Shown in pieces: positions 1-64,000 of a DNA stretch of 64,000 bases. The DNA lies in NCBI GenBank assembly GCA_963737905.1, contig CAVTUQ010000031.1:1-64000 (forward strand). The letters run 5' to 3'. The position numbers and the translations under genes were made by a program. Each line of letters starts with the position of its first letter. Position 1 is the first letter of the stretch. The notes under the pieces were generated by a model that saw only the letters and a list, made by a program, of their open reading frames with translations, ran no database searches and had not been told where the DNA came from. Source of the DNA: an uncultured delta proteobacterium. Lineage in GTDB: Bacteria; Desulfobacterota; Binatia; UBA9968.

Positions 1-262
1 ATCTTATACGGCTTGGCAACGCAGTTTTTCTAATAGCTGGTTTTCTTCTTTCGGGTTGTACCCGAGACTGGGCAGTTAGAGAAATAGAATCTGCATCTTT
101 GTCGCAGTTGCGGATTTGTGCAAAGTCCTCTCCCGCGACTCCGTATGCCATCTCCTACGGCGTGCTGGTCGTGTGTCTCTAATCCCCTTACTGAAAATAT
201 CCGCTCCGTCCTAACGGCGATAAACCTGCCAACTGCGGCAGCGTGATATGCATGTTTTCCTG

Positions 263-278
263 AGCAACGCCAATGCCA
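263..278 (-). promoter_or_regulatory. sigma54 (-24/-12) promoter, leftward
   Basis: Minus strand reads TGGCATTGGCGTTGCT = TGGCA-N6-TTGC with exact GG-N10-GC spacing. Confidence 0.6.
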
Positions 279-505
279 CCGATCTAAACGAGGCTAAGCA
301 AGTGAATTTTCTTGGGATCAGTTCGAAGGGGCCGGTCAACCCGTCTGATAGTATCCCCTGTTACGGGGGGAAAATTTCAGAGAGGGGTGGCGAGTCCATT
401 AGAACAGGCCGAAATTTTCGCTAGTCAGGTAAATTCTCCAAGCTCGAATCGCCGACCTGCTTTGTAAAACCGCAAAAATCATCGCGTTGACAATGTCTAG
501 CCGGA

Positions 506-521
506 TGGCATATCCATTGCT
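506..521 (+). promoter_or_regulatory. sigma54 promoter upstream of entericidin-like gene
   Basis: TGGCATATCCATTGCT, GG-N10-GC; lies in a 26-bp block repeated at 1049-1074. Confidence 0.7.
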
Positions 522-712
522 CCTTAGAGAATTGGGAGGCTGCATGTAAGCACCCCGAGGCAATCGTGACCAGAAATATCGTTTTATTTTATTTTATTGT
601 CGGCTATTTTTCTATTTAGCCAGACTGGAACAGTCTACTGTAAAGAACGGAACGAAGAAACGAAAAGTCGATCCTCCATTCACCCGGCGCTATAGATTCA
701 CCTGGAGGCAAA

Positions 713-919
713 ATGAAAAGGAAGACGTTGCCCCTCTGGGCGTTGCTTTTGGCCGTATTAACCTTGGAAGGATGCGCAACGACTCGCGGCATAGGGGAAG
801 ATCTACAGGACCTCGGGAGAGCGTTAAAAAAGGCGGTTTCGGGGACGGCCGGGGCGGGTTCGGGTCAACGATCGGTCTCCGGCGGGCAATCTCCCTGCTG
901 TGACGAGGGCTTCTACTAA
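713..919 (+). CDS. entericidin A/B family lipoprotein
   Basis: Signal peptide, lipobox LEGC, then ATTRGIGEDLQDLG typical of EcnA/B; GGAGG RBS. Confidence 0.8.
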   Translation: MKRKTLPLWALLLAVLTLEGCATTRGIGEDLQDLGRALKKAVSGTAGAGSGQRSVSGGQSPCCDEGFY

Positions 920-1056
920 TAGCCCCTAGCCTTCATGCAGTTATCGAAGACCTACCCGCTTGTCGCCAGCGCCAGCAAAGGCCGCCTGACGCTCGCAGTC
1001 GGACAAGTCGCGGTCACGATTTTTGTTAAGCTGACTCCTAGGGGTGCTTAGCCGGA

Positions 1057-1072
1057 TGGCAAATCCATTGCT
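1057..1072 (+). promoter_or_regulatory. sigma54 promoter upstream of coiled-coil gene
   Basis: TGGCAAATCCATTGCT, GG-N10-GC; near-identical to 506-521. Confidence 0.7.
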
Positions 1073-1180
1073 CCCCCCTAGAACGTTGCTCAACACCAGC
1101 GGCAACAAATTAACTCCTCAAGAACGGCTTAGAGAATATTTTCGAGTCACCGGCGACGAAGTCGGTATAGGAGGAATATC

Positions 1181-3196
1181 ATGGAAACCCTGTTACCCTG
1201 GCTGCTTATGTTCGCCGCCGCAGCCATGATAGTTCTAGGGATACTTCTGCTGGCTGCCGAGCGCGAGCTTAGAAAACAGCGACGCGAGTTAGAGAAACTC
1301 CGACGCAATCATCGGATCCGCGCCATAATTGGCCAGCTATGTCCGACCTCCGAGGCTCAAGGCTCCGAAACGCAACCATCGGCGGAATTAACGACGAGAA
1401 ACAAGGAACTCATCGAAAAGATCTCCTCCCTGTCATGCGAACTTGAAGAAAGCAAAAGAATGGTGGAGGAGCTTCAGTGCGAGCAACGCCAGCTGGTGAG
1501 CGCTGGCGAGCTAGAACAGCAGCTGCAAGCAAGCCAAGAAACCATAAAGGCGCTTGAGGCTGAGCAACAGCGTCTAGGTGGCATCAATTTCGAAAACCAG
1601 CAGCTGCGCGAGGAGATTAAAAACCTCCGAAACCAGCTTCAAAAGAGCGAATCGCTGCTTAACACAACTGCCAGTCAGTACAAGGAGGTTGCTGATCGCG
1701 ATTTACAACTAGAATCTGACCTAGCCGAATCAAGACAGCAAATGGATAAACTGACGATGAAAAACAACGAGCTGCTGGAGATGATTAACTCGCTTTCAAG
1801 TCAGCTCGCGGCGAGCGAACAGACCGTAGAAGAACTCCGAACACTACAGGATCACATGCCTGGTATTCAATCCGAGAATCAGCAGTTGCACACCGAGAAC
1901 CAAGCGCTTCGAGAGGAAATAGCAAGCGTAAAAACACAACTAGGAACGACCGCAAGCCGTTGTAATGAAGCAGTCACTCAGGCCCGGGAGATTACCGAGC
2001 ACAATTCGAGACTCCAAACCGAGGTCAGCGAACTGAGCAATCAGCTGCAAGCAAGCCAAGAAACCATAAGGGAGCTTGAGGCCAAGCAACAGCGCCTATG
2101 TGGCGTCAATCTTGAAAACCAGCAACTGCGCGAGGAGATTGCGACTCTCCAAAACCAGCTTCAAACGAGCGAAACCCGGCTTAGCGAATCCGCGTGGCAG
2201 AGTCAGGAGTCCGCCGAATGTTATGCGCGACTGCAAAACGAAGTTGTCGAGTTGAAACGACAAGCAGAAGAAGGCCAAGCGCGAGTCCGTGAATTGGAGG
2301 CCACACAGGAACAACTAGGCATGGTTGAATCTCGGGAAATGATCTTGAGCAAGGAGCAAGACAAGCTGAAAGCACAAATCGCGGACTTGCAAAGGGAGCT
2401 CGATACGGGACAAGAAAAAGTTCAAGAGCTAGATGCGACTTGCGAACGGTTGGCGGAAATGGAGCGCGTCGGTCAGGAGCTGCGCGAGAAAAACCGCCGA
2501 CTCGAAGAAGAAATTTCGCGATGGCAAGAACGGCCCGTAGAGAGTGAGGAAACCCAAACGCAGGTTAGCACCCTTCGGCAGCACTGCGTGGAATTACAAG
2601 CGCAGCAAGTGGCAGTCTCGGAAGCGAATTCCCTGATCGATGGCTTAGGTGATAAGAGTAGCAATCCCATCGATTTGAGTTCGGACGACTCGGCGGCCAG
2701 GGTCCACGTGGCAAACGACGAAGAAATCAAACCGCTCATCCAGACTCCAGGAAAGCGAACACGGCGCGTCGGAATGATTGCGGCCACGGGTGCGATTGCA
2801 ATCGTGGCCACCGTCGCTGTCGGCGCCCTGAACACAGGCTCCAACAAGCCTTCCGGGTCGAAAGAACTAGCCGTCGCGTCTGAAACCGTGTCTATTGAGC
2901 AGTCGATCCCAATCGAGGCTGGCTCAGAAACGCTCAAACGATCAAGTCCTGCGTCGGGGGCTAATGAATTTCCCAAACAAATACGGAGACGCGTCCAGGG
3001 TACTTACAAAATAACTCGTTCAACCCAAGTTTACAGTGAGCCGAGCGATACCTCACGGCTGATCGCCAACATCAACCCGGGAATAAAAATCAACGTTGTC
3101 GATTCCCGCAATGGTTGGTTAGAAATTCGTTCCAAGCACGGTCGCCCTCCCGGCTTCGTGCGGCAAACGGCGGCGGTAAGGATTGATCAGAACTAG
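1181..3196 (+). CDS. membrane-anchored long coiled-coil protein with C-terminal SH3-like domain
   Basis: N-terminal TM, ~450 aa E/Q/L-rich heptads with internal duplication, second hydrophobic segment, C-terminal VYSEPS...GWLEI...GFV SH3b-like pattern; GGAGGA RBS. Confidence 0.75.
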   Translation: METLLPWLLMFAAAAMIVLGILLLAAERELRKQRRELEKLRRNHRIRAIIGQLCPTSEAQGSETQPSAELTTRNKELIEKISSLSCELEESKRMVEELQCEQRQLVSAGELEQQLQASQETIKALEAEQQRLGGINFENQQLREEIKNLRNQLQKSESLLNTTASQYKEVADRDLQLESDLAESRQQMDKLTMKNNELLEMINSLSSQLAASEQTVEELRTLQDHMPGIQSENQQLHTENQALREEIASVKTQLGTTASRCNEAVTQAREITEHNSRLQTEVSELSNQLQASQETIRELEAKQQRLCGVNLENQQLREEIATLQNQLQTSETRLSESAWQSQESAECYARLQNEVVELKRQAEEGQARVRELEATQEQLGMVESREMILSKEQDKLKAQIADLQRELDTGQEKVQELDATCERLAEMERVGQELREKNRRLEEEISRWQERPVESEETQTQVSTLRQHCVELQAQQVAVSEANSLIDGLGDKSSNPIDLSSDDSAARVHVANDEEIKPLIQTPGKRTRRVGMIAATGAIAIVATVAVGALNTGSNKPSGSKELAVASETVSIEQSIPIEAGSETLKRSSPASGANEFPKQIRRRVQGTYKITRSTQVYSEPSDTSRLIANINPGIKINVVDSRNGWLEIRSKHGRPPGFVRQTAAVRIDQN

Positions 3197-3269
3197 GATT
3201 GGAGCCGCGCTTAACCATTACGGTCCGAGCTTATTCCACGGGGAAGCTTGGGGGTCAGACATGATATTA

Positions 3270-3607
3270 GTCCGACATGACGGACGATCGATTGAGCATG
3301 TAAACCGGCGCTAGCGGTTCCTCCGATGTACCGCATCGCCGTCTTCAAATGGATTTTCCGGTGCGTCACGAAATGTGACGACGGCCCGCACGCCAGGCAA
3401 CCCGACCGCTTTCGCTGTGTCGATATCGACAATTTCAGCATATGGGTGAGGGCTTCGAAGGGTCTTGCCATACAACAGGCCATCCGCTGGCATCCGATCG
3501 GCGGAGAACTGCGCTTCGCCGGTGACTTTCGCTCGGGCATCGGTACGTATGACGGAATGTCCGACGACTTGAAGAACTGAGTGTGAGCTATTGTTTGCTT
3601 TTGGCAT
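3270..3607 (-). pseudogene. xanthine dehydrogenase/CoxL family molybdopterin subunit, N-terminal remnant
   Basis: VGHSVIRTDARAKVTGEAQF...LRSPHPYAEIVDIDT motif; frameshifted twice to ...VYMLN / IVRHVG, then truncated. Confidence 0.75.
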
Positions 3608-3668
3608 GAGCACGCCAGAAGTTACTAAGGGGTTTATAATTAGGTGCACAACATGAGGTTTGGCAAAA

Positions 3669-3821
3669 GCCCAAGGGACGAGCCCTTCCGTGCTCGGGCA
3701 ATCAGCCTGTGCCTTGTCGGCCGCCACCCGATCCACTCCAGGGGTGGTTATGGCAACGCCGGGGCCTGAACGCTTCCTTTACGTTTGGGTGCCCGCGCTC
3801 TCCAGGACTCGCCCCTTGGGC
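3669..3821 (-). ncRNA. candidate structured non-coding RNA (153 nt)
   Basis: 5' and 3' ends form an 18-bp stem (GCCCAAGGGGCGAGUCCU/AGGGCUCGUCCCUUGGGC) plus nested stems; G-U pairs favour the minus strand; followed by UUUU. Confidence 0.5.
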
Positions 3822-3919
3822 GTCATTATGTCTACTAACCAATGAACTTCCTAATAGTTTGTACAATCGATAGCAAAGCGTTTTTTTAGGTTCTTCAGGC
3901 TTCGATGTGAAGCAGGGCC

Positions 3920-4044
3920 CGGAGATTGCACCACGGAGGCGCGGAGGACGCGGAGTAAAGAGTTCTTGATTAAAAAATTCTCCGATCTCTGCGAACTCTG
4001 TGCCTCTGCGGTGAATACTTCTTCACAGGAAACCCGGAATAACC
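3920..4044. repeat. palindromic intergenic repeat (REP/MITE-like), copy 1
   Basis: cggagattgcacc...gagtaaagagttcttgattaaaaaattctccgatctctgcg...ggtgaatacttc; near-identical copies at 6486-6632 and 57216-57303. Confidence 0.85.
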
Positions 4045-4104
4045 TTTTTTCAAGACAAGTAGAATCTTGGCGGCTGACAAACCAAACCATGGGGATTGTT
4101 CTTG

Positions 4105-5256
4105 TCATCCCCAAAGCTCCTTCGTGGCAAGCCGCGCCCCTTCGGCCATAGCTTGGAACTTTGCCCAGGCGACTTGCGGATGACCCACCCTCGAGCCGAT
4201 CCCGCAGTCGGTTCCCGCGATGATGTTTTCGCGACCGATGAGCTTGGCAAATTGCACCAAACGATCGGCGATGGCCCGCGGGTGTTCGATAAAGTCGCTG
4301 TAGTGTCCGACCACTCCCGGGATATATATTTTTTCCTCTGGGAATTTGACTTCTTGCCACACGCGCCACTCATGCTCATGGCAGGGATTGGATGCTTCGA
4401 TGGAATAAGCGCCGGCGTGAACTTTGAGAATCAGATCAACGATATCTCTCAGCGGGATATCGTACTTGTGGGGGCCATGATAGCTGCCCCAGCACATATG
4501 GAAGCGCACCCGGTCGATGGGCAAGTTTCTCAGACCGTGGTTGAGAGCGTCGATGCGCAGCTCCTGGTACTTGCGATACTCCGCCACGCTCATCTGAGGA
4601 TGCATCTGCCACGCATCCGCCAGATCCGGGTCGTCGATCTGGAGGATGAAGCCGGCGTCGACGATAGATTTATATTCCTCATGCATGGCGTCGGCGATGG
4701 CGAAGAGATAGGCCTCGTCTGTCGGGTAATACTCGTTTTTCATCCAGTGTTCCATGGTGCCGGGAGCCACCGCGGGCAAAAACGCCTCGGCAACTTCGAC
4801 GTTTTGAAGCGCGGCTTTGAAGTGGTCGAGGTCGGCTTTGACGGCGGCCTGGCCAACGTACTTGAGCGGCTCAACGCAGAAGAACACCCGGGCATGATGG
4901 CCGATGGAAGTTCGTCCGCCACGGTTAAAGTACTCGGGAAACTCAACCGCGTCACGGCCGAAGATCGAGGTTGGCTTGTAGTTTGGGCTCGCCGGTTTCT
5001 CGACGAAGCCGCTGAGCCGCTCCCGCGTGTAGCGGGAGAAATTTGATTTTCCCAGTTCGCCGTCGTTGACGATGTCGACCCCGCAATCGATCTGTTTTTG
5101 TACGGCTCCTGCCACGGCGGTGTGAACCCGCTTGCTGTAGGACGCTTCGTCATAGGCCTTCCCCTCGTTTTTTGCCACGAGCATCTCCGTGAGATCGGCC
5201 GGCCGCGGCAGTGTCCCGGCGTGAGTGACCAGAATGCGTTCAGTGCTGCGTTTCAT
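4105..5256 (-). CDS. cobalamin-independent methionine synthase II family (MetE catalytic-domain-only) protein
   Basis: THAGTLPRP N-terminus, DGE, LQIDDP, HMCWG and TDCG zinc ligands. Confidence 0.9.
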   Translation of the reverse strand: MKRSTERILVTHAGTLPRPADLTEMLVAKNEGKAYDEASYSKRVHTAVAGAVQKQIDCGVDIVNDGELGKSNFSRYTRERLSGFVEKPASPNYKPTSIFGRDAVEFPEYFNRGGRTSIGHHARVFFCVEPLKYVGQAAVKADLDHFKAALQNVEVAEAFLPAVAPGTMEHWMKNEYYPTDEAYLFAIADAMHEEYKSIVDAGFILQIDDPDLADAWQMHPQMSVAEYRKYQELRIDALNHGLRNLPIDRVRFHMCWGSYHGPHKYDIPLRDIVDLILKVHAGAYSIEASNPCHEHEWRVWQEVKFPEEKIYIPGVVGHYSDFIEHPRAIADRLVQFAKLIGRENIIAGTDCGIGSRVGHPQVAWAKFQAMAEGARLATKELWG

Positions 5257-5285
5257 GATTCACCTCCGTGTGAAGGAATACATCT

Positions 5286-6435
5286 CTATCTTCCCTTGTT
5301 CGCCAAAGCCTTTTTGATGATATCACGAATCGTGTCGAGCTCTTCGATCCATTCGGGATTCAACCAAAGAAATTTAGCTCCCTTAACGCGGCGCGCCTGG
5401 GCGCTTACTTTTTCTTTCGAGATATCTTCCCTCAGGGAATCATAGAGTCCTCCGGTCTTTTGATTGGAGTCGAGCCAAGCCGTTTGTCCCTCCCGAGACA
5501 ACAGCCAGTTGGCGGCGACCTTGGCGGCGTTGGGATGGGGCGCGCGGTTGAATAGACTCAAGGTGCCGTTATACGCGGTGACGGAGGACCCTTCTTTTAG
5601 CGATCCCGGCAGAAATTGATTGAGCGGCAGTCCCTGCGTCATTGCCGTGTCAACTTGCCTCGCGCCGATACCGAACGCGTATTTTCCCGCGCTGAGCCAA
5701 TCCAATAACTGCTCATTGGAGCGCAAGATGGTGATATCCGTCTCGGCATAAAGCCGCCGGAGATACTCCGGGCCTAAATCAGGGTGCTTGTAGAAAAAAA
5801 TTTGCGCCGCGCTGATGGGGCCGGAGATCAGCGGGTCCACAGAAACGATTTTTCCTTTCCATTTCGCGCTTAATAAATCCCAATAGGAGTTGATCTCCGA
5901 CGGATTCACCAGCTTCGTATTGTAAGTAATCTCGCCGCTCCTCGGCGTTCCCTCGAAGACAAAGATGTAGCGATTCTCAGGGTCGTCGTAGTGATGTTTG
6001 CCCTCGAACCAGGCGGTTGGGTCCACAACTTCGGGCAAAACCAACAAGGGTTTAATGGGTTCTAGGATTCTGGCTCGGTGAAATACAGTCAGTGGAGTTA
6101 TATTTCCCGATACATATAGGTCCACGATGGTTCTGCCGGCCCTGCGCTCGCTCATGACGCGCTGGCTTAGCTCAGGACCTCTTCCCGTCACGATAGCCAC
6201 CTTGATTTTTGGATATTTTTTCTGGAAGGCCTCGCGAAATATCGGTTCGAAGGCTTGGGTCATGTAGATGGCCACCTCTCTTTCTTCCTCCGCCGCCTTT
6301 ACCGTCTTGTCCCAGTCCGATTGCCACCCGGTGCTTGGCTCAGCGGCAAGTGCGGATGCTTGCCCCAAGCGGCAGCGAAATTGCCGACAGTAAAGAAGCG
6401 ATGAGCGCGAACCAAACAGTCATTGTTGCTGTCAT
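5286..6435 (-). CDS. ABC transporter extracellular solute-binding protein (frameshift in signal-peptide region)
   Basis: APHPNAAKVAANWLLSREGQ motif; ATG at 6435 with AGGAG RBS is out of frame with ORF 5286-6368. Confidence 0.75.
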
Positions 6436-6485
6436 ATGGGCTCCTTAAGATCATTGGTCTTCAGGCTTTCCTATAAAGCATGACT

Positions 6486-6632
6486 CGGAGATTGCACCGT
6501 GGAGGCGCCCTTCGACGTCTCAGGACAGGCTCCGGACGCGGAGTAAAGAGTTCTTGGTTAAAAAATTCTCCGATCTCTGCGAGTTCCGTGCCTTTGTGGT
6601 GAATACTTCTTAGCAGAAAACCCGGAACAACC
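6486..6632. repeat. palindromic intergenic repeat copy 2 with nested insert
   Basis: Matches 3920-4044 but carries extra cccttcgacgtctcaggacaggctc at 6508-6532. Confidence 0.85.
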
Positions 6633-6635
6633 AGA

Positions 6636-8311
6636 TTATTTGATCGTCCGTTCGGCCACGACGGCCTGGACATCTTTGATGACATAGATCGCGAGCGGTT
6701 CACGGCGATTTCTTACCGTTAGCTGATAGCGTGGAAGCGAGTCAACCTGCATCCCGGCATATCGGGCCGCTTCTTCTGAGATCACTAGCTGGCAGCCATA
6801 TTCTTTGGTGAGGTCCTGTAGACGGCTGGCAACATTTACGGTATCGCCGATGGCGGTGAGGCTCACGGCCGAGCCATAGCCCATGCGTCCTACGACAGCA
6901 GGTCCGCTGTGTATCCCGACGCCGATTTTCAGGGGCTCTGCGCAACTCGGCTGCGAGGAGCTGGCTTAGTTGTTTGACTCCATTGACCATCTCGTGGGCT
7001 GCGCTTAGCGCTCGACGGCAGCCGTCGTTCGGATCCGTCTCGATCCCGAAGAGCGCCATGACGCCGTCGCCGACGAATTTATCGACGATGCCTCCGGCGC
7101 GGGAGACCGCTTCACCTGCGGTTTTAAAATAGCTGTTCAAGATGAAGACCAGATCATAGGGCAACTTACGCTCCGCCATGCCCGTGAAGGAACGAAGGTC
7201 CGCGAATAGCACGACAATGTTGAGTTCCTCGCCGGCGAGGTAGGAAGGCTGCATGAAGCCGTGTCGGGCTTGACCGCTTGCCGGTACGAGCGGTGTGATC
7301 GATAGATCTGCTGTCGGTCGCAATTGACAGGCGAGCCTCACGTTGGGTGGCGCGCCGACACGCCGCAGGACGCGAACCTCGGCAGGTTTCGCCGGCGGCA
7401 GTGAATCCCACCCGCGTACAACGCGAACCCGACAGGTTGAACATCGGCCTCTTCCGCCGCAAACGGACGTATGGGGAATTCCAGCAAAGCGGCTCGCCTC
7501 GAGCACCGTGAGCCCGCGAGGGACGGCAATTTCAAGGCCTCCAGGGTACGTCAGGTGGATGCGATGTGCGTCTTTGGGCAGCGGAACGTATCGCCCGAGC
7601 GAGAAGCACCAACCCGAGAAGCCCAACGTAAACTTGGAGCGTCCAGTTCTCCAGCAAAGCCAGGAGGTCACGCTCGCTCCCCCTTGGAACGTTGGCTTCA
7701 AGCAGAGTTCGATCAAACCAGTCGGGTTGCCGGGCCATGAGATCAGAGATCTGGCGGCCGGCCTCTGCGAAACCGAGCAGCGCCAGTACCGGAAGCAATA
7801 AGGCGACGCTAAAGAAAATCGACACGACACGCGAATACCATGGTCGCAGTCGCAGCCAAAAGTGCAATCCTATGCAGCCGTGAATCCAGGCGACAAGGAT
7901 CAGTAGCGCTTGCCGCGCGCCGTGGAGTGGGTTAACGTTCCAAAGCGATAGAACGATGAGCGCATAAGAATCTTTGACGTTGAACAGCTCGTGGGCGATC
8001 CGCGTGCCGGCGATGTGGGCAGCGAGAAACAGAGGGATTGTTAGCCCCAGCACGAGTTGGAGCGCTTCCCAGAGCGGCATCCGCAAATGGCGGCGCCGGT
8101 AAAGCGAATAAAACGCAAGCCCGAGATGGATAGCCAAAGCGCCGTAGAGCGCGGCTGTGGCCAGCGGGTTTCGCCACAGGGCCAAAAACCAAAACCGGCC
8201 GGCTTCCATCGCCTCCAGAGAGATCAAGCCCAAAGCGTGATTGATGAAGTGGGTCGCAAGGTAAGTGAGCAACACGAGACCCGAGACCAGTCGTACGCGT
8301 CGAATGATCAT
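6636..8311 (-). CDS. class III adenylate/guanylate cyclase with His-rich membrane domain and 2Fe-2S ferredoxin (CyaC-like); two frameshifts
   Basis: THFINH/IHLG/WIHGCIGLH TM His residues, CGGRGRCSTC...RLACQ, LFADLRSFT, DKFVGDGVMALFG, GDTVNVASRL across three frames (shifts near 7565 and 6940). Confidence 0.85.
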
Positions 8312-8483
8312 GGCGCTGCTCAATCTACTACGACCCGGTGCACCCAGTCCATGCTCGGCAGTAGGGGCAGGTTTAAACTTGCCCCTACATTCTTCGCGGG
8401 GCTTGCCGGAACTAGAGGATTGATCTATGTAAAAGTAACGATATTGACCAGAAACCCACATTGTCAACGGAAGGAGCAAAAAC

Positions 8484-9617
8484 ATGAAAGACGGATTTAA
8501 AGTCATTGATGCCGATCGGCATATTCTAGAGCCCTCGGATCTCTATCAGCGATACTTGCCCGAAAAGTTCAAGGGACGCGTACGCCTTGCGGGTCCCAAT
8601 CAGACAGTTCGGGAGGTGGACGGGAAACCAGTTTCCGACTCGGCGCAAAGGCCGGGTCGGGTCACAGAGGATTACGGCTACATCTTCTCCTCGTCAAAAC
8701 GCTGGCGCGAGTGCTTCGCCGACGCCTATGCGAACAAATTCGACCCGGCATCGAACATCCGCGATATGGAGCGCGAAGGGATCGATGTGAGCGTCCTTTT
8801 TCCGACCATCGGTCTCTATATCATGTGGCGTGACGATATTGACCCGGAGCTGAGCGCCGCGATCTGCCGCGCCTATAACACCTGGCTGGCGGACTATTGC
8901 GACTATGACCGCAAGCGGCTTTACGGTGTGATGCTCCTTCCGCTACAGGATCCCGCTCGCGCGGTGGAGGAAATGAAGTACGCGCGGGAAAAATTGGGGC
9001 TTGTCGGCATTTTCTGGCGGCCCAACAAGTTCTGCGGCCGGACGTTCGCAAGTCCCGACTATTATCCGATCTACGAGACCGCGTCGGACCTCGGCGTGAC
9101 CGTCTGCGTTCACGAAGGCGCCCGCACTGTGCTGCCCCAGGCGGGCTCGGATCGCTACAGCGAATTCGGGCGCCATATCGCCTGCCATCCGCTGGAACAG
9201 ATGCTCGCCTGTCTCAACTTCTGCGCCGACGGCGTCCTTGAAAAATTTCCCAAATTGAAAGTCGCGCACCTCGAATCCGGCTGCGGCTGGGTGCCGTTCT
9301 GGTTGGAGCGCATGGACGAGCACTGGGAACATGAGTCCCATGGCTCGGCCAAGATCACCAAAGAGAAGCCGAGCACTTACTTCAAACGCAATTGTTGGGT
9401 GAGCTGCGAAGCCGGCGAAGAGCTGGCGCCTGTATTCGTAGAACACGTCGGCGATGACTACTTGATGATCGCCACGGACTACCCGCACAGCGATGCCATC
9501 GACAAGTTCCCGGACAAGACCGTGGGTGCGATCAGCAGCAACGACAAGATTTCTGCCGAATCGCGGCGCAAAATTCTTTGGGATAATCCCACCAAGACCT
9601 TTGGATTGGGGGCATAG
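8484..9617 (+). CDS. amidohydrolase-2 family protein
   Basis: VIDADRH, YNTWLADYC, VHEG, LESGCGW, TDYPHSD. Confidence 0.9.
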   Translation: MKDGFKVIDADRHILEPSDLYQRYLPEKFKGRVRLAGPNQTVREVDGKPVSDSAQRPGRVTEDYGYIFSSSKRWRECFADAYANKFDPASNIRDMEREGIDVSVLFPTIGLYIMWRDDIDPELSAAICRAYNTWLADYCDYDRKRLYGVMLLPLQDPARAVEEMKYAREKLGLVGIFWRPNKFCGRTFASPDYYPIYETASDLGVTVCVHEGARTVLPQAGSDRYSEFGRHIACHPLEQMLACLNFCADGVLEKFPKLKVAHLESGCGWVPFWLERMDEHWEHESHGSAKITKEKPSTYFKRNCWVSCEAGEELAPVFVEHVGDDYLMIATDYPHSDAIDKFPDKTVGAISSNDKISAESRRKILWDNPTKTFGLGA

Positions 9618-9624
9618 AAGAGCA

Positions 9625-10650
9625 ATGGCTAAATTTCGTGTTAAATATTTCGGCAGCAACGACGTTCCCGTCGACCTCATCAAGCCCATCCTTGATGAGA
9701 TCGACGCCGAGCTGGTGATCGCGCGGCCAACAAACGATGCGGAGGTCATTGAAATGGGTCGCGACGCGGACGGGATCATCATGCACGGCGCGGTCCCCTT
9801 CACCAAGGAAATTATTTCGCAGCTCAAAAAAACTAAGGTCGTCTGCCGCACCGGCGTTGGGGTCGATCGGATGGATCTCGCGGCCGCCGAGGAGTTCGGC
9901 ATAAAGGTCTGCAACGCCGCGGGCTGCAACTCCATCGAAGTCTCCGAGCAGGCGGTCGGTTTGTTGATCGCCATATCGCGAAAACTCATGCGCATGAACC
10001 AGTACGTGCGCGACGGCAAGTGGCGGCGGCACACCGCGGAGCTGCACCGCTATCGCGGCCGGGTTTATCGCATCACGGGATGCACGATGGGCATCGTCGG
10101 TTTGGGTCACGTGGGCAAGCAAGTGGCGCCGCGGGCACAAGGTATGAAGCTTAATGTTCAGACCTATGATCCCTATCTTGATCCGAAAATTGCCCAGGAT
10201 ATGGGCGTGAAGATGGTTTCTTTCGATGAGCTGGTTCGAACCTCTGACTTCATCAGCTTGCATGCGCCGCTGACGAAGCAGACCCGCAAAATGTTTGGCG
10301 CCGCGCAGTTCAAGGCAATGAAGAACACCGCCTATTTAATCAACTGCGCTCGCGGTGGTCTTGTCGATACCGAGGCGCTCTACGACGCGCTCGTAGCCGG
10401 CGAGCTGGCCGGCGCGGCCTTAGATGTCACCGATCCCGAGCCGCTGCCTGCCGATCACAAGCTTCTCACGTTGCCCAACGTCATCGTCACCTGCCACACC
10501 GCAGCAAACTCCGACGAGTCCTACGTAGATTGTCAAACCCACGCAGCCCACGAGGTCGCACTGGTGCTGAGCGGCAAAGAACCCACCACGGAGGTCAAAG
10601 ATCCGTGGCTTTTGGCCGAGGCGCAGGATGAGGGGTTTGGGGGAGTTTGA
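9625..10650 (+). CDS. D-isomer-specific 2-hydroxyacid dehydrogenase (CtBP/SerA-like)
   Basis: GVGVD, GIVGLGHVG, SLHAPLT, INCARGGLVD, AALDV; start taken at MAKFRV. Confidence 0.9.
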   Translation: MAKFRVKYFGSNDVPVDLIKPILDEIDAELVIARPTNDAEVIEMGRDADGIIMHGAVPFTKEIISQLKKTKVVCRTGVGVDRMDLAAAEEFGIKVCNAAGCNSIEVSEQAVGLLIAISRKLMRMNQYVRDGKWRRHTAELHRYRGRVYRITGCTMGIVGLGHVGKQVAPRAQGMKLNVQTYDPYLDPKIAQDMGVKMVSFDELVRTSDFISLHAPLTKQTRKMFGAAQFKAMKNTAYLINCARGGLVDTEALYDALVAGELAGAALDVTDPEPLPADHKLLTLPNVIVTCHTAANSDESYVDCQTHAAHEVALVLSGKEPTTEVKDPWLLAEAQDEGFGGV

Positions 10651-10791
10651 AAAGCTTGGCGAGGGCTTCGCGGTGACGTGCGTCAACTCGATTCTCCGTT
10701 AGTACAACTATGGGAAGAGATTCGGTGGCGTTATAGCAAACGCAACTCCGTTTCTGCGAAGCGTACAGGTCGGCCCGAAATTTAGAGGGAT

Positions 10792-11748
10792 ATGAAGACG
10801 ACAATCATCTGGATTTCCGCGACGCTGGTCTTGACGTGCTCGCTGGGACGGAGTCTCGCTGCAGAACCTCTGCAGGAAGTAAAGATTGGGTACACATCAA
10901 CAAGCATCAGCGCCTTTCCCATTGAACTCGCCCGACGAATGGGCTTTTTTCGAGATGAGGGACTCAGCGTTTTGATGATCATTATGAGAACGAACGTCAT
11001 CATGAACGCGCTGCTTACCCGCGGGATTGACTACGGTACGCCGACCACCTCCGTGATCAGAGGAGCCGCCAGCGACTTGCCGGTGAAGGCGGTGGCTGTA
11101 TTGACAGGCCGTCCCGACTATTTTCTTGCGGCAAAAAAAGAATACAAGTCTCTCAAAGATCTTAGGGGTAAGCGGATTGCGATTGGCACTTTCGGCGCGG
11201 CGGCCGACATAGCTCTTCGCGTGGTGCTCCGGCAAGAAGGTTTGGACCCCGAGCGGGACGTGGTTCGTTTGCAGATGGGCGGGGGCGATTCACGTTTCGC
11301 CGCGCTGGTTGGCGGAACCGTCGACGCGACTATTCTAAATTTCCCATTCAATCTTCAAGCGGAAAAATTGGGCTTCAACGTCCTTCTCTGGCTCGGGGAG
11401 CGCTTAGAGATGCCGCTCTCCGGAGTGGGCGTCCGAGACGAAACGATTCAAAAGAATCCCGGGCAGGTTCTTGGACTCCTCAGGGCGATTCATCGCGCGG
11501 TGGTTTTCGCCAACGGTCACCCGGAAGACTCCGTCCAGGCCTTCATGGAATGGACCCGAGTGGACCGGGAACTTGCGACGAAGAGCTATGAGCTGGGAAC
11601 AAAGAGTTGGCCGGCAAAACTGATCATTTCTGATGCAGCGGTCCGAGCCGTCGTGGACCAGGCGCAGACGGAGCTCAAGATCAAGGGGCCGATCTCGCTG
11701 GACAAAGTGCGTGACTGGAGCTTTGCCGAGAAAGTAACAAGCAAGTAA
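10792..11748 (+). CDS. ABC transporter substrate-binding protein (SsuA/NMT1/THI5-like)
   Basis: Signal peptide, GFFRDEGL, LKDLRGKRIAI, AALVGGTVDA. Confidence 0.85.
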   Translation: MKTTIIWISATLVLTCSLGRSLAAEPLQEVKIGYTSTSISAFPIELARRMGFFRDEGLSVLMIIMRTNVIMNALLTRGIDYGTPTTSVIRGAASDLPVKAVAVLTGRPDYFLAAKKEYKSLKDLRGKRIAIGTFGAAADIALRVVLRQEGLDPERDVVRLQMGGGDSRFAALVGGTVDATILNFPFNLQAEKLGFNVLLWLGERLEMPLSGVGVRDETIQKNPGQVLGLLRAIHRAVVFANGHPEDSVQAFMEWTRVDRELATKSYELGTKSWPAKLIISDAAVRAVVDQAQTELKIKGPISLDKVRDWSFAEKVTSK

Positions 11749-11756
11749 AACCGCAA

Positions 11757-11821
11757 AGGGTGAGGCGTAAGGAGCCAGAGGATTTTCCCCGCACTTTACC
11801 CCTCACGCCTAACCGCTTACG
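11757..11821. repeat. inverted heptamer-repeat hairpin between convergent genes
   Basis: gggtgaggcgtaagg ... tttacccctcacgcctaaccgcttacg. Confidence 0.6.
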
Positions 11822-11827
11822 TGAAAA

Positions 11828-12649
11828 TTAGCCTGCGCGGGTTGCGGTCCACTTGCCGTTCGTTCCGCCTTTAACGGCCCCGTCGATGGTGTTGCCGTTC
11901 ACCCGGCCGGTGTATTGGGCGCCGCCGGCAGTGAAACTGATCTGATCGCCGTTCAGCTTGCCTGAGATCGGCGTAATAACATTGCCGTTTTTGAGCGTCC
12001 CGGAAATCATTTGGAAAGTCTGTTTGAGGCTAAGCTCTCCTTGCGGGAGCTTCCATGTCCCGCCCACTTTTGCCGGCACGATCCAGAGATGCGCCGTGCA
12101 CCAGCTTTCGCAACCGCTGACCTTGGCTGTCTCGTCGGGTTTCCATTCTCCCATGTCAAAGGTATTCGAAACGATGCGCGTGCCTGGCTTCAGATCGAGA
12201 ATCTTCGGGCGCAATTTCATGTTGATGCTCGAAAGCAGAAACATGGTGATCACCTGGGCCTGCGAGAAGTCGCTTTCGAACAGGTCAGCCTTGGCGAAAG
12301 TGGCTCTATCGCTGACTCCTTCTTTCGCGGCGTTGCGCTTCGACAGCTCTACCATGTCCGGATTGTACTCGATGCCGTGCGCTTTGGCGCCGCGCTTGGC
12401 TGCGGTGATGACCGTGCGTCCGTCGCCGGACCCAAGATCGATGACGTAATCTTTCGGCGTCACTTTGGCTAGATCCAGCATTTTGTCCACCAGCGCCTGC
12501 GGGGTCGGCACCCATACGACGTCTTTGCCTTCCTGGCCGACTTCCGGCGCGTAGTCTTTTGCCGGCTGCGCTTGGGCGAAACCGCTGGCAGTAGCCACGG
12601 ACAGGCATACGAGAAAAAACCATTGGCGTGTGAAACGTAATCTGTTCAT
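11828..12649 (-). CDS. class I SAM-dependent methyltransferase with signal peptide
   Basis: DVVWVPTP, VIDLGSGDGR, GIEYNPD, LKPGTRIVS; paralog at 45332-46168. Confidence 0.85.
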   Translation of the reverse strand: MNRLRFTRQWFFLVCLSVATASGFAQAQPAKDYAPEVGQEGKDVVWVPTPQALVDKMLDLAKVTPKDYVIDLGSGDGRTVITAAKRGAKAHGIEYNPDMVELSKRNAAKEGVSDRATFAKADLFESDFSQAQVITMFLLSSINMKLRPKILDLKPGTRIVSNTFDMGEWKPDETAKVSGCESWCTAHLWIVPAKVGGTWKLPQGELSLKQTFQMISGTLKNGNVITPISGKLNGDQISFTAGGAQYTGRVNGNTIDGAVKGGTNGKWTATRAG

Positions 12650-12821
12650 TTGCCCTTCCCTATAATTGGATTTATCGCTGTTTGTGTGCGGATGATACCC
12701 ATTGCATACTTCACGGCCAACAAAAAGTCCAGTAATCGTAGTCCAAATTGAATCGATAAAAGTATCACGGTGAGAGGAGGGATCTGCCGAATCGGAGATC
12801 GTGACCGATGTGTTCGGGGAT

Positions 12822-14948
12822 CTATGTTAGGAATTTCTCAAGTGTCGCCTTCAATGCGTCAACGGACGATTCGCTATCGAGCGCGTAGCGATGGATGCGA
12901 TGCTTGGCGATGGCTCGGAAATAACGCTCGGGCTGCTGGTCTTGTGAAATGAGCAAAACGTTCCGGCCGAGGGTGTGCGCGATGCCGAGTTCGAGCGCCA
13001 CGTTCGCGTTGAGACCCGTGAGATCGACCACGACATGAGTGGCCCCGCAAATCTCATCCCAAATTGAACGAAGAACATCGGGCGCCAGGACTTGATCGCC
13101 CCGGATATATTCCACACGCTCGGCGCAGGCCTCTTTGACAAGCGCCAACGTCTTGGTCGACCACGCTGGACCGAATGCGGTCACGTGAAAGCAACGTTGG
13201 GCAGCGGGGTCCGGATAGTCGCCGGGCCAGACCGGCCACAAAGCCTGTGGGGCGTCCGCACCGAGAAAGTTCAAGGTGGAGGCAACAAGATGTTTGGCTC
13301 TGACCGGATCTCCCTTTGCTTCGGCGGCGAGTGTGTTTACTGATACGCGTACGTGGTGATCGGCATGATTGCAAAATTGATCATGGATGTACTTGACGGA
13401 AGCTTGGACGGAGCTCCCGGCTCCGCCCCTTTGCAGCCTGTAGAACGCGTGGGTTAGAGCAGTAGACAGGTTGAGAAGATCGGTCTGTTTGTTGCCGAGA
13501 CGAATGGGTTCGATGTCCAGATCGAAGGGCAATTCTTGGTCCCCCGTTGCCACGATGACCACGGCCCGGCCGAGCGTGAGTGCGATCCCCAATTCATAGG
13601 CCACGGCAGCAACCGGGCTGGCTTCTTCCAGAGAAGCGGAACGCTTGTACCCGGTAAAATCAAATACCGCCAGGGCGGATTCGCGCAATTGGTCCCAGCG
13701 GAGAGATGCGGGCTCTTGATGCGGTTGCGGCACGAGCCGTCGTAGCTCCCCGGTCGCACAAACCTGGGCGAGCAGTTCGCCTAAATATGATCCGCCGGAG
13801 TAGAAGACCGCATTAGGATGTTGCGCGACGGTGCGGGATGGCCACACCGGTTGAGCGAGGGTGAGATGGTGACGCAGCGAAAAATTACGGATATTGATTG
13901 CGAGCGGCCGTAAGGTCTCGATTTCGAGTTTTACCGGATCGCTATTCACGGGAAAGCCTGCAAGAGCTTCGCGGCTCTCCCTGAGGTGTCCGAGCAAGGT
14001 ACCTGCCGTCTCGCCTTCTTCGCGGGGTAAGATGCCGCCCGCCATTTCTGTAACAACATAGCGAAAAAGATCCGCGTGCAGTTCGGTAATGACCGCCAGG
14101 TGTGAACCCGGTGAAGGTTTTTCCACAGGTTGTGCTCTGCTGGGATTGAGAAGAACTTCTTGCATGCGACCAACCAAGTCCTGAACCCGGCGTGCTTTGA
14201 TTTGTGTATCGGCGAGGCTGGGAGTGGGTTTCCCGATGAGCTCTTCGAGCTCTGCCATAATCGACGCTAAAAAAGGTTGGCGCTCGGGAGCAATTTGACC
14301 GCTCGCGACTTGACTCTCGTAAAACTGCCGGAGCGCGATAATTTCCTGTTGCGCTTCGGTGTTGTCATCGTCTGTGGGTGTGGCGTCGCTTGAACTCGAC
14401 TCGGGACTGTGACCGCTTTGTTCCGCCCGGAGGAGCATTTCTTCGATGGCGCGGTCGCTCGATATCAGCTCTCGAACCTTCGTCGCGGAGGCGTCGGAAG
14501 AACGCCCGTCCTGGTCCAGTCTTTGATCGGTGAAGTAGGCCGCGCGCAGCCCGCAACGGCTGCAGCCGTGCACCGGGGCGCGATAGCGCTCGCTATATTC
14601 CCAAGGTTCCCAATCGTGTGCCGTGCGAGTTTCGTCGCTCCATGCGCTGCAACGCTGGCAGCGAATACCCTGCGCGCAAGAATCATCCTTCCGGTAGATC
14701 CAAGCACCCCACTGATGCTCGATACGACGCTCGGATTCAGCGCAACGGTGGCAGCTTCGCGACAAATCGCAGCGTTGCTCGGCGATGTAATGCCAATCCA
14801 ACCAACTATGCTCGATCCGTTGGTTTACGGTGCCGCAGCGCTCGCAAGTTTGCACCAAGGCACAGCCGCCGGGAGCTTCCAGGCGCCAATCTCCCTGATG
14901 CAAGCCGAGCAAGCACTTGCCGGTATCGAGCCAATCCTTCAGCGCCAT
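12822..14948 (-). CDS. zinc-binding (C..H..CxxC) repeat protein with two tandem nucleoside-2-deoxyribosyltransferase/TIR-like domains
   Basis: 4 Cys/His/Trp units, most with HxWxxW..C..CxxC; C-terminal VFDFTG...YELGIALTLGRAVV and VVDLTGLNANVALELGIAHTLGRNV. Confidence 0.75.
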   Translation of the reverse strand: MALKDWLDTGKCLLGLHQGDWRLEAPGGCALVQTCERCGTVNQRIEHSWLDWHYIAEQRCDLSRSCHRCAESERRIEHQWGAWIYRKDDSCAQGIRCQRCSAWSDETRTAHDWEPWEYSERYRAPVHGCSRCGLRAAYFTDQRLDQDGRSSDASATKVRELISSDRAIEEMLLRAEQSGHSPESSSSDATPTDDDNTEAQQEIIALRQFYESQVASGQIAPERQPFLASIMAELEELIGKPTPSLADTQIKARRVQDLVGRMQEVLLNPSRAQPVEKPSPGSHLAVITELHADLFRYVVTEMAGGILPREEGETAGTLLGHLRESREALAGFPVNSDPVKLEIETLRPLAINIRNFSLRHHLTLAQPVWPSRTVAQHPNAVFYSGGSYLGELLAQVCATGELRRLVPQPHQEPASLRWDQLRESALAVFDFTGYKRSASLEEASPVAAVAYELGIALTLGRAVVIVATGDQELPFDLDIEPIRLGNKQTDLLNLSTALTHAFYRLQRGGAGSSVQASVKYIHDQFCNHADHHVRVSVNTLAAEAKGDPVRAKHLVASTLNFLGADAPQALWPVWPGDYPDPAAQRCFHVTAFGPAWSTKTLALVKEACAERVEYIRGDQVLAPDVLRSIWDEICGATHVVVDLTGLNANVALELGIAHTLGRNVLLISQDQQPERYFRAIAKHRIHRYALDSESSVDALKATLEKFLT

Positions 14949-14958
14949 ACGCGTGAAC

Positions 14959-16104
14959 TCAGTTGATCCGCTCCCATAGTCGATAACGTCCGTCTCCAGG
15001 CCAAAGCATCGTCGCGCTTTCGATTACATAGTTTCGCGCGAGAGAATTTCCTTGGTCGAAATTGAGGACAAGCGTGTTACCCGATGCGGACCAGTTGCCG
15101 TGTTCGCGTCCCCTCGCAGTACCGTTTGAGTTGCTCCACCATTGGAAACGGCCGTCGGCGTCCAGAACGCAATGGGTGTCGGTCACCATCGTGAATCCGC
15201 CGGAACCTAAGATTTCCGTGCTGCGCCAATGTCCCACGAGCCGTCTGTCCAATTCTTCGGTTGCCGGCCTGGCAGCAGAGACAACGGTTGAGGTTGTCGA
15301 GACCGGTGCGGGGGCTGCTGCTTTGACCGGCGGGCTGAAGACCGCATCGATGCCTTGAGTGCGACAGCGCTCGATCAGTCCGGCAAGCTGGCGAAGGGTA
15401 TCTTTGGTGCTCTCGTCCGGCGCGCGTTGGTCGATTGCGAACTTGAAATATTTCTCGGCCACCGGGTTGAACAACACTTGACTATGCTGGGTCACACGCT
15501 CTCGCACCTTAGCGCTATCTTTCGACTCCATGACGTTCCAGACCGCTCGATCGACCCTTTGGAGCGACACTTGATCCGTCTTGTTGCTTTCCTCCAAATC
15601 AAAGACCATCTCCGCGCAGCGGCGGCAGACGCGCACGCCCGTGCCGTAGAACTGGCTCTTATTCCAAGCGCCCCATTCATGAGTGATGCGCGTCTGTGGC
15701 CCGGTATCTCCACATCGCGAGCAGGTGACGACTTGCGAGCAAACCTGTTCACCATCGTAGTTCCAGGATTCCCAGAGGTGAGCGGTGCCCGCGGCTTTTG
15801 TTTCCGCACAACGCGAGCAGGGGCGAATCAGGGCGCAGGATCCCTCCGATTGATAAACGGGCGTTCCCCAAACGTGCTCGGTTTTGGTTTCCTTCTCGCC
15901 GCACCGGCCGCATTCTCGACCCATCAAGCAAGCATCGGTATTTTGGTATTCCCAAGCTTGCCACGTGTGGACCACCTGTTGGCTCTCAGTCTTGCAGCGC
16001 GAGCAGACACGGGTCTGCTGGCATGATCCTTTTCGTAGGTATCGCCATTCCCCGGCATGAAAGCCGAGCGTGCATTTTCCTCTATCGAAGAGATCCTTGA
16101 GCAT
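14959..16104 (-). CDS. zinc-binding repeat protein with C-terminal lipocalin-like beta domain
   Basis: 5 Cys/His/Trp repeats paralogous to 12822-14948; P/A/T linker; LVGHWR...G.WS.SGNTL. Confidence 0.7.
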   Translation of the reverse strand: MLKDLFDRGKCTLGFHAGEWRYLRKGSCQQTRVCSRCKTESQQVVHTWQAWEYQNTDACLMGRECGRCGEKETKTEHVWGTPVYQSEGSCALIRPCSRCAETKAAGTAHLWESWNYDGEQVCSQVVTCSRCGDTGPQTRITHEWGAWNKSQFYGTGVRVCRRCAEMVFDLEESNKTDQVSLQRVDRAVWNVMESKDSAKVRERVTQHSQVLFNPVAEKYFKFAIDQRAPDESTKDTLRQLAGLIERCRTQGIDAVFSPPVKAAAPAPVSTTSTVVSAARPATEELDRRLVGHWRSTEILGSGGFTMVTDTHCVLDADGRFQWWSNSNGTARGREHGNWSASGNTLVLNFDQGNSLARNYVIESATMLWPGDGRYRLWERIN

Positions 16105-16247
16105 GGGACTGGGCGTAGGTCAGCGACGTGTTTGCTTGTTAACGCTAAATGTCAAATTTTTAGGACGAAGACAAGGATATGGTGACCCTTCATCTTGACA
16201 TCCACCTTGGGGCGCTATATCTGCTCGCAAAAAGGAGGAAGACCGCC

Positions 16248-17218
16248 ATGAAGCGAACCTTGCTCGCCCTCGTCTTGATGCTCTTGCTTCCGATGTCGGA
16301 TTAACTCAGGAGCGAATCAAGTTTCCTGTCGGAGTTTCTTCAAAGGTCCTTGGCTACGGCCATTTATGGGCGGCGTGGAAGCTAAAATATTTTGAACGTG
16401 AAGGGTTGGACGTGGAAGTCGTGCTGATGCGTGGAACCGCGCCGGCCGTGCAAGCCATGATTGCAGGATCGATTTCCGCGGGACTCGTAGCGAATGACGG
16501 TCCGATTGCCGCCGTGGAACAGGGGATGGATCTTGCCATGGTCGCCGCTAGCAGCAAGATCACTCACATGCTGATCGGCGGAAAAAACTATAAAACCTAC
16601 GAAGACCTGCGTGGCGCAACCGTCGGCGCTTCGACCCTGACTTCAGGGACTGCATTTGTTCTTAGACGAGCGCTGAAGGCTAAAGGCCTTGAGTATCCTC
16701 GAGATTATAAGCTTCTCAATGTCGGCGGAACTTCTTCTTCCTTTGCGGCCTTGAGCGCCGGCCAGATTGCTGCAGCCATGCAAGCCGTCCCCAACGCGTT
16801 TCAGGCACAGGAGGCGGGATTCAATGTGATCGGGCGCATCGCGGATATTTTCCCAAACTATCTTCTGTCGGCCTATTCCGTAAGACGCAGTTGGGCGGAG
16901 AAAAATCGGCCGCAAGTGGTTCATTTCTTGAAGGCCGTTCTTCAGGCGAAGAAATGGTTCGAGCAGGACAGAAAAGCCGCCGTTGAATTTTTATCCAAAG
17001 AATTTCAACTCACACCCAGCCTCGCTGAAAGGGGACTCGATTATTATCTTGCTAACCAGGCTTGGCCTCCGGAGCTGGAGATTGATATGGATGGATTAAG
17101 GACGGTGGTTGATATCTACGCCGAGCAGACGGGAATGAAGGGACCGCTCCCCAATCCGGAAAAATATGTCGATTCGAGCTACTTGAAACAGGCCTGGAAG
17201 GAGCTGGGGTGGAGATAA
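16248..17218 (+). CDS. ABC substrate-binding protein (SsuA/NMT1-like), frameshifted after signal peptide
   Basis: AGGAGG + MKRTLLALVL then TAA near 16302; the mature part (FEREGLDVEVV, DLRGATVG) is in another frame. Confidence 0.75.
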
Positions 17219-17280
17219 GTTCTAACCCAACATATTTGAATTTGCCTTCTTTTTGAATTAGCGAATCGGAAGAAGATGAC

Positions 17281-17358
17281 TCGCGCAAAGACGCAAAGGA
17301 CGCCAAGTTCGGAGAAATAGGAAGATCCTTTTCTTTGCGCCTTGGCGTCTTGACGCGA
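17281..17358. repeat. palindromic intergenic repeat (cgcaaag variant)
   Basis: tcgcgcaaagacgcaaaggacgccaag ... ctttgcgccttggcgtcttgacgcga. Confidence 0.7.
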
Positions 17359-17424
17359 TAAATTTTCTCGAAGTGGTTTTGTGCAATATTTGAAAGTTTA
17401 GAATCTAATGCTGAGGAGGAAAGC

Positions 17425-18231
17425 ATGATTAATGTCGAAGGGGAACAGATCGAGGTCGTCGACGCGCACTCGCACATGGGGGCGCGCAAGAAACTTGCCA
17501 TTCACCAGATTCCCCCCATCATGAAATTCATGGCGGAGGACATGCTGCAGTCGATGGATGATGCCGGAGTGGACGGGGTGGTCACGTTTGCGATCGGTAT
17601 CGGTGAGCCATCGGATTACCGGGAAACCAACCAGTATATCGCCGACACCATGAAACAGCATCCCGGACGCATTCATGGTTTTATGAGGCTGAGCCCCGGG
17701 AACGGGCCAAAGGATACGCTCCAGGTGCTGGAAGAAGGAGTCAAGCTGGGACTCAAAGGCATCAAGATTCATCCTTTGATCGAACATTGTCCGGCCAACG
17801 ACAAAGAAAAGGTCTATCCGCTGATGGAAGCAGCGCAGCACCACGGCCTGCCCGTGCTTTTTCACTGCGGCCTGGGAGAAGACGCCAGTCCGAAACGGAT
17901 CGGCGAAGTGGCCAAAGACTTTCCCAAGCTGCCCGTCATCATGGGTCATTCGGGGTTAGTGGAGGGTGTGAGAGACGTCGTCGAGATTGCCAAGAAATGT
18001 GAAAACGTTCACATGGACAGCTCGGGGGTTGGATGGTTGCCGTTCTTCTGCGAGTCCATTTCCTGGGCCGGACCCGATCGAGTCCTCTACGGCTCGGACA
18101 CGCCGTTCAACCCGATGGAATGGGAGATCGAGAAAATCGTCAAACACGCGCAGCGGCACCTGAAGCTCAAGATCGAAGATCTCCGCCTGATCATGTCAGG
18201 CAACATCAAGCGGCTCCTGAAGCTAACCTAA
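17425..18231 (+). CDS. amidohydrolase family protein (TIM-barrel metal hydrolase)
   Basis: DAHSH, GIKIHP, LFHCG, MGHSG, LYGSDTP. Confidence 0.9.
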   Translation: MINVEGEQIEVVDAHSHMGARKKLAIHQIPPIMKFMAEDMLQSMDDAGVDGVVTFAIGIGEPSDYRETNQYIADTMKQHPGRIHGFMRLSPGNGPKDTLQVLEEGVKLGLKGIKIHPLIEHCPANDKEKVYPLMEAAQHHGLPVLFHCGLGEDASPKRIGEVAKDFPKLPVIMGHSGLVEGVRDVVEIAKKCENVHMDSSGVGWLPFFCESISWAGPDRVLYGSDTPFNPMEWEIEKIVKHAQRHLKLKIEDLRLIMSGNIKRLLKLT

Positions 18232-18778
18232 CTCCGGCGAAAACGGAGACACCGTGGTTAGCGGGCTGGCAATGGATCCGGGCCGGAGAGTTTTTTGAAT
18301 TCTTTACGTAATTCGGGCTCCTCATAGGCTTTCTCATCGCCTGGCGAAGAATCTGTACCCGCGCCTTTGGGTTATACCCGGGCGCTGCATATCGCCAAGG
18401 CCGCCGCCACCGCCGATTTGTACACCCGTAAGGGTCTTGCCTTGATAGAGGGAGACTGATAAGACCCCTACTCCAGTCCGAAATGAATCGGCGCCCCAAA
18501 AAAACCGAGACGAAAAGAATCCCCGGCTTGCTCGGGCCATATATCGAATCGAAGCGCTCCCGGAGGCGAGAATGTTTTTCATAGAGAATGAAAAATTTGT
18601 AGGAAAACAAAACTTTGTTTTTCGTTCCAGAACGAAACGCCAGCGATTTACAGAAACGAGTAGTATGCAAGAAAGCTCTTGTTGCATGTAGGGGAAATCC
18701 TTCATCTGCTTATCGTTTTCTCTTAGTCCCCCTAAGAACATTCCGGAAAAACGAGCAAAAGTTCTTCAATTAGCAAAG

Positions 18779-18794
18779 TGGCATCATTGTTGCG
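18779..18794 (+). promoter_or_regulatory. sigma54 promoter of glycan operon
   Basis: TGGCATCATTGTTGCG, GG-N10-GC, ~80 bp upstream of 18876. Confidence 0.65.
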
Positions 18795-18875
18795 CATGCA
18801 GTGTAGGTTATTCGCTTCACGTGCGCTTTCCACAACTATGGGACATTCACTGGTTCTTCGAAGGAGTAGTTTATC

Positions 18876-21443
18876 GTGAGTGTCCCAATGCAATTGCCTA
18901 TTGAGTCTCCTCTCGCGCCACTGACGAGCTCGGGGAAAGTCAGGCCATTCGGTAGATCTTTTTGCCTCAACTCAGAAAAGTTCTTTCTAAAAGGAGTGAC
19001 GTATGGGCCGTTCGCGCTTTCACGAAACGGCGCTCCGTTTCCCGAAGCTGCGACGATTGAGATCGATTTTGCTTTGATGTCAGAGCTCGGAGTCAACAGT
19101 TTTCGCACCTTTACTCCGGCTCCGAATTGGCTCCTCGATAAGGCCGCCGCTTATGGTCTTAGAGTCATCACCGGAATTCCTTGGGCGCAACATATCTCTT
19201 TTCTTGACTCCTCCCGCACTCGAGCAGAAATCCGTAACACTATTGCTGATAGTGTCCGTGCCAGTAAACAACATCCTGCGGTGTTGGCTCACCTGGTGGG
19301 CAATGAGATTCCTCCTGAGATCGTGCGCTGGTACGGCGCCAAGCGCATTCGCAGATTTCTTCGTGAGTTGGTTGACGTAGCCAAAACGACCGATCCCGAT
19401 GTGCTGGTAAGTTATGCCAATTTTCCTTCGACGGAATATCTTGAGGCCGACTTTACGGACTTCTTGGCCTTCAATGTTTATCTTCATCGAGAAGAGGATT
19501 TTCGGCGCTATCTATTTCACCTCCTCAATTTAGCCGGCGAACGGCCGTTGGTTTTGACGGAGATCGGGATGGATTCCATCCGAGAAGGACTCAAACCTCA
19601 GGCCGAAGCACTGTCTCGGCAACTCGGCGCTAGCTACGAAATGGGTGTTGCGGGGACTGTAATTTTTTCCTGGACCGATGATTGGCACGCCTTCTCGGGC
19701 GCAGAGGGATTTCAAGTTGACGACTGGGCCTTCGGTTTAGTGGAGCGCAGCCGCCGAAAGAAGCCCGCTTTCTGGGCGGTGAAAAATTTCTACGATGGTC
19801 CTCTCCCTCCCGCTCTTCCCCGCTATCCTAAGGTCTCGGTGATTGTATGCGCTTACAACGGCGAGCGAACCATAGACCGCTGTCTCGCCTCATTGGAAAC
19901 CCTCAACTATCCCAACTATGAAGTTGTTGTCGTCAATGACGGCTCGACGGACGGGACGCGGGAAATTGCCGAGCGCTACGCCTATATTCGTCTGATCAAC
20001 CAGGAGAATCAGGGGCTAAGCGCAGCGCGTAACGTCGGACTGCGCGCGGCGCGCGGCGATATCATTGCCTATACCGATTGTGACTGCATGGCCGATCCGG
20101 ATTGGCTGACCCATCTGGTAGCGCGCTTTCTCTCATCGGACTTTGGTGCCGTAGGGGGGCCGAACCTCCCCCCGCCGGACAGTTCATTGGTCGCCAACTG
20201 CGTGGCTGTCTCGCCGGGCGGGCCGACTCATGTGTTGTTGGATGATGAAGTTGCCGAGCACATCCCGGGCTGCAACATGGCTTTTCGGCGGGAAGCGCTG
20301 GAGGCGATCCATGGGTTTGATCCGGTATTTCGGTCCGCCGGAGATGACGTAGATCTCTGTTGGCGACTGCAAAACAAGGGCTACAAGATCGGTTTCAGCG
20401 CGGCTGCGGTCGTATGGCATTTTCGCCGGAACACGGTGCGAGACTATATCAAGCAGCAGCAGGGGTACGGCAAAGCCGAAACTCTCCTATTCTTTAAGCA
20501 CCCCTCTCGTTTTAACGTGCTTGGTCAATCGCGTTGGTTCGGAAGAATTTACGGCGATCTCTCTTCTTTTCTGGCGAGCCGGCAGCCGCGGATTTACACC
20601 GGAGTTTTTGGCAGGGGCCTTTTTCAGACACTATATCAGCCTCCTCCTTCAATAATCTCATGCCTGCCTCTCACGTTGGAGTGGAGTCTGCTCTCTACAC
20701 TACTTCTGGTTTGCGCGTTTGTGTTCGGCGGCGTTTTCTGGGTGGGGCTTGCGCCCTTCTTTCTTACTCTCAGCCGCTGTGTCGCAAGCGCTTTAAAGGC
20801 TCGAATGGCTCCGCCATTTCGCGGCTTGCGAGCGACGCTTCTGGTGGCTCTGTTGGTCTATATTGGACCTCTCATCCGTACACTCGAGCGCTATCGCTGG
20901 CGCATTCGCAGGCATCGAGAAGTGAAGCCGGTCGAATATAATGGGCCCAGGCAAGTCCCGAGGATCTTGTGGCACGAACGCGCCTTTTATCTCTCCTACT
21001 GGAACGAGGAAGGACGGGAAAAGGAGAGTTTGCTTTATTCGGTCATGGACTTTCTCCTGCCGCGCAAATATCTAATTGCCGTGGACCAGGGATGGAGTCA
21101 CTGGGACCTGGAAATTTGCCAAGGTCCGTGGGCCAAAGCACAAATCCGAGCGGCTACGGAAAATCACGGCAGTGCAAAGCGTCTGTTGAGGGTGCGATGT
21201 GCGCTTCGGATGTCGAGGATTTCTTTTACCTGTCTCTGCCTTTATGCTGTGTTGATGGCGGTGGCAGCTTTCCTTTCCATGCCGCAGGTCGCCGCTGCGG
21301 CGTTCGTCACTGGTCTGATTCATGGTAGTGCGATTGCGTACCAAAAATTTCGTCTCGGGCGCGTACTCTACCATGTTGTGGAATCTCTAGCGCACAAGCT
21401 CGATTTCTTGCCGGTGCAAAAATCATCGGAAGAGGCGCAGTGA
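18876..21443 (+). CDS. GH-A clan TIM barrel + GT2 glycosyltransferase fusion with C-terminal TM helices
   Basis: KGVTYGPF, VGNEIP, VLTEIG (GH catalytic pair); VSVIVCAYN, VNDGSTD, TDCD, GDDVDLCWR, QQQGY. Confidence 0.9.
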   Translation: MSVPMQLPIESPLAPLTSSGKVRPFGRSFCLNSEKFFLKGVTYGPFALSRNGAPFPEAATIEIDFALMSELGVNSFRTFTPAPNWLLDKAAAYGLRVITGIPWAQHISFLDSSRTRAEIRNTIADSVRASKQHPAVLAHLVGNEIPPEIVRWYGAKRIRRFLRELVDVAKTTDPDVLVSYANFPSTEYLEADFTDFLAFNVYLHREEDFRRYLFHLLNLAGERPLVLTEIGMDSIREGLKPQAEALSRQLGASYEMGVAGTVIFSWTDDWHAFSGAEGFQVDDWAFGLVERSRRKKPAFWAVKNFYDGPLPPALPRYPKVSVIVCAYNGERTIDRCLASLETLNYPNYEVVVVNDGSTDGTREIAERYAYIRLINQENQGLSAARNVGLRAARGDIIAYTDCDCMADPDWLTHLVARFLSSDFGAVGGPNLPPPDSSLVANCVAVSPGGPTHVLLDDEVAEHIPGCNMAFRREALEAIHGFDPVFRSAGDDVDLCWRLQNKGYKIGFSAAAVVWHFRRNTVRDYIKQQQGYGKAETLLFFKHPSRFNVLGQSRWFGRIYGDLSSFLASRQPRIYTGVFGRGLFQTLYQPPPSIISCLPLTLEWSLLSTLLLVCAFVFGGVFWVGLAPFFLTLSRCVASALKARMAPPFRGLRATLLVALLVYIGPLIRTLERYRWRIRRHREVKPVEYNGPRQVPRILWHERAFYLSYWNEEGREKESLLYSVMDFLLPRKYLIAVDQGWSHWDLEICQGPWAKAQIRAATENHGSAKRLLRVRCALRMSRISFTCLCLYAVLMAVAAFLSMPQVAAAAFVTGLIHGSAIAYQKFRLGRVLYHVVESLAHKLDFLPVQKSSEEAQ

Positions 21444-21456
21444 GAACATCCTGCAG

Positions 21457-23244
21457 ATGAGACGCACGGTTCGATCCTACCTACGCCCGTACCTTCCGGC
21501 TTTCGTGTTCGCCCTGGCACAGGTCGTTTTCATCAGCGCCCTGGAGCTCCTCAAGCCGTGGCCGCTTAAAGTCATCATCGACCATGTTTTGACCGGAACA
21601 CCCGTACCCTGGGAGTTCGTTCAGACCTGGTCCTCACAAAGCATTCTCTGGTTTGCTTGCACGGGTCTGGTCGTCATTTATCTCCTCCTTGGAGGGCTCC
21701 GCATACTCAACGACTATACGACGATCAGAATTGGTCAGAAGATGGTCAACGACCTACGACGGGATCTTTACAGCCAAATCCAGCGTCTGTCTCTTTCTTT
21801 TCATCACCGCCGTCAGGTCGGCGATTTGCTCTACCGGTTGACCTCGGACACTTACGCGATCCAGACCATCACAATGAACGGCCTTTTCCCTGTCTTGTGC
21901 TCGCTTACGCTTTTTGCCGGCATGCTCTTGGTCATGGTCCGCCTGGATCCACATCTCACCTTTTTTGCTCTCATCGTGTGTCCGATCTTAGCGGTCCTCG
22001 TTACTATCTCGCCTCTACGTGGCTGGCTTATCGCTTCCGCTACCCACATGCACCAGCAGAAGAGCAGTGTTTTTTCTCTCGTCCAGTGGGCCATTCCGGC
22101 TATCCGGGTGATTCAGGCCTTCACGAAAGAGGAAGAGGAACACCGCCGTTTCATGGCCCAAAGTCAAAAAAGCCTACGGGCCGACCTTCACTTTTACCTG
22201 CTAGAAAACTTTTATGCAGGCGCGGTCAGTGTCGTGATCGCAATCGGAACCGCCACCGTCATTTGGGTGGGGGCCCGCCACGTACTCGCGGGTACGCTCA
22301 CCATCGGCGGCCTTATTGTGTTTGCCGCTTATTTGACGTCGCTCTATGGCGCCGTAGACTCCATCAGCCAGGCCTACGGCTCTATTCAGGGTGCGAAAGT
22401 GAGTCTGCAAAGAGTGTTCGAGATCATAGAAGAGGAAAACGATCTCAAGGAGGGCTCCAGAGTTATTCCCGATGGTGGAGCCAAGGGAGAAGTAGCCTGG
22501 AGCGGGGTTTCTTTTCACTATAGCGCCGGCCAGCCCGTCTTGAGGCACGTTGACCTTCATGTTCATCCGGGCCAAAAAGTGGCGATCGTTGGCCGAACCG
22601 GAGCAGGCAAATCGACATTGGTAAGCCTACTCCCGCGTTTCTATGATCCTCGAAGCGGCCGGGTGACCATCGATGGCATTGATATTCGCGAATTCCAGCT
22701 CAAATCGTTGCGTCGTCAGATCGCAATGGTACTTCAACCTCCGCTGGTGTTTCCGCTCACTATCCGCGAGAACTTAACTTATGGCCGGCCCGAAGCTACC
22801 GAAGAAGAAGTTATCACTGCCGCCCGCCTTGCCCGGATCCATGAGTCTATTATGGGCTTTCCTCAGGGTTACGATACCGTCGTCGGCGAGCAAGGAGCGA
22901 CACTGTCTGAAGGGGAGAAGCAACGACTCACGATAGCCCGCGCTATCCTCTTCAATGCTCCCATACTCATTCTGGATGAGCCGACTTCTTCGGTCGATGC
23001 CGAGACCGAGGCTCTGATTATGGAAGGCCTGCGGGAACTGACTGCCGGCCGCACCACGTTGATCATCGCGCACAGGCTCTCTACGGTCCGCCAGGCCGAT
23101 CTGATCGTGGTCGTGCGCGGAGGAAGAATCATCGAGCAAGGCTCATTCGATGTGCTCATGCGTCGCCAAGGCGATTTCGCCAAGCTCTATCGCACCCAAT
23201 TCAGCGCTCAAGAAGAAAGAGCACATGCGCTCGTATCAACTTAA
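21457..23244 (+). CDS. ABC exporter, fused permease/ATPase (MsbA/NdvA-like)
   Basis: TM domain, GRTGAGKST, LSEGEKQR, ILDEPTS, IAHRLST. Confidence 0.92.
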   Translation: MRRTVRSYLRPYLPAFVFALAQVVFISALELLKPWPLKVIIDHVLTGTPVPWEFVQTWSSQSILWFACTGLVVIYLLLGGLRILNDYTTIRIGQKMVNDLRRDLYSQIQRLSLSFHHRRQVGDLLYRLTSDTYAIQTITMNGLFPVLCSLTLFAGMLLVMVRLDPHLTFFALIVCPILAVLVTISPLRGWLIASATHMHQQKSSVFSLVQWAIPAIRVIQAFTKEEEEHRRFMAQSQKSLRADLHFYLLENFYAGAVSVVIAIGTATVIWVGARHVLAGTLTIGGLIVFAAYLTSLYGAVDSISQAYGSIQGAKVSLQRVFEIIEEENDLKEGSRVIPDGGAKGEVAWSGVSFHYSAGQPVLRHVDLHVHPGQKVAIVGRTGAGKSTLVSLLPRFYDPRSGRVTIDGIDIREFQLKSLRRQIAMVLQPPLVFPLTIRENLTYGRPEATEEEVITAARLARIHESIMGFPQGYDTVVGEQGATLSEGEKQRLTIARAILFNAPILILDEPTSSVDAETEALIMEGLRELTAGRTTLIIAHRLSTVRQADLIVVVRGGRIIEQGSFDVLMRRQGDFAKLYRTQFSAQEERAHALVST

Positions 23245-23301
23245 ATCTTGCTGTGGATTTCCGCGGGAGCGCGCACACGAGGAAAGAAGCGGGCTGGTAA
23301 A

Positions 23302-24473
23302 ATGAGTCAAAAACTGAGGCTCGTTGTTTTGGGAATGATGGGCCGGTGTCCTTTTGGCGGTCAGAGCTGGCTTTACCTTAACTGGCTCCGAGGACTCCAT
23401 CGGTTGGGCCATGAAGTCTGGTACGTCGAGGATGACACGGTCTGGCCCTACGATCCGCAGCGTAACAGCGTCACGGACGACTGCTCGTATGCCGTCCGCC
23501 ATATTGCGGGTTGCATGAAGCAGGCGGGCATGCCGGACACCTGGGCCTTTCGTCCAGCCTACCGGACCGAAGAATGCTACGGCATTACCAATTCAAAGCT
23601 CGATGAGCTGTACCGGACATGCGATGCGCTGCTTAACGTGGTCGGTGCCACCGATTTGCGCGAGGAGCATCTCACCGCCCGTTTCCGGGTCTATGTGGAA
23701 TGCGATCCGGTCATTGCTGAGCTACAGCTCGCCAACGGCGATCCTCATACGGCAGTCGCACTCTCGAACCATCACGCGATCGTCACCTACGGCGAAAACT
23801 TTGGCTCGGCCGACTGCGGGGTTCCCCTCAATGGTCACCGTTACGGGAAAACGCGACAGCCGGTGGATTTGAATCTTTGGCCGATGGCCTACGAGCACGA
23901 AGCGCGTTTTTTTACTACCATCGGCAACTACCGCCAGGACGGCAACGATGTGGAGTACCGCGGCGAGATCTATCACTGGAGCAAGCATCACGAGTGGGAA
24001 AAATTTCTCGATTTGCCGCGACACACGAACCAACCGTTTGAGCTCGGGATGCGCCCGAAGACCCTGCGGATCGCCAGCGGCTGGAGGCGCACGGTTGGAA
24101 ATTGGTGCCTCCGTTCCGCATGTCGCTGGACGTATTCGGCGACTATCCGGCGTACTTCCGTCGCTCGCGCGCTGAATTGACCGTGGCCAAGGACATGAAT
24201 GTTCGACTCCGGAGCGGATGGTTCAGCGAGCGGGACGCCTGCTATCTAGCTTCCGGCAAGCCGGTGGTCGCTCAGGACACAGGGTTCGGGAATATTCTGC
24301 CGACAGGTGAAGGGCTTTTCGCCTTTTCGACGATGGACCAGGCAGTCGCTGCTATCGATCAGATCAACGGTGACTACCGGCGTCAGTGTCTCGGCGCTCG
24401 CGCAATAGCCGAGGAATATTTTGAAGCCGGCAAGGTTGCGGCTCGTCTGCTCGCCGATCTCGGGATGGCGTGA
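23302..24473 (+). CDS. putative GT-B glycosyltransferase, one frameshift near 24050
   Basis: GLHRLGHEVWYVED ... GWFSERDACYLASGKPVVAQDTG; frames join at MxPEDPADRQRL. Confidence 0.7.
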
Positions 24474-24619
24474 AGTTGACTGCTCTCCTAAGACGTGAGG
24501 CAGGTGAATATGTCATTGCGAAAGAACTAGGACAGTCAAACGCGATACCGCCATGGCCAAATCGCGCGAGCTTCTTAAACAGACCCGCAACACGAAGTTG
24601 ACGAATTTTAGAATGTAAG

Positions 24620-26527
24620 ATGTTTGCAGATAGCCCAAATTCTCCTGGCTCCGTCCTGCAGCGTGAGGCCAATGATTGGGGACTTACGGTGGAGAATGGA
24701 GTGCATTGGTTTCTCGCCCCTAACGGTGAAAAGTTTTTTGGCGCCGGGGTGAACGGGGTCGATGCGGGATGCTCCCCTGAAGACATTGAAGGACGGCCGG
24801 CTTACTATCTTTGGCACCTCTACGCTTCGACGGACACCTGGGCAGCAACCGTCCGCAAGCGTCTCCTGAACTGGGGCTTCAATCACCTGGGTGCCTGGAA
24901 TTTTTGTGAAGAAAAAATCGGTCTCCCTTATATTGCCAATCTCGATCTCGGACGGTTGAGTGAAGCGCTTTGGTTCGATGCCTTTGATCCGGCGTTACCG
25001 TCGCGGGTAATGGACTGGGCAGAGCGCCTCACGGCTCCGCACCGTCAACACGGATTGCGTATCGGTTACTTCCCTGACAATGAAGTCGGATGGTGGAATG
25101 CGGCACTCTTTGAATTCTATCTTGCTAAAGGATGGCGAAATCATACGAAGCAGTTGCTTTGGCAGCTTCTCCACGACCGCTATGGAGGAAAATGGCCGGA
25201 GCTGCTGCGAGACTGGGCGCCATCGGAAAAAGTTGACGGCTTCAAATCTCTCCGCCGTGCTGGCGCCGCGCTCAAGATACGTCCCGGTGGTGCGGGGATT
25301 AAGTTAATCAACGAGTTCACCTATCTTTGTGCAGAGAGATATTACAAGCTGGTCCATGACGCTCTCCGTGCTGCTGATCCGGGGGCTTTGATTTTCAGCG
25401 ACAGGTTGCCGATTTACTACTCGCAGGATGCGGTGCGGGCGATGGCTCCATACGTGGACGTGATTGCGTCAAACTATGATTTGGATGGACCGGACGGCTG
25501 GGTGGCACATTATTTCTTCGAGGGGCTGGCAGGGCTCGCGGGCAAACCTGTTTTAGTTTCCGAATTTTTCTGTGCCGCGATGGAAAACCGGAGCGGCAAC
25601 AAAAACACGGGGCATCTCCTTAAAGTGCCCACCCAAACACAGAGGGCGATGGTTGTTCAGCAGGCTCTCCAGAATTTCGCCCGCCGTCCCAATATTATCG
25701 GCACACACTGGTTTCAATATTACGACGAACCCCAGGGCGGGCGGGCGGATGGCGAAGACTACAACATGGGACTCGTCGATATTTATGACCAACCTTACGA
25801 AGAAGTAGTCGCCGCCTTTCAACGCACTAATTCGTCGCTCCCGCGCCTGCACGCGCAAACCGGCCACGCTCGTCCCCGCATGGACGATGCGCCATTGGGC
25901 ACTATTCCCCGGGCTTCACGCATGATCGACGTTACCGATGCTTCGCTGACGGATTGGGACAAAGACAGAACTCTTATGCGGGGATTTACCGCCGAACCGC
26001 CATACGTTCCTTTCGCCGACATCTATCTCGCATGGCATCCCAACGGATTGTACCTCGCCACAATCGGCATGGATTACATGCATCCAGAAGACGTGTCTTA
26101 TGAAAATAACTTTCCCTTGTCTGAAACTTACCAACTGCATCTCCTGGCGTTCATTCGAGGGCAAGCTTACCATTTTGCGATTCATTTCATGCCCCATGAG
26201 GTAACCTTTGCTCCTGATGCCGCCACGAACGCGAGCAAAAGTATCGCCCTTATTCCTTGCCTATACACCTACTCTCTAGATGGCCAAAGTCGGCCACTAT
26301 CAGGAGCGACAGTGCAGCACCTCAACGCGGAGGCCCCACGTATTTCGTGTGAGGCGCACTTTCCGTCCCAGCTCTTCCAATTACCCTTTTTCAAGAAAGG
26401 GATGAGACTGAAGATGAACATTGTCGTGGTTTCCCATTACCGCGGGCAGGAAATGTTTTGGAGCGAAGGAACGGCACGAAAGACATTTAGTCGACCTGAG
26501 GGCTGGCGTGCTGTAACGCTCAGCTAG
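24620..26527 (+). CDS. glycoside hydrolase, GH50 (beta-agarase)-like, with C-terminal CBM9-like domain
   Basis: WGFNHLGAW, GYFPDNE, PVLVSEF, GTHWFQYYDEP..GRADGEDYNMGLV. Confidence 0.75.
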   Translation: MFADSPNSPGSVLQREANDWGLTVENGVHWFLAPNGEKFFGAGVNGVDAGCSPEDIEGRPAYYLWHLYASTDTWAATVRKRLLNWGFNHLGAWNFCEEKIGLPYIANLDLGRLSEALWFDAFDPALPSRVMDWAERLTAPHRQHGLRIGYFPDNEVGWWNAALFEFYLAKGWRNHTKQLLWQLLHDRYGGKWPELLRDWAPSEKVDGFKSLRRAGAALKIRPGGAGIKLINEFTYLCAERYYKLVHDALRAADPGALIFSDRLPIYYSQDAVRAMAPYVDVIASNYDLDGPDGWVAHYFFEGLAGLAGKPVLVSEFFCAAMENRSGNKNTGHLLKVPTQTQRAMVVQQALQNFARRPNIIGTHWFQYYDEPQGGRADGEDYNMGLVDIYDQPYEEVVAAFQRTNSSLPRLHAQTGHARPRMDDAPLGTIPRASRMIDVTDASLTDWDKDRTLMRGFTAEPPYVPFADIYLAWHPNGLYLATIGMDYMHPEDVSYENNFPLSETYQLHLLAFIRGQAYHFAIHFMPHEVTFAPDAATNASKSIALIPCLYTYSLDGQSRPLSGATVQHLNAEAPRISCEAHFPSQLFQLPFFKKGMRLKMNIVVVSHYRGQEMFWSEGTARKTFSRPEGWRAVTLS

Positions 26528-26687
26528 AGTCCCGGGGAACGCAAAATTTGAAGAGGCTTACATTCAGCCCTCGATTTGAGATAGTCTCTAACTGGTAGGG
26601 AAAATCCTCGGGCGCCAAGGGGCGGGAATGTTTTTTTACGCTGAGGCGATGCTCGCCTCGTCATCGAAGATCTAACGACTGTGACCC

Positions 26688-27434
26688 ATGAGCGGTGAAA
26701 AGTATCTCATCGTTAGTGCTGACGATTTCGGTCAAAGCCTGGGGATAAATAAGGGCATCATAGAAGCGTTCGAGCATGGCATCGTAACCAGCACCAGTCT
26801 GATGACCCGATGGCCTGCCGCCGGCGAAGCGGCCATCTATGCCAGGCAACACCCCAAGCTTAGCGTCGGGCTTCATCTTGATCTGGGCGAGTGGGTTTGC
26901 CGCGACGGAAGTTGGACGCAGCTGTATAGCGTGATTCCCCTGGACGATAAGTCGGCTGTAGAGCGTGAAGTTTCTCAACAATTCGATGTCTTTCAGGAGT
27001 TAATGGGCAGACCTCCCACTCATGTCAACTCTCATCAACATATCCATATACGCGAGCCGGTTCGTTCTGTTACTCTCCAGATTTGTCAGAGTCTTGGAAT
27101 TCCGCTAAGAGACTTGTCTCCTGAAATTCATTATTTTACGAAATTCTATGGTCAAACGCCGGAAGGGCTGCCTATACCCAGCTATATAAGCCTGGACCGC
27201 CTGATCGAAATCATCTCGACCCTTCCAACCGGGTTAACCGTTATCACCTGCCATCCCGGCTACGCGGACGACCTGAAAACAATGTATCAGACGGAGCGTC
27301 GTGACGAACTAAGAGTTCTGTGTGATCCTCGGGTTCGGGCGACGCTCGACGCGCTTCGGATAAATCTTTGCTCATTCAATGACTGGGACAATCTCAAGAG
27401 TTCGCTTAACCAGCCGAGCTCTGACCTGGTTTAA
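26688..27434 (+). CDS. ChbG/HpnK (YdjC) family carbohydrate deacetylase
   Basis: SADDFG, GIVTSTSLM, VGLHLDL, SHQHIH, CHPGY. Confidence 0.9.
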   Translation: MSGEKYLIVSADDFGQSLGINKGIIEAFEHGIVTSTSLMTRWPAAGEAAIYARQHPKLSVGLHLDLGEWVCRDGSWTQLYSVIPLDDKSAVEREVSQQFDVFQELMGRPPTHVNSHQHIHIREPVRSVTLQICQSLGIPLRDLSPEIHYFTKFYGQTPEGLPIPSYISLDRLIEIISTLPTGLTVITCHPGYADDLKTMYQTERRDELRVLCDPRVRATLDALRINLCSFNDWDNLKSSLNQPSSDLV

Positions 27435-27487
27435 TCTTCTCATGCTGCATAGCTCTTGTTGCGTGCGGATCTGTATCGGAGGAGCCC

Positions 27488-28144
27488 ATGACTGAACGCG
27501 AACAAATTTGCCGCAAAGCGGAGTCTTTCTTCAATGACCTGTGGATGCGCGGCGATCCCTGGGAGCTTGAAACCTCAAATTGGGAGCACGAAAGGTATGC
27601 GCGCCTGCTGGCAATGCTCGATCAGCCCCGATACGGGCGCGTCCTCGAAATCGGCTGCGGCGCGGGAACATTCACGCGGCGGCTGGCGGGTCTGGCTGAT
27701 AAGGTACTCGCTCTGGATGTCTCGTCGGAAGCCATCGACAGGGCGCGGGCGGCCCAATCGGATCTCAAACAGATTGAATTCCGCGTCGGAAACATCATGG
27801 ATTACAACCTCAGGGAGGAAGAGCCATGGGACCTCATTGTAATGAGTGAGACCGTTTACTTTCTCGGCTGGCTTTATTCCTTCTTTGATGTTTCCTGGTT
27901 AGCCGCAGAGATGTTCGAGGCGACTCGCCCGGGCGGCCAGATGCTCTTGGCCAACACACAATTCGAAACCGGGGAACCTCTTCTTCGTCCTTGCATCATT
28001 CGCACCTACCGCGACCTGTTCCTGAACGTCGGGTACGAATTAAACGCAGAGAAGATACTTCCCGGCGAAAAACACGGGGTTCGTCTCGAGGTTTTGATGT
28101 CGCTCTTTCGCAAAGTCGACTCAACGGCCGGAACCCCTTCATGA
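27488..28144 (+). CDS. NodS-like SAM-dependent methyltransferase
   Basis: DPWELETSNWEHERY, LEIGCGAGTFT, DLIVMSETVYF. Confidence 0.8.
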   Translation: MTEREQICRKAESFFNDLWMRGDPWELETSNWEHERYARLLAMLDQPRYGRVLEIGCGAGTFTRRLAGLADKVLALDVSSEAIDRARAAQSDLKQIEFRVGNIMDYNLREEEPWDLIVMSETVYFLGWLYSFFDVSWLAAEMFEATRPGGQMLLANTQFETGEPLLRPCIIRTYRDLFLNVGYELNAEKILPGEKHGVRLEVLMSLFRKVDSTAGTPS

Positions 28145-28801
28145 AGCTGTATCGGCCGCACGGCGAATCACTTCATAGATTATATTCTGCTGGTCCCCCC
28201 AAGGATATCGGGCGTCACTACGGCCCTGTCGCGGGTGAATCCGAACCTCGCGCGGCCGTGGCGAAAGCTCATTCAAAATATGATCGAGGAATGTTCCCAA
28301 GTCATAGGTATGGGTATAAAATCCTCGCTGATAGTGTTCGTCACGCTTGCGTTTTGAACGAAGGGGTTGAGGGGGCAAATAAAAAACCAGGATGAGCTTT
28401 TTTGCCGCGCACGAATACAGAGACTGAATGGCTGGAACATAGTCAGGCAAATGCTCCAGCACGTGACGGCAAATGACGGCATCAAACTTGCGGCGAAGCT
28501 TTTTGGTCTCATAGAGCGACATCCGCCGAAACCGATGGCGATCCCCGGGATGGACGCTTTGGGCAACCTCTAGAAACTTCTCCGTGACATCGATGCCAAG
28601 ATAATCAATATTCAGTCCGAGATCGCGAATCAGATCGAACATCACTCCGGTTCCGCAACCCACATCGAGAACCGATGACATGCCATCGAGCAGGCTAAGG
28701 GTTTTCGTTCGCGACGGGTGGGTTTTCCCCTCCGGACCTGAACGCAAAAAATCCTTGGATTGCTCGGTACTCCAACGATGCCAGTTTTCTTTCAGTTTCA
28801 T
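28139..28801 (-). CDS. class I SAM-dependent methyltransferase
   Basis: SVLDVGCGTG, GIDVT, FDAVICRHVLEH. Confidence 0.85.
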   Translation of the reverse strand: MKLKENWHRWSTEQSKDFLRSGPEGKTHPSRTKTLSLLDGMSSVLDVGCGTGVMFDLIRDLGLNIDYLGIDVTEKFLEVAQSVHPGDRHRFRRMSLYETKKLRRKFDAVICRHVLEHLPDYVPAIQSLYSCAAKKLILVFYLPPQPLRSKRKRDEHYQRGFYTHTYDLGTFLDHILNELSPRPREVRIHPRQGRSDARYPWGDQQNIIYEVIRRAADTAS

Positions 28802-29084
28802 GTTGACCCCAACTTAGTTCGATAAAGCGGCCTATGCCCTCGATCGGTTAGAACGAGAAGGGTAGCAATTTCGATAACAATATTAAACCGTGCATACCCA
28901 CTCGATGCCTGATAGTGAGTCTTTAGGCATGTCAGATCGTCGCTCCGTTCCCCCTAAGTCCGTGAATATGCGGTTCTTAGACAAGGACGGTCCGAAGACC
29001 GAAGCGCGCGGTTACCGCCTCAGTTGGGGTATCGCTCGCTGTCTCGTTATTTGCGGGTGTTTGAAACAGAACGAAAGATATCTT

Positions 29085-29229
29085 ATGAAGACTGTCACAG
29101 CTCGTGATTTACAGAAGAACCGTTCAAGAATCCATGGGTGCCTCTCAACACGACCGGATTGTGGTTCCAGGCCGAGGCAAACCGGCCGCCGTGCTGGTGG
29201 CGGCCGAGGGCAGTGACCGGAAAGAGCCG
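29085..29229 (+). pseudogene. Phd/YefM antitoxin remnant
   Basis: MKTVTARDLQK, frameshift, then SQHDRIVVPGRGKPAAVLV, which is the Phd fold pattern; runs into opgC. Confidence 0.55.
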
Positions 29230-30414
29230 ATGAGCATCGAGAGCGGTCCTTCGGTCATGGAGCGCGACCTCCGGCTCGATTTTTTCCGCGGCCTCGCCCT
29301 CTTCTGCATCTTCATCGATCACCTTCCCAACAATATCCTGTCGGAGTTTACGCTCCAATCGGTGATGTTCTCCGATGCGGCCGAAGTGTTTATCCTGATC
29401 TCCGGCTACACCGCCGGCCTGGTGTACAGTCGTGCCATGGAGCGCCAGGGTTTCCTGATAGGTGGGGTCCGCATCTACCACCGGGTGTGGCAGCTCTATG
29501 TCGCCCATGTCTTTCTGTTCATGATATTCCTCGCGACAGTGGCGTACACGGTCGGTGCACTTAACAACTCGCTCTACGCCGAGGAGTTCGGCGCTGCCAA
29601 CTTTCTCGGCGAGCCCGGTGTGGCGGTGGTCAAGGCCCTGACCTTGCAGTTTCAGCCGGCCTTCATGCACATCCTGCCGCTCTACATTGTCCTGCTGGCG
29701 GTTCTACCCTTTGTGCTAGCCGGTTTTCGATCCTGGTCGGGGGTGATAATTTTCGCATCGTTCGTGCTGTGGCTCGCCGTCCAGTTCGACAAACGGATCG
29801 CGCTGCCCGCCTATCCTGGCCCCGACCGGGTGTGGCCTTTCAACCCGCTCGCCTGGCAGGCTCTGTTCTTCCTGGGAGCATGGCTTGGCTGGCGGGGTAC
29901 CCGCGGTGGGGTTTCCTGGCTCAGCCGTCGCTGGCTATTCTGCCTCGCGGCGGGCTTCTCGGTGGCCGGATTCTTAATTCGGTTCAGTTGGACGCTCCAT
30001 GGCTTCTACGATCCGATTCCAGTCCTACTCAGCGGCAAGCCGTTGTGGCTGTTCTTGAGCAAAACAGACCTAGGCCCCCTTCGGTTCGCCAACGTACTCG
30101 CCGTCGCACTGCTCGTCGCACGTCTGATCCAGCCACAGGCGCGGTTTTTGGCCAGCCAAGCCGCGCGCCCCTTTGTTATCTGCGGGCGCAACTCCCTCCA
30201 TATCTTCTGCCTCGGCATCTTGCTCTCGGTGCTGGGGCAACTGGTGCTCAACGAATTCTTCGGTGGCATCCCCATGCAGTTCGCCGTATCCGCGGCCGGC
30301 ATCGCGATCATGATTGGCATCGCCGCATTTATGGAGTGGTTCGCCGCCGCACAGCGCTCGTCAGACGGCAAGGGCCTGAGGGCACCGATAGCCGGCAAAG
30401 GAGCGCCAGGATGA
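29230..30414 (+). CDS. opgC: OpgC family glucan acyl(succinyl)transferase
   Basis: RDLRLDFFRGLAL..IFIDH, SDAAEVFILISG, ILPLYIVL, FNPLAWQ, GRNSL. Confidence 0.9.
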   Translation: MSIESGPSVMERDLRLDFFRGLALFCIFIDHLPNNILSEFTLQSVMFSDAAEVFILISGYTAGLVYSRAMERQGFLIGGVRIYHRVWQLYVAHVFLFMIFLATVAYTVGALNNSLYAEEFGAANFLGEPGVAVVKALTLQFQPAFMHILPLYIVLLAVLPFVLAGFRSWSGVIIFASFVLWLAVQFDKRIALPAYPGPDRVWPFNPLAWQALFFLGAWLGWRGTRGGVSWLSRRWLFCLAAGFSVAGFLIRFSWTLHGFYDPIPVLLSGKPLWLFLSKTDLGPLRFANVLAVALLVARLIQPQARFLASQAARPFVICGRNSLHIFCLGILLSVLGQLVLNEFFGGIPMQFAVSAAGIAIMIGIAAFMEWFAAAQRSSDGKGLRAPIAGKGAPG

Positions 30415-31205
30415 GACCACCTGCCTTCCTCCGTTATATTATTATCCTGATCACCGTGGCAGGCATGGGGTTTGTAGCCACACCGGCCGGCGCCCTCGAC
30501 CAGGAACACGAGTGCTCTGTGCCCGAGAGTTTCTATACGTTTGAGCCGACATTGGCAAAGACGACCAAAGCGCTCGCCGACGGCCGGGAGGTCGTCATCG
30601 CTGTCCTCGGCGGATCGTCCACACTGGGGCGAGCTGCTGGCGGGGCCGGCTTCGCCTGGCCCGCACGCCTGGGCGCTGCGCTTGCCGTGAGATTCCCGTC
30701 CGCGCGCGTCAAGGTGGTCAACCTTGCCGTCGCGCGCCAGACGGCGAAGGGGACGGTCGATAGCTTGGCGCGCGACGTCCTTCCCCTGAAGCCGACCCTT
30801 GTGATTTGGGAGACCGGCACAGTGGAGGCGGTTCAGGGCAGTGATATTGACCAGTTCCGGGAAACTATGCAGGCTGGGATTGACGCATTGCGCACCGCCG
30901 GGGCAGAGGTGGTGTTGATGAACATGCAGTTCGCGCGCGCTACCGACGCGATGATCCACTTCGAGCCCTATCTTATCGCGATGCGCCAGGTGGCGGACGC
31001 CGACGATGTGGCACTGTTCCGGCGCCACGGCATCATGCGCTATTGGGCCGAGAACGGCTTATTCGATCCGACGGTGAGAGACGGTGAGAAGAGCCGCCAG
31101 CTCGCCGCGAAGCTTTATGATTGCATCGGCCGCGCGATGGCCAACTTTGTGACCCACGGCATTCCTGCTGCAAAGCCCGCGACTAACGTTGGGAGCGATC
31201 GATGA
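30411..31205 (+). CDS. SGNH/GDSL-like protein lacking DxxH block
   Basis: Signal/TM, LGGSST, VIWETGT; no DxxH near C-terminus; ATGA overlap with opgC. Confidence 0.75.
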   Translation: MRPPAFLRYIIILITVAGMGFVATPAGALDQEHECSVPESFYTFEPTLAKTTKALADGREVVIAVLGGSSTLGRAAGGAGFAWPARLGAALAVRFPSARVKVVNLAVARQTAKGTVDSLARDVLPLKPTLVIWETGTVEAVQGSDIDQFRETMQAGIDALRTAGAEVVLMNMQFARATDAMIHFEPYLIAMRQVADADDVALFRRHGIMRYWAENGLFDPTVRDGEKSRQLAAKLYDCIGRAMANFVTHGIPAAKPATNVGSDR

Positions 31206-31999
31206 GCATGCCTCGATGGGCGGTTTCCTCCGCTGCGATTCTCTGGCTGTTCACGTCCGCGTCCGCCGAGCCCTTGCATACTGCTCTGAGTTGCAACGCA
31301 CCTCAGGAGCTGACGCGTTTTACGGTACCGCTGCCCAACACCGCCCGCGCGATCCGCTCGGGCAAGGAGCTTGTCATACTCGCCATCGGTTCCTCCTCGA
31401 CCAAGGGAGTCGGTGCTTCCGATCCGGCGCATACTTATCCCGCCCGGTTCGCCGAAGAGCTCCACCAACACTGGCCGAAGCTCGCGGTGACCGTGATCAA
31501 TAAAGGTGTCGGCGGCGAGATCGCCTCCCAGATGTTGGAGCGCTTCGAACGCGACGTGTTGCCTTATCACCCGCAGCTCGTCATCTGGCAGACGGGAAGC
31601 AATCAGGCGCTGAGAAGCGGAAACATCAAGGAATTTGTCGCCACCATGCGTGAGGGGATCAACCGTCTCAAGGCGGCCCACGTCGACGTCGTGCTGATGG
31701 ATCCGCAGTTCGCTCCGCGCGTGCTCGCACGGCCGCTGCATCTGTTCATCGTGGATTCCATCGGCGCCGTCGCTAACGAAACGAAGGTGGCCGTGTTCCA
31801 CAGGTTCGCGGTGATGCGACACTGGATATGGAGCGGCCAGTACAAGATAGAAGACATCATCTCAACCGACGGCCTGCACATGAACGACGTGAGCTATAGT
31901 TGCATCGCCCGTCTGCTGGCCGATAGCCTAGTGGCGGCAACCGAGTCCGAGACCCCCGGCCGGCCGCGAAACGAGGCGGCGAGAAATGCGAGCAGATAA
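31202..31999 (+). CDS. SGNH/GDSL hydrolase
   Basis: GSSST, NKGVGGE, QTGSN, DGLHMND. Confidence 0.88.
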   Translation: MSMPRWAVSSAAILWLFTSASAEPLHTALSCNAPQELTRFTVPLPNTARAIRSGKELVILAIGSSSTKGVGASDPAHTYPARFAEELHQHWPKLAVTVINKGVGGEIASQMLERFERDVLPYHPQLVIWQTGSNQALRSGNIKEFVATMREGINRLKAAHVDVVLMDPQFAPRVLARPLHLFIVDSIGAVANETKVAVFHRFAVMRHWIWSGQYKIEDIISTDGLHMNDVSYSCIARLLADSLVAATESETPGRPRNEAARNASR

Positions 32000-32060
32000 C
32001 GAGTGTGTAGTGCTGGCTTCGGAAAGGCCCACTCGGGATTGCAGGGGACACTTATCTGGG

Positions 32061-33103
32061 CTAAATCCGATAAAATTCCTTAGCGTTGTCGTAAAGGATC
32101 TTCTGCTTTGCTTGATCGGCAAGATCGGTGCGGGAAAGCAACTCAGGTATGTCCTTCAAGAATTCTCCGTAGACGCGTTCATGCGGATAGTCCGAAGGGA
32201 ACATCACTCGATCTTCACCGATTACCTGAATCACATGACTTAAAGACGTTTCTTCCGGCTCGCAGGTGACGTAAACCGGGCACTCTTTGATATAGACGCT
32301 GGGCTTTTTCTTCATGTTCGGGAACGAGCGCCCTCCGCGGGTTTCGTATTCGTAGTCGAGGCGGTCCATCATGTAGGGGAGCCAGCCGCAACCGGCTTCG
32401 AGGAAAGCGATCTTCAGACGGGGAAACTTTTCTAAAACCCCATCGCAAACGATGCTGGTGAATTGGATCATGAGCGGAAAAGGGTGCTCCAAAGCGTGGA
32501 CCTGGCCCTGGTCTTCGAAATAGTCGAAGCCGAAACCGCGGCTCGGGGCGCCGTGGACGCCGAGGGGAACTCCAAGATGTTCCGCCTCGCGAAAGATCGG
32601 ATGGAAATCGGGATGACCGAAGGCTTTGTTCATTACCGTGGCCGACGGTAGAAAAGCGCCGACCATGTCGAGTTTTTCCACCGCGTAGCGCAACTCCTCG
32701 ACTGCGCCCTGCGGGTCTTGAACGGGTAGAATGGCGACTGCCCTTCAAGCGCGAGTCTTTCTTGATGTAGCGGTGCGTGGAACCAATTGTTATAGGCCCG
32801 TGCGATCGAACATGCCCATTCCGGATTTTGCACGAGGCCGATGGCAAGGCCGGCGGTGGGATAAAGCACGGTGCTTTCGAGCCCCATGTTATCGACGAAC
32901 TTGATCACGTCTTCCGGTCTTGTCTCGGTAACCTTGTCGGGGCGCCCGGCGCCCAAGCCACGCGGCCAGCCATCCAGCGAAGGGAAGAGTGGGTAAGCGC
33001 GCGCCCGCCGCATGCCGCGGTATTTGCCTTCGAAGTATTCCTCGATCTCTTCGTGATTTTCGTAAATATGCCCGTCGGCATCGATAACTTTGGGATTCTG
33101 CAT
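32061..33103 (-). CDS. amidohydrolase-2 family protein (two frameshifts near 32775 and 32740)
   Basis: VIDADGH, AYNNW / VHG, LEAGCGW, SDYPHE across frames. Confidence 0.8.
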
Positions 33104-33138
33104 GAGTGACCTCTTTGTTGGGTTCAATATCTGGGCGC

Positions 33139-33167
33139 ACAGTAGGCCGTGAATTTTTTGGTGTCAA
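33139..33167 (-). promoter_or_regulatory. sigma70 promoter
   Basis: TTGACA-17-TACTGT upstream of 33103. Confidence 0.5.
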
Positions 33168-33260
33168 GTATCGTCATGCCGGGCGAAGACTCACCGGGTG
33201 TAAGGCAAGTTGAATTGGTGTATATGTTGCCTAGGAAACCGCTAAAAGGAGGGCAGGATT

Positions 33261-34346
33261 ATGGCTTGGAACGAAATTCCGGTGGTCGATGGCGACGGCC
33301 ATGTGATGGAAGATTGGGATTCGCTTTTGCAGTACATGCCGGAGCCGTACATCAAGAGCGGCCGATTTCGTGGCCGAATCTTTCCGCCTTTGGATCACCT
33401 TCATTCCGCAAGTCTATTCCAGTTGGTCCCCGGGGCCTTCAGGCAAGTTGGAATGGACGGTTGGTTGGAATTTATGGACGATGTAGGAATTCAACGAGCG
33501 GTGCTGTACACGACGGGCGGCCTTGCTTTCGGTAAAGTCATCACCGGGGAGTTCGCTATTGACGTGGCGCGCGCGTGGAACAACTGGTTCCATGACACCT
33601 ATCTCAAGAAGAGCGCGCGTTTCCAGGGGCTCGCGCTGATTCCGTTGCAGGAACCGGAAGAAGCTGTAAAAGAATTGCGCCGGGCGGTAACGGAGCTCGG
33701 TTTCTGCGGCGCGATGATTCCGTCCACCGGCTTCAAAGGACATTTGGGTGCCAGAGAGTACTGGCCGGTTTATGCTGAGGCCAATAGGTTGGGTTGCGCC
33801 TTGGGAATCCATGGCGGTGCCCATGAGAATTTGGGCATGGACTATCTCACTCCCTACGCGCCGATCAACGCGCTAGGCCATCCCTTCGGCCAGATGGTGG
33901 CGTTCGCGGGTATCATCTTCAATGGGATTTTCGATAGGTTTCCCAACTTACGCATCGGTTTCATGGAAGCCGGGGTTTCGTGGTTGCAGACCTGTCTCGA
34001 ACGATTCGACCGTGGGTGGGAAACCCACATCCAGTACGATCCTCGCGAAGAGTATATCCGGCTCCAACCCGGAGAAAGCATAAGCGCCTATATCCGAAGA
34101 CACGTAGAGGCCGGGAGGATATTCGTCGGTTGTGAAGGCACTGAAAAGGCGCTGCATCTCCTGATCGAAGCGGTCGGAAACAAGGCCTTCATGTTCTCCA
34201 GCGATTTTCCCCACGAAGTGAATAACGAATACTGCAAGCATGAAATTGCGGAGATCGTTGAGAACGAGCATCTTACCGACGACGACAAGCACGCTGTTCT
34301 GCACCGCAACGCCGAGCGCTTTTATAGCCTCAAGCCGTTAGGTTAG
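33261..34346 (+). CDS. amidohydrolase-2 family protein
   Basis: VDGDGH, WNNW, IHGG, MEAGVSW, SDFPHE. Confidence 0.9.
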   Translation: MAWNEIPVVDGDGHVMEDWDSLLQYMPEPYIKSGRFRGRIFPPLDHLHSASLFQLVPGAFRQVGMDGWLEFMDDVGIQRAVLYTTGGLAFGKVITGEFAIDVARAWNNWFHDTYLKKSARFQGLALIPLQEPEEAVKELRRAVTELGFCGAMIPSTGFKGHLGAREYWPVYAEANRLGCALGIHGGAHENLGMDYLTPYAPINALGHPFGQMVAFAGIIFNGIFDRFPNLRIGFMEAGVSWLQTCLERFDRGWETHIQYDPREEYIRLQPGESISAYIRRHVEAGRIFVGCEGTEKALHLLIEAVGNKAFMFSSDFPHEVNNEYCKHEIAEIVENEHLTDDDKHAVLHRNAERFYSLKPLG

Positions 34347-34545
34347 TTTGATTTCTGCGGCAGGTTTTTATCGTCTTCCTTCAGTCACAAACTGCGGAGC
34401 AGTTGAATATGCCTTTTTCGACCAGGATATTCACGCATAATACGCTGCTTGGGATGGGACTGTTTGAAAAAAACGGGTGCGAAGATGGGACGGCCGGCTT
34501 TTTTCGAGTCTAGGAGGCTCTGCGGAGCGTCTCGACGCCCGCTTC

Positions 34546-34803
34546 TTATACTGCCCTGCGAAGGTGACGCGCGCGGACTTTCAACGCAAACTGATGGAGC
34601 TTTGCCCCATGCTCGCGGATATACTTCTCTACGGCTGGCTCTGTCTCAGCGCGATACGCAGCGATCATCCTAACCTCGTCAATTAAGCGTTGCTCGAATT
34701 CTTCATGCTCGGTGGACGTGAAGATCTCTAGTTCGGACTCCGCAATCAGGTTCTCTAGCGTCTTTTCTATCGAATCCTGTATGAACCAACCGTTCTTAAG
34801 CAT
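34546..34803 (-). CDS. small hypothetical helical protein
   Basis: 85-aa ORF, GAGG RBS, protein-like composition; no motif recognised. Confidence 0.5.
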   Translation of the reverse strand: MLKNGWFIQDSIEKTLENLIAESELEIFTSTEHEEFEQRLIDEVRMIAAYRAETEPAVEKYIREHGAKLHQFALKVRARHLRRAV

Positions 34804-35052
34804 CTTTTACCTCGTCCTAGAAGAACGCGATGAAATCATTGTAGACTGGAAACCCTTGCAAGTTCCAGCATTAACGGAAAGTTTCCTACAATATCAACGG
34901 CCCTCTGATTGACGACTTTACCGATAGTCTTCGGGCTTTTTGTAGGGAATGATGTCAGAGATGGCCGAGAAGTGTTCGTCGTATGCCCCTCTCTGCCAAT
35001 ATGAATGAGACACTTACCCGCCAATAGTTTAGTGTAGAGGGCGAGTAAGGAA

Positions 35053-35454
35053 TTGAAGGTGGAGACAGGAACATCAACGGAGGTGGAGGTAGTGGGCAAG
35101 GCGGAGCGGCGGCGGTTCACGGCGGAATACAAGCAGAAGGTTTTACGGGAAGCAGATAAATGCCAGCGGCCGGGAGAGATCGGGGCGTTTTTGCGCCGGG
35201 AGGGATTGTACTGGTCGAATCTTAGTACCTGGCGCAAGCAGCGGGAGAGCGGGGAATTGGCGGGGCTATCAGCAAGAAAGCGCGGGCCTGAGCGCCGGGA
35301 GAAAAACCCGTTAGCGGATCGGGTGAGAGAGCTGGAACGGGAGAATGGGCGGCTTAAGCGGCGGGCGGAGCGTGCGGAGGGGATAGTGGAGCTGCAAAAA
35401 AAAGTCTCGGAGATTTTGGGGATCGAACTGGCAGAGAGCGCCGAGAAGGACTGA
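35053..35454 (+). CDS. IS transposase OrfA (HTH)
   Basis: RRRFTAEYKQKVL..LRREGLY..WRKQ; A8G slippery site 35396-35404. Confidence 0.88.
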   Translation: MKVETGTSTEVEVVGKAERRRFTAEYKQKVLREADKCQRPGEIGAFLRREGLYWSNLSTWRKQRESGELAGLSARKRGPERREKNPLADRVRELERENGRLKRRAERAEGIVELQKKVSEILGIELAESAEKD

Positions 35455-36584
35455 TGGCGGTGGTGAGAGAGAACCAGGCAAGGTATTCGGTGGAAACGAT
35501 CTGTGCGGGACTGGGAATAGCGCGGGCCAGTTACTACCGGATGGAGCGACCGAGGCGAGCCCTTGTAGCGGAGCGTGTTCATCCCCGGGCGCTGTCGGCT
35601 AACGAACGGCAAGAGGCGCTCGGGGTTCTTAACAGCGAGCGGTTTTGGGACCAGGCACCTGGGGAAGTGTATGCGACGCTGCTGGACGAAGGTAGGTATC
35701 TGTGCTCAGAGCGGACCATGTACCGGATCTTGGCAGAGAATCAGCAAGTCAGAGAAAGAAGAGATCAGATCCGACATCCGTGTTATCAAGCCCCCGAGTT
35801 GATCGCCAGTGGGCCCAACGAGGTGTGGTCATGGGATATTACGAAGATGTTGGGGCCAGCGAAGTGGACGTATTTTTATCTCTACGTGATCCTGGATATC
35901 TTCAGCCGCTACGTAGTGGGTTGGATGCTGGCGTATCGGGAATCGGCCGAGTTGGGAAAGAAACTCATTGAGCAAACCATCGAGCGGCAAAGTATCTGTC
36001 CGGGGACTCTCACGGTGCATGCGGATCGGGGGGCGCCGATGACATCCAAGGCGGTGGCATTTTTGTTGGCGGGGCTGGGAGTGACCAAGACCCACAGCCG
36101 CCCGTATGTCTCCAATGACAACCCGTATTCGGAGAGCCAATTCAAGACCATGAAGTACCGTCCCGAGTTTCCCGAACGCTTTGGTTGTTACCAAGATGCG
36201 CACCGATTCTTGACCGAGTTTTTCCCCTGGTACAACCACGAGCATCATCACTCTGGCTTGGGATACTTAACGCCGTACGAGGTTCACTATGGGCTGGCGG
36301 CAAACCGACGCGAACAGAGGACCGAAGTACTCAAGCAAGCCTATGAGAAAAATCCCCACCGTTTTGTGCGTGGCTTGCCAAGCCCCGCTCTGTTACCGAC
36401 TGCCGCATGGATCAACAAACCCAGAGAAATCTCTCGGCCGCAGAGCCCAGAGGTTATGAATTCATCGATGACGGGCATCGAGCACAAAAACGGCTTCCAT
36501 AATTGCCCTATAACGAACGATCAGCCATCGGGTAAGGGTCTGGCTAGGGGGGAAAATCAGCTGAGCGAGGATATTGTAGTCTAA
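35454..36584 (+). CDS. IS transposase OrfB (rve/DDE integrase)
   Basis: PNEVWSWDIT, DIFSRYVVGW, HADRG, NDNPYSESQFKT, YNHEHHHSGL. Confidence 0.92.
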   Translation: MAVVRENQARYSVETICAGLGIARASYYRMERPRRALVAERVHPRALSANERQEALGVLNSERFWDQAPGEVYATLLDEGRYLCSERTMYRILAENQQVRERRDQIRHPCYQAPELIASGPNEVWSWDITKMLGPAKWTYFYLYVILDIFSRYVVGWMLAYRESAELGKKLIEQTIERQSICPGTLTVHADRGAPMTSKAVAFLLAGLGVTKTHSRPYVSNDNPYSESQFKTMKYRPEFPERFGCYQDAHRFLTEFFPWYNHEHHHSGLGYLTPYEVHYGLAANRREQRTEVLKQAYEKNPHRFVRGLPSPALLPTAAWINKPREISRPQSPEVMNSSMTGIEHKNGFHNCPITNDQPSGKGLARGENQLSEDIVV

Positions 36585-36993
36585 TTTCTCAATCGGGCGT
36601 GTCTCATTTCATTGACAGGCTCCGTGCGACGATTGCTTCACATCCATAGACGAATGCGGCAATAGCATGCGGTACATCGCTGGAGTCTCGCAAACGAGTG
36701 AACCTGCGGGCATGCCGTGTCCGCTCCACGCGAGATACAAAGGGAAGTATTTGCAGGGGAAATGAGAAAATCTTCTCCAGTGCGGCTTTGCCGAAAGCGG
36801 CTCCCTGGGTGAAGCCGGGCGCGTTATTTAGGGCAAACACATATAGTTCATGCAGGGCATAGAACGAGGTAGCAGCGGACAGCGAACCGTCAGTGATTCG
36901 AGCGAATAATCTTTCTGTGTGCGGATATCTGTCTTGTTCGACTGCTTGAGTGAGGGTGTAGACCAAGAGAACGGACGTGTCGATATAGAGCAA

Positions 36994-37152
36994 CTATCTG
37001 GATCCTGCCCGCTTCTTCGTGTGCTTTTTACGTGAGGCCTCTATCGTTTCTTCGTGGGCCAAGATGCGCTTGAGACTGGCTTTTCGTGCTCGGTGAAGCA
37101 GTACGGACGTGGGTACCGTCCGAATAAATTTGCCAAATTCCTTAAGGTTCAT
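36994..37152 (-). CDS. putative antitoxin of the PIN gene
   Basis: 52-aa basic ORF whose stop abuts the TTG start of the PIN gene. Confidence 0.55.
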   Translation of the reverse strand: MNLKEFGKFIRTVPTSVLLHRARKASLKRILAHEETIEASRKKHTKKRAGSR

Positions 37153-37255
37153 CGTAGGAATAGAGTAACAGCCGGCAAACAGTCGGTCAACCAAGCGTCT
37201 TATGAGTCAAAGATCGTGGCGGAGTACAGGTGGCGGAAAGGCCGTTAGCGTCAGA

Positions 37256-38277
37256 CTATTGCGCGAATTTTTTTCTCATCTCCGGCAAGAAGCCGCTCTC
37301 CTCGAGATTCTCACGGCGCTGGTCACAAGCAACTGGTCCAGTTCGACTTCCTGAACCTTCGGATTGATGCGCGAGACTATGCGCTGAATGAGTCGCCAGA
37401 CCTCCGTGCTCGGCGCGACATCCAGACTCGGCATCTGCTGGCGCGTGACTTTGTAAGAAGCCTCGATATCTTCCTCCTTGCTCAGGCGAAGGTTTTTTTT
37501 CAAAACTTCCATGACATCGTGTTTGTGAGTCGGGTCTTGAATATAGACCAGCGCTTCCACCAGACCTTTGGTCAACCCAACCATGATCTCCAGCGAGACG
37601 GCGCTGGAGTCTTTTTGGGAACAAATCGCCGTTGCTTGATAGTTGATTTTCACCGCCCCAACGTCCGCCAGAGAACGGGCGCCGGCTCGCTTAGCCATAT
37701 CGGCGAAACTGTAGGGAATGACCGCCGCATCGACATTTCCTGACATTAGCGCCTGAGTCACCGTGGTGGTATCTCCAAGGACTCGCATGTTGAGCTTGTA
37801 CTTGTCCGGGTCGAGACCGAGCCCGTCGAGGGCAACCATGGTGGACAACCAGAAGCCGCCGCCGATGCTCTGCACGCCGAAAGTCTTGCCGCGCAGATCT
37901 TCAATTGAGTCGATTCCTTTTCTGACGATTAATTCACGGGGCATCTTGTTGCTGCCGACGGCAAAGCAACCGAGTTTCATGCCGCCCACTGTCGCGCTGA
38001 GAGCGCTGCTGGGTGCCGCCCAAACCAAAGGCGCCCCGCCCGAGGCGAGGGTCGCCATCATGATCGGACCGCTACGTGTTTGCAGCACCCTGGGATCGAG
38101 CCCGTGCTTTCTGAACAATCCCTTTTCTATTCCCACCCATAAGGGGGCCATGGTCTCATTATGGCCGCCGTAGGCGATGAGCAGCGGGCCGGCGGCATGG
38201 GCACTGCCGAAGATCGAGAGAAAAAAGATGATAAGAGATAAAGCCAGGCACGAGTGTCTCAAATTCGCCAGGTTCAT
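37256..38277 (-). CDS. ABC substrate-binding protein (SsuA/NMT1-like), frameshift near 37310
   Basis: GLFRKHGLD, EDLRGKTFGV; C-terminus NLEESGFL.. is in the adjacent frame. Confidence 0.8.
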
Positions 38278-38356
38278 TATTCAACTCCTCTTTGTAGTTA
38301 TTGCCGCTCCTATTACCACAACTTTTGCTGGTTAAGGAATAGCCTTGTTCGTTGAA

Positions 38357-39337
38357 TCATTTTGCCGTCGCTAGTTCGGCGAAGCATGTCTGTGCTTCCA
38401 CCGGCTTGTCGATTACCTTTAACTCAACAAGCTGTTGCACCAGCGTTTGCCAACGATCGAGGGTCATCGTTCCCAGGCCCGACCGCTTTGTCTCTGGGCT
38501 CTCAATTAGCGGCTCCTGGGCTGCCGCACTGTCCTTGAACGTCTGTGCATCCATCGTCGGATTGAGCCGGGCCATATATTCGTTGGCTTTCGCCGGGTCG
38601 GCAAGGTAGGCCTGCCATCCTTCGCGCACCGCGTCGATCATCGACTTGACGATCTCCGGATTCGATTTCAGATAACTCTCGCTGGTGGCCAGGACAGTCG
38701 TGTATGGATTGTAGCCCGATTCGGCGATCAGAAATGTCTGAGGCTCGATGCCGGTTTTCTTCGCCGCCAGCGGCTCGGACGTGACGAAGCATTGCATCGC
38801 ATAGTTTTCCTCGGTGCGATACAGACTCAGATCACCGAAGGGCGAAGGGACGATTTTCAACTTGCCGAAGCCGTATTTTTTCTGGAGAAAATCGGAATAC
38901 GGGAGCCCACGCTCCATGGCCAGTATGCCTGGGTGGGTGAAGACGTCTGCCAGGGTTTTGAATCCGCGCGAGGCGCGGGTCATGATCCCCTGCGGGTTGG
39001 TCTGGTAGACGGCAAACAGCGCGACCACTGGATTGCCGACGAAACGCGCGCGCACGATCTCATCGGCACTGACGATGGCGAACGGTACCGTGCCAGCGCC
39101 GATCATATCGACGGTTGGCGCGCCGGCACCCCCCGCAGTGATGGTCACGTCCAGTCCATGGCGCGCATAGATGCCATCCACTTGAGCGGCATAAAATCCT
39201 CCGAACTGAGGCTCGGGCTTCCAGTTGAGTTGTAAGGTGACCTCGGAGCGATTCCCGCCACCAGATGAATCGTTTCCCTTTCCGCATCCTCCCAAAAAAG
39301 CCGCCACCGTTATTCCAACCACGATCATCTTGAACAT
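38357..39337 (-). CDS. NMT1/THI5-like ABC substrate-binding lipoprotein
   Basis: Lipobox LGGC, LNWKPEPQFGGFYAA. Confidence 0.9.
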   Translation of the reverse strand: MFKMIVVGITVAAFLGGCGKGNDSSGGGNRSEVTLQLNWKPEPQFGGFYAAQVDGIYARHGLDVTITAGGAGAPTVDMIGAGTVPFAIVSADEIVRARFVGNPVVALFAVYQTNPQGIMTRASRGFKTLADVFTHPGILAMERGLPYSDFLQKKYGFGKLKIVPSPFGDLSLYRTEENYAMQCFVTSEPLAAKKTGIEPQTFLIAESGYNPYTTVLATSESYLKSNPEIVKSMIDAVREGWQAYLADPAKANEYMARLNPTMDAQTFKDSAAAQEPLIESPETKRSGLGTMTLDRWQTLVQQLVELKVIDKPVEAQTCFAELATAK

Positions 39338-39358
39338 TTCTTTTACCTTTCAATCGCA

Positions 39359-40126
39359 TCAAGTTTCGGCTTCGGACGTGTGCCAGCGCCGGAGCGCCAG
39401 CCAGCTGGTGAGATTGACCAGCGTGAACAACACAATACCCAGAAGCGATGCCAGCAGCAGGCCGGCGAAGACTTTATCGACGCGGTTCTGCTGGCGCGAA
39501 ACCATGATGGCGCCGCCGATGCCGCTGCCGGTGATGAATTCGCCGACGATGGCGCCAATGACCGCAAGGCCCGCGGCGATGCGCATTCCAGTCATCACCT
39601 GAGGCAGCGCAAAGGGCAGGCGCAGCTTCACCAATGTCGCCAGACGCTTCGCGTCGTATAGTTTGAACAGGTCGCGCAAGGCCGGGTCGGTGGACAATAA
39701 ACCGGTCAAGGTATTCGCGATAACCGGGAAAATCGATACGATGAATGCGGACGCGACCACCGTGCGATCCCAGCCGAACCAGATGACCAGCAGTGGCGCG
39801 ATGGCGATGATCGGCACCGTCTGAAAAAACACCGCATACGGATAGAACGCGCGCTGCACCCAGGCCGCCGAAGACAGTGCAATCGCGATCAGGGTGCCGA
39901 TGATTGCGCTCATGCCGAAGCCGATAAGAGATGCGTTCGCGGTATTCAACGTTGCCCGCCAGAGCTCCGGCCAATCACGAAACAGGGAGAGAACCACGCT
40001 CGATGGCGCCGGAACCAGAAATGAGGGTATCCACCTTTGGTTCACGGCGAGTTCCGTAGCCAGGCTCACCACGACGAACGGGACAATGGGCGGAAGCACC
40101 GTGCGCACCAAGTTATGCGCGTTCAT
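39359..40126 (-). CDS. NitT/TauT ABC permease
   Basis: QTVPIIAIAPL, LPFALP, GAIVGEF. Confidence 0.92.
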   Translation of the reverse strand: MNAHNLVRTVLPPIVPFVVVSLATELAVNQRWIPSFLVPAPSSVVLSLFRDWPELWRATLNTANASLIGFGMSAIIGTLIAIALSSAAWVQRAFYPYAVFFQTVPIIAIAPLLVIWFGWDRTVVASAFIVSIFPVIANTLTGLLSTDPALRDLFKLYDAKRLATLVKLRLPFALPQVMTGMRIAAGLAVIGAIVGEFITGSGIGGAIMVSRQQNRVDKVFAGLLLASLLGIVLFTLVNLTSWLALRRWHTSEAET

Positions 40127-40911
40127 GCCTGTCTCCCGTCACCGCGCTCTAAGGCCTCGAACAAAACGCGCATTTGCTGTGAGAACTGCGGCTCGGTACG
40201 GAGCGCGGCAGCGCGCGCTTCGGGCAAATCGAGCCTGTGATCTAAAATCACACGGGCCGGACGGCGCGTGAGCACGACCGCGCGCTGCGCCAGAAACGTC
40301 GCTTCCACGATGGAATGCGTGACAAAGATCACCGTCATTCGCCGTTCAAACCAGAGCTGGTGCAGGTGCTCGTCGAGCTGCTGGCGGGTAATCTCATCAA
40401 GCGCGGCAAAAGGCTCGTCGAGCAGCAATAATAACGGACTGGTGACCAGCGCCCGAGCCAGGGACACGCGCATACGCATCCCTCCGGAAAGCTCGGCGGG
40501 ATAGCGCGTGATCGCGTCCACTAATTCGACCCGCTCGATGGCCTGAGCAGCGGCCGCCAAGCGCTCGGCGCGCGGTACGCCGCTCAACTCGAGCGGTAGC
40601 GCCACGTTGTTCAAAGTGTTGCGCCACGGCAATAGATAGGCATCCTGAAAGACGTAACCGATGTGACGGTGAGCGGTTCCACCGGAACCGGTTTGAATCG
40701 AACCGGAGTCGGGTTTGTCTAGACCGGCGATGATGCGCAGGAGGGTCGATTTACCGCAGCCGGAGGGACCCAAGATTGCGACGAACTCGCCAGGGGTAAT
40801 GCGGAGATCGATGGCGTCGAGGGCAGTGACCGGCCCGGGAAAGACCCGCCGGATCCCGCGCAAATCTACTGAGATGCCTGACAGCGGCGCTGCCGTGGGA
40901 TCAAGCTGCAT
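40123..40911 (-). CDS. NitT/TauT ABC ATP-binding protein
   Basis: GPSGCGKST, LSGGM, LLDEPF, FVTH. Confidence 0.93.
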   Translation of the reverse strand: MQLDPTAAPLSGISVDLRGIRRVFPGPVTALDAIDLRITPGEFVAILGPSGCGKSTLLRIIAGLDKPDSGSIQTGSGGTAHRHIGYVFQDAYLLPWRNTLNNVALPLELSGVPRAERLAAAAQAIERVELVDAITRYPAELSGGMRMRVSLARALVTSPLLLLLDEPFAALDEITRQQLDEHLHQLWFERRMTVIFVTHSIVEATFLAQRAVVLTRRPARVILDHRLDLPEARAAALRTEPQFSQQMRVLFEALERGDGRQA

Positions 40912-41122
40912 AGTTGGAACGTTTGAAGGAGTTTAATTGGCTTGCAGGCAACGGACAGAACCGCGATTTTCCTTAGCGTAAAAGTTCTTTTGAAGAGATA
41001 CTGCAGTGGTCGATTGCCTGTCAAGTTACACTCTAGTGCAAAGTGGTGGGTTAGTGTATACGTTGTACGGCTCTCCAACCACTCTAGAACCAACGGTCGA
41101 GGCAACGCGGAGCGATAACGAG

Positions 41123-42104
41123 ATGAACATTGACTTGCACTCTCATTTTTTTCCCATCGAGGCATTATCCAATCCCGGTAAGTACCAGGATCGCGCGCCC
41201 AAGATCATGCTGGATAATGGAAAGTTGAAGGTCACATCGCAAATAGGAATGAGGGCGGGTCTCGGGGAAGGAGCCTACGATGCGCTGGCGCGGACTCAAA
41301 GCGCTGGACGACATGAGCATCGATCTGCAGGCGATTTCGCCGTCGCCGATCTTGTTATTTTATTGGGAAGAGCCGGCGATAGCGGCACACTTTTCACGCA
41401 AGCAGAACGAGGCGATCCAAGAGATTGTCAAGAAACATCCGGATCGGTTCGTCGGCTTTGGCAGCGTGCCTTTACAGAGCATTCCCGAAGCCGTCGCCAT
41501 TGCCGAAGAGGCAAAGAGTATGGGCCTTAGAGGTTTGGAGATCGGCAATGCCGTTGGAGAGCGGCAGCTCGACGAGCCGATCTTTGAGCCGTTTTTTGAC
41601 GCGGTCCAGGCGCTAGATATGTTGTTATTCGTTCATCCTTTGGAAGGCGGCGTCGACGCCGGCGATCCGATCGCCGGCGTGCTCGGGAACGTATTGCAGT
41701 TTCCGTTTCGGACGACGTTGATGATCGAGCGCATGATTCTCAAAGGAATGTTCGAGAAATACCCGAACCTTCGCCTCTGCCTCTCTCACGGCGGGGGATT
41801 GCTGGCGTTTAATATTTGGCGCCTCGACCACTCATACGATTTACGGCCCCACCTCAAAAAGACTATTCCCCAGAAGCCTTCGGCGTACCTGAAGAAATTT
41901 TACTTCGATTCCATCGTCCATTCCGGCGCGGCTTTACAATACTTGATCCAGGTTGTCGGGGCGGACCGTGTAGTAGTGGGCACGGACTATCCCATGGCGA
42001 TGGGTGATTTCGAGCCCGTCCACAAGATCAATTTGCTGACCCTCACGGATGAAGAGCGGAACCAAGTCCTTGGCGCGAACGCAGCAACAGCCTTGAAACT
42101 TTAG
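41123..42104 (+). CDS. amidohydrolase-2 / ACMSD-like decarboxylase, frameshift near 41294
   Basis: IDLHSH, SPSP, FVHP, SHGGG, GTDYPMAMGD. Confidence 0.82.
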
Positions 42105-42158
42105 GACCAAAAGAATAAGAGAGCTGATCGCGTCAATAGATCGAGGTCTGTCAAGCTG

Positions 42159-42938
42159 ATGGCCCCGCTGCTGTCCATCGAAGGAGTCTGCAAGGAATAC
42201 CAGGTTCGGGGGAGAAGAGTTTTAGCCCTCGATTCGGTGGACCTTAGCGTCGCTGAGGGCGAGTTCGTCACGATTGTTGGCCCCTCCGGATGCGGCAAAT
42301 CGACATTGTTGAATCTCATCGTGGGGCTGCTGCGTTCCAGCTCCGGGCGTATTCTTTTTCACGGCAAAGCGATCGACGGCATATCGACGAAGATCGGTTA
42401 CGTGACGCAAAAAGATAATCTCCTCCCTTGGCGCAGCCTGATCGAAAATGTGGAGATCGCGTTGGAGATCCGAGGCCTGGAGAAAAGTCAACGACGGCAA
42501 CGAGCGGGCGATCTGATTGCGCAGGTCGGACTGCACGGATTCGAAGACCATTATCCCCACGAGCTTTCCGGAGGGATGCGCCAGCGGGCTAACATCATTC
42601 GCACATTGATCTACGATCCTGAGCTGATCCTCATGGACGAGCCGTTCGGCCCTCTCGACGCCCAGACCCGAGTTGTGCTGCAGGAGCAGTTGCTCGCTCT
42701 TTGGTCCAGCACGAAAAAAACGATCGTCTTTATCACTCACGACCTCGTGGAAGCGATTTCCCTGGCTGATCGTGTCGTGCTGATGACTTCCAGACCGGGA
42801 AAAATCAAGTCCATTGCAGAGGTCGGTATTCCCAGGCCGAGAAATGTGTATCAAATTCATGAACACCAGGAGTTCCGCGCAGTCTATGAGAATTTGTGGC
42901 GAGAGCTGCGCCCGGAAGTCAAAATGGCGGAAGTCTAA
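42159..42938 (+). CDS. NitT/TauT ABC ATP-binding protein
   Basis: GPSGCGKST, LSGGMRQR, MDEPF. Confidence 0.93.
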   Translation: MAPLLSIEGVCKEYQVRGRRVLALDSVDLSVAEGEFVTIVGPSGCGKSTLLNLIVGLLRSSSGRILFHGKAIDGISTKIGYVTQKDNLLPWRSLIENVEIALEIRGLEKSQRRQRAGDLIAQVGLHGFEDHYPHELSGGMRQRANIIRTLIYDPELILMDEPFGPLDAQTRVVLQEQLLALWSSTKKTIVFITHDLVEAISLADRVVLMTSRPGKIKSIAEVGIPRPRNVYQIHEHQEFRAVYENLWRELRPEVKMAEV

Positions 42939-42962
42939 AAGAAATAAAGAAAGGAAAATTGT

Positions 42963-43976
42963 ATGAAACATCTCATCTGCATCATCTATGGGCTGGTTTC
43001 TTTTCTCGTGTTCTTTCCCGCGGACCTTCGCGGCCAGACCCCCAGGAAAGTCAAGTTGACTATTCCGGTCGTAGCACTTTCAATGACGCCGGTGTATCTG
43101 GCTCAAACAAAAGGTTTCTTTGCGGAAGAAGGGTTGGATGTGGATGTGACGTCCACGGGTGGAGGCGGTCCCGACATCAGAGCCCTGATAGCCGGGGAGG
43201 TGGATTTCAGCTTTACCACCGGAGACAATGTGATTCTGGCCTATCAGGAGGGCAAACCCCTCGTCATGGTCGCGAGCGCTCTCAACAGACTGTTCATCAA
43301 TTGGGCGATTCACAAAGAGTCGGCAAAAGCCAAGGGAATCACCGAGACCAGCCCGCTCGAGCAAAAGCTTAAATCGCTCAAGGGACTCACGGTGGGGGTC
43401 ACGAACCCAGCGGCTCTGACGGCACATTTGGCCCATTTTGTGATCCGCAAGGCGGGGTATACCCCCCAGCAAGACGTGCAGATCATTCCTGTCGGCGCCG
43501 GACCGACCTGGCTCGCCGCCCTCGAAAACCGCAAAGTCGATGTGGCATTGACGGCTCCTCCAGTCCCCGAGACCGCAATCAATCGAGGGTTCGCCATGAT
43601 GTTCATAGAAAACACTAAAGGCGAAGATCCTTCGATCTCCGAATTTCTCATGGAGAATCTCATTGCGCGTCCGGAGACACTAAAAAAAGATCCGGATCTG
43701 GTGCGCAGAATGGTACGGGCCTTAACTAAGGCCAACAAGTGGGCGCTTAGCAGTACCCCGGAACAGGTCGCGGATGCCCTCAGACCGACCTTCGCGAAGA
43801 CAGATCCAGCGATTCACCTGGTCGGGGTGAGAGCGGTCCTCCCGACGTTAAGCAAGGACGGCCGAACCACCGAGAAAAGCGTTCAAGCAACCCAAGACGT
43901 CCTCGAGCAAGCGGGACTGCTCAAAAAACGAGTGGCTTACGGCGACGTCGTCAGCAACGAATTTTTACCGAAATGA
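42963..43976 (+). CDS. NitT/TauT ABC substrate-binding protein
   Basis: Signal peptide, GFFAEEGLDV, LKGLTVGV; operonic with ATPase and permease. Confidence 0.9.
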   Translation: MKHLICIIYGLVSFLVFFPADLRGQTPRKVKLTIPVVALSMTPVYLAQTKGFFAEEGLDVDVTSTGGGGPDIRALIAGEVDFSFTTGDNVILAYQEGKPLVMVASALNRLFINWAIHKESAKAKGITETSPLEQKLKSLKGLTVGVTNPAALTAHLAHFVIRKAGYTPQQDVQIIPVGAGPTWLAALENRKVDVALTAPPVPETAINRGFAMMFIENTKGEDPSISEFLMENLIARPETLKKDPDLVRRMVRALTKANKWALSSTPEQVADALRPTFAKTDPAIHLVGVRAVLPTLSKDGRTTEKSVQATQDVLEQAGLLKKRVAYGDVVSNEFLPK

Positions 43977-44758
43977 TTTCGCGCGGTCGATTATTTCTTT
44001 ATCGGCTGCTCTTCGGTCTCGTGCTTCTGGCTTTGTGGGAGCTGAGCTCGGGAAGATGGATCGATCCCTTTTGGGTGTCGAGCCCGTCGCGAGTTTTCGG
44101 CTATCTCTACGAGGTGATTGCCGACGGCTCGATATTCGGTCACGTCGCGATCACGTTGTATGAAACCTTTACCGGGTTTTTTATTGGAGCCATCTGCGGC
44201 ATCGGTTTAGGCTTTCTGCTCGGCCAGCGGGAGACGCTGGCTCAAATTATTGATCCTTACATCGTTGCGTTTAACGGCATTCCGCGCATTGCCCTGGCGC
44301 CTTTGTTTATTATCTGGTTCGGCATTGGTTCGACTTCAAAGGTCGTGCTCGTCGTAATCGTGGTGTTCTTTCTCACTTTTTTCAATACGTACGCCGGGAT
44401 CAAAGGCGTGGATGCGGAGCTCAAGAACATACTGCGTATCATGGGAGCGACGGAACGGCAAATTTTGATGAAAGTCACGATTCCGGCGATCGTTCCGTGG
44501 ATCACCACGGGATTAAAGATCAGCGTTCCCTACGCCATCGTGGGCGCAGTCGTGGGAGAATTCATCGCCGCCAGCAAAGGATTGGGTTATCTGATTAACT
44601 ACCAAACGTCGCTCTTTTCCACCACGGGCGCCTTGGGCGGCATTCTGGTTCTGGCTCTGGTCGTTGTGGTGTGCAACGAAGCGATCAACCGGGCGGAAGC
44701 TTATTTGCTCCGCTGGCGCCCGAAAGAAGAGAGAAAAAGCGAGGGCGAATTGTTTTAG
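43973..44758 (+). CDS. NitT/TauT ABC permease
   Basis: IPRIALAPLF, GAVVGEF..GLGY. Confidence 0.92.
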   Translation: MISRGRLFLYRLLFGLVLLALWELSSGRWIDPFWVSSPSRVFGYLYEVIADGSIFGHVAITLYETFTGFFIGAICGIGLGFLLGQRETLAQIIDPYIVAFNGIPRIALAPLFIIWFGIGSTSKVVLVVIVVFFLTFFNTYAGIKGVDAELKNILRIMGATERQILMKVTIPAIVPWITTGLKISVPYAIVGAVVGEFIAASKGLGYLINYQTSLFSTTGALGGILVLALVVVVCNEAINRAEAYLLRWRPKEERKSEGELF

Positions 44759-44769
44759 CGGGTAAACCG

Positions 44770-45264
44770 ATGGCCAAGAAAGAAAGCGCCGGTATCCTAA
44801 TGTATCGATTCCGTAATTCGATACTGGAGGTTTTTCTCGTGCATCCGGGCGGTCCCTACTGGGCGAAAAAGGACTTGGGATCGTGGTCTATACCCAAGGG
44901 CGAATTTGAACAGGGTGAAGATCGTCTCAACGCGGCGAAGCGGGAGTTTCAGGAGGAAACAGGATTTCTCCCGGAGGGGAATTTTGTTGCTCTTGTCCCG
45001 ATCAAACAGGCGGGCGGAAAAGTCGTCTACGCGTGGGCGGTTAAAGGCGACGGCGATGCGAAAACGATCGTGAGCAACACGTTCTCGATGGAGTGGCCGC
45101 CGCGCTCCGGTAAGCGTCAGGAGTTTCCCGAAATAGATCGCGCTGAATGGTTCACGCTGGCAGCGGCGAAGGAAAGGATTTTGAAAGGTCAGGCAGGTTT
45201 GCTCGAAGAACTGTGTGAAATAGTTGAAAAGGATTTCAATGCGGAAAACAAGCAAGCCTGGTAG
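44770..45264 (+). CDS. NUDIX hydrolase
   Basis: SAGILMYR, HPGGP, PKGE..AAKREFQEETG Nudix box. Confidence 0.9.
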   Translation: MAKKESAGILMYRFRNSILEVFLVHPGGPYWAKKDLGSWSIPKGEFEQGEDRLNAAKREFQEETGFLPEGNFVALVPIKQAGGKVVYAWAVKGDGDAKTIVSNTFSMEWPPRSGKRQEFPEIDRAEWFTLAAAKERILKGQAGLLEELCEIVEKDFNAENKQAW

Positions 45265-45331
45265 GCGTAATTTCCTCCCTGACGGCCGAGGATTAAGGTC
45301 TGGATGAAAAACGGATACCCATGACACCTCT

Positions 45332-46168
45332 TTACTTCCCAGCCCGGGTCGCGCTCCAGTTGCCGTTACTTCCGCCTTTGATGGTTCCCTCCATGGAATT
45401 GCCGCTCACCCGCCCGGCGTATTGCGTCTCCCCCGCAGTGAATGTGATTTGATCACCATTGAGCCTGCCGTTGACCGGTGTGATGACATTACCGTCCTTA
45501 ATGGTTCCCGAAACCATCTGGAAAGTCTGTTTGAGGTTTAGCTCTCCTTGCGGCAGTTTCCACGTGCCCCCGACTTTTGCCGGCACGATCCAAAGATGCG
45601 CCGTGCACCAATGGTCACAGCCGCTGACTGTGGCGTCCTCGTCGGGTTTCCAGTCTTCCATATCGAAAGAATTCGATACGATGCGTGTGCCGGGCTTGAG
45701 ATCGAGAATCTTCGGGCGCAGCTTGATATTGATGCTCGGCAGCAGAAACATCGTAATCACTGTGGCCTGGGAAAAGTCGGTTTCGAACAGATCGGCTTTC
45801 GTGAAAGTGGCTTTGTCACCAACGCCTTCCTTGGCGGCGTTCCGTTTGGAAAGCTCCACCATGTCCGGGTTGTATTCGATACCGAGCGCCTTGGTGCCTC
45901 GCTTCGCCGCGGTGATGACCGTGCGACCATCCCCGGAGCCGAGATCGATCACATAATCTTTCGGCGTGACTTTGGCCATGTCGAGCATTTTGTCCACGAG
46001 CGCTTGCGGGGTCGGGACCCACACCACATCTTTACCCTCCTGGCCGACTGACGGCTGGTATTCCTTCGCCGGCTGCGCCTGGGCAAGGCCATGACCAAGA
46101 AGCGGAGTGAGACATAACGCCCAAAACAATTGGCGCAAAAAACGAGATTCATTATTCATATTAAACAT
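45332..46168 (-). CDS. class I SAM-dependent methyltransferase with signal peptide (paralog of 11828-12649)
   Basis: Same motifs as 11828-12649; GGGAGGAG RBS before ATG at 46168. Confidence 0.85.
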   Translation of the reverse strand: MFNMNNESRFLRQLFWALCLTPLLGHGLAQAQPAKEYQPSVGQEGKDVVWVPTPQALVDKMLDMAKVTPKDYVIDLGSGDGRTVITAAKRGTKALGIEYNPDMVELSKRNAAKEGVGDKATFTKADLFETDFSQATVITMFLLPSINIKLRPKILDLKPGTRIVSNSFDMEDWKPDEDATVSGCDHWCTAHLWIVPAKVGGTWKLPQGELNLKQTFQMVSGTIKDGNVITPVNGRLNGDQITFTAGETQYAGRVSGNSMEGTIKGGSNGNWSATRAGK

Positions 46169-46474
46169 CTGTCTCCTCCCAATGTTTGCCAAGGAATTTA
46201 CTCCATATCCCAAGGCCAAGAAAATGTCCAGAAACGGACTTCCTTGAGGAAAAGTAAATGTCAAAGGGTTACAGCTCAGTCATGCGATCTCATGGCGGAA
46301 GAGGCCGACAGTTAAGGAAGCCCTATCACGAACCCGGAAGACGTGATCGATCACAGCATTTGCAGGAATCCGGAGACACGATGACGGATCCCTTTAAAGA
46401 TGTTTGGCAGGCGACAATTCGCATGGTCAAGCAATGATTGAGGACGACGGGACCGGGCCCAAGATTCCAGGTAA

Positions 46475-47551
46475 TTAAGGCGCGTTAACAAGCCCCTCAT
46501 CAACCAGGTAACGTTTAATTGCCTCAGCGACGGTGAGATGACCTGCGGGTTCCCAGTGTCCTCCCGATTTGAAGGTTTTTCCTTTGGCTATTTCCTCAGC
46601 AAAGTATGGCCTAGTAGAAAAGCACTTGGCTCGTTCGTTTAACTGGCACACCGAGAACATGTATTTCTCATCTTGCGTCACGGCGACGTCCAGGGCGATT
46701 TCTCGCCCGCGTGGAAGATAGGCGAGTATTGGAATTGCGTGGATACTCTCCACCGACCGTATTAGCTCCATCAATATGGCAGTCGTAATCGCTTCCATCT
46801 CTCGCTGTTGGAGCCCTGAAAATTTTTCGACTGAATGACGGATAAGTGAAAATAGATCTATTATCCTGGGTCTGGTCCAATCCCATTGCAGGATGTCCTC
46901 AGGACGTGGAACCGGGTTGCCTGTGAGTCTAAGCTCCCCTCCTTCTAGAACGAAACGCGGTTTCGCAAAGTCTCTGAATTTGAGTATATTTCTAGACATG
47001 TCTAAAGCAAGGAAACCCAAGATGACGATGTCCGGCTGGTATTTGACTCCTTCTTCCTTAAGAAGAATCAGCATTTGATCATGACCATAACCGTGCACAC
47101 CCATGTTGATGACTTCGGTATGAGGGAGCATTTCTTGGAGATAGTAAGAATAGGTCTCATCATCGCTTACTTCATCCCCGAAAGTAAATGAGTCTCCCAG
47201 TATCAATATTCGTAACTTTTCTTTGCTCTTAGTATACGGAAAGTCCTTCTTACCTCTAAAACCTTTAGAGTTGGTACTCAAAATCTTGTTGTCGAATGCC
47301 TTCACATCTCTAAGATTTGGCTTTGGTCTCCATCCTTTGGAGGAATTGTACATGTCAAATGCATAATACGCTTCCATTCCGTACTTTTGATGTTCCTGAA
47401 CCCAATTGCGACGGTAGGTGTACTCCTCGTTCGCCTGTAGATGCTTAGCCACTTGAGGTATCGAAAGAGCCAGCCTTGCAGATCCCTCAAACAGAACGGC
47501 TAAGAAAACCAGATATGTAAAAACGAAAATAAATCTGTTTTTCCTGCTCAT
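46475..47551 (-). CDS. membrane-anchored SGNH/GDSL hydrolase
   Basis: NSKGFRG, LGDSFTFG, NMGVHGYG, GHW. Confidence 0.85.
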   Translation of the reverse strand: MSRKNRFIFVFTYLVFLAVLFEGSARLALSIPQVAKHLQANEEYTYRRNWVQEHQKYGMEAYYAFDMYNSSKGWRPKPNLRDVKAFDNKILSTNSKGFRGKKDFPYTKSKEKLRILILGDSFTFGDEVSDDETYSYYLQEMLPHTEVINMGVHGYGHDQMLILLKEEGVKYQPDIVILGFLALDMSRNILKFRDFAKPRFVLEGGELRLTGNPVPRPEDILQWDWTRPRIIDLFSLIRHSVEKFSGLQQREMEAITTAILMELIRSVESIHAIPILAYLPRGREIALDVAVTQDEKYMFSVCQLNERAKCFSTRPYFAEEIAKGKTFKSGGHWEPAGHLTVAEAIKRYLVDEGLVNAP

Positions 47552-47676
47552 TGTGCGTCAATTGCAATAAGGGATGTGTTTGCCGTGGTTGAATGATTCG
47601 CCCTACGCATCCGTCGGGAATTACCACATTCTGCGAGTCAGTATCAATCTCAGGATTCTGAAAAGCAGTACGAACG

Positions 47677-47706
47677 TTGACAGCGGCCATAAACAGGCGT
47701 TATGAC
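47677..47706 (+). promoter_or_regulatory. sigma70 promoter
   Basis: TTGACA-18-TATGAC. Confidence 0.4.
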
Positions 47707-47740
47707 GTACCGAGAAATTCGAAGTCACGGGAGGCAGCCA

Positions 47741-49396
47741 ATGCTTGGAGGTCATGCAGTCGCTCAGTGTCTACGCAATGAAGGGGTAAAACACGTCTTT
47801 AGCGTGCCTGGCGAAAGCTACATCGCGGTCGTGGATGGACTGGTAGACTTTCCGGAAATCAAACTTATTACCAACCGTCAAGAAGGCTGTGCCGCATTCA
47901 TGGCGGAGGGGTACGCCAAGGCCACACGCAGACCCGGCGTCTGCATCGTCACCCGTGGTCCCGGCGCTACCAATGCGAGCATCGCCGTTCATAGCGCCAA
48001 GTACGATTCGGTACCGATGGTGCTGCTAGTCGGACAGGTCAGCCGCGGAGCGCGCGGGCGGGAAGCAGGCCAGGAGATGGATTATGGTCAATTTTTCGGC
48101 AGCATCGCCAAGTGGGTTATCGAGATCAACGATCCTAAGCAGATTCCGCGGATTGTGAGCCGCGCATTTCACATCGCGCGCACGGGCCGTCCCGGACCGG
48201 TGGTTGTGTCACTGCCGCGCGATGTGATCGAACAGAACGCCGAAATATCGATGATCGAGCCGTATCCTGAAGTAAAGCCCAATCCCGATCCGGCGGCAAT
48301 TGATACTTTGATCGGGCGCATCAACGCGGCGCGCAAGCCCGTGCTCCTGATCGGGTCAGGGACACAATATACTCGGGCATGGGAAGAGGTGATCGCCTTT
48401 GCCGAGAGATTTCAGCTCCCGGTGCTTACTTCCTATAAACGGCAAGATGCCTTTCCGAATAATCATCCCAACTACGCCGGCAATCTTTTAACATCGAACA
48501 AAGAGGCACAAAGGCTTGCCTACGATGAAAGTGACCTATTGATTGTCCTCGGTTGCAGGCTCAACCAGCAGACGACGGGCGCCTTTACCTTCCCGCGACC
48601 GGGACGGCCGTTTGTGCAGATCGACGCGGACGAGGAGAACATCGGCCAAAACGCGCGCCCGGAAGTGGGCATCGTCGCCGACGCCAAACAGACGTTGCTC
48701 GCGGCGCTGAAGCATCCAGGACCGCGGCCCAACGAGAATCGCGCTGCGTGGATTGCCGAGCAACACGCTAAACAAAAACATTTCTGCACACCCAAGGATC
48801 GTCCCACACCCAAAGTCTCCATGGAACGGATCATGAAGGACATAAAATCGGCCATGCCCGCCGATGCGATCACGACGACCGATGCCGGCAGCTTTGGCCA
48901 ATGGCCGCAGCGCTACATCGAGTTTGATTATCCGGACTCTTACATTTCACCGACCCTGGGATGCATGGGTCCCGGCGTGCCTTCCGCAGTGGCCGCCAAG
49001 TTGGCGCATCCGGGTCGCACAGTCATCGCCCACGTGGGCGACGGCGGGTTCCTCATGACCGGGCAAGAAATGGCCACGGCCAAGCAATACGGCGCGAACA
49101 TAATTACGATTGTGTACAACAATGAGGGTTACAATTCGATTCGGATGCATCAGGAAGCCCAGTACCCCGGCCGTCAATACGGGGTCGGCCTAGAGAATCC
49201 CGACTTCGCCATCATGGGCGAATCCTACGGCGCGCTGGGTTTGAAAGTCACGCGCGACGAGGAATTCTTGCCGGCTTTTAGAAAAGCGCTGGCTGCCGAT
49301 CGCTCGGCGTTGATCGAAGTGCAAACGGACTACGAATACGTGACGCCCTCGGCAACGCTGTCCGAGCTGGCAGGAAAGAAACTGGCGGGGGATTAG
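47741..49396 (+). CDS. ThDP-dependent enzyme (acetolactate synthase large subunit-like)
   Basis: VPGES, RQE, TRGPGATN, GDGGFLM..NN; GGAGG RBS before 47741. Confidence 0.9.
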   Translation: MLGGHAVAQCLRNEGVKHVFSVPGESYIAVVDGLVDFPEIKLITNRQEGCAAFMAEGYAKATRRPGVCIVTRGPGATNASIAVHSAKYDSVPMVLLVGQVSRGARGREAGQEMDYGQFFGSIAKWVIEINDPKQIPRIVSRAFHIARTGRPGPVVVSLPRDVIEQNAEISMIEPYPEVKPNPDPAAIDTLIGRINAARKPVLLIGSGTQYTRAWEEVIAFAERFQLPVLTSYKRQDAFPNNHPNYAGNLLTSNKEAQRLAYDESDLLIVLGCRLNQQTTGAFTFPRPGRPFVQIDADEENIGQNARPEVGIVADAKQTLLAALKHPGPRPNENRAAWIAEQHAKQKHFCTPKDRPTPKVSMERIMKDIKSAMPADAITTTDAGSFGQWPQRYIEFDYPDSYISPTLGCMGPGVPSAVAAKLAHPGRTVIAHVGDGGFLMTGQEMATAKQYGANIITIVYNNEGYNSIRMHQEAQYPGRQYGVGLENPDFAIMGESYGALGLKVTRDEEFLPAFRKALAADRSALIEVQTDYEYVTPSATLSELAGKKLAGD

Positions 49397-49521
49397 AGAC
49401 AGCCAACACTGAAGGGTCAAACGCGAGTGTTCTGTTAGCAACAAGAAAAATTTTGCCGAGACTAACACCGACAATAATTTCTCCCCTTTGAAGAAATTCT
49501 ACGAGAAAGGAGACCGGTGTC

Positions 49522-50568
49522 ATGAAGGATACTAATTTCATCATCTTGGCTCTTTTGCTGTTGTCGTCAGAGGCATGGGCGCAAGCGCAGAAGCCAGCGT
49601 CGATCGCGGAGCTTGCGAGCTACCGTGGGGCCGATCGCGAACAGGTTCTTTATGCTGGGGCAAAGACCGAAGGTAAAATAATCTGGTACACGTCTCTGGC
49701 CGGCGACTCGTACAAAGAAATGGTCAAAGCGTTCGAAGCCAGGTATCCAGGGATCAAGGTTGAATCGTTTCGGGCCCCAGGAGCTGATTTGGTTGTCCGG
49801 CTGGAAGAAGAGGCCAAAGCAGGGCGTAATATCGCGGACACCATTGAGACAACTGAGGGGAGCCTTATATTTCTGCGCGACGAGAAACTGCTTCGTCCCT
49901 ATGATTCGCTGTACCTGGACAAATATCCGGAAGACGGAAAGGAGCGAGCCAGTAAGAACCTCGTTTATTGGGCCCTAGCCAGAGAATCTTATATTGGTTT
50001 GACTTACAACACGACGCTTGTACCCAAAGACGCGGTCCCGAAGAATTTCGACGGTCTTTTTCATCCGCAACTCAAGGGGAAAATGGGCATCAGCATCGGC
50101 CAGACAAGTGACAAAATCATCGGCGCCATGATTAAAACCAAAGGGGAAGAGACGGTTAAAAAGCTCAAAGGGCAGGAGATAAAGCTTTATTCGATCGAGG
50201 CCCCGGCGCTCGTCAACAACATCGCCGCAGGGGAGATCGTCGCGTCTCCGGCGATATTTCAGACCCACACCTTGCTCGCGGCATCCAAGGGAGCGCCGGT
50301 GGAGTGGGTTCCTATGGATCTTGTGCCGACCAATGTGGGCAGCGCCGCCATCGCGGCCAATCCGCCCCATCCCCATGGGGCGTTGCTCATGGCAGATTTT
50401 CTTCTTAGTCCTGAGGGACAGGGGGTGCTGGAAAAATTTTACTACGGCAGCGGCACGAAAGAGTATGGATTCAAAAAGTGGCGTCCCGAACATGGTTTGA
50501 CGACAGACCAGTATGAGAAAGAACTGAATCGCTGGGACAAATTATTGCATTCGATTACTCGCAAGTAA
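49522..50568 (+). CDS. ABC extracellular solute-binding protein
   Basis: GAKTEG, PPHPHGALL..FLLSPEGQ. Confidence 0.85.
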   Translation: MKDTNFIILALLLLSSEAWAQAQKPASIAELASYRGADREQVLYAGAKTEGKIIWYTSLAGDSYKEMVKAFEARYPGIKVESFRAPGADLVVRLEEEAKAGRNIADTIETTEGSLIFLRDEKLLRPYDSLYLDKYPEDGKERASKNLVYWALARESYIGLTYNTTLVPKDAVPKNFDGLFHPQLKGKMGISIGQTSDKIIGAMIKTKGEETVKKLKGQEIKLYSIEAPALVNNIAAGEIVASPAIFQTHTLLAASKGAPVEWVPMDLVPTNVGSAAIAANPPHPHGALLMADFLLSPEGQGVLEKFYYGSGTKEYGFKKWRPEHGLTTDQYEKELNRWDKLLHSITRK

Positions 50569-50574
50569 AAGAAA

Positions 50575-50660
50575 TCATCGCAGAGTCACTAGAGTGCGCA
50601 GAGTGAAATGTCGGCATTCGCATTTTTCCATCTCGGCGTCCTCCGCTCGTCCGCGGTGAA
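50575..50660. repeat. palindromic intergenic repeat (degenerate)
   Basis: tcatcgcagag..cgcagag ... ctcggcgtcctccgc..cgcggtga. Confidence 0.6.
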
Positions 50661-50685
50661 TAACCCAGGACAAGGAGAGCCGCCA

Positions 50686-51768
50686 ATGAACAACCTACGT
50701 ATTATTGACGCCGACGGACATGTACAAGAACGGGATGCCAACTGGCAGGATCTCTTAGACCCGCCGTATCGAAACCAGGCGCCGGCGATGGTGGAATTCA
50801 ACGGCCGCAAGCATCTCTTGTTGGAAGGAAAGGTCTGGGCGAAGCCGAGCGGCATCGGCTGCGGCATCGGCACCGCGCCGATTACTCGCAGGCCACAGTC
50901 GACCACCGGTATGTTCGATCCGGTACAACGCATAAAAGACATGGATATGGAAGGCATCGACACGGCGGTCAACTTTGGAACCACGGTGTTCCTGAGTCTG
51001 CCATTTCTAGAGAATCATGACCTCGCTTGCGCCATCGCGCGAGGGTACAACACGTGGCTCGCGGGTTATTGCCGGACCGATCCCAGGCGGTTGAAGGGGG
51101 TTGCCTTGGTCGCGATGCAAGAGCCGGCAGAAGCGGTCAAAGAGCTGACGCGTTGCGTGAAAGAGTTGGGGTTTGTCGGCGTCGCCGTCGCTGGACACTC
51201 CGCCGGGAGAAATCTCGATCATCCTGACTTTTATCCGTTCTATGCGAAAGCCGAGGAGCTCGGCGTACCGGTCTGTGTCCATGTCGGCTCGGGCCGCCCG
51301 GCTGCGGCGGCGGAACGATTCGACAATCCGTTTTTCGTTCACGCCACGACACACGCATTCGAACAAATGATCGGCGTCATGTGCATCGTCGGAGGCGGTA
51401 TTCTCGAACGGTATCCAAAGTTGAAAGTGGTGTTTTTGGAAGCCGGCGCGGGTTGGGTACCCTATTGGATGGAGCGGTTGGATGAGCATTATGAATACAT
51501 GGCGCCCGCCGTCCCGCTGATGAAAAAACCCTTTAGCGATTATATGCGCAGCGAACAGGTTTACTATTCGTTTGAGCCGGACGAACACACGTTGAACTTT
51601 GTCATGGATTACGTCGGCGAAGATCGTTTGGTATTCGCATCGGACTACAATCACGGCGACAGCAAATTTCCGCACACCGTCGAAGCTGTGACCGGCCGCA
51701 AGAATTTGAGCGAGAGTCAGATGCATAAATTAATGGGGGACAACGCCGCGCGGCTGTACAATCTTTGA
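50686..51768 (+). CDS. amidohydrolase-2 family protein
   Basis: IIDADGH, GYNTW, CVH, LEAGAGW, SDYNHGD. Confidence 0.9.
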   Translation: MNNLRIIDADGHVQERDANWQDLLDPPYRNQAPAMVEFNGRKHLLLEGKVWAKPSGIGCGIGTAPITRRPQSTTGMFDPVQRIKDMDMEGIDTAVNFGTTVFLSLPFLENHDLACAIARGYNTWLAGYCRTDPRRLKGVALVAMQEPAEAVKELTRCVKELGFVGVAVAGHSAGRNLDHPDFYPFYAKAEELGVPVCVHVGSGRPAAAAERFDNPFFVHATTHAFEQMIGVMCIVGGGILERYPKLKVVFLEAGAGWVPYWMERLDEHYEYMAPAVPLMKKPFSDYMRSEQVYYSFEPDEHTLNFVMDYVGEDRLVFASDYNHGDSKFPHTVEAVTGRKNLSESQMHKLMGDNAARLYNL

Positions 51769-51771
51769 GGT

Positions 51772-51810
51772 CGTTCAAGTCGTTCAAACCGTTCCAATCG
51801 TTCAAGCCGT
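51772..51810 (+). repeat. 9-mer tandem repeat (cgttcaann) x4
   Basis: cgttcaagt cgttcaaac cgttccaat cgttcaagc. Confidence 0.75.
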
Positions 51811-51838
51811 AGGTCATGAATCACAGGTCGGAGGTCGG

Positions 51839-52837
51839 ATGAACAAAAAGATTCTCTGTCTGGTGCTGTCTTCGTTGTTTATAGGTTGGCACGCGGGCTA
51901 TGCTCAAAACAAGCCGTTTAAGAAAATCATCTGGGGAGTCACTTCGCTTTCAGCGTCGCAGTGGATCCCCTGGATCGCCAAGGACGCCAAGATCTATGAG
52001 AAGTATGGGCTCGACACCGAGCTTGTCCTGCTGCGCGGCTCGGGACAATCCGCCCAGGCGATTATCGCCAATAGCATTCTCGCCGCGCCTTGCACCTTGA
52101 CCACCGTGATGGGCGCGGACTTGAGCGGAGCTGATCTCGTGACTGTGGCCCATACGGTTCCAGGGGTGCAAAGCAAGTTGCTGGTTAAACCGGAGATCAA
52201 ACGGCCGCAAGATCTGAAAGGCAAAAAACTAGCCGTCTCCGGCTTCGGGTCTCTGGGGGATTTTCTCGAACGTTACATTTTAAAGAAATATGGGCTGGAG
52301 CCTGGCCGAGACGTCATCATGCTTTCCATTGGGAACCAACCGGAAAGAATCCAGGCTCTGGAAACGGGAGCTGTCGATGCCGCGGACCTTTCCTTTCCCG
52401 TCGACGTGCAGGCGACGCGCAAAGGATTCAAAGTTTTGTGGGATGCTAAAAAGGAAGTCTCGTATCCGTCCATGTCGGTGGTGCTGCGGCGCAAATCCAT
52501 TATCGACGATCGCGACACCGTCATGCGCATGGTCAAGGCCCACGTGGAAGCCATTCAATTTCTAAAAGCGAACAAGGAAGCCAGCACCAAAATTTTGGGG
52601 AAGTATTTAAAAACGAGCGACCGCGAGCTGCTCGACGGGGCATATGAAATTTATCGTGACGACTTTATCTCAGTTCCGTACCCGATTACGCAGGGATTAC
52701 AGCCGACCTACGACTACGTCGCGCTCCAGCGGCCTGACATATGGAATCACAAACCCGAAGAGTTCATGGACCCGAGTTTCATCGCGGAGCTGGACAAGAC
52801 CGGCTTTATCAAACGGCTCTCCGAGGGCCAGCGTTAG
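51839..52837 (+). CDS. ABC substrate-binding protein (SsuA/NMT1-like)
   Basis: KYGLDTELV, DLKGKKLAV, ELDKTGFI. Confidence 0.88.
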   Translation: MNKKILCLVLSSLFIGWHAGYAQNKPFKKIIWGVTSLSASQWIPWIAKDAKIYEKYGLDTELVLLRGSGQSAQAIIANSILAAPCTLTTVMGADLSGADLVTVAHTVPGVQSKLLVKPEIKRPQDLKGKKLAVSGFGSLGDFLERYILKKYGLEPGRDVIMLSIGNQPERIQALETGAVDAADLSFPVDVQATRKGFKVLWDAKKEVSYPSMSVVLRRKSIIDDRDTVMRMVKAHVEAIQFLKANKEASTKILGKYLKTSDRELLDGAYEIYRDDFISVPYPITQGLQPTYDYVALQRPDIWNHKPEEFMDPSFIAELDKTGFIKRLSEGQR

Positions 52838-52922
52838 CCGACGGCCCCGAGAAATAGCGGGCGGCGACCGTGGAATTTTTTCGCGGCGTAGGTTAGTTCT
52901 AAGGTGAAAGGAGGTTGTTAAG

Positions 52923-54005
52923 ATGCGCATTATTGACGCAGATACCCATATCGATGAGACCGAAGACACTTGGGAATACATGGAAGAATCTGATTTGCAG
53001 TTTAAACCGACTACGGCCTATCCTTCCAACCGCAATCCGAATATGTTGCCGACGCGTTACTGGGTGATCGATGGCAAACGCCAGCTACGTTTTATTCGCG
53101 GCGACGACGAGTCGGGTACGGTTGTAGAATCAAGGGAACTATTGGATGTGCAGGTTCGGCTCAAACATATGGACGAGTTGGGAACCGATATCCAAGTCAT
53201 CTATCCAACCCTTTTCCTGATGGAGGCCACCGAGCGCCCGGAAGTCTCAATCGCCCTGCGTCGGAGCTACAACCGTTGGCTGGCTGACCGCTGTGGCCAA
53301 TCCAATGGGCGGTTGCGCTGGATCTGTCTTCCCCCTTTGCAGCACATGGATGAAACGCTCAAAGAATTGCGCTTTGCCAAGGAGCACGGCGCTTGTGGCG
53401 TTCTCAAGAAAGGAGATCGTGAGGCCGGAAAATGGCCGGCGGATCCCTATTTCTTCCCTTTCTATGAGGAAGCAGAACGGCTTGACTTGCCCGTCTGTTT
53501 TCATACAGGTTCAGGAATCCCCGATTTCTCGCCGGCACGGGAATTTACTCTCGGGCAGTTCATGCGGACTAAGGCGGCGGCCGTCAACGGCATCGAGACG
53601 ATACTCGTGAATAACATTCCAGCAAAGTACCCAAGGCTCCGTTTCGGCTGCATTGAGGCAGGCGCGTCGTGGGTGTCGTTCGTTGACTATGATCTGCGTA
53701 GACGTGTGCAATCGCGGAGCAACCGTATCAGCATACTTGGCGGCCCAAATACTATCCTCGCGAGCAATTTGTTCAAGGACAACCGTGTCTTCATCACCTG
53801 TCAGGTCGATGAGGACCTTCCTTATATTCTGAAATATGTCGGCGAGGACAACCTGATCGTTGGCTCCGACTACACGCACCGTGACCCGTCCATGCAACTC
53901 GAATTTCGGGAGTTGTTGCAGCAGCGGGCAGATGAAGGAGAGATCCCACAATCCGTGGTGCAGAAGATTCTTTATGACAATCCAAAAGCGTTTTACGGTC
54001 TGTAG
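52923..54005 (+). CDS. amidohydrolase-2 family protein
   Basis: IIDADTH, SYNRW, CFH, IEAGASW, SDYTHRD. Confidence 0.9.
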   Translation: MRIIDADTHIDETEDTWEYMEESDLQFKPTTAYPSNRNPNMLPTRYWVIDGKRQLRFIRGDDESGTVVESRELLDVQVRLKHMDELGTDIQVIYPTLFLMEATERPEVSIALRRSYNRWLADRCGQSNGRLRWICLPPLQHMDETLKELRFAKEHGACGVLKKGDREAGKWPADPYFFPFYEEAERLDLPVCFHTGSGIPDFSPAREFTLGQFMRTKAAAVNGIETILVNNIPAKYPRLRFGCIEAGASWVSFVDYDLRRRVQSRSNRISILGGPNTILASNLFKDNRVFITCQVDEDLPYILKYVGEDNLIVGSDYTHRDPSMQLEFRELLQQRADEGEIPQSVVQKILYDNPKAFYGL

Positions 54006-54017
54006 TCCGAAAGAAAT

Positions 54018-54143
54018 TTCACCACGAAGGCCAAGCTGCCCTCAGAACGCAGGGACGGAAATACATCCCGCAAAGACGCAAAGGCCGCAAAGAAATATAG
54101 GGCGGGTTTCCGAACTTCGTGTCCTTCGCTATCTTTGTGGCGA
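54018..54143. repeat. palindromic intergenic repeat
   Basis: caccacgaag..cgcaaagacgcaaaggccgcaaag ... cttcgtgtccttcg..ctttgtggcg. Confidence 0.6.
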
Positions 54144-54271
54144 GCAAATTCTCGTTGATCTTGCGGCTAAGAAAGCCGGATTGCCAAAAGCCAAGTGGAA
54201 AACCATTCTGCTCATTGCACTGCGGTGCAATCTCTTACGGTGGCGGCGTTGCAAACCCGCTCTTATCGTTC

Positions 54272-55252
54272 TTAAACATTCACTCGTTCCATGTCGCGAG
54301 TGCGCGGGCCGGCGGCCGCGCCGGGTTTGAAAAGCTTGTCGAGCCGGGCGAGATCGTCTTGGGTCAGTTTGATGTCGATGGCCTTTAAGTTTTCTTCCAG
54401 GTGACGGCGGCTTTTGTTGCTGGGAATCGGGATGATGTCCTTACCCTGGGCTATCAGCCATGCCAATGCCAGTTGCGCCGGCGTTGCTGATTTCTCTGTA
54501 GCTATCCTTTCGAACTCGTCGAGCAATTTCAGGTTGTGCTCGAGGTTGCCGGGCTGAAAGCGCGGGTGGTGGCTGCGGCCATCGCTTTCGGCAAGGTCCT
54601 TGGGATTGTGCACTGCGCCGGCAAAAAAGCCGCGGCCCAACGGGGAATAGGCCATGAAGCCCATGCCGAATTCGCGGCAAGCTTGAATATTGCCGCCCTC
54701 GGGATCGCGAGACCAAAGTGAATATTCCATCTGCAAGGAGACGATGGGATGCACTTTCCGCGCTCGCCGGATGGAGTTTGCGCTGGCTTCCGATAAGCCG
54801 ATATAACGGGTCTTTCCCTGTTCCACGAGGCGCGCCATGGCGCCGACGGACTCTTCTACCGGTACTTTAGGATCGACCCGCGACATGCAGAATATGTCGA
54901 GGGAGTCGATGCCGAGCCGCTTCACGCTTTGCTCGCAATTCTGCGTGAGATATTCGGGCGAGCTGCCGCTGCGATTCCCGCTGGCATCGGGGGCGCGCGG
55001 GCTGCCGGACTTGGAATGAATAACGATCCGTTCGCGCCTGCCCTTGAGAGCCTTGGCGATCAGTTCGTGGTTGTGGCCGCTGCCGTAACTGGCCGACGTG
55101 TCCAGGAAATTGATTCCCAGATCAAAAGCCCGGTGCAAGGTAGCGATGGACTCGGCATCATCGGCGGGCCCGTAAGCCCCTGACATGCTCATGCAGCCGA
55201 CCCCCATGGGTGAAACTTTGAATTCCGTGGTTCCAAATTGGCGGTACTCCAT
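54272..55252 (-). CDS. aldo/keto reductase
   Basis: GVGCMSMS, DTSASYG, IGLSE, YSPLGRG, PAQLALAW. Confidence 0.92.
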   Translation of the reverse strand: MEYRQFGTTEFKVSPMGVGCMSMSGAYGPADDAESIATLHRAFDLGINFLDTSASYGSGHNHELIAKALKGRRERIVIHSKSGSPRAPDASGNRSGSSPEYLTQNCEQSVKRLGIDSLDIFCMSRVDPKVPVEESVGAMARLVEQGKTRYIGLSEASANSIRRARKVHPIVSLQMEYSLWSRDPEGGNIQACREFGMGFMAYSPLGRGFFAGAVHNPKDLAESDGRSHHPRFQPGNLEHNLKLLDEFERIATEKSATPAQLALAWLIAQGKDIIPIPSNKSRRHLEENLKAIDIKLTQDDLARLDKLFKPGAAAGPRTRDMERVNV

Positions 55253-55361
55253 TGCGTGCCCTCCATTGTTTTCGGGCCCACAGTTATCGCAAATGGAATA
55301 ACCAAGTCAAATCTTTTGGCTCCAATCCGAAATTCGCTTGATTTTCAACGCCAAAACGCCT

Positions 55362-55391
55362 TTGACACAAGCATCCGCACCGATTTATAGT
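55362..55391 (+). promoter_or_regulatory. sigma70 promoter of selenoprotein operon
   Basis: TTGACA-18-TATAGT. Confidence 0.55.
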
Positions 55392-55429
55392 CGGTGTTGT
55401 CTTCTTATAACTGAGGAGGAACACTAATC

Positions 55430-55972
55430 ATGATTGTTTTGAGTCCCGAAGGGAAAGCCAAAACTTCTGCAACCCGTGTCGCCGCGCTGCCGAGGTTCGC
55501 AGATCTGAATGGGAAAGTCGTCGGGCTGCTGGACAACAGCAAGCCCAATGCAGACAAACTCGGGGAGCGATTCGCTCAACTGTTAAGAGAGCGATTGGAT
55601 GTCGGAAAGGTTGTCACGCGGCGCAAGATCAGCGCGCAGCAGGGTGCCCCCAAGGAGTATTTAGACGAGCTCGCGTCCCAGGCTGATTTTATTCTCAGTG
55701 GCCTTGGCGATTGAGGGTCCTGCACGTCGTGGAGTATCCACGACTCGATAGAGCTACAAAAGCGCGGCAGGTTTGCCGTGACGTTAATTACCCACGCTTT
55801 CGATGCTTTGGCCAAATCAGAGAAAGAGGCATTTGGCGCGCCGGATCATCCAGTGCTGGTCGTCCAGCACCCTATCGGCACGGTGAAGGTGGAAGAAGTC
55901 AACAAACGCGCCGATGCTGCTTTCGATCATCTGGTGGAACTCTTGGTCGAGCAAAAGACAGGTAAAGATTAG
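55430..55972 (+). CDS. UGSC-family selenoprotein (in-frame UGA at 55712-55714)
   Basis: ORFs 55430-55714 and 55778-55972 share a frame: ..GLGD-U-GSCTSWSIHD..; hairpin immediately 3' of the UGA. Confidence 0.85.
55726..55744 (+). promoter_or_regulatory. putative bacterial SECIS hairpin
   Basis: GTCGTGGA-GTA-TCCACGAC, perfect 8-bp stem starting 11 nt after the UGA, G in loop. Confidence 0.7.
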
Positions 55973-55981
55973 GTGCAAGTA

Positions 55982-56061
55982 CAGGTGTCAGGTTTCGGGT
56001 TTCAGGCGTCGCAGTAAAGTTTTGAAGTTGAACTGAAACCTGACACCCGACACCTGAAACC
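55982..56061. repeat. inverted heptamer-repeat hairpin
   Basis: (caggtgt caggttt cgggttt) ... (ctgaaac ctgacac ccgacac ctgaaac). Confidence 0.75.
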
Positions 56062-56083
56062 TCGAAGATTGAACGAGAGCAAC

Positions 56084-57136
56084 ATGGACGCAAGTGCAAT
56101 GCAATCTGACCGAATCGAAGTTGCCGACGATCTTTGGGCCGTAAATGCCTTCTTCGAAGAGAAGGGTTGGACGGACGGCTTGCCGATCATTCCTCCCACG
56201 GAAGAGCGGGTGGGGCAGATGATCGCGACGGGGAAACGCAATCCGCAGGACGTGATCGGGGTTGTGCCGCCTCGCTGGGCGCCGGCGACTGTAGAAAAGA
56301 TCGCTATCAACGCGGTAATGGCGGGCTGCTTGCCGGAATATATGCCCGTCCTTATCGCGGCGGCGGAGGCTTTGACCGATCCCAAGCTGAATCTATACGC
56401 GCTGCAAGCGACCACGGGCGGACCGGCGATCATGTTGATCGTAAACGGTCCGATCAGAAAACAAATCAATATCAATGGTGGTTCCAATGTTCTCGGGGAA
56501 GGCTGGCGCGCCAACGCGACCATCGGCCGTTGCATTCGTCTCATTCAACGGAATATCGGCGGTTCCTATCCCGGAACCACATGCAAGGCAACACTAGGCT
56601 GGCCAGGTAAATACAGTCTCTGCGTTGCGGAAAACGAAGAGGCAAGTCCGTGGGCGCCGCTCCACGTCGAGCGCGGATTCGCCGCAGGCACGAGCACGGT
56701 GACGGCTATCAGCGCGGATAGCTCGGTGCGCGCGTCGGATCTCGACAGCACCAAGGGTGAAGGGATACTCAGCAATTTCGCCCGCCGGATGGACGGACCG
56801 TCGGGACCGGAAGCGATCATGGTGATCTGCCCGGAGCATGCGAAGATTATCGCCGGTGACGGTTTTAGCAAGGCCGATGTGAAGAAGTTTGTTTGGGAGC
56901 GGGCGGGCCATCGCATGAGTGAAGTGCCGGAGGAGACGTTCAACCAGAGGGTAAAGCGCCGGCCGGATTTGAAGTTGACTCGCGACAGCGTGATTCCAGT
57001 TACCGATACGCCGGAAGATATTATCGTCGTGGTAGCTGGCGGTGACGGCTCCCAGTCGCAGTATATCCACGTCTGGGGGCAGAGCACGCCGGAAGGCGGT
57101 TCGACGCGGTCGGTGACGAAGGCGATACAGCTTTAG
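56084..57136 (+). CDS. conserved hypothetical protein (GWTDGLPIIPPT family) associated with UGSC
   Basis: GWTDGLPIIPPT, ATVEKIAINAVMAGC, RANATIGR, CPEHA, VVAGG. Confidence 0.8.
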   Translation: MDASAMQSDRIEVADDLWAVNAFFEEKGWTDGLPIIPPTEERVGQMIATGKRNPQDVIGVVPPRWAPATVEKIAINAVMAGCLPEYMPVLIAAAEALTDPKLNLYALQATTGGPAIMLIVNGPIRKQININGGSNVLGEGWRANATIGRCIRLIQRNIGGSYPGTTCKATLGWPGKYSLCVAENEEASPWAPLHVERGFAAGTSTVTAISADSSVRASDLDSTKGEGILSNFARRMDGPSGPEAIMVICPEHAKIIAGDGFSKADVKKFVWERAGHRMSEVPEETFNQRVKRRPDLKLTRDSVIPVTDTPEDIIVVVAGGDGSQSQYIHVWGQSTPEGGSTRSVTKAIQL

Positions 57137-57215
57137 CTGAAGGTCTCGAGTTTCGGGTTTCGAGTCTCGGGTTGAAGAACCGCTTGCGCGGATATGGTTC
57201 GGATCCAGAAGAGAA

Positions 57216-57303
57216 TTCACCGCGGAGCCGCTGATGGCGCAGAGTAAAGAGTTCTTGATCAAGAAATAGTCCGATCTCTTGAACTCTGCGTCTCTGCGGT
57301 GAA
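57216..57303. repeat. palindromic intergenic repeat copy 3
   Basis: Shares gagtaaagagttcttgat..ccgatctct..ctctgcggtgaa with 3920-4044. Confidence 0.8.
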
Positions 57304-57369
57304 GATCGATTCCGGTTTCGGTATTCCGATTCCGCATTTTGTTTCTGAAGACGATAAGAGGGGAGATTC

Positions 57370-58368
57370 ATGTTGATAGCGAAGCGATTTGCGATTCTTT
57401 TCGTTTTTATTATAGCGGCTTCCGCTAGCCCAGCGCAGGCCCAAAGCCTGCCGAAAGTCCGCGCCGCCTATACGTCCATAGGCATTCAATTTGATCCGGT
57501 CTACATCATGAAGGAACTCAACCTGCCGCGTAAATATGGTCTCGATGTCGAGATGCTTTTTGTCCCGGTGAGCTCGCGGGCCGTGCAAGCGGCCTTGGCG
57601 GGCGAGTTGCAGTTTATTACAAGTGGCGGCGTGGCCAATATCAACGCGAATGTGACGGGCGCCGATTTCACCGGGCTGACGGCGACGCTCAATACGTTCG
57701 TGTTCAAGATCATTGCGAACCCGGAGCTCAAAAAGCCTGAGGATTTGAAAGGAAAGAAGATCGGGATTTCTCGGCTGGGCGGTGCCAGCGATTTTTCCAT
57801 CCGCTATGCGCTGACTCACTGGGGCCTGGTTCCTGATAAAGACGTGGCCCTTATCCAGGTAGGCGGTGAGCCCGAAGAGGTTCTGGCGCTGCAAAACAAG
57901 GCCGTGGACGCGGTGATTCTATCGGAGCCGTTTGCCACCGTTGCGAGGCGGGCGGGCGCCGTTGTGCTTGCTGACCTAAGTCAGCTCGGTGCGCCTTACA
58001 CGATGCATGGCATCGGAGTGCGAAAGAGTTATATTAAGGCCAATCGGGACGTCGTCGTTCGTTTCATGAAAGCCTATCTCGAGGGCATCTATGTCTTCAA
58101 AACGAACAAAGAAGTTGCGCTGAACGTCCTGAAAAAATATACGCGGCTCGACGATCTCTCGCTGGTGCAAGTGTCTTACGACGAGATGTCCCAGAGATTG
58201 ATCCGTAGAGTTCCTTACCCGGAGCCCGAAGGCATTCAAACCATCATCGATCAACTCGCCAAGACCCGCCCGCAGATGAAAAATCTCAATCCCAACGACT
58301 TCATCGATCCGACGATTTTGAAGGAGATCGAAGACAGCGGTTTCGTCAAGAAGCTATATGGAAATTGA
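57370..58368 (+). CDS. ABC substrate-binding protein (SsuA/NMT1-like)
   Basis: KYGLDVE, EDLKGKKIGISRLG, EDSGFV. Confidence 0.88.
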   Translation: MLIAKRFAILFVFIIAASASPAQAQSLPKVRAAYTSIGIQFDPVYIMKELNLPRKYGLDVEMLFVPVSSRAVQAALAGELQFITSGGVANINANVTGADFTGLTATLNTFVFKIIANPELKKPEDLKGKKIGISRLGGASDFSIRYALTHWGLVPDKDVALIQVGGEPEEVLALQNKAVDAVILSEPFATVARRAGAVVLADLSQLGAPYTMHGIGVRKSYIKANRDVVVRFMKAYLEGIYVFKTNKEVALNVLKKYTRLDDLSLVQVSYDEMSQRLIRRVPYPEPEGIQTIIDQLAKTRPQMKNLNPNDFIDPTILKEIEDSGFVKKLYGN

Positions 58369-58386
58369 TTAACCAGGGGGTTTGCA

Positions 58387-59463
58387 ATGATCATTGACGC
58401 CGATGCTCACGTCGAAGAGTCGCAGGCGATGTTCGATCGCCTGGATAAAGAGTATTACAGCCGCCGGCCGCTGCCGGTCCGCTTCGATGGCGATACGATT
58501 TTCGGTAAGTACAACGCGGTGTGGCTTATAGAAGGGGAGACTTATCCCAAGCTGGTCGGTAAAGGCGGGACCATTTTCCGCACGCCTACTCTTATGGAAG
58601 CCGCGTCGTTGAAGCGGGAGAGTATTGACGCTCAGGAGATGACCGACATCGATGCGCGGCTCAGGGATATGGACAAGGTCAAGATCGACATACAGGTCGT
58701 CTTTCCCAGCCTTTTCTTGACGACTACCGCTGACGATTTACGCCTGGAAGCAGCCCTGCTGCGGGCCTACAATAGTTTTCTTGGGGAATGCAGCGCTGCA
58801 TCGAAAGGAAGAATTCGGTTTGGCGCGCTGGTGCCGATCCGGGATATCGATGCATCGATAAAAGAAATCAAGCGGGCGGCAAAAATCGGTGCGGCAGGGA
58901 TCATGTTGCACGGCATGGCATGGGACAAGCTCTTGGGTGACGAAAGCTTGTTCCCGTTCTATGAGGAGGCGGCCAATTTGAACCTACCCATTTGTGTCCA
59001 CCTCGGCTGGGGCTGTCCCGCCATGACCGATATCTTTGATGCCTCGACGAATTTTTACAGTGCCATACTGCCGGTCACCATGGGGTTTCACAGCATTCTA
59101 ACTTCGAATGCGTTCGAAAGAATTCCGAATCTCAGGTTTGGCTTCTTGGAAGCCGGCTGCGGCTGGGTGCCTTATGTCGCAAGACAAGTGAGAAGAGACA
59201 ACGCCCGGCGCAGGGAAGCCAAGGACCCGATCGAGTACTTTCAGGCCGGCCGCGTCTTCGTCACTTGCGAAGCGGACGAGGACATCAACGGTGTCGCCCA
59301 AGTGATTGGCGAGGATTCGTTTGTGCTTGGCTCAGACTACCCCCACGGCGATCCGTCGCGCCAGGAAGACATGGTGGCAGAGTTCCGAGAAAGAAAAGAT
59401 CTCTCGTCCCGCCTGGTCGAGAAAATGCTTTCCGATAATCCGAAAAGGCTCTACGGTCTATAA
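58387..59463 (+). CDS. amidohydrolase-2 family protein
   Basis: IIDADAH, AYN, CVH, LEAGCGW, SDYPHGD. Confidence 0.9.
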   Translation: MIIDADAHVEESQAMFDRLDKEYYSRRPLPVRFDGDTIFGKYNAVWLIEGETYPKLVGKGGTIFRTPTLMEAASLKRESIDAQEMTDIDARLRDMDKVKIDIQVVFPSLFLTTTADDLRLEAALLRAYNSFLGECSAASKGRIRFGALVPIRDIDASIKEIKRAAKIGAAGIMLHGMAWDKLLGDESLFPFYEEAANLNLPICVHLGWGCPAMTDIFDASTNFYSAILPVTMGFHSILTSNAFERIPNLRFGFLEAGCGWVPYVARQVRRDNARRREAKDPIEYFQAGRVFVTCEADEDINGVAQVIGEDSFVLGSDYPHGDPSRQEDMVAEFRERKDLSSRLVEKMLSDNPKRLYGL

Positions 59464-59478
59464 GGGGAAATTGGGGTC

Positions 59479-59591
59479 AACCACAAAGATCGCAAAGGGC
59501 ATAAAGAAAATTTGTCTTCTGTGCGTACTTTGCGGTTAGGGCCTGTGAAACCTCTTCCCCCTCGACGGGGGAAGACAGAGATATAAGGGTG
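59479..59591. repeat. two adjacent palindromic elements
   Basis: aaccacaaag..ctttgcggtt and cttccccctcgacgggggaag hairpins. Confidence 0.6.
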
Positions 59592-59886
59592 ATAACCCAG
59601 GGTGTCTCAAATTTGATTCACCCCTGAATCAAATCCGCTACGCCTGGTGGTTGACGCCCAGGGTCCACCCAATTCTCGTCGTGAAAATCTTCCATCATTA
59701 CAATATGTTTCTGGTCCATTCTCTTTCTGCCAAACTGTGGTATATCGCTTGCTCCATAAACTGACACGTCATCGTATAGGTGGGAGGCGGTGGGGGCGAC
59801 GACTTGAACGTCTTGCACGGTTTGAACCACTTGAACTATTTTAGCTCGGTGTTCGGCGGTCTCACCTTTAGAAAGGGGGAGTCCTG

Positions 59887-60891
59887 GTGCAAACTCAAAG
59901 TTCCAAAATAATTAACCTCATAATCGTACTAATCGTGATGATTCTTTTGTGGACACCTCTCATCGAGGCGCAGCCGACGCAGAAGACTGCTCGGATTGGG
60001 CTCCTAGGCGGCATGTCCGCTTCGACCTTTGCGGAGCGGATGGAAGTATTCCGCCAGCAGCTCTTGGAACTAGGTTACATAGAGGGAAAAAATATGATCT
60101 TCGAAGAACGTTGGGCGGAGGGAAAGCTGGAACGTCTTCCCCATCTCGCGTCCGAATTGATCGGACGGAAGGTCGACGTGATGGTCACGTTCGGCGGTGC
60201 CGCACCCGCTACGGTCGCCAAGAAAGCGACCAGCACCATTCCCATTGTCATGGCGGCGGGCGGCAGTGATCCTGTGAAAGCAGGTTTAGTCATGAGCTTT
60301 GCTCGTCCGGGCGGGAATATCACTGGGCTCGCGAACAGTTTCACGGAGTTACGCGGCAAGCAAATGGAACTCCTCCAAGAGACCATCCCCAAACTCTCTC
60401 GGATCGCGGTTATCTGGAACCCTGAGAGTCCTGCAGGCGCCACTCGGTACCGAGAGACGCAAGAAGAGGCGCGAGCACTAGGACTTAGGTTGCAAAGCCT
60501 CGAGGTGCGTAAAGCCGACGATTTTGAGAATGTGTTTCAGGCCGCAAAGAAACAACGTGTCGGTGCGCTTCTCGTAACCGCCAACCCATTGATGTTTACA
60601 AACTTCAGCCGCATCGCTGGGCTCGCGACAAAGAACCACCTGCCCGCCATCCATTCGCAGAGAGAATTTGTCGAAGCCGGCGGATTGATGATGTACGGAC
60701 CGAGCGAGGCAGAGATCTACCGTCGCGCGGCCATTTACGTTGACAAGATTCTAAAAGGTGCGAAGGCCGCCGAGTTGCCGGTGGAACGACCGTCAAAGTT
60801 TCAACTCATATTTAATCTCAAAACCGCCAAACAGATCGGGTTAACAATTCCTCCTAATGTTTTGGCGAGAGCCGACAAAGTAATCCGATGA
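59887..60891 (+). CDS. ABC_sub_bind (COG2984-type) substrate-binding protein
   Basis: LGYIEGKN, PGGNITG, GGLMMYG, ILKGAK..LPVE.P, IPPNVLARAD. Confidence 0.9.
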   Translation: MQTQSSKIINLIIVLIVMILLWTPLIEAQPTQKTARIGLLGGMSASTFAERMEVFRQQLLELGYIEGKNMIFEERWAEGKLERLPHLASELIGRKVDVMVTFGGAAPATVAKKATSTIPIVMAAGGSDPVKAGLVMSFARPGGNITGLANSFTELRGKQMELLQETIPKLSRIAVIWNPESPAGATRYRETQEEARALGLRLQSLEVRKADDFENVFQAAKKQRVGALLVTANPLMFTNFSRIAGLATKNHLPAIHSQREFVEAGGLMMYGPSEAEIYRRAAIYVDKILKGAKAAELPVERPSKFQLIFNLKTAKQIGLTIPPNVLARADKVIR

Positions 60892-61034
60892 TGAGCACTG
60901 CGTGCGTTCCAATGGTTCCAAATGTTCCAGTTCCAGCCGTTCTAATCGTCTGAGAACGAAATCAAGCAAAAAGCACAAGCGCGTGACGTAATGACTCAAG
61001 CTTTCTAAACACTAATTTAATCCGGGGGAAACCG

Positions 61035-62015
61035 ATGCCCACTATCCTCTTCCTCGCTCTCCTCGCTTCTTTAATCTCGGTGTCTTCACAAGTGGTCGAG
61101 GCACAACAGACAAAGAAGGTCCCACGGATCGGTATTTTGCGAGCGGGCGGGCCGCCTCCCAGTGGCTTTCCCGATGAATTCCTTCAGGGGCTTCGGGATC
61201 TCGGCTACATAGAACACAAAAATATGGTTATAGAGATCCGCTATGCCGAGGGTAACCGAGATCGATTGCGCGAATTAGCAAAGGAACTCGTCCGCCTGAA
61301 GGTGGATGCAATCTTTACCGCTTCCAGTCCAGCTGTTTTTGCTCTCAAACAAGCGACGAACACCATCCCGATCATCATCGTAAGCTCGACCGATCCGGTT
61401 CAGGCTGGTATCGTCGCTAGTTTGGCAAACCCCGGTGGTAATATCACAGGCATGTCTCTGATTGCGTCAGACCTTTGGCCCAAGCGATTGGAGTTGCTTA
61501 AGGAAATTCTCCCTAAAGCCTCAAAAATCACCATGTTTTGGAATAAGAGCAATACCGGCATGGCGATTGAGGCGAAAGCAACCCGAGAGGCAGCCGGAGT
61601 AATGGGGGTTACGTTGCAGGACGGAGGTGTGAAAGACGACGGGGAGATCGACGCGGTTTTTGAGGCAATAAATAGGGAGAGACCGGACGCGTTTCTCGCG
61701 TTAATGGATATAACGCTCCGTGCTCACCGGAAACGGATTTTGGAGTTTTTAGAAAGAAATCGCTTGCCGGCAATATTCGAAAGCAAAGACTGGGTCGAGG
61801 CCGGCGGACTTATATCCTATGGGGCAGACAGTTCTGCGGTTACACGGCGAGCCGCCCTTCAAATGGACAAGATCCTCAAAGGCGCAAAGCCCTCTGAGAT
61901 TCCTGTCGAGCAGCCAATGAAATTTGAGCTCGTGATCAATCTCAAAACCGCCAAGCAAATTGGCCTGACGATTCCACCGAACGTGCTGGCCAGAGCGGAC
62001 AGGGTCATAAGATAG
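61035..62015 (+). CDS. ABC_sub_bind (COG2984-type) substrate-binding protein
   Basis: Same family motifs as 59887-60891. Confidence 0.9.
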   Translation: MPTILFLALLASLISVSSQVVEAQQTKKVPRIGILRAGGPPPSGFPDEFLQGLRDLGYIEHKNMVIEIRYAEGNRDRLRELAKELVRLKVDAIFTASSPAVFALKQATNTIPIIIVSSTDPVQAGIVASLANPGGNITGMSLIASDLWPKRLELLKEILPKASKITMFWNKSNTGMAIEAKATREAAGVMGVTLQDGGVKDDGEIDAVFEAINRERPDAFLALMDITLRAHRKRILEFLERNRLPAIFESKDWVEAGGLISYGADSSAVTRRAALQMDKILKGAKPSEIPVEQPMKFELVINLKTAKQIGLTIPPNVLARADRVIR

Positions 62016-62058
62016 CAGGGAGCAAGGAGCATGGAGCGGTACAACGCGGGAGGAATCC

Positions 62059-63078
62059 ATGAGAAAAATATTCTTCGGTCTTAAGATTAGCCCTTTGCCC
62101 TTTGCGCTTAGCTCAGTCGGCGCTCTGCTTTTTGCACTTTGCTCGTCGGTTGAGGCGCAGCAGCCGGGCAAAATCCCGCGGATCGGATTTTTGCAGCGAA
62201 GAGTGGCACCTACCCCTACCAATCCCGATCCGCTTTGGGACGCTTTTCGGGAAGGGCTAAGCGAGCTTGGTTACATAGACGAAAAGAATATCAAGATAGA
62301 GCACCGCTATGCGGAGGGAAGGACGGACCGTCTGCCGGGACTCGTCGCCGAATTTCTGCAACTGAAGGTCGATGTGATTGTGGTGCCAGGTGGCCCGGCA
62401 ATCCGTGCAGCCAGAAAAGCGACTACTACCACTCCGATTGTTATTGTGACTCAAGAAGATCCAGTGACGGCTAAGTTCGTTCAAAGTCTGGCGCGCCCCG
62501 GCGGTAACATCACTGGTCTTACCAGACTTACCAGCGAATTGAGTGGCAAACGGCTAGAGTTATTCAAAGAAGCGGTCCCGGCGATCTCGCGCGTTGCGAT
62601 TCTTATAGGAGGCGGGGATTTTCGGGGAAATGTTGAAGACTACGAGGGAGCTGCCCGTGGCCTCAATGTAACTCTGTTGCCGGTACGTCTGACTGGTCCC
62701 AAGCCCAATCTTGAAGATCCGTTTCAATCCGCTGTCAAAGCGGGCGTAAACGCTGTTGTTACTAACCGCGATGCGCTGACCGCAAGTTACGCGAAACAGA
62801 TCGCGGACCTTTCGATAAAGCACCGGCTGCCCTCGATGAACGAGGATAGTCCGTACGTAGAAGCCGGCGGCCTCATGTCTTATGCAGCCAACGACGCCGA
62901 ACAATTCCGACGCGCCGCGTACTACGTGGACAGAATTTTAAAGGGAACCAAGCCTGCTGATCTGCCCATTGAACAGCCGACAAAGTTCGAGTTCGTCATC
63001 AATCTCAACACAGCGAAGCAGATCGGCCTGACGATCCCGCCGAATGTGCTGGTTAGAGCGGACAGAGTCATCAAATAG
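62059..63078 (+). CDS. ABC_sub_bind (COG2984-type) substrate-binding protein
   Basis: Same family motifs as 59887-60891. Confidence 0.9.
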   Translation: MRKIFFGLKISPLPFALSSVGALLFALCSSVEAQQPGKIPRIGFLQRRVAPTPTNPDPLWDAFREGLSELGYIDEKNIKIEHRYAEGRTDRLPGLVAEFLQLKVDVIVVPGGPAIRAARKATTTTPIVIVTQEDPVTAKFVQSLARPGGNITGLTRLTSELSGKRLELFKEAVPAISRVAILIGGGDFRGNVEDYEGAARGLNVTLLPVRLTGPKPNLEDPFQSAVKAGVNAVVTNRDALTASYAKQIADLSIKHRLPSMNEDSPYVEAGGLMSYAANDAEQFRRAAYYVDRILKGTKPADLPIEQPTKFEFVINLNTAKQIGLTIPPNVLVRADRVIK

Positions 63079-63128
63079 CATGGAGCAGGGAGCAAGGAGC
63101 ATGGAGCGGCACAACGCGGGAGGAATCC

Positions 63129-63290
63129 ATGAGAAAAATATTCTTTGGTCTTACGCTTAACCATTTGCTCTTTGCGCTTTGCTCGGTCGGCGCTCCGCGC
63201 TTTACGCATCGCCGAGGCACAGCGGCCGGAGAAAACTGCTCGGATTGGGCTTCTAGGCAGCATGTCGGCTTCGACATTCGCGGATGGGGT
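63129..63290 (+). pseudogene. chimeric 5' remnant of an ABC_sub_bind gene
   Basis: 63084-63194 copies 62014-62124; 63207-63284 resembles 59961-60035 (EAQ..KTARIGLLG.MSASTFA); frameshifted and truncated. Confidence 0.75.
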
Positions 63291-63333
63291 TCGATAACCG
63301 TGCAGGCAGTTAATTAATTACCAGGATAATACC

Positions 63334-64000
63334 ATGAAAAAAAACATCGGCGTTTTAACCTTGGTCGCGCTTGTTATTTTCCCGATATATGCTGCCACTG
63401 CGCAGCAACAATCAACGATTCCCCGGATCGGGATTTTGCGAGCGGGGGCGCCTCCAGACGCCACTCTGCAATCCTTCCTGCAGGCGATGCGAGAACTCGG
63501 TTATCTCGAAGGGAAAAATATCCTCATTGAAATACGATACGCGGAAGGCAACCAAAAACGTTCTGCCGAACTTGCAAGGGAGCTGGTCAAACTCAACGTT
63601 GACGCGCTCTTCACCTCGGGTACGCGAGCCATTCTCGATCTTAAGGAGGCGACGAAGGTTATCCCCATTGTCTTTGTCAGCACGAGTGATCCGATTGGCA
63701 CTGGCATGGTCGAGAGTCTGGCGCAACCCGGAGGCAACCTGACAGGTATGTCCCTGCTCGCCTCTGATCTCTGGCCCAAACGCTTAGAGCTGCTTAAGGA
63801 GATGCTTTCCAAGCTTACACGCGCGGCGATGTTCTGGAACAAGAGCAATGCTGGGATGGGGCTCGAAGCGAAAGCAACGTTGGAATCAGCGGGTACATTG
63901 GGTGTCGTTTTGCAAGATCGGGGAATGAAAGACACGAATGAGCTCGAGACGGTTTTAGGAATGATAACAAAAGATCCTCCCGATGGGTTACTCGCTATGA
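63334..64000 (+). CDS. ABC_sub_bind substrate-binding protein (runs off window)
   Basis: MKKNIGVL..AQQ..PRIGILRAG..LGYLEGKN..PGGNLTG; closest to 61035-62015. Confidence 0.88.
   Translation, partial: MKKNIGVLTLVALVIFPIYAATAQQQSTIPRIGILRAGAPPDATLQSFLQAMRELGYLEGKNILIEIRYAEGNQKRSAELARELVKLNVDALFTSGTRAILDLKEATKVIPIVFVSTSDPIGTGMVESLAQPGGNLTGMSLLASDLWPKRLELLKEMLSKLTRAAMFWNKSNAGMGLEAKATLESAGTLGVVLQDRGMKDTNELETVLGMITKDPPDGLLAM

Follow-up and report, generated by a model that had tools for sequence, protein, structure and literature searches.

A candidate two-gene conflict module in which putative zinc rods pair a lipocalin-like protein with a tandem NDT/DrHyd-fold protein

Introduction

What is the function of two adjacent bacterial genes whose products begin with the same cysteine- and histidine-rich repeat but end in different domains? 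The pair lies in the window analyzed here, a 64,000-nucleotide stretch of DNA from an uncultured member of the Binatia (contig CAVTUQ010000031.1 of assembly GCA_963737905.1). An original prediction made from the sequence alone described it as a candidate conflict or signalling system in which the common repeat brings a sensor and an effector together. We favor, with a probability of roughly 0.55, a reading in which the pair is a mobile two-gene conflict module that joins one constant sensor to exchangeable effectors through a zinc-rod adaptor.

Results

A conserved gene pair with an exchangeable second gene

Both open reading frames were found on the minus strand, co-oriented as predicted, with 10 nt between the stop of gene 1 and the start of gene 2:

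14959..16104, minus strand: gene 1 (proposed constant subunit), 381 aa; putative zinc rod, helical domain and lipocalin-like barrel; open reading frame with 68 homologues
12822..14948, minus strand: gene 2 (proposed effector subunit), 708 aa; putative zinc rod, helical stalk and tandem NDT/DrHyd-TIR-fold domains; open reading frame with 95 homologues

The common N-terminus claimed for the two proteins turned out to reflect paralogy (56/132 residues identical, 42%; E 9e-31), and the motifs attributed to them, FDFTG...YELGIALTLGR, VDLTGLNANVALELGIAHTLGR, the LIERCRTQGIDAVF helix and the C-terminal beta domain, were all located. AF2 models of the gene 1 and gene 2 products have mean pLDDT values of 85.6 and 73.7, respectively. 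Signals from a promoter and terminator scan around the pair were at or below shuffled expectation.

The two genes also co-occur in other genomes and in metagenomes. A lipocalin-type gene immediately precedes the effector gene, in the same orientation, in 8/8 genome loci that have a zinc-rod effector and visible upstream DNA, and these loci come from Binatia, Chloroflexota and Verrucomicrobiae. Gene 1 led to 41 metagenome loci. Downstream DNA extends for 150 nt or more in 32 of them, and a second zinc-rod gene starts within 400 nt in 26 of the 32; many of the loci share a study or a lineage and are not independent. The gap between the paired genes elsewhere is 0–120 nt. No zinc rod was detected in the downstream effectors L069 and L072, nor downstream in four more loci (286–2843 nt of downstream DNA each).

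The downstream gene is of the tandem-NDT type, as in the window, in 10 metagenome loci (11 with L070), and encodes a TPR-CHAT protease in 5, where 3 ORFs match Pfam PF12770 at E 2e-30 to 2e-39. The effector gene is replaced in these sister loci by one for a protease with TPR and CHAT regions, mostly with the same zinc-rod N-terminus, and the presence of CHAT at the gene 2 position marks that position as an effector slot.

An interleaved Cys3His pattern in both N-termini

The paralogous regions map as follows:

15595..16104, minus strand: putative zinc rod of gene 1, residues 1-170; opens with a helix, followed by five beta-hairpin units of the CxxC type; ligands 15 Cys + 5 His
14529..14948, minus strand: putative zinc rod of gene 2, residues 1-140; four units of the CxxC type; ligands 12 Cys + 4 His

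These ligand counts, already proposed in the original prediction, are reproduced by the individual positions: C11 H16 / C28 C34 C37 H46 / C59 C65 C68 H77 / C90 C96 C99 H109 / C122 C128 C131 H142 / C160 C163 in the 381-aa protein, and C12 H17 / C29 C35 C38 H47 / C60 C66 C69 H78 / C91 C97 C100 H111 / C129 C132 in the 708-aa protein, where three additional, non-conserved His accompany the 4 conserved ones. The knuckles are spaced 31–32 residues apart in both proteins, and the ligand Cys and His of the two rods show conservation of 90% or more, up to invariance (34 and 46 relatives). In 114 of 115 parsed relatives, all CxxC knuckles but the last are accompanied by an extra Cys and by a His that follows. 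The absence of this extra pair, predicted for both proteins from the Cys alone, is restricted to the final unit in proteins with 3, 4 and 5 units alike. Such a ligand pattern is far beyond chance. It fits the proposed arrangement of interleaved C3H sites that borrow ligands between neighbors and form a rod of putative zinc sites. Each unit would contribute a Cys and a His to the site that follows, so that the number of units would set the length of the rod. The gene 1 rod is modeled as hairpin strands with pLDDT >90.

The rod had no sequence match in Pfam other than CEP104_ZnF at E 0.35, and a zinc-domain profile had 0 matches at E ≤ 10 among PDB sequences. Its nearest Atlas cluster is unnamed (0.93), and the structure match lists (VIA, Foldseek) for both models were occupied by the C-terminal domains rather than the zinc rod or helical parts. 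When longer proteins with the zinc domain were sought, only the 381-aa family was returned (25/53 candidates), using a word index too insensitive even for gene 2. The zinc-rod profile detected 2 of the 401 genomes in the phylum sample, the window's own and G321, which is itself in the profile.

Gene 1 ends in a lipocalin-like barrel

Both parts claimed for the C-terminus of the 381-aa protein, a helical segment and a lipocalin-like beta domain, are present:

15331..15573, minus strand: helical domain of gene 1, residues 178-258; includes LIERCRTQGIDAVF; helices 181-256, pLDDT >90
14962..15249, minus strand: lipocalin-like beta-barrel of gene 1, residues 286-381; candidate ligand/trigger sensor

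Residues 286-381 score above the gathering cut-off of Pfam PF13648 (Lipocalin_4) and adopt an eight-stranded barrel fold in the model, features common to bacterial lipocalin-like proteins such as BT_0846, YedD and BACOVA_00364. Conserved residues of the lipocalin-like pocket are H292, W293, R294, D309, T310, H311, W338 and W377. Structural matches of the BT_0846/YedD/BACOVA_00364 type are described as lipoproteins or periplasmic domains, whereas the gene 1 barrel follows a putative zinc domain. Because the protein also lacks a hydrophobic segment (highest 19-residue Kyte-Doolittle mean 0.84), its barrel is presumably cytoplasmic. Pfam searches with the gene 1 product revealed no recognizable output domain.

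Gene 2 carries a tandem NDT/DrHyd-like cassette

Beyond its rod, gene 2 encodes four further regions:

13863..14366, minus strand: helical stalk, residues 195-362; six long helices (AF2); start of a widespread C-terminal cassette
13419..13820, minus strand: NDT/DrHyd-like domain 1, residues 377-510; FDFTG...YELGIA; partly degenerate copy
13242..13406, minus strand: helical insert between the NDT-like domains; helices 515-569 (AF2)
12825..13214, minus strand: NDT/DrHyd-like domain 2, residues 579-708; CFHV..F ... VDLTGLNANVALELG; predicted catalytic or nucleotide-binding

The claim that the C-terminal domains of the 708-aa protein have an NDT/TIR-like fold holds at the fold level: the model contains two homologous three-layer alpha/beta folds that superpose on NDT, DNPH1 and MilB, and the acidic nucleophile of the NDT/DrHyd superfamily, a Glu in an ELG motif, is present. 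There was no match at E ≤ 1 to the Pfam models TIR PF01582, PF13676 (TIR_2) or DUF4062, and membership in DUF4062/Swarozyc was dropped for want of a Pfam match. Against PF05014 (Nuc_deoxyrib_tr) gene 2 scores 24.9 bits (E 2.3e-5, residues 419-472), below the gathering cut-off of 28.8 bits, while its relatives L023 (34.3 bits) and L024 (31.2 bits) pass and 34 of 55 relatives match at E ≤ 1e-3. Gene 2 is therefore best described as a superfamily-level relative rather than a PF05014 member. Foldseek with the whole 708-aa model yielded meaningless matches (CODH and GFAT, TM ~0.15), and a whole-family PDB profile search only spurious ones.

The domain 2 residue E653 is Glu in 105/106 relatives, with D642, T644, N647 and N649 kept as well, while the equivalent E452 of domain 1 is Glu in 82/106 and lost in 24/106; domain 1 is partly degenerate. 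Both align with the GYELG of Rcl/DNPH1 in PDB sequence matches of only E 0.5–1.7. Relative to DNPH1/Rcl, MilB and the nucleoside 2-deoxyribosyltransferases, to which its sequence similarity is marginal, the gene 2 family differs in having two domains in one chain instead of a homodimer and in a specific D-x-T-G-x-N-x-N insert before the Glu. Elsewhere in the protein, R347 and R359 of the stalk are nearly invariant and D547 of the helical insert is invariant in 55 relatives.

Most of the distant relatives start matching at about residue 200. The tandem cassette is widespread (292 cluster representatives at E ≤ 1e-30; 2329 at E ≤ 1e-3) and occurs with many other N-termini, including fusions to TIR, AAA, FHA, nSTAND3 and DUF1232. 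One distant relative of the cassette has its nSTAND3 in cis. All leads for the cassette in an Atlas look-up (CAP12/Pycsar TIR, NDT) stayed below 0.9. The tandem cassette with its many partners appears to be unstudied. DrHyd architectures in general were reportedly classified by Burroughs et al. 2015 (NAR).

The two rods are predicted to bind each other

Pairing through the common repeat, as originally proposed, gained support from modeling in addition to pair conservation. A complex of the gene 1 product with residues 1-365 of the effector gave an ipSAE of 0.70, compared with 0.00 for the best of 3 controls. The mark used is reached by 58/80 solved complexes and 2/110 mismatched pairs, counts that are rough because our own alignments were used. 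Contacts common to the runs amounted to 58% or more, with a partner pLDDT of 80 or higher. The predicted interface on gene 2 comprises residues 113-142, with the last zinc unit (W113-F139) as contact surface, and coincides with the invariant W113, W116, Y118, E120, R123, A124 and P125; on gene 1 it includes helical-domain residues 181-185 and 222-229. The model thus supports rod-to-rod binding of the two proteins.

Genomic context

A search of 400 further genomes sampled from this phylum recovered no full-length effector, and no gene 2 relative was found on viral contigs. One MAG has two copies of the pair, one of which is flanked by identical IS110 genes. The 93 neighboring ORFs from 15 loci are mostly metabolic, the commonest Pfam domains being Amidohydro_2 (8) and NMT1 (6), and the few PADLOC matches among them come from generic helicase/ATPase models. 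Hence, no convincing defence-island signal was detected in this set. Neighbors in the Chloroflexota and Verrucomicrobiae loci are wholly different from those in Binatia, and no biosynthetic cluster is present. When 9 module proteins from 6 loci were compared with PADLOC-DB v2.0.0, no system was matched, the sole hits being weak TIR-effector ones on the NDT domain (for gene 2: 13.8 bits, E 0.0047). Keyword searches found no published account of the architecture; the Yirmiya and Kaur supplementary tables may list related ones.

Discussion

Under the conflict-module reading, the gene 1 protein would form a rod of five interleaved Cys3His sites bearing the helical domain and a lipocalin-like sensor of a trigger or small molecule, and the gene 2 protein a four-site rod and helical stalk bearing the tandem NDT/DrHyd-TIR-fold domains. 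The two would join via the distal units of their paralogous rods, in which case the rod would serve as a coupling adaptor, a role comparable to that of effector-associated domains elsewhere in conflict systems. Domain 2, with its near-invariant Glu in a DNPH1-like ELG motif, is predicted to cleave the N-glycosidic bond of NAD+ or NMP/dNMP, and domain 1 probably completes an intramolecular pseudo-dimer. In sister loci the constant gene would be coupled to the TPR-CHAT protease instead. Within this reading the pair is probably a horizontally mobile, self-contained module, and an immune system of the abortive-infection type is the most likely role. A more specific proposal, which we hold tentatively, is that of an undescribed two-gene immune system in which an interleaved Cys3His rod links the cytoplasmic lipocalin-like sensor with one of two alternative suicide effectors, the pseudo-dimeric tandem DrHyd/NDT nucleotide glycosidase or the TPR-CHAT protease. 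On this proposal the rod would also represent a new zinc-binding architecture.

The flow of information could conceivably run the other way. The tandem cassette might be a non-catalytic or regulatory sensor of nucleotides such as ADPR-type signals, with the variable N-termini as outputs or adaptors and the zinc rod relaying the signal to the lipocalin-bearing protein, the reverse of the favored reading. A constant cassette with many N-termini, enzymatic TIR and AAA included, is what such a sensor might look like, domain 1 has lost its Glu in nearly a quarter of relatives, and inactive TIR-DrHyd-SLOG members are proposed as sensors (Iyer et al. 2022, PMC9503650). Signals could be supplied by TIR proteins encoded elsewhere in the genome, where 11 TIR_2 matches (at least 10 ORFs) all lie on other contigs. 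However, the near-invariant Glu of domain 2 and the polar residues kept with it are as expected of an active site, the CHAT protease marks the gene 2 position as an effector slot, and the lipocalin protein has no recognizable output domain of its own. We consider this alternative unlikely.

Gene order would also suit a toxin-antitoxin-like pair in which gene 1 encodes a stoichiometric inhibitor of a constitutively toxic glycosidase or protease, released by degradation or titration with no ligand sensed. The smaller partner comes first with a short gap, co-inheritance is strict, the context is mobile and patchy, and binding is predicted. Yet the predicted contacts, in a model covering the N-terminal half of the effector, are on the zinc rods and the gene 1 helical domain, far from the catalytic domains, and the conserved lipocalin-like pocket exceeds the need of a simple plug. 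We consider this arrangement improbable. It is more doubtful still that the genes serve housekeeping or secondary metabolism, with nucleotide salvage or MilB/DNPH1-like CMP/dNMP hydrolysis assisted by a lipocalin-like carrier. MilB and DNPH1/Rcl are indeed among the best structural and sequence matches, and the neighbors in the Binatia loci are metabolic, with recurring NMT1 and amidohydrolase genes, but this neighborhood is not kept in the other phyla, the enzyme was not found in the 400 further genomes of its own phylum and is replaced by a protease in sister loci, and it would need no zinc-rod adaptor duplicated across two genes.

Should the favored reading hold, the rod would represent a new adaptor principle for conflict systems, with a length that varies in whole units, where existing examples are helical Death-like/EAD domains. 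The tandem pseudo-dimer would be a new deployment of the NDT/DrHyd-TIR enzyme class, a cytoplasmic lipocalin-like domain would act as an immune sensor, and the exchange of glycosidase for protease on one sensor would amount to a natural experiment. Members of the family belong to soil and freshwater lineages that have received little study, such as Binatia, Chloroflexota and Verrucomicrobiae, and that are sparsely covered by defence catalogues built on model organisms.

Among described systems, the adaptor concept is closest to the effector-associated domains (EADs) of NTPase-centred conflict systems (Kaur et al. 2020, PMC7159879). In those systems, too, a small non-enzymatic domain opens two adjacent genes, effectors are swappable and homotypic coupling is proposed. 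Those systems have a MoxR-vWA, GTPase or STAND core, whereas no MoxR-vWA, GAP1/DO-GTPase or STAND core was found among the 93 neighboring ORFs of the 15 loci. Moreover, the ten EADs it describes are alpha-helical or alpha+beta, in contrast to the putative all-beta multi-zinc rod. Compared with TIR-type NADases (SARM1, ThsB, and DUF4062/Swarozyc, bioRxiv 10.64898/2026.05.01.722283), the gene 2 motifs are NDT-like rather than TIR-like.

Type VIII Thoeris is reported to use an NDT-superfamily 'CMP hydrolase' effector (Yirmiya et al. 2025, bioRxiv 10.64898/2025.12.03.692087), and its ThsI ('CMP hydrolase' + TPR) resembles gene 2 as an NDT/DrHyd-superfamily effector in a small anti-phage operon. 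Here, however, the enzyme is tandem and the zinc rod is predicted to couple it to a lipocalin-like protein. By Pfam, the pair has neither the ThsB TIR gene nor the signal-sensing domain (SLOG, Macro, TPR-S) of Thoeris, and no TIR domain is present in the pair or the flanking ORFs. Domain 2 is homologous to the N-terminal domain of the L022 protein, which has a ThsI-like architecture (DrHyd-like + MAP3K_TRAF_bd/TPR-S), with an hhalign probability of 96% (E 4.6e-9).

The zinc-repeat gene pair

Two open reading frames on the minus strand form the pair:

14959-16104, minus strand: gene 1 (P0002), lipocalin-type partner, 381 aa
12822-14948, minus strand: gene 2 (P0001), effector, 708 aa

Both were found where the original prediction had placed them, co-directional and with 10 nt between the gene 1 stop and the gene 2 start, and GC content is even throughout the region. 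A 19-residue Kyte-Doolittle scan found no hydrophobic segment of membrane-span length in either protein; the highest mean was 0.84 in gene 1 and, at a buried core element of the first NDT-like domain, 1.77 in gene 2. The source assembly is a metagenome-assembled genome (MAG) of 6.7 Mb, 87% complete, and these are the only zinc-repeat genes found in it. The plus strand carries a large reading frame of 855 aa (18876-21443) a few kb away, where GC is lower (0.48-0.53).

A proposed interleaved zinc rod common to both proteins

Alignment of the two N-termini over 132 residues (42% identity, E 9e-31) shows them to be paralogous, which confirms the proposal that they have a repeat region in common. 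Ligands in this zinc rod follow the pattern C-x4-H, then repeated units of C-x5-C-x2-C-x8/9-H, and successive CxxC knuckles are 31-32 residues apart. As had been counted, ligands come in multiples of four: gene 1 has 15 Cys and 5 His, gene 2 has 12 Cys and 4 conserved His. In alignments of 46 homologues of gene 1 and 34 of gene 2, each of these positions is either invariant or conserved to at least 90%. In the AlphaFold2 models each unit forms a beta-hairpin whose tip carries the CxxC (pLDDT >90 for the gene 1 hairpins). The first Cys and the His of a given hairpin are modelled at its base, a long way from the CxxC, so a single unit would be unable to form a zinc site alone. Site 1 would instead consist of C11, H16 and the first CxxC; in each following site k+1, unit k would supply the extra Cys and the His, and unit k+1 the CxxC.

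This interleaving was examined in the 115 proteins, from a set of 308, whose zinc domain could be parsed. A Cys at position -6 precedes every knuckle but the last in 114 of them, whether the protein has 3, 4 or 5 knuckles. The His is missing only after the last unit in 105 of these 114, while in the remaining 9 one internal unit also escaped the strict pattern used for His. The absence of Cys and His from the last unit matches the prediction of the interleaved scheme, and the comparative pattern thus favors sites that borrow a Cys from the preceding unit, as originally proposed, although these proteins are related and represent a handful of independent length variants, not 115 of them. The single exception is probably the 316-aa partner at locus L014 (L014:2456-3406, a Binatia MAG), which has lost two units. 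Its rod parsed as three knuckles, has zero branch length to a 5-unit sister in the rod tree, and is left with one extra Cys unpaired; a recent deletion or, alternatively, an assembly error would explain this form.

The rod matched no Pfam model (best CEP104_ZnF, E 0.35) and no PDB sequence at E <= 10 in a profile search, and the closest Atlas cluster (0.93) is an unnamed family of 108 aa. A three-unit version stands alone in G321, another genome of the same phylum:

L007:1492-1809, minus strand: stand-alone rod protein, 105 aa, zinc-rod units only

It begins with the C-x4-H of the rods, lacks the extra Cys in its last unit, and adjoins a reading frame for a trypsin-like protease.

A conserved unit with a swappable effector

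Relatives of gene 2 were present at 25 loci on genome contigs. Eight of these have an effector with a zinc rod and visible upstream DNA (L012-L015, L018, L021, L028 and L030), and each of the eight has a lipocalin-type gene immediately upstream in the same orientation, so the expected co-occurrence in other genomes holds. The records carry the labels Binatia, 'delta proteobacterium', Chloroflexota and Verrucomicrobiae. The module occurs twice in one Verrucomicrobiae MAG: one copy lies between identical IS110 transposase genes (L028:1056-1985 and L028:7699-8628) that bracket it like a composite transposon, and the other is on a different contig (L030:6851-10835). In a long-read MAG, each gene of the pair is split over several frames (L021:7662-10983), likely by sequencing frameshifts, and the genes are not necessarily pseudogenes.

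A search of metagenome contigs with the gene 1 family returned 41 loci, 36 with the lipocalin part and 32 of those with at least 150 nt of downstream sequence; a second zinc-rod gene starts within 400 nt in 26 of the 32, although these counts overstate independence because several loci are near-duplicates from the same studies. The downstream gene encodes a tandem-NDT protein at 10 loci (11 when L070 is included) and a TPR-CHAT protease at five: L058, L060 and L072 (Pfam CHAT, E 2e-30 to 2e-39 in these three), L062, where the gene appears truncated or frame-shifted, and L068, assigned solely by tblastn. On two short contigs only the middle region of the CHAT type is visible, and no rod was detectable in the downstream effectors of L069 (NDT) and L072 (CHAT). 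In a rod-domain tree, partner and effector copies fall into separate clades that branch largely in parallel within the Binatia-like group; its deep forks are without resolution. The pair is therefore one unit with a swappable effector.

Pairing through the repeat, another element of the original prediction, gained support from a complex prediction with custom alignments (gene 2 residues 1-365, gene 1 residues 1-260). The model scored 0.70 and the best of 3 controls 0.00; a score of 0.70 is attained by 58 of the 80 solved complexes and by 2 of the 110 mismatched pairs, counts that hold only roughly here because of the custom alignments. At least 58% of contacts agreed between runs, with partner pLDDT of at least 80. 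In the predicted interface, the last zinc unit of gene 2 (residues 113-142) contacts the last units (119-166) and helical domain (181-185, 222-229) of gene 1; on the gene 2 side these contacts fall on the family-invariant W113, W116, Y118, E120, R123, A124 and P125. At the level of model confidence, binding between the two products is supported.

The tandem NDT-like cassette

Downstream of its rod, gene 2 was modelled as follows:

residues 147-195: disordered linker
residues 195-362: six long helices
residues 377-510: first alpha/beta domain
residues 515-569: helical insert
residues 579-708: second alpha/beta domain

By hhalign, the two alpha/beta domains are homologues (probability 97.3%, E 2e-11). 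Gene 2 itself reaches 24.9 bits against PF05014, under the 28.8 cut-off, and matches Rcl/DNPH1 among PDB sequences at E 0.5-1.7, so its own sequence gives a weak indication of NDT kinship. Relatives exceed the cut-off, and the Glu of the ELG motif in each domain lines up with the GYELG of Rcl.

Among 106 diverse relatives, domain 2 retains E653 in 105, N649 in 104, D642 in 102, N647 in 100 and T644 in 99, and can be read as an active or ligand-binding site. The domain 1 Glu is retained in 82 and is absent from an Acidoferrales, a Pyrinomonadaceae and a Verrucomicrobiae protein, which would make domain 1 a partly degenerate partner. Because NDT enzymes act as dimers, it is a reasonable inference that the tandem domains form an intramolecular pseudo-dimer.

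Exhaustive HMMER searching of 50%-identity cluster representatives gave 2329 matches at E <= 1e-3 (292 at E <= 1e-30). Most cover only gene 2 residues of about 200-708, which defines the helical stalk plus tandem domains as a conserved cassette. Other Pfam domains in 55 members were DUF1232 (5), AAA (2), TIR_2 (2), and TIR, FHA, DZR and nSTAND3 (1 each); where placed, they are N-terminal to the cassette (TIR in proteins P0080 and P0091, DUF1232 at L022). Full-length gene 2 was not found in 400 other sampled genomes of the phylum, and G321 was the only match to the zinc-rod profile among the other sampled genomes. The cassette is widespread and the rod rare.

Genomic context and interpretation

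Neighboring genes change from lineage to lineage: NMT1 and amidohydrolase genes in Binatia, tectonin and ABC-2 genes in Chloroflexota, and IS110, DEAD helicase, DUF885 and ABC-F genes in Verrucomicrobiae. The module is therefore autonomous and mobile. It is not visibly embedded in defence islands, judging by 93 neighboring reading frames at 15 loci. The commonest Pfam families there were Amidohydro_2 (8) and NMT1 (6), and PADLOC matches at E <= 1e-8 were few, at most 3 reading frames per model and mostly to generic helicase/ATPase models. The module's own proteins matched no PADLOC model beyond weak TIR-effector ones. Given this setting, we hold a defence role with only moderate confidence.

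Several features of the module are typical of prokaryotic conflict systems: one gene is constant and the effector slot beside it is variable (the effector being a nucleotide glycosidase or a caspase-like protease), one non-enzymatic domain is duplicated across both genes, the spread over phyla is patchy, and insertion sequences are associated with it. These features parallel the effector-associated-domain logic of Kaur et al. 2020 (PMC7159879). DrHyd/NDT and TIR domains are documented as NADase or nucleotide-depleting effectors and signal enzymes (10.64898/2025.12.03.692087; 10.64898/2026.05.01.722283; PMC9503650). For these reasons we favor, at a probability of roughly 0.55, a mechanism in which the lipocalin-like barrel of gene 1 would be the sensor, the zinc rods the adaptor joining the two proteins, and the tandem glycosidase of gene 2 the effector. 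That the cassette is itself a nucleotide sensor seems unlikely; we consider inhibition within a toxin-antitoxin-like pair rather improbable, and a metabolic role for the pair very improbable. The system logic of the module is already known. For its parts and their combination (interleaved zinc-rod adaptor, cytoplasmic lipocalin partner, tandem DrHyd cassette and NDT/CHAT swap), literature keyword searches returned no description, in line with the earlier suggestion of an uncharacterised architecture, though supplementary tables of the cited papers may list related ones.

Related domains occur elsewhere. At L022:6011-9520 (Gemmatimonadota), the DUF1232 plus tandem-NDT cassette gene, apparently split by a frameshift, lies directly downstream of a gene for a ThsI-like protein. 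The N-terminal domain of this protein is DrHyd-like and homologous to those of the cassette, and MAP3K_TRAF_bd/TPR-S comes after it. Its architecture is that of the type VIII Thoeris effector ThsI, a 'CMP hydrolase' plus TPR as described in a preprint (Yirmiya et al. 2025, bioRxiv 10.64898/2025.12.03.692087). The genome of the window has 11 Pfam TIR_2 matches (10 above cut-off), none close to the gene pair; they lie on contigs C2, C12, C14, C19, C20, C21, C40 and C42, and two are adjacent on C40 (e.g. C40:16844-17671).
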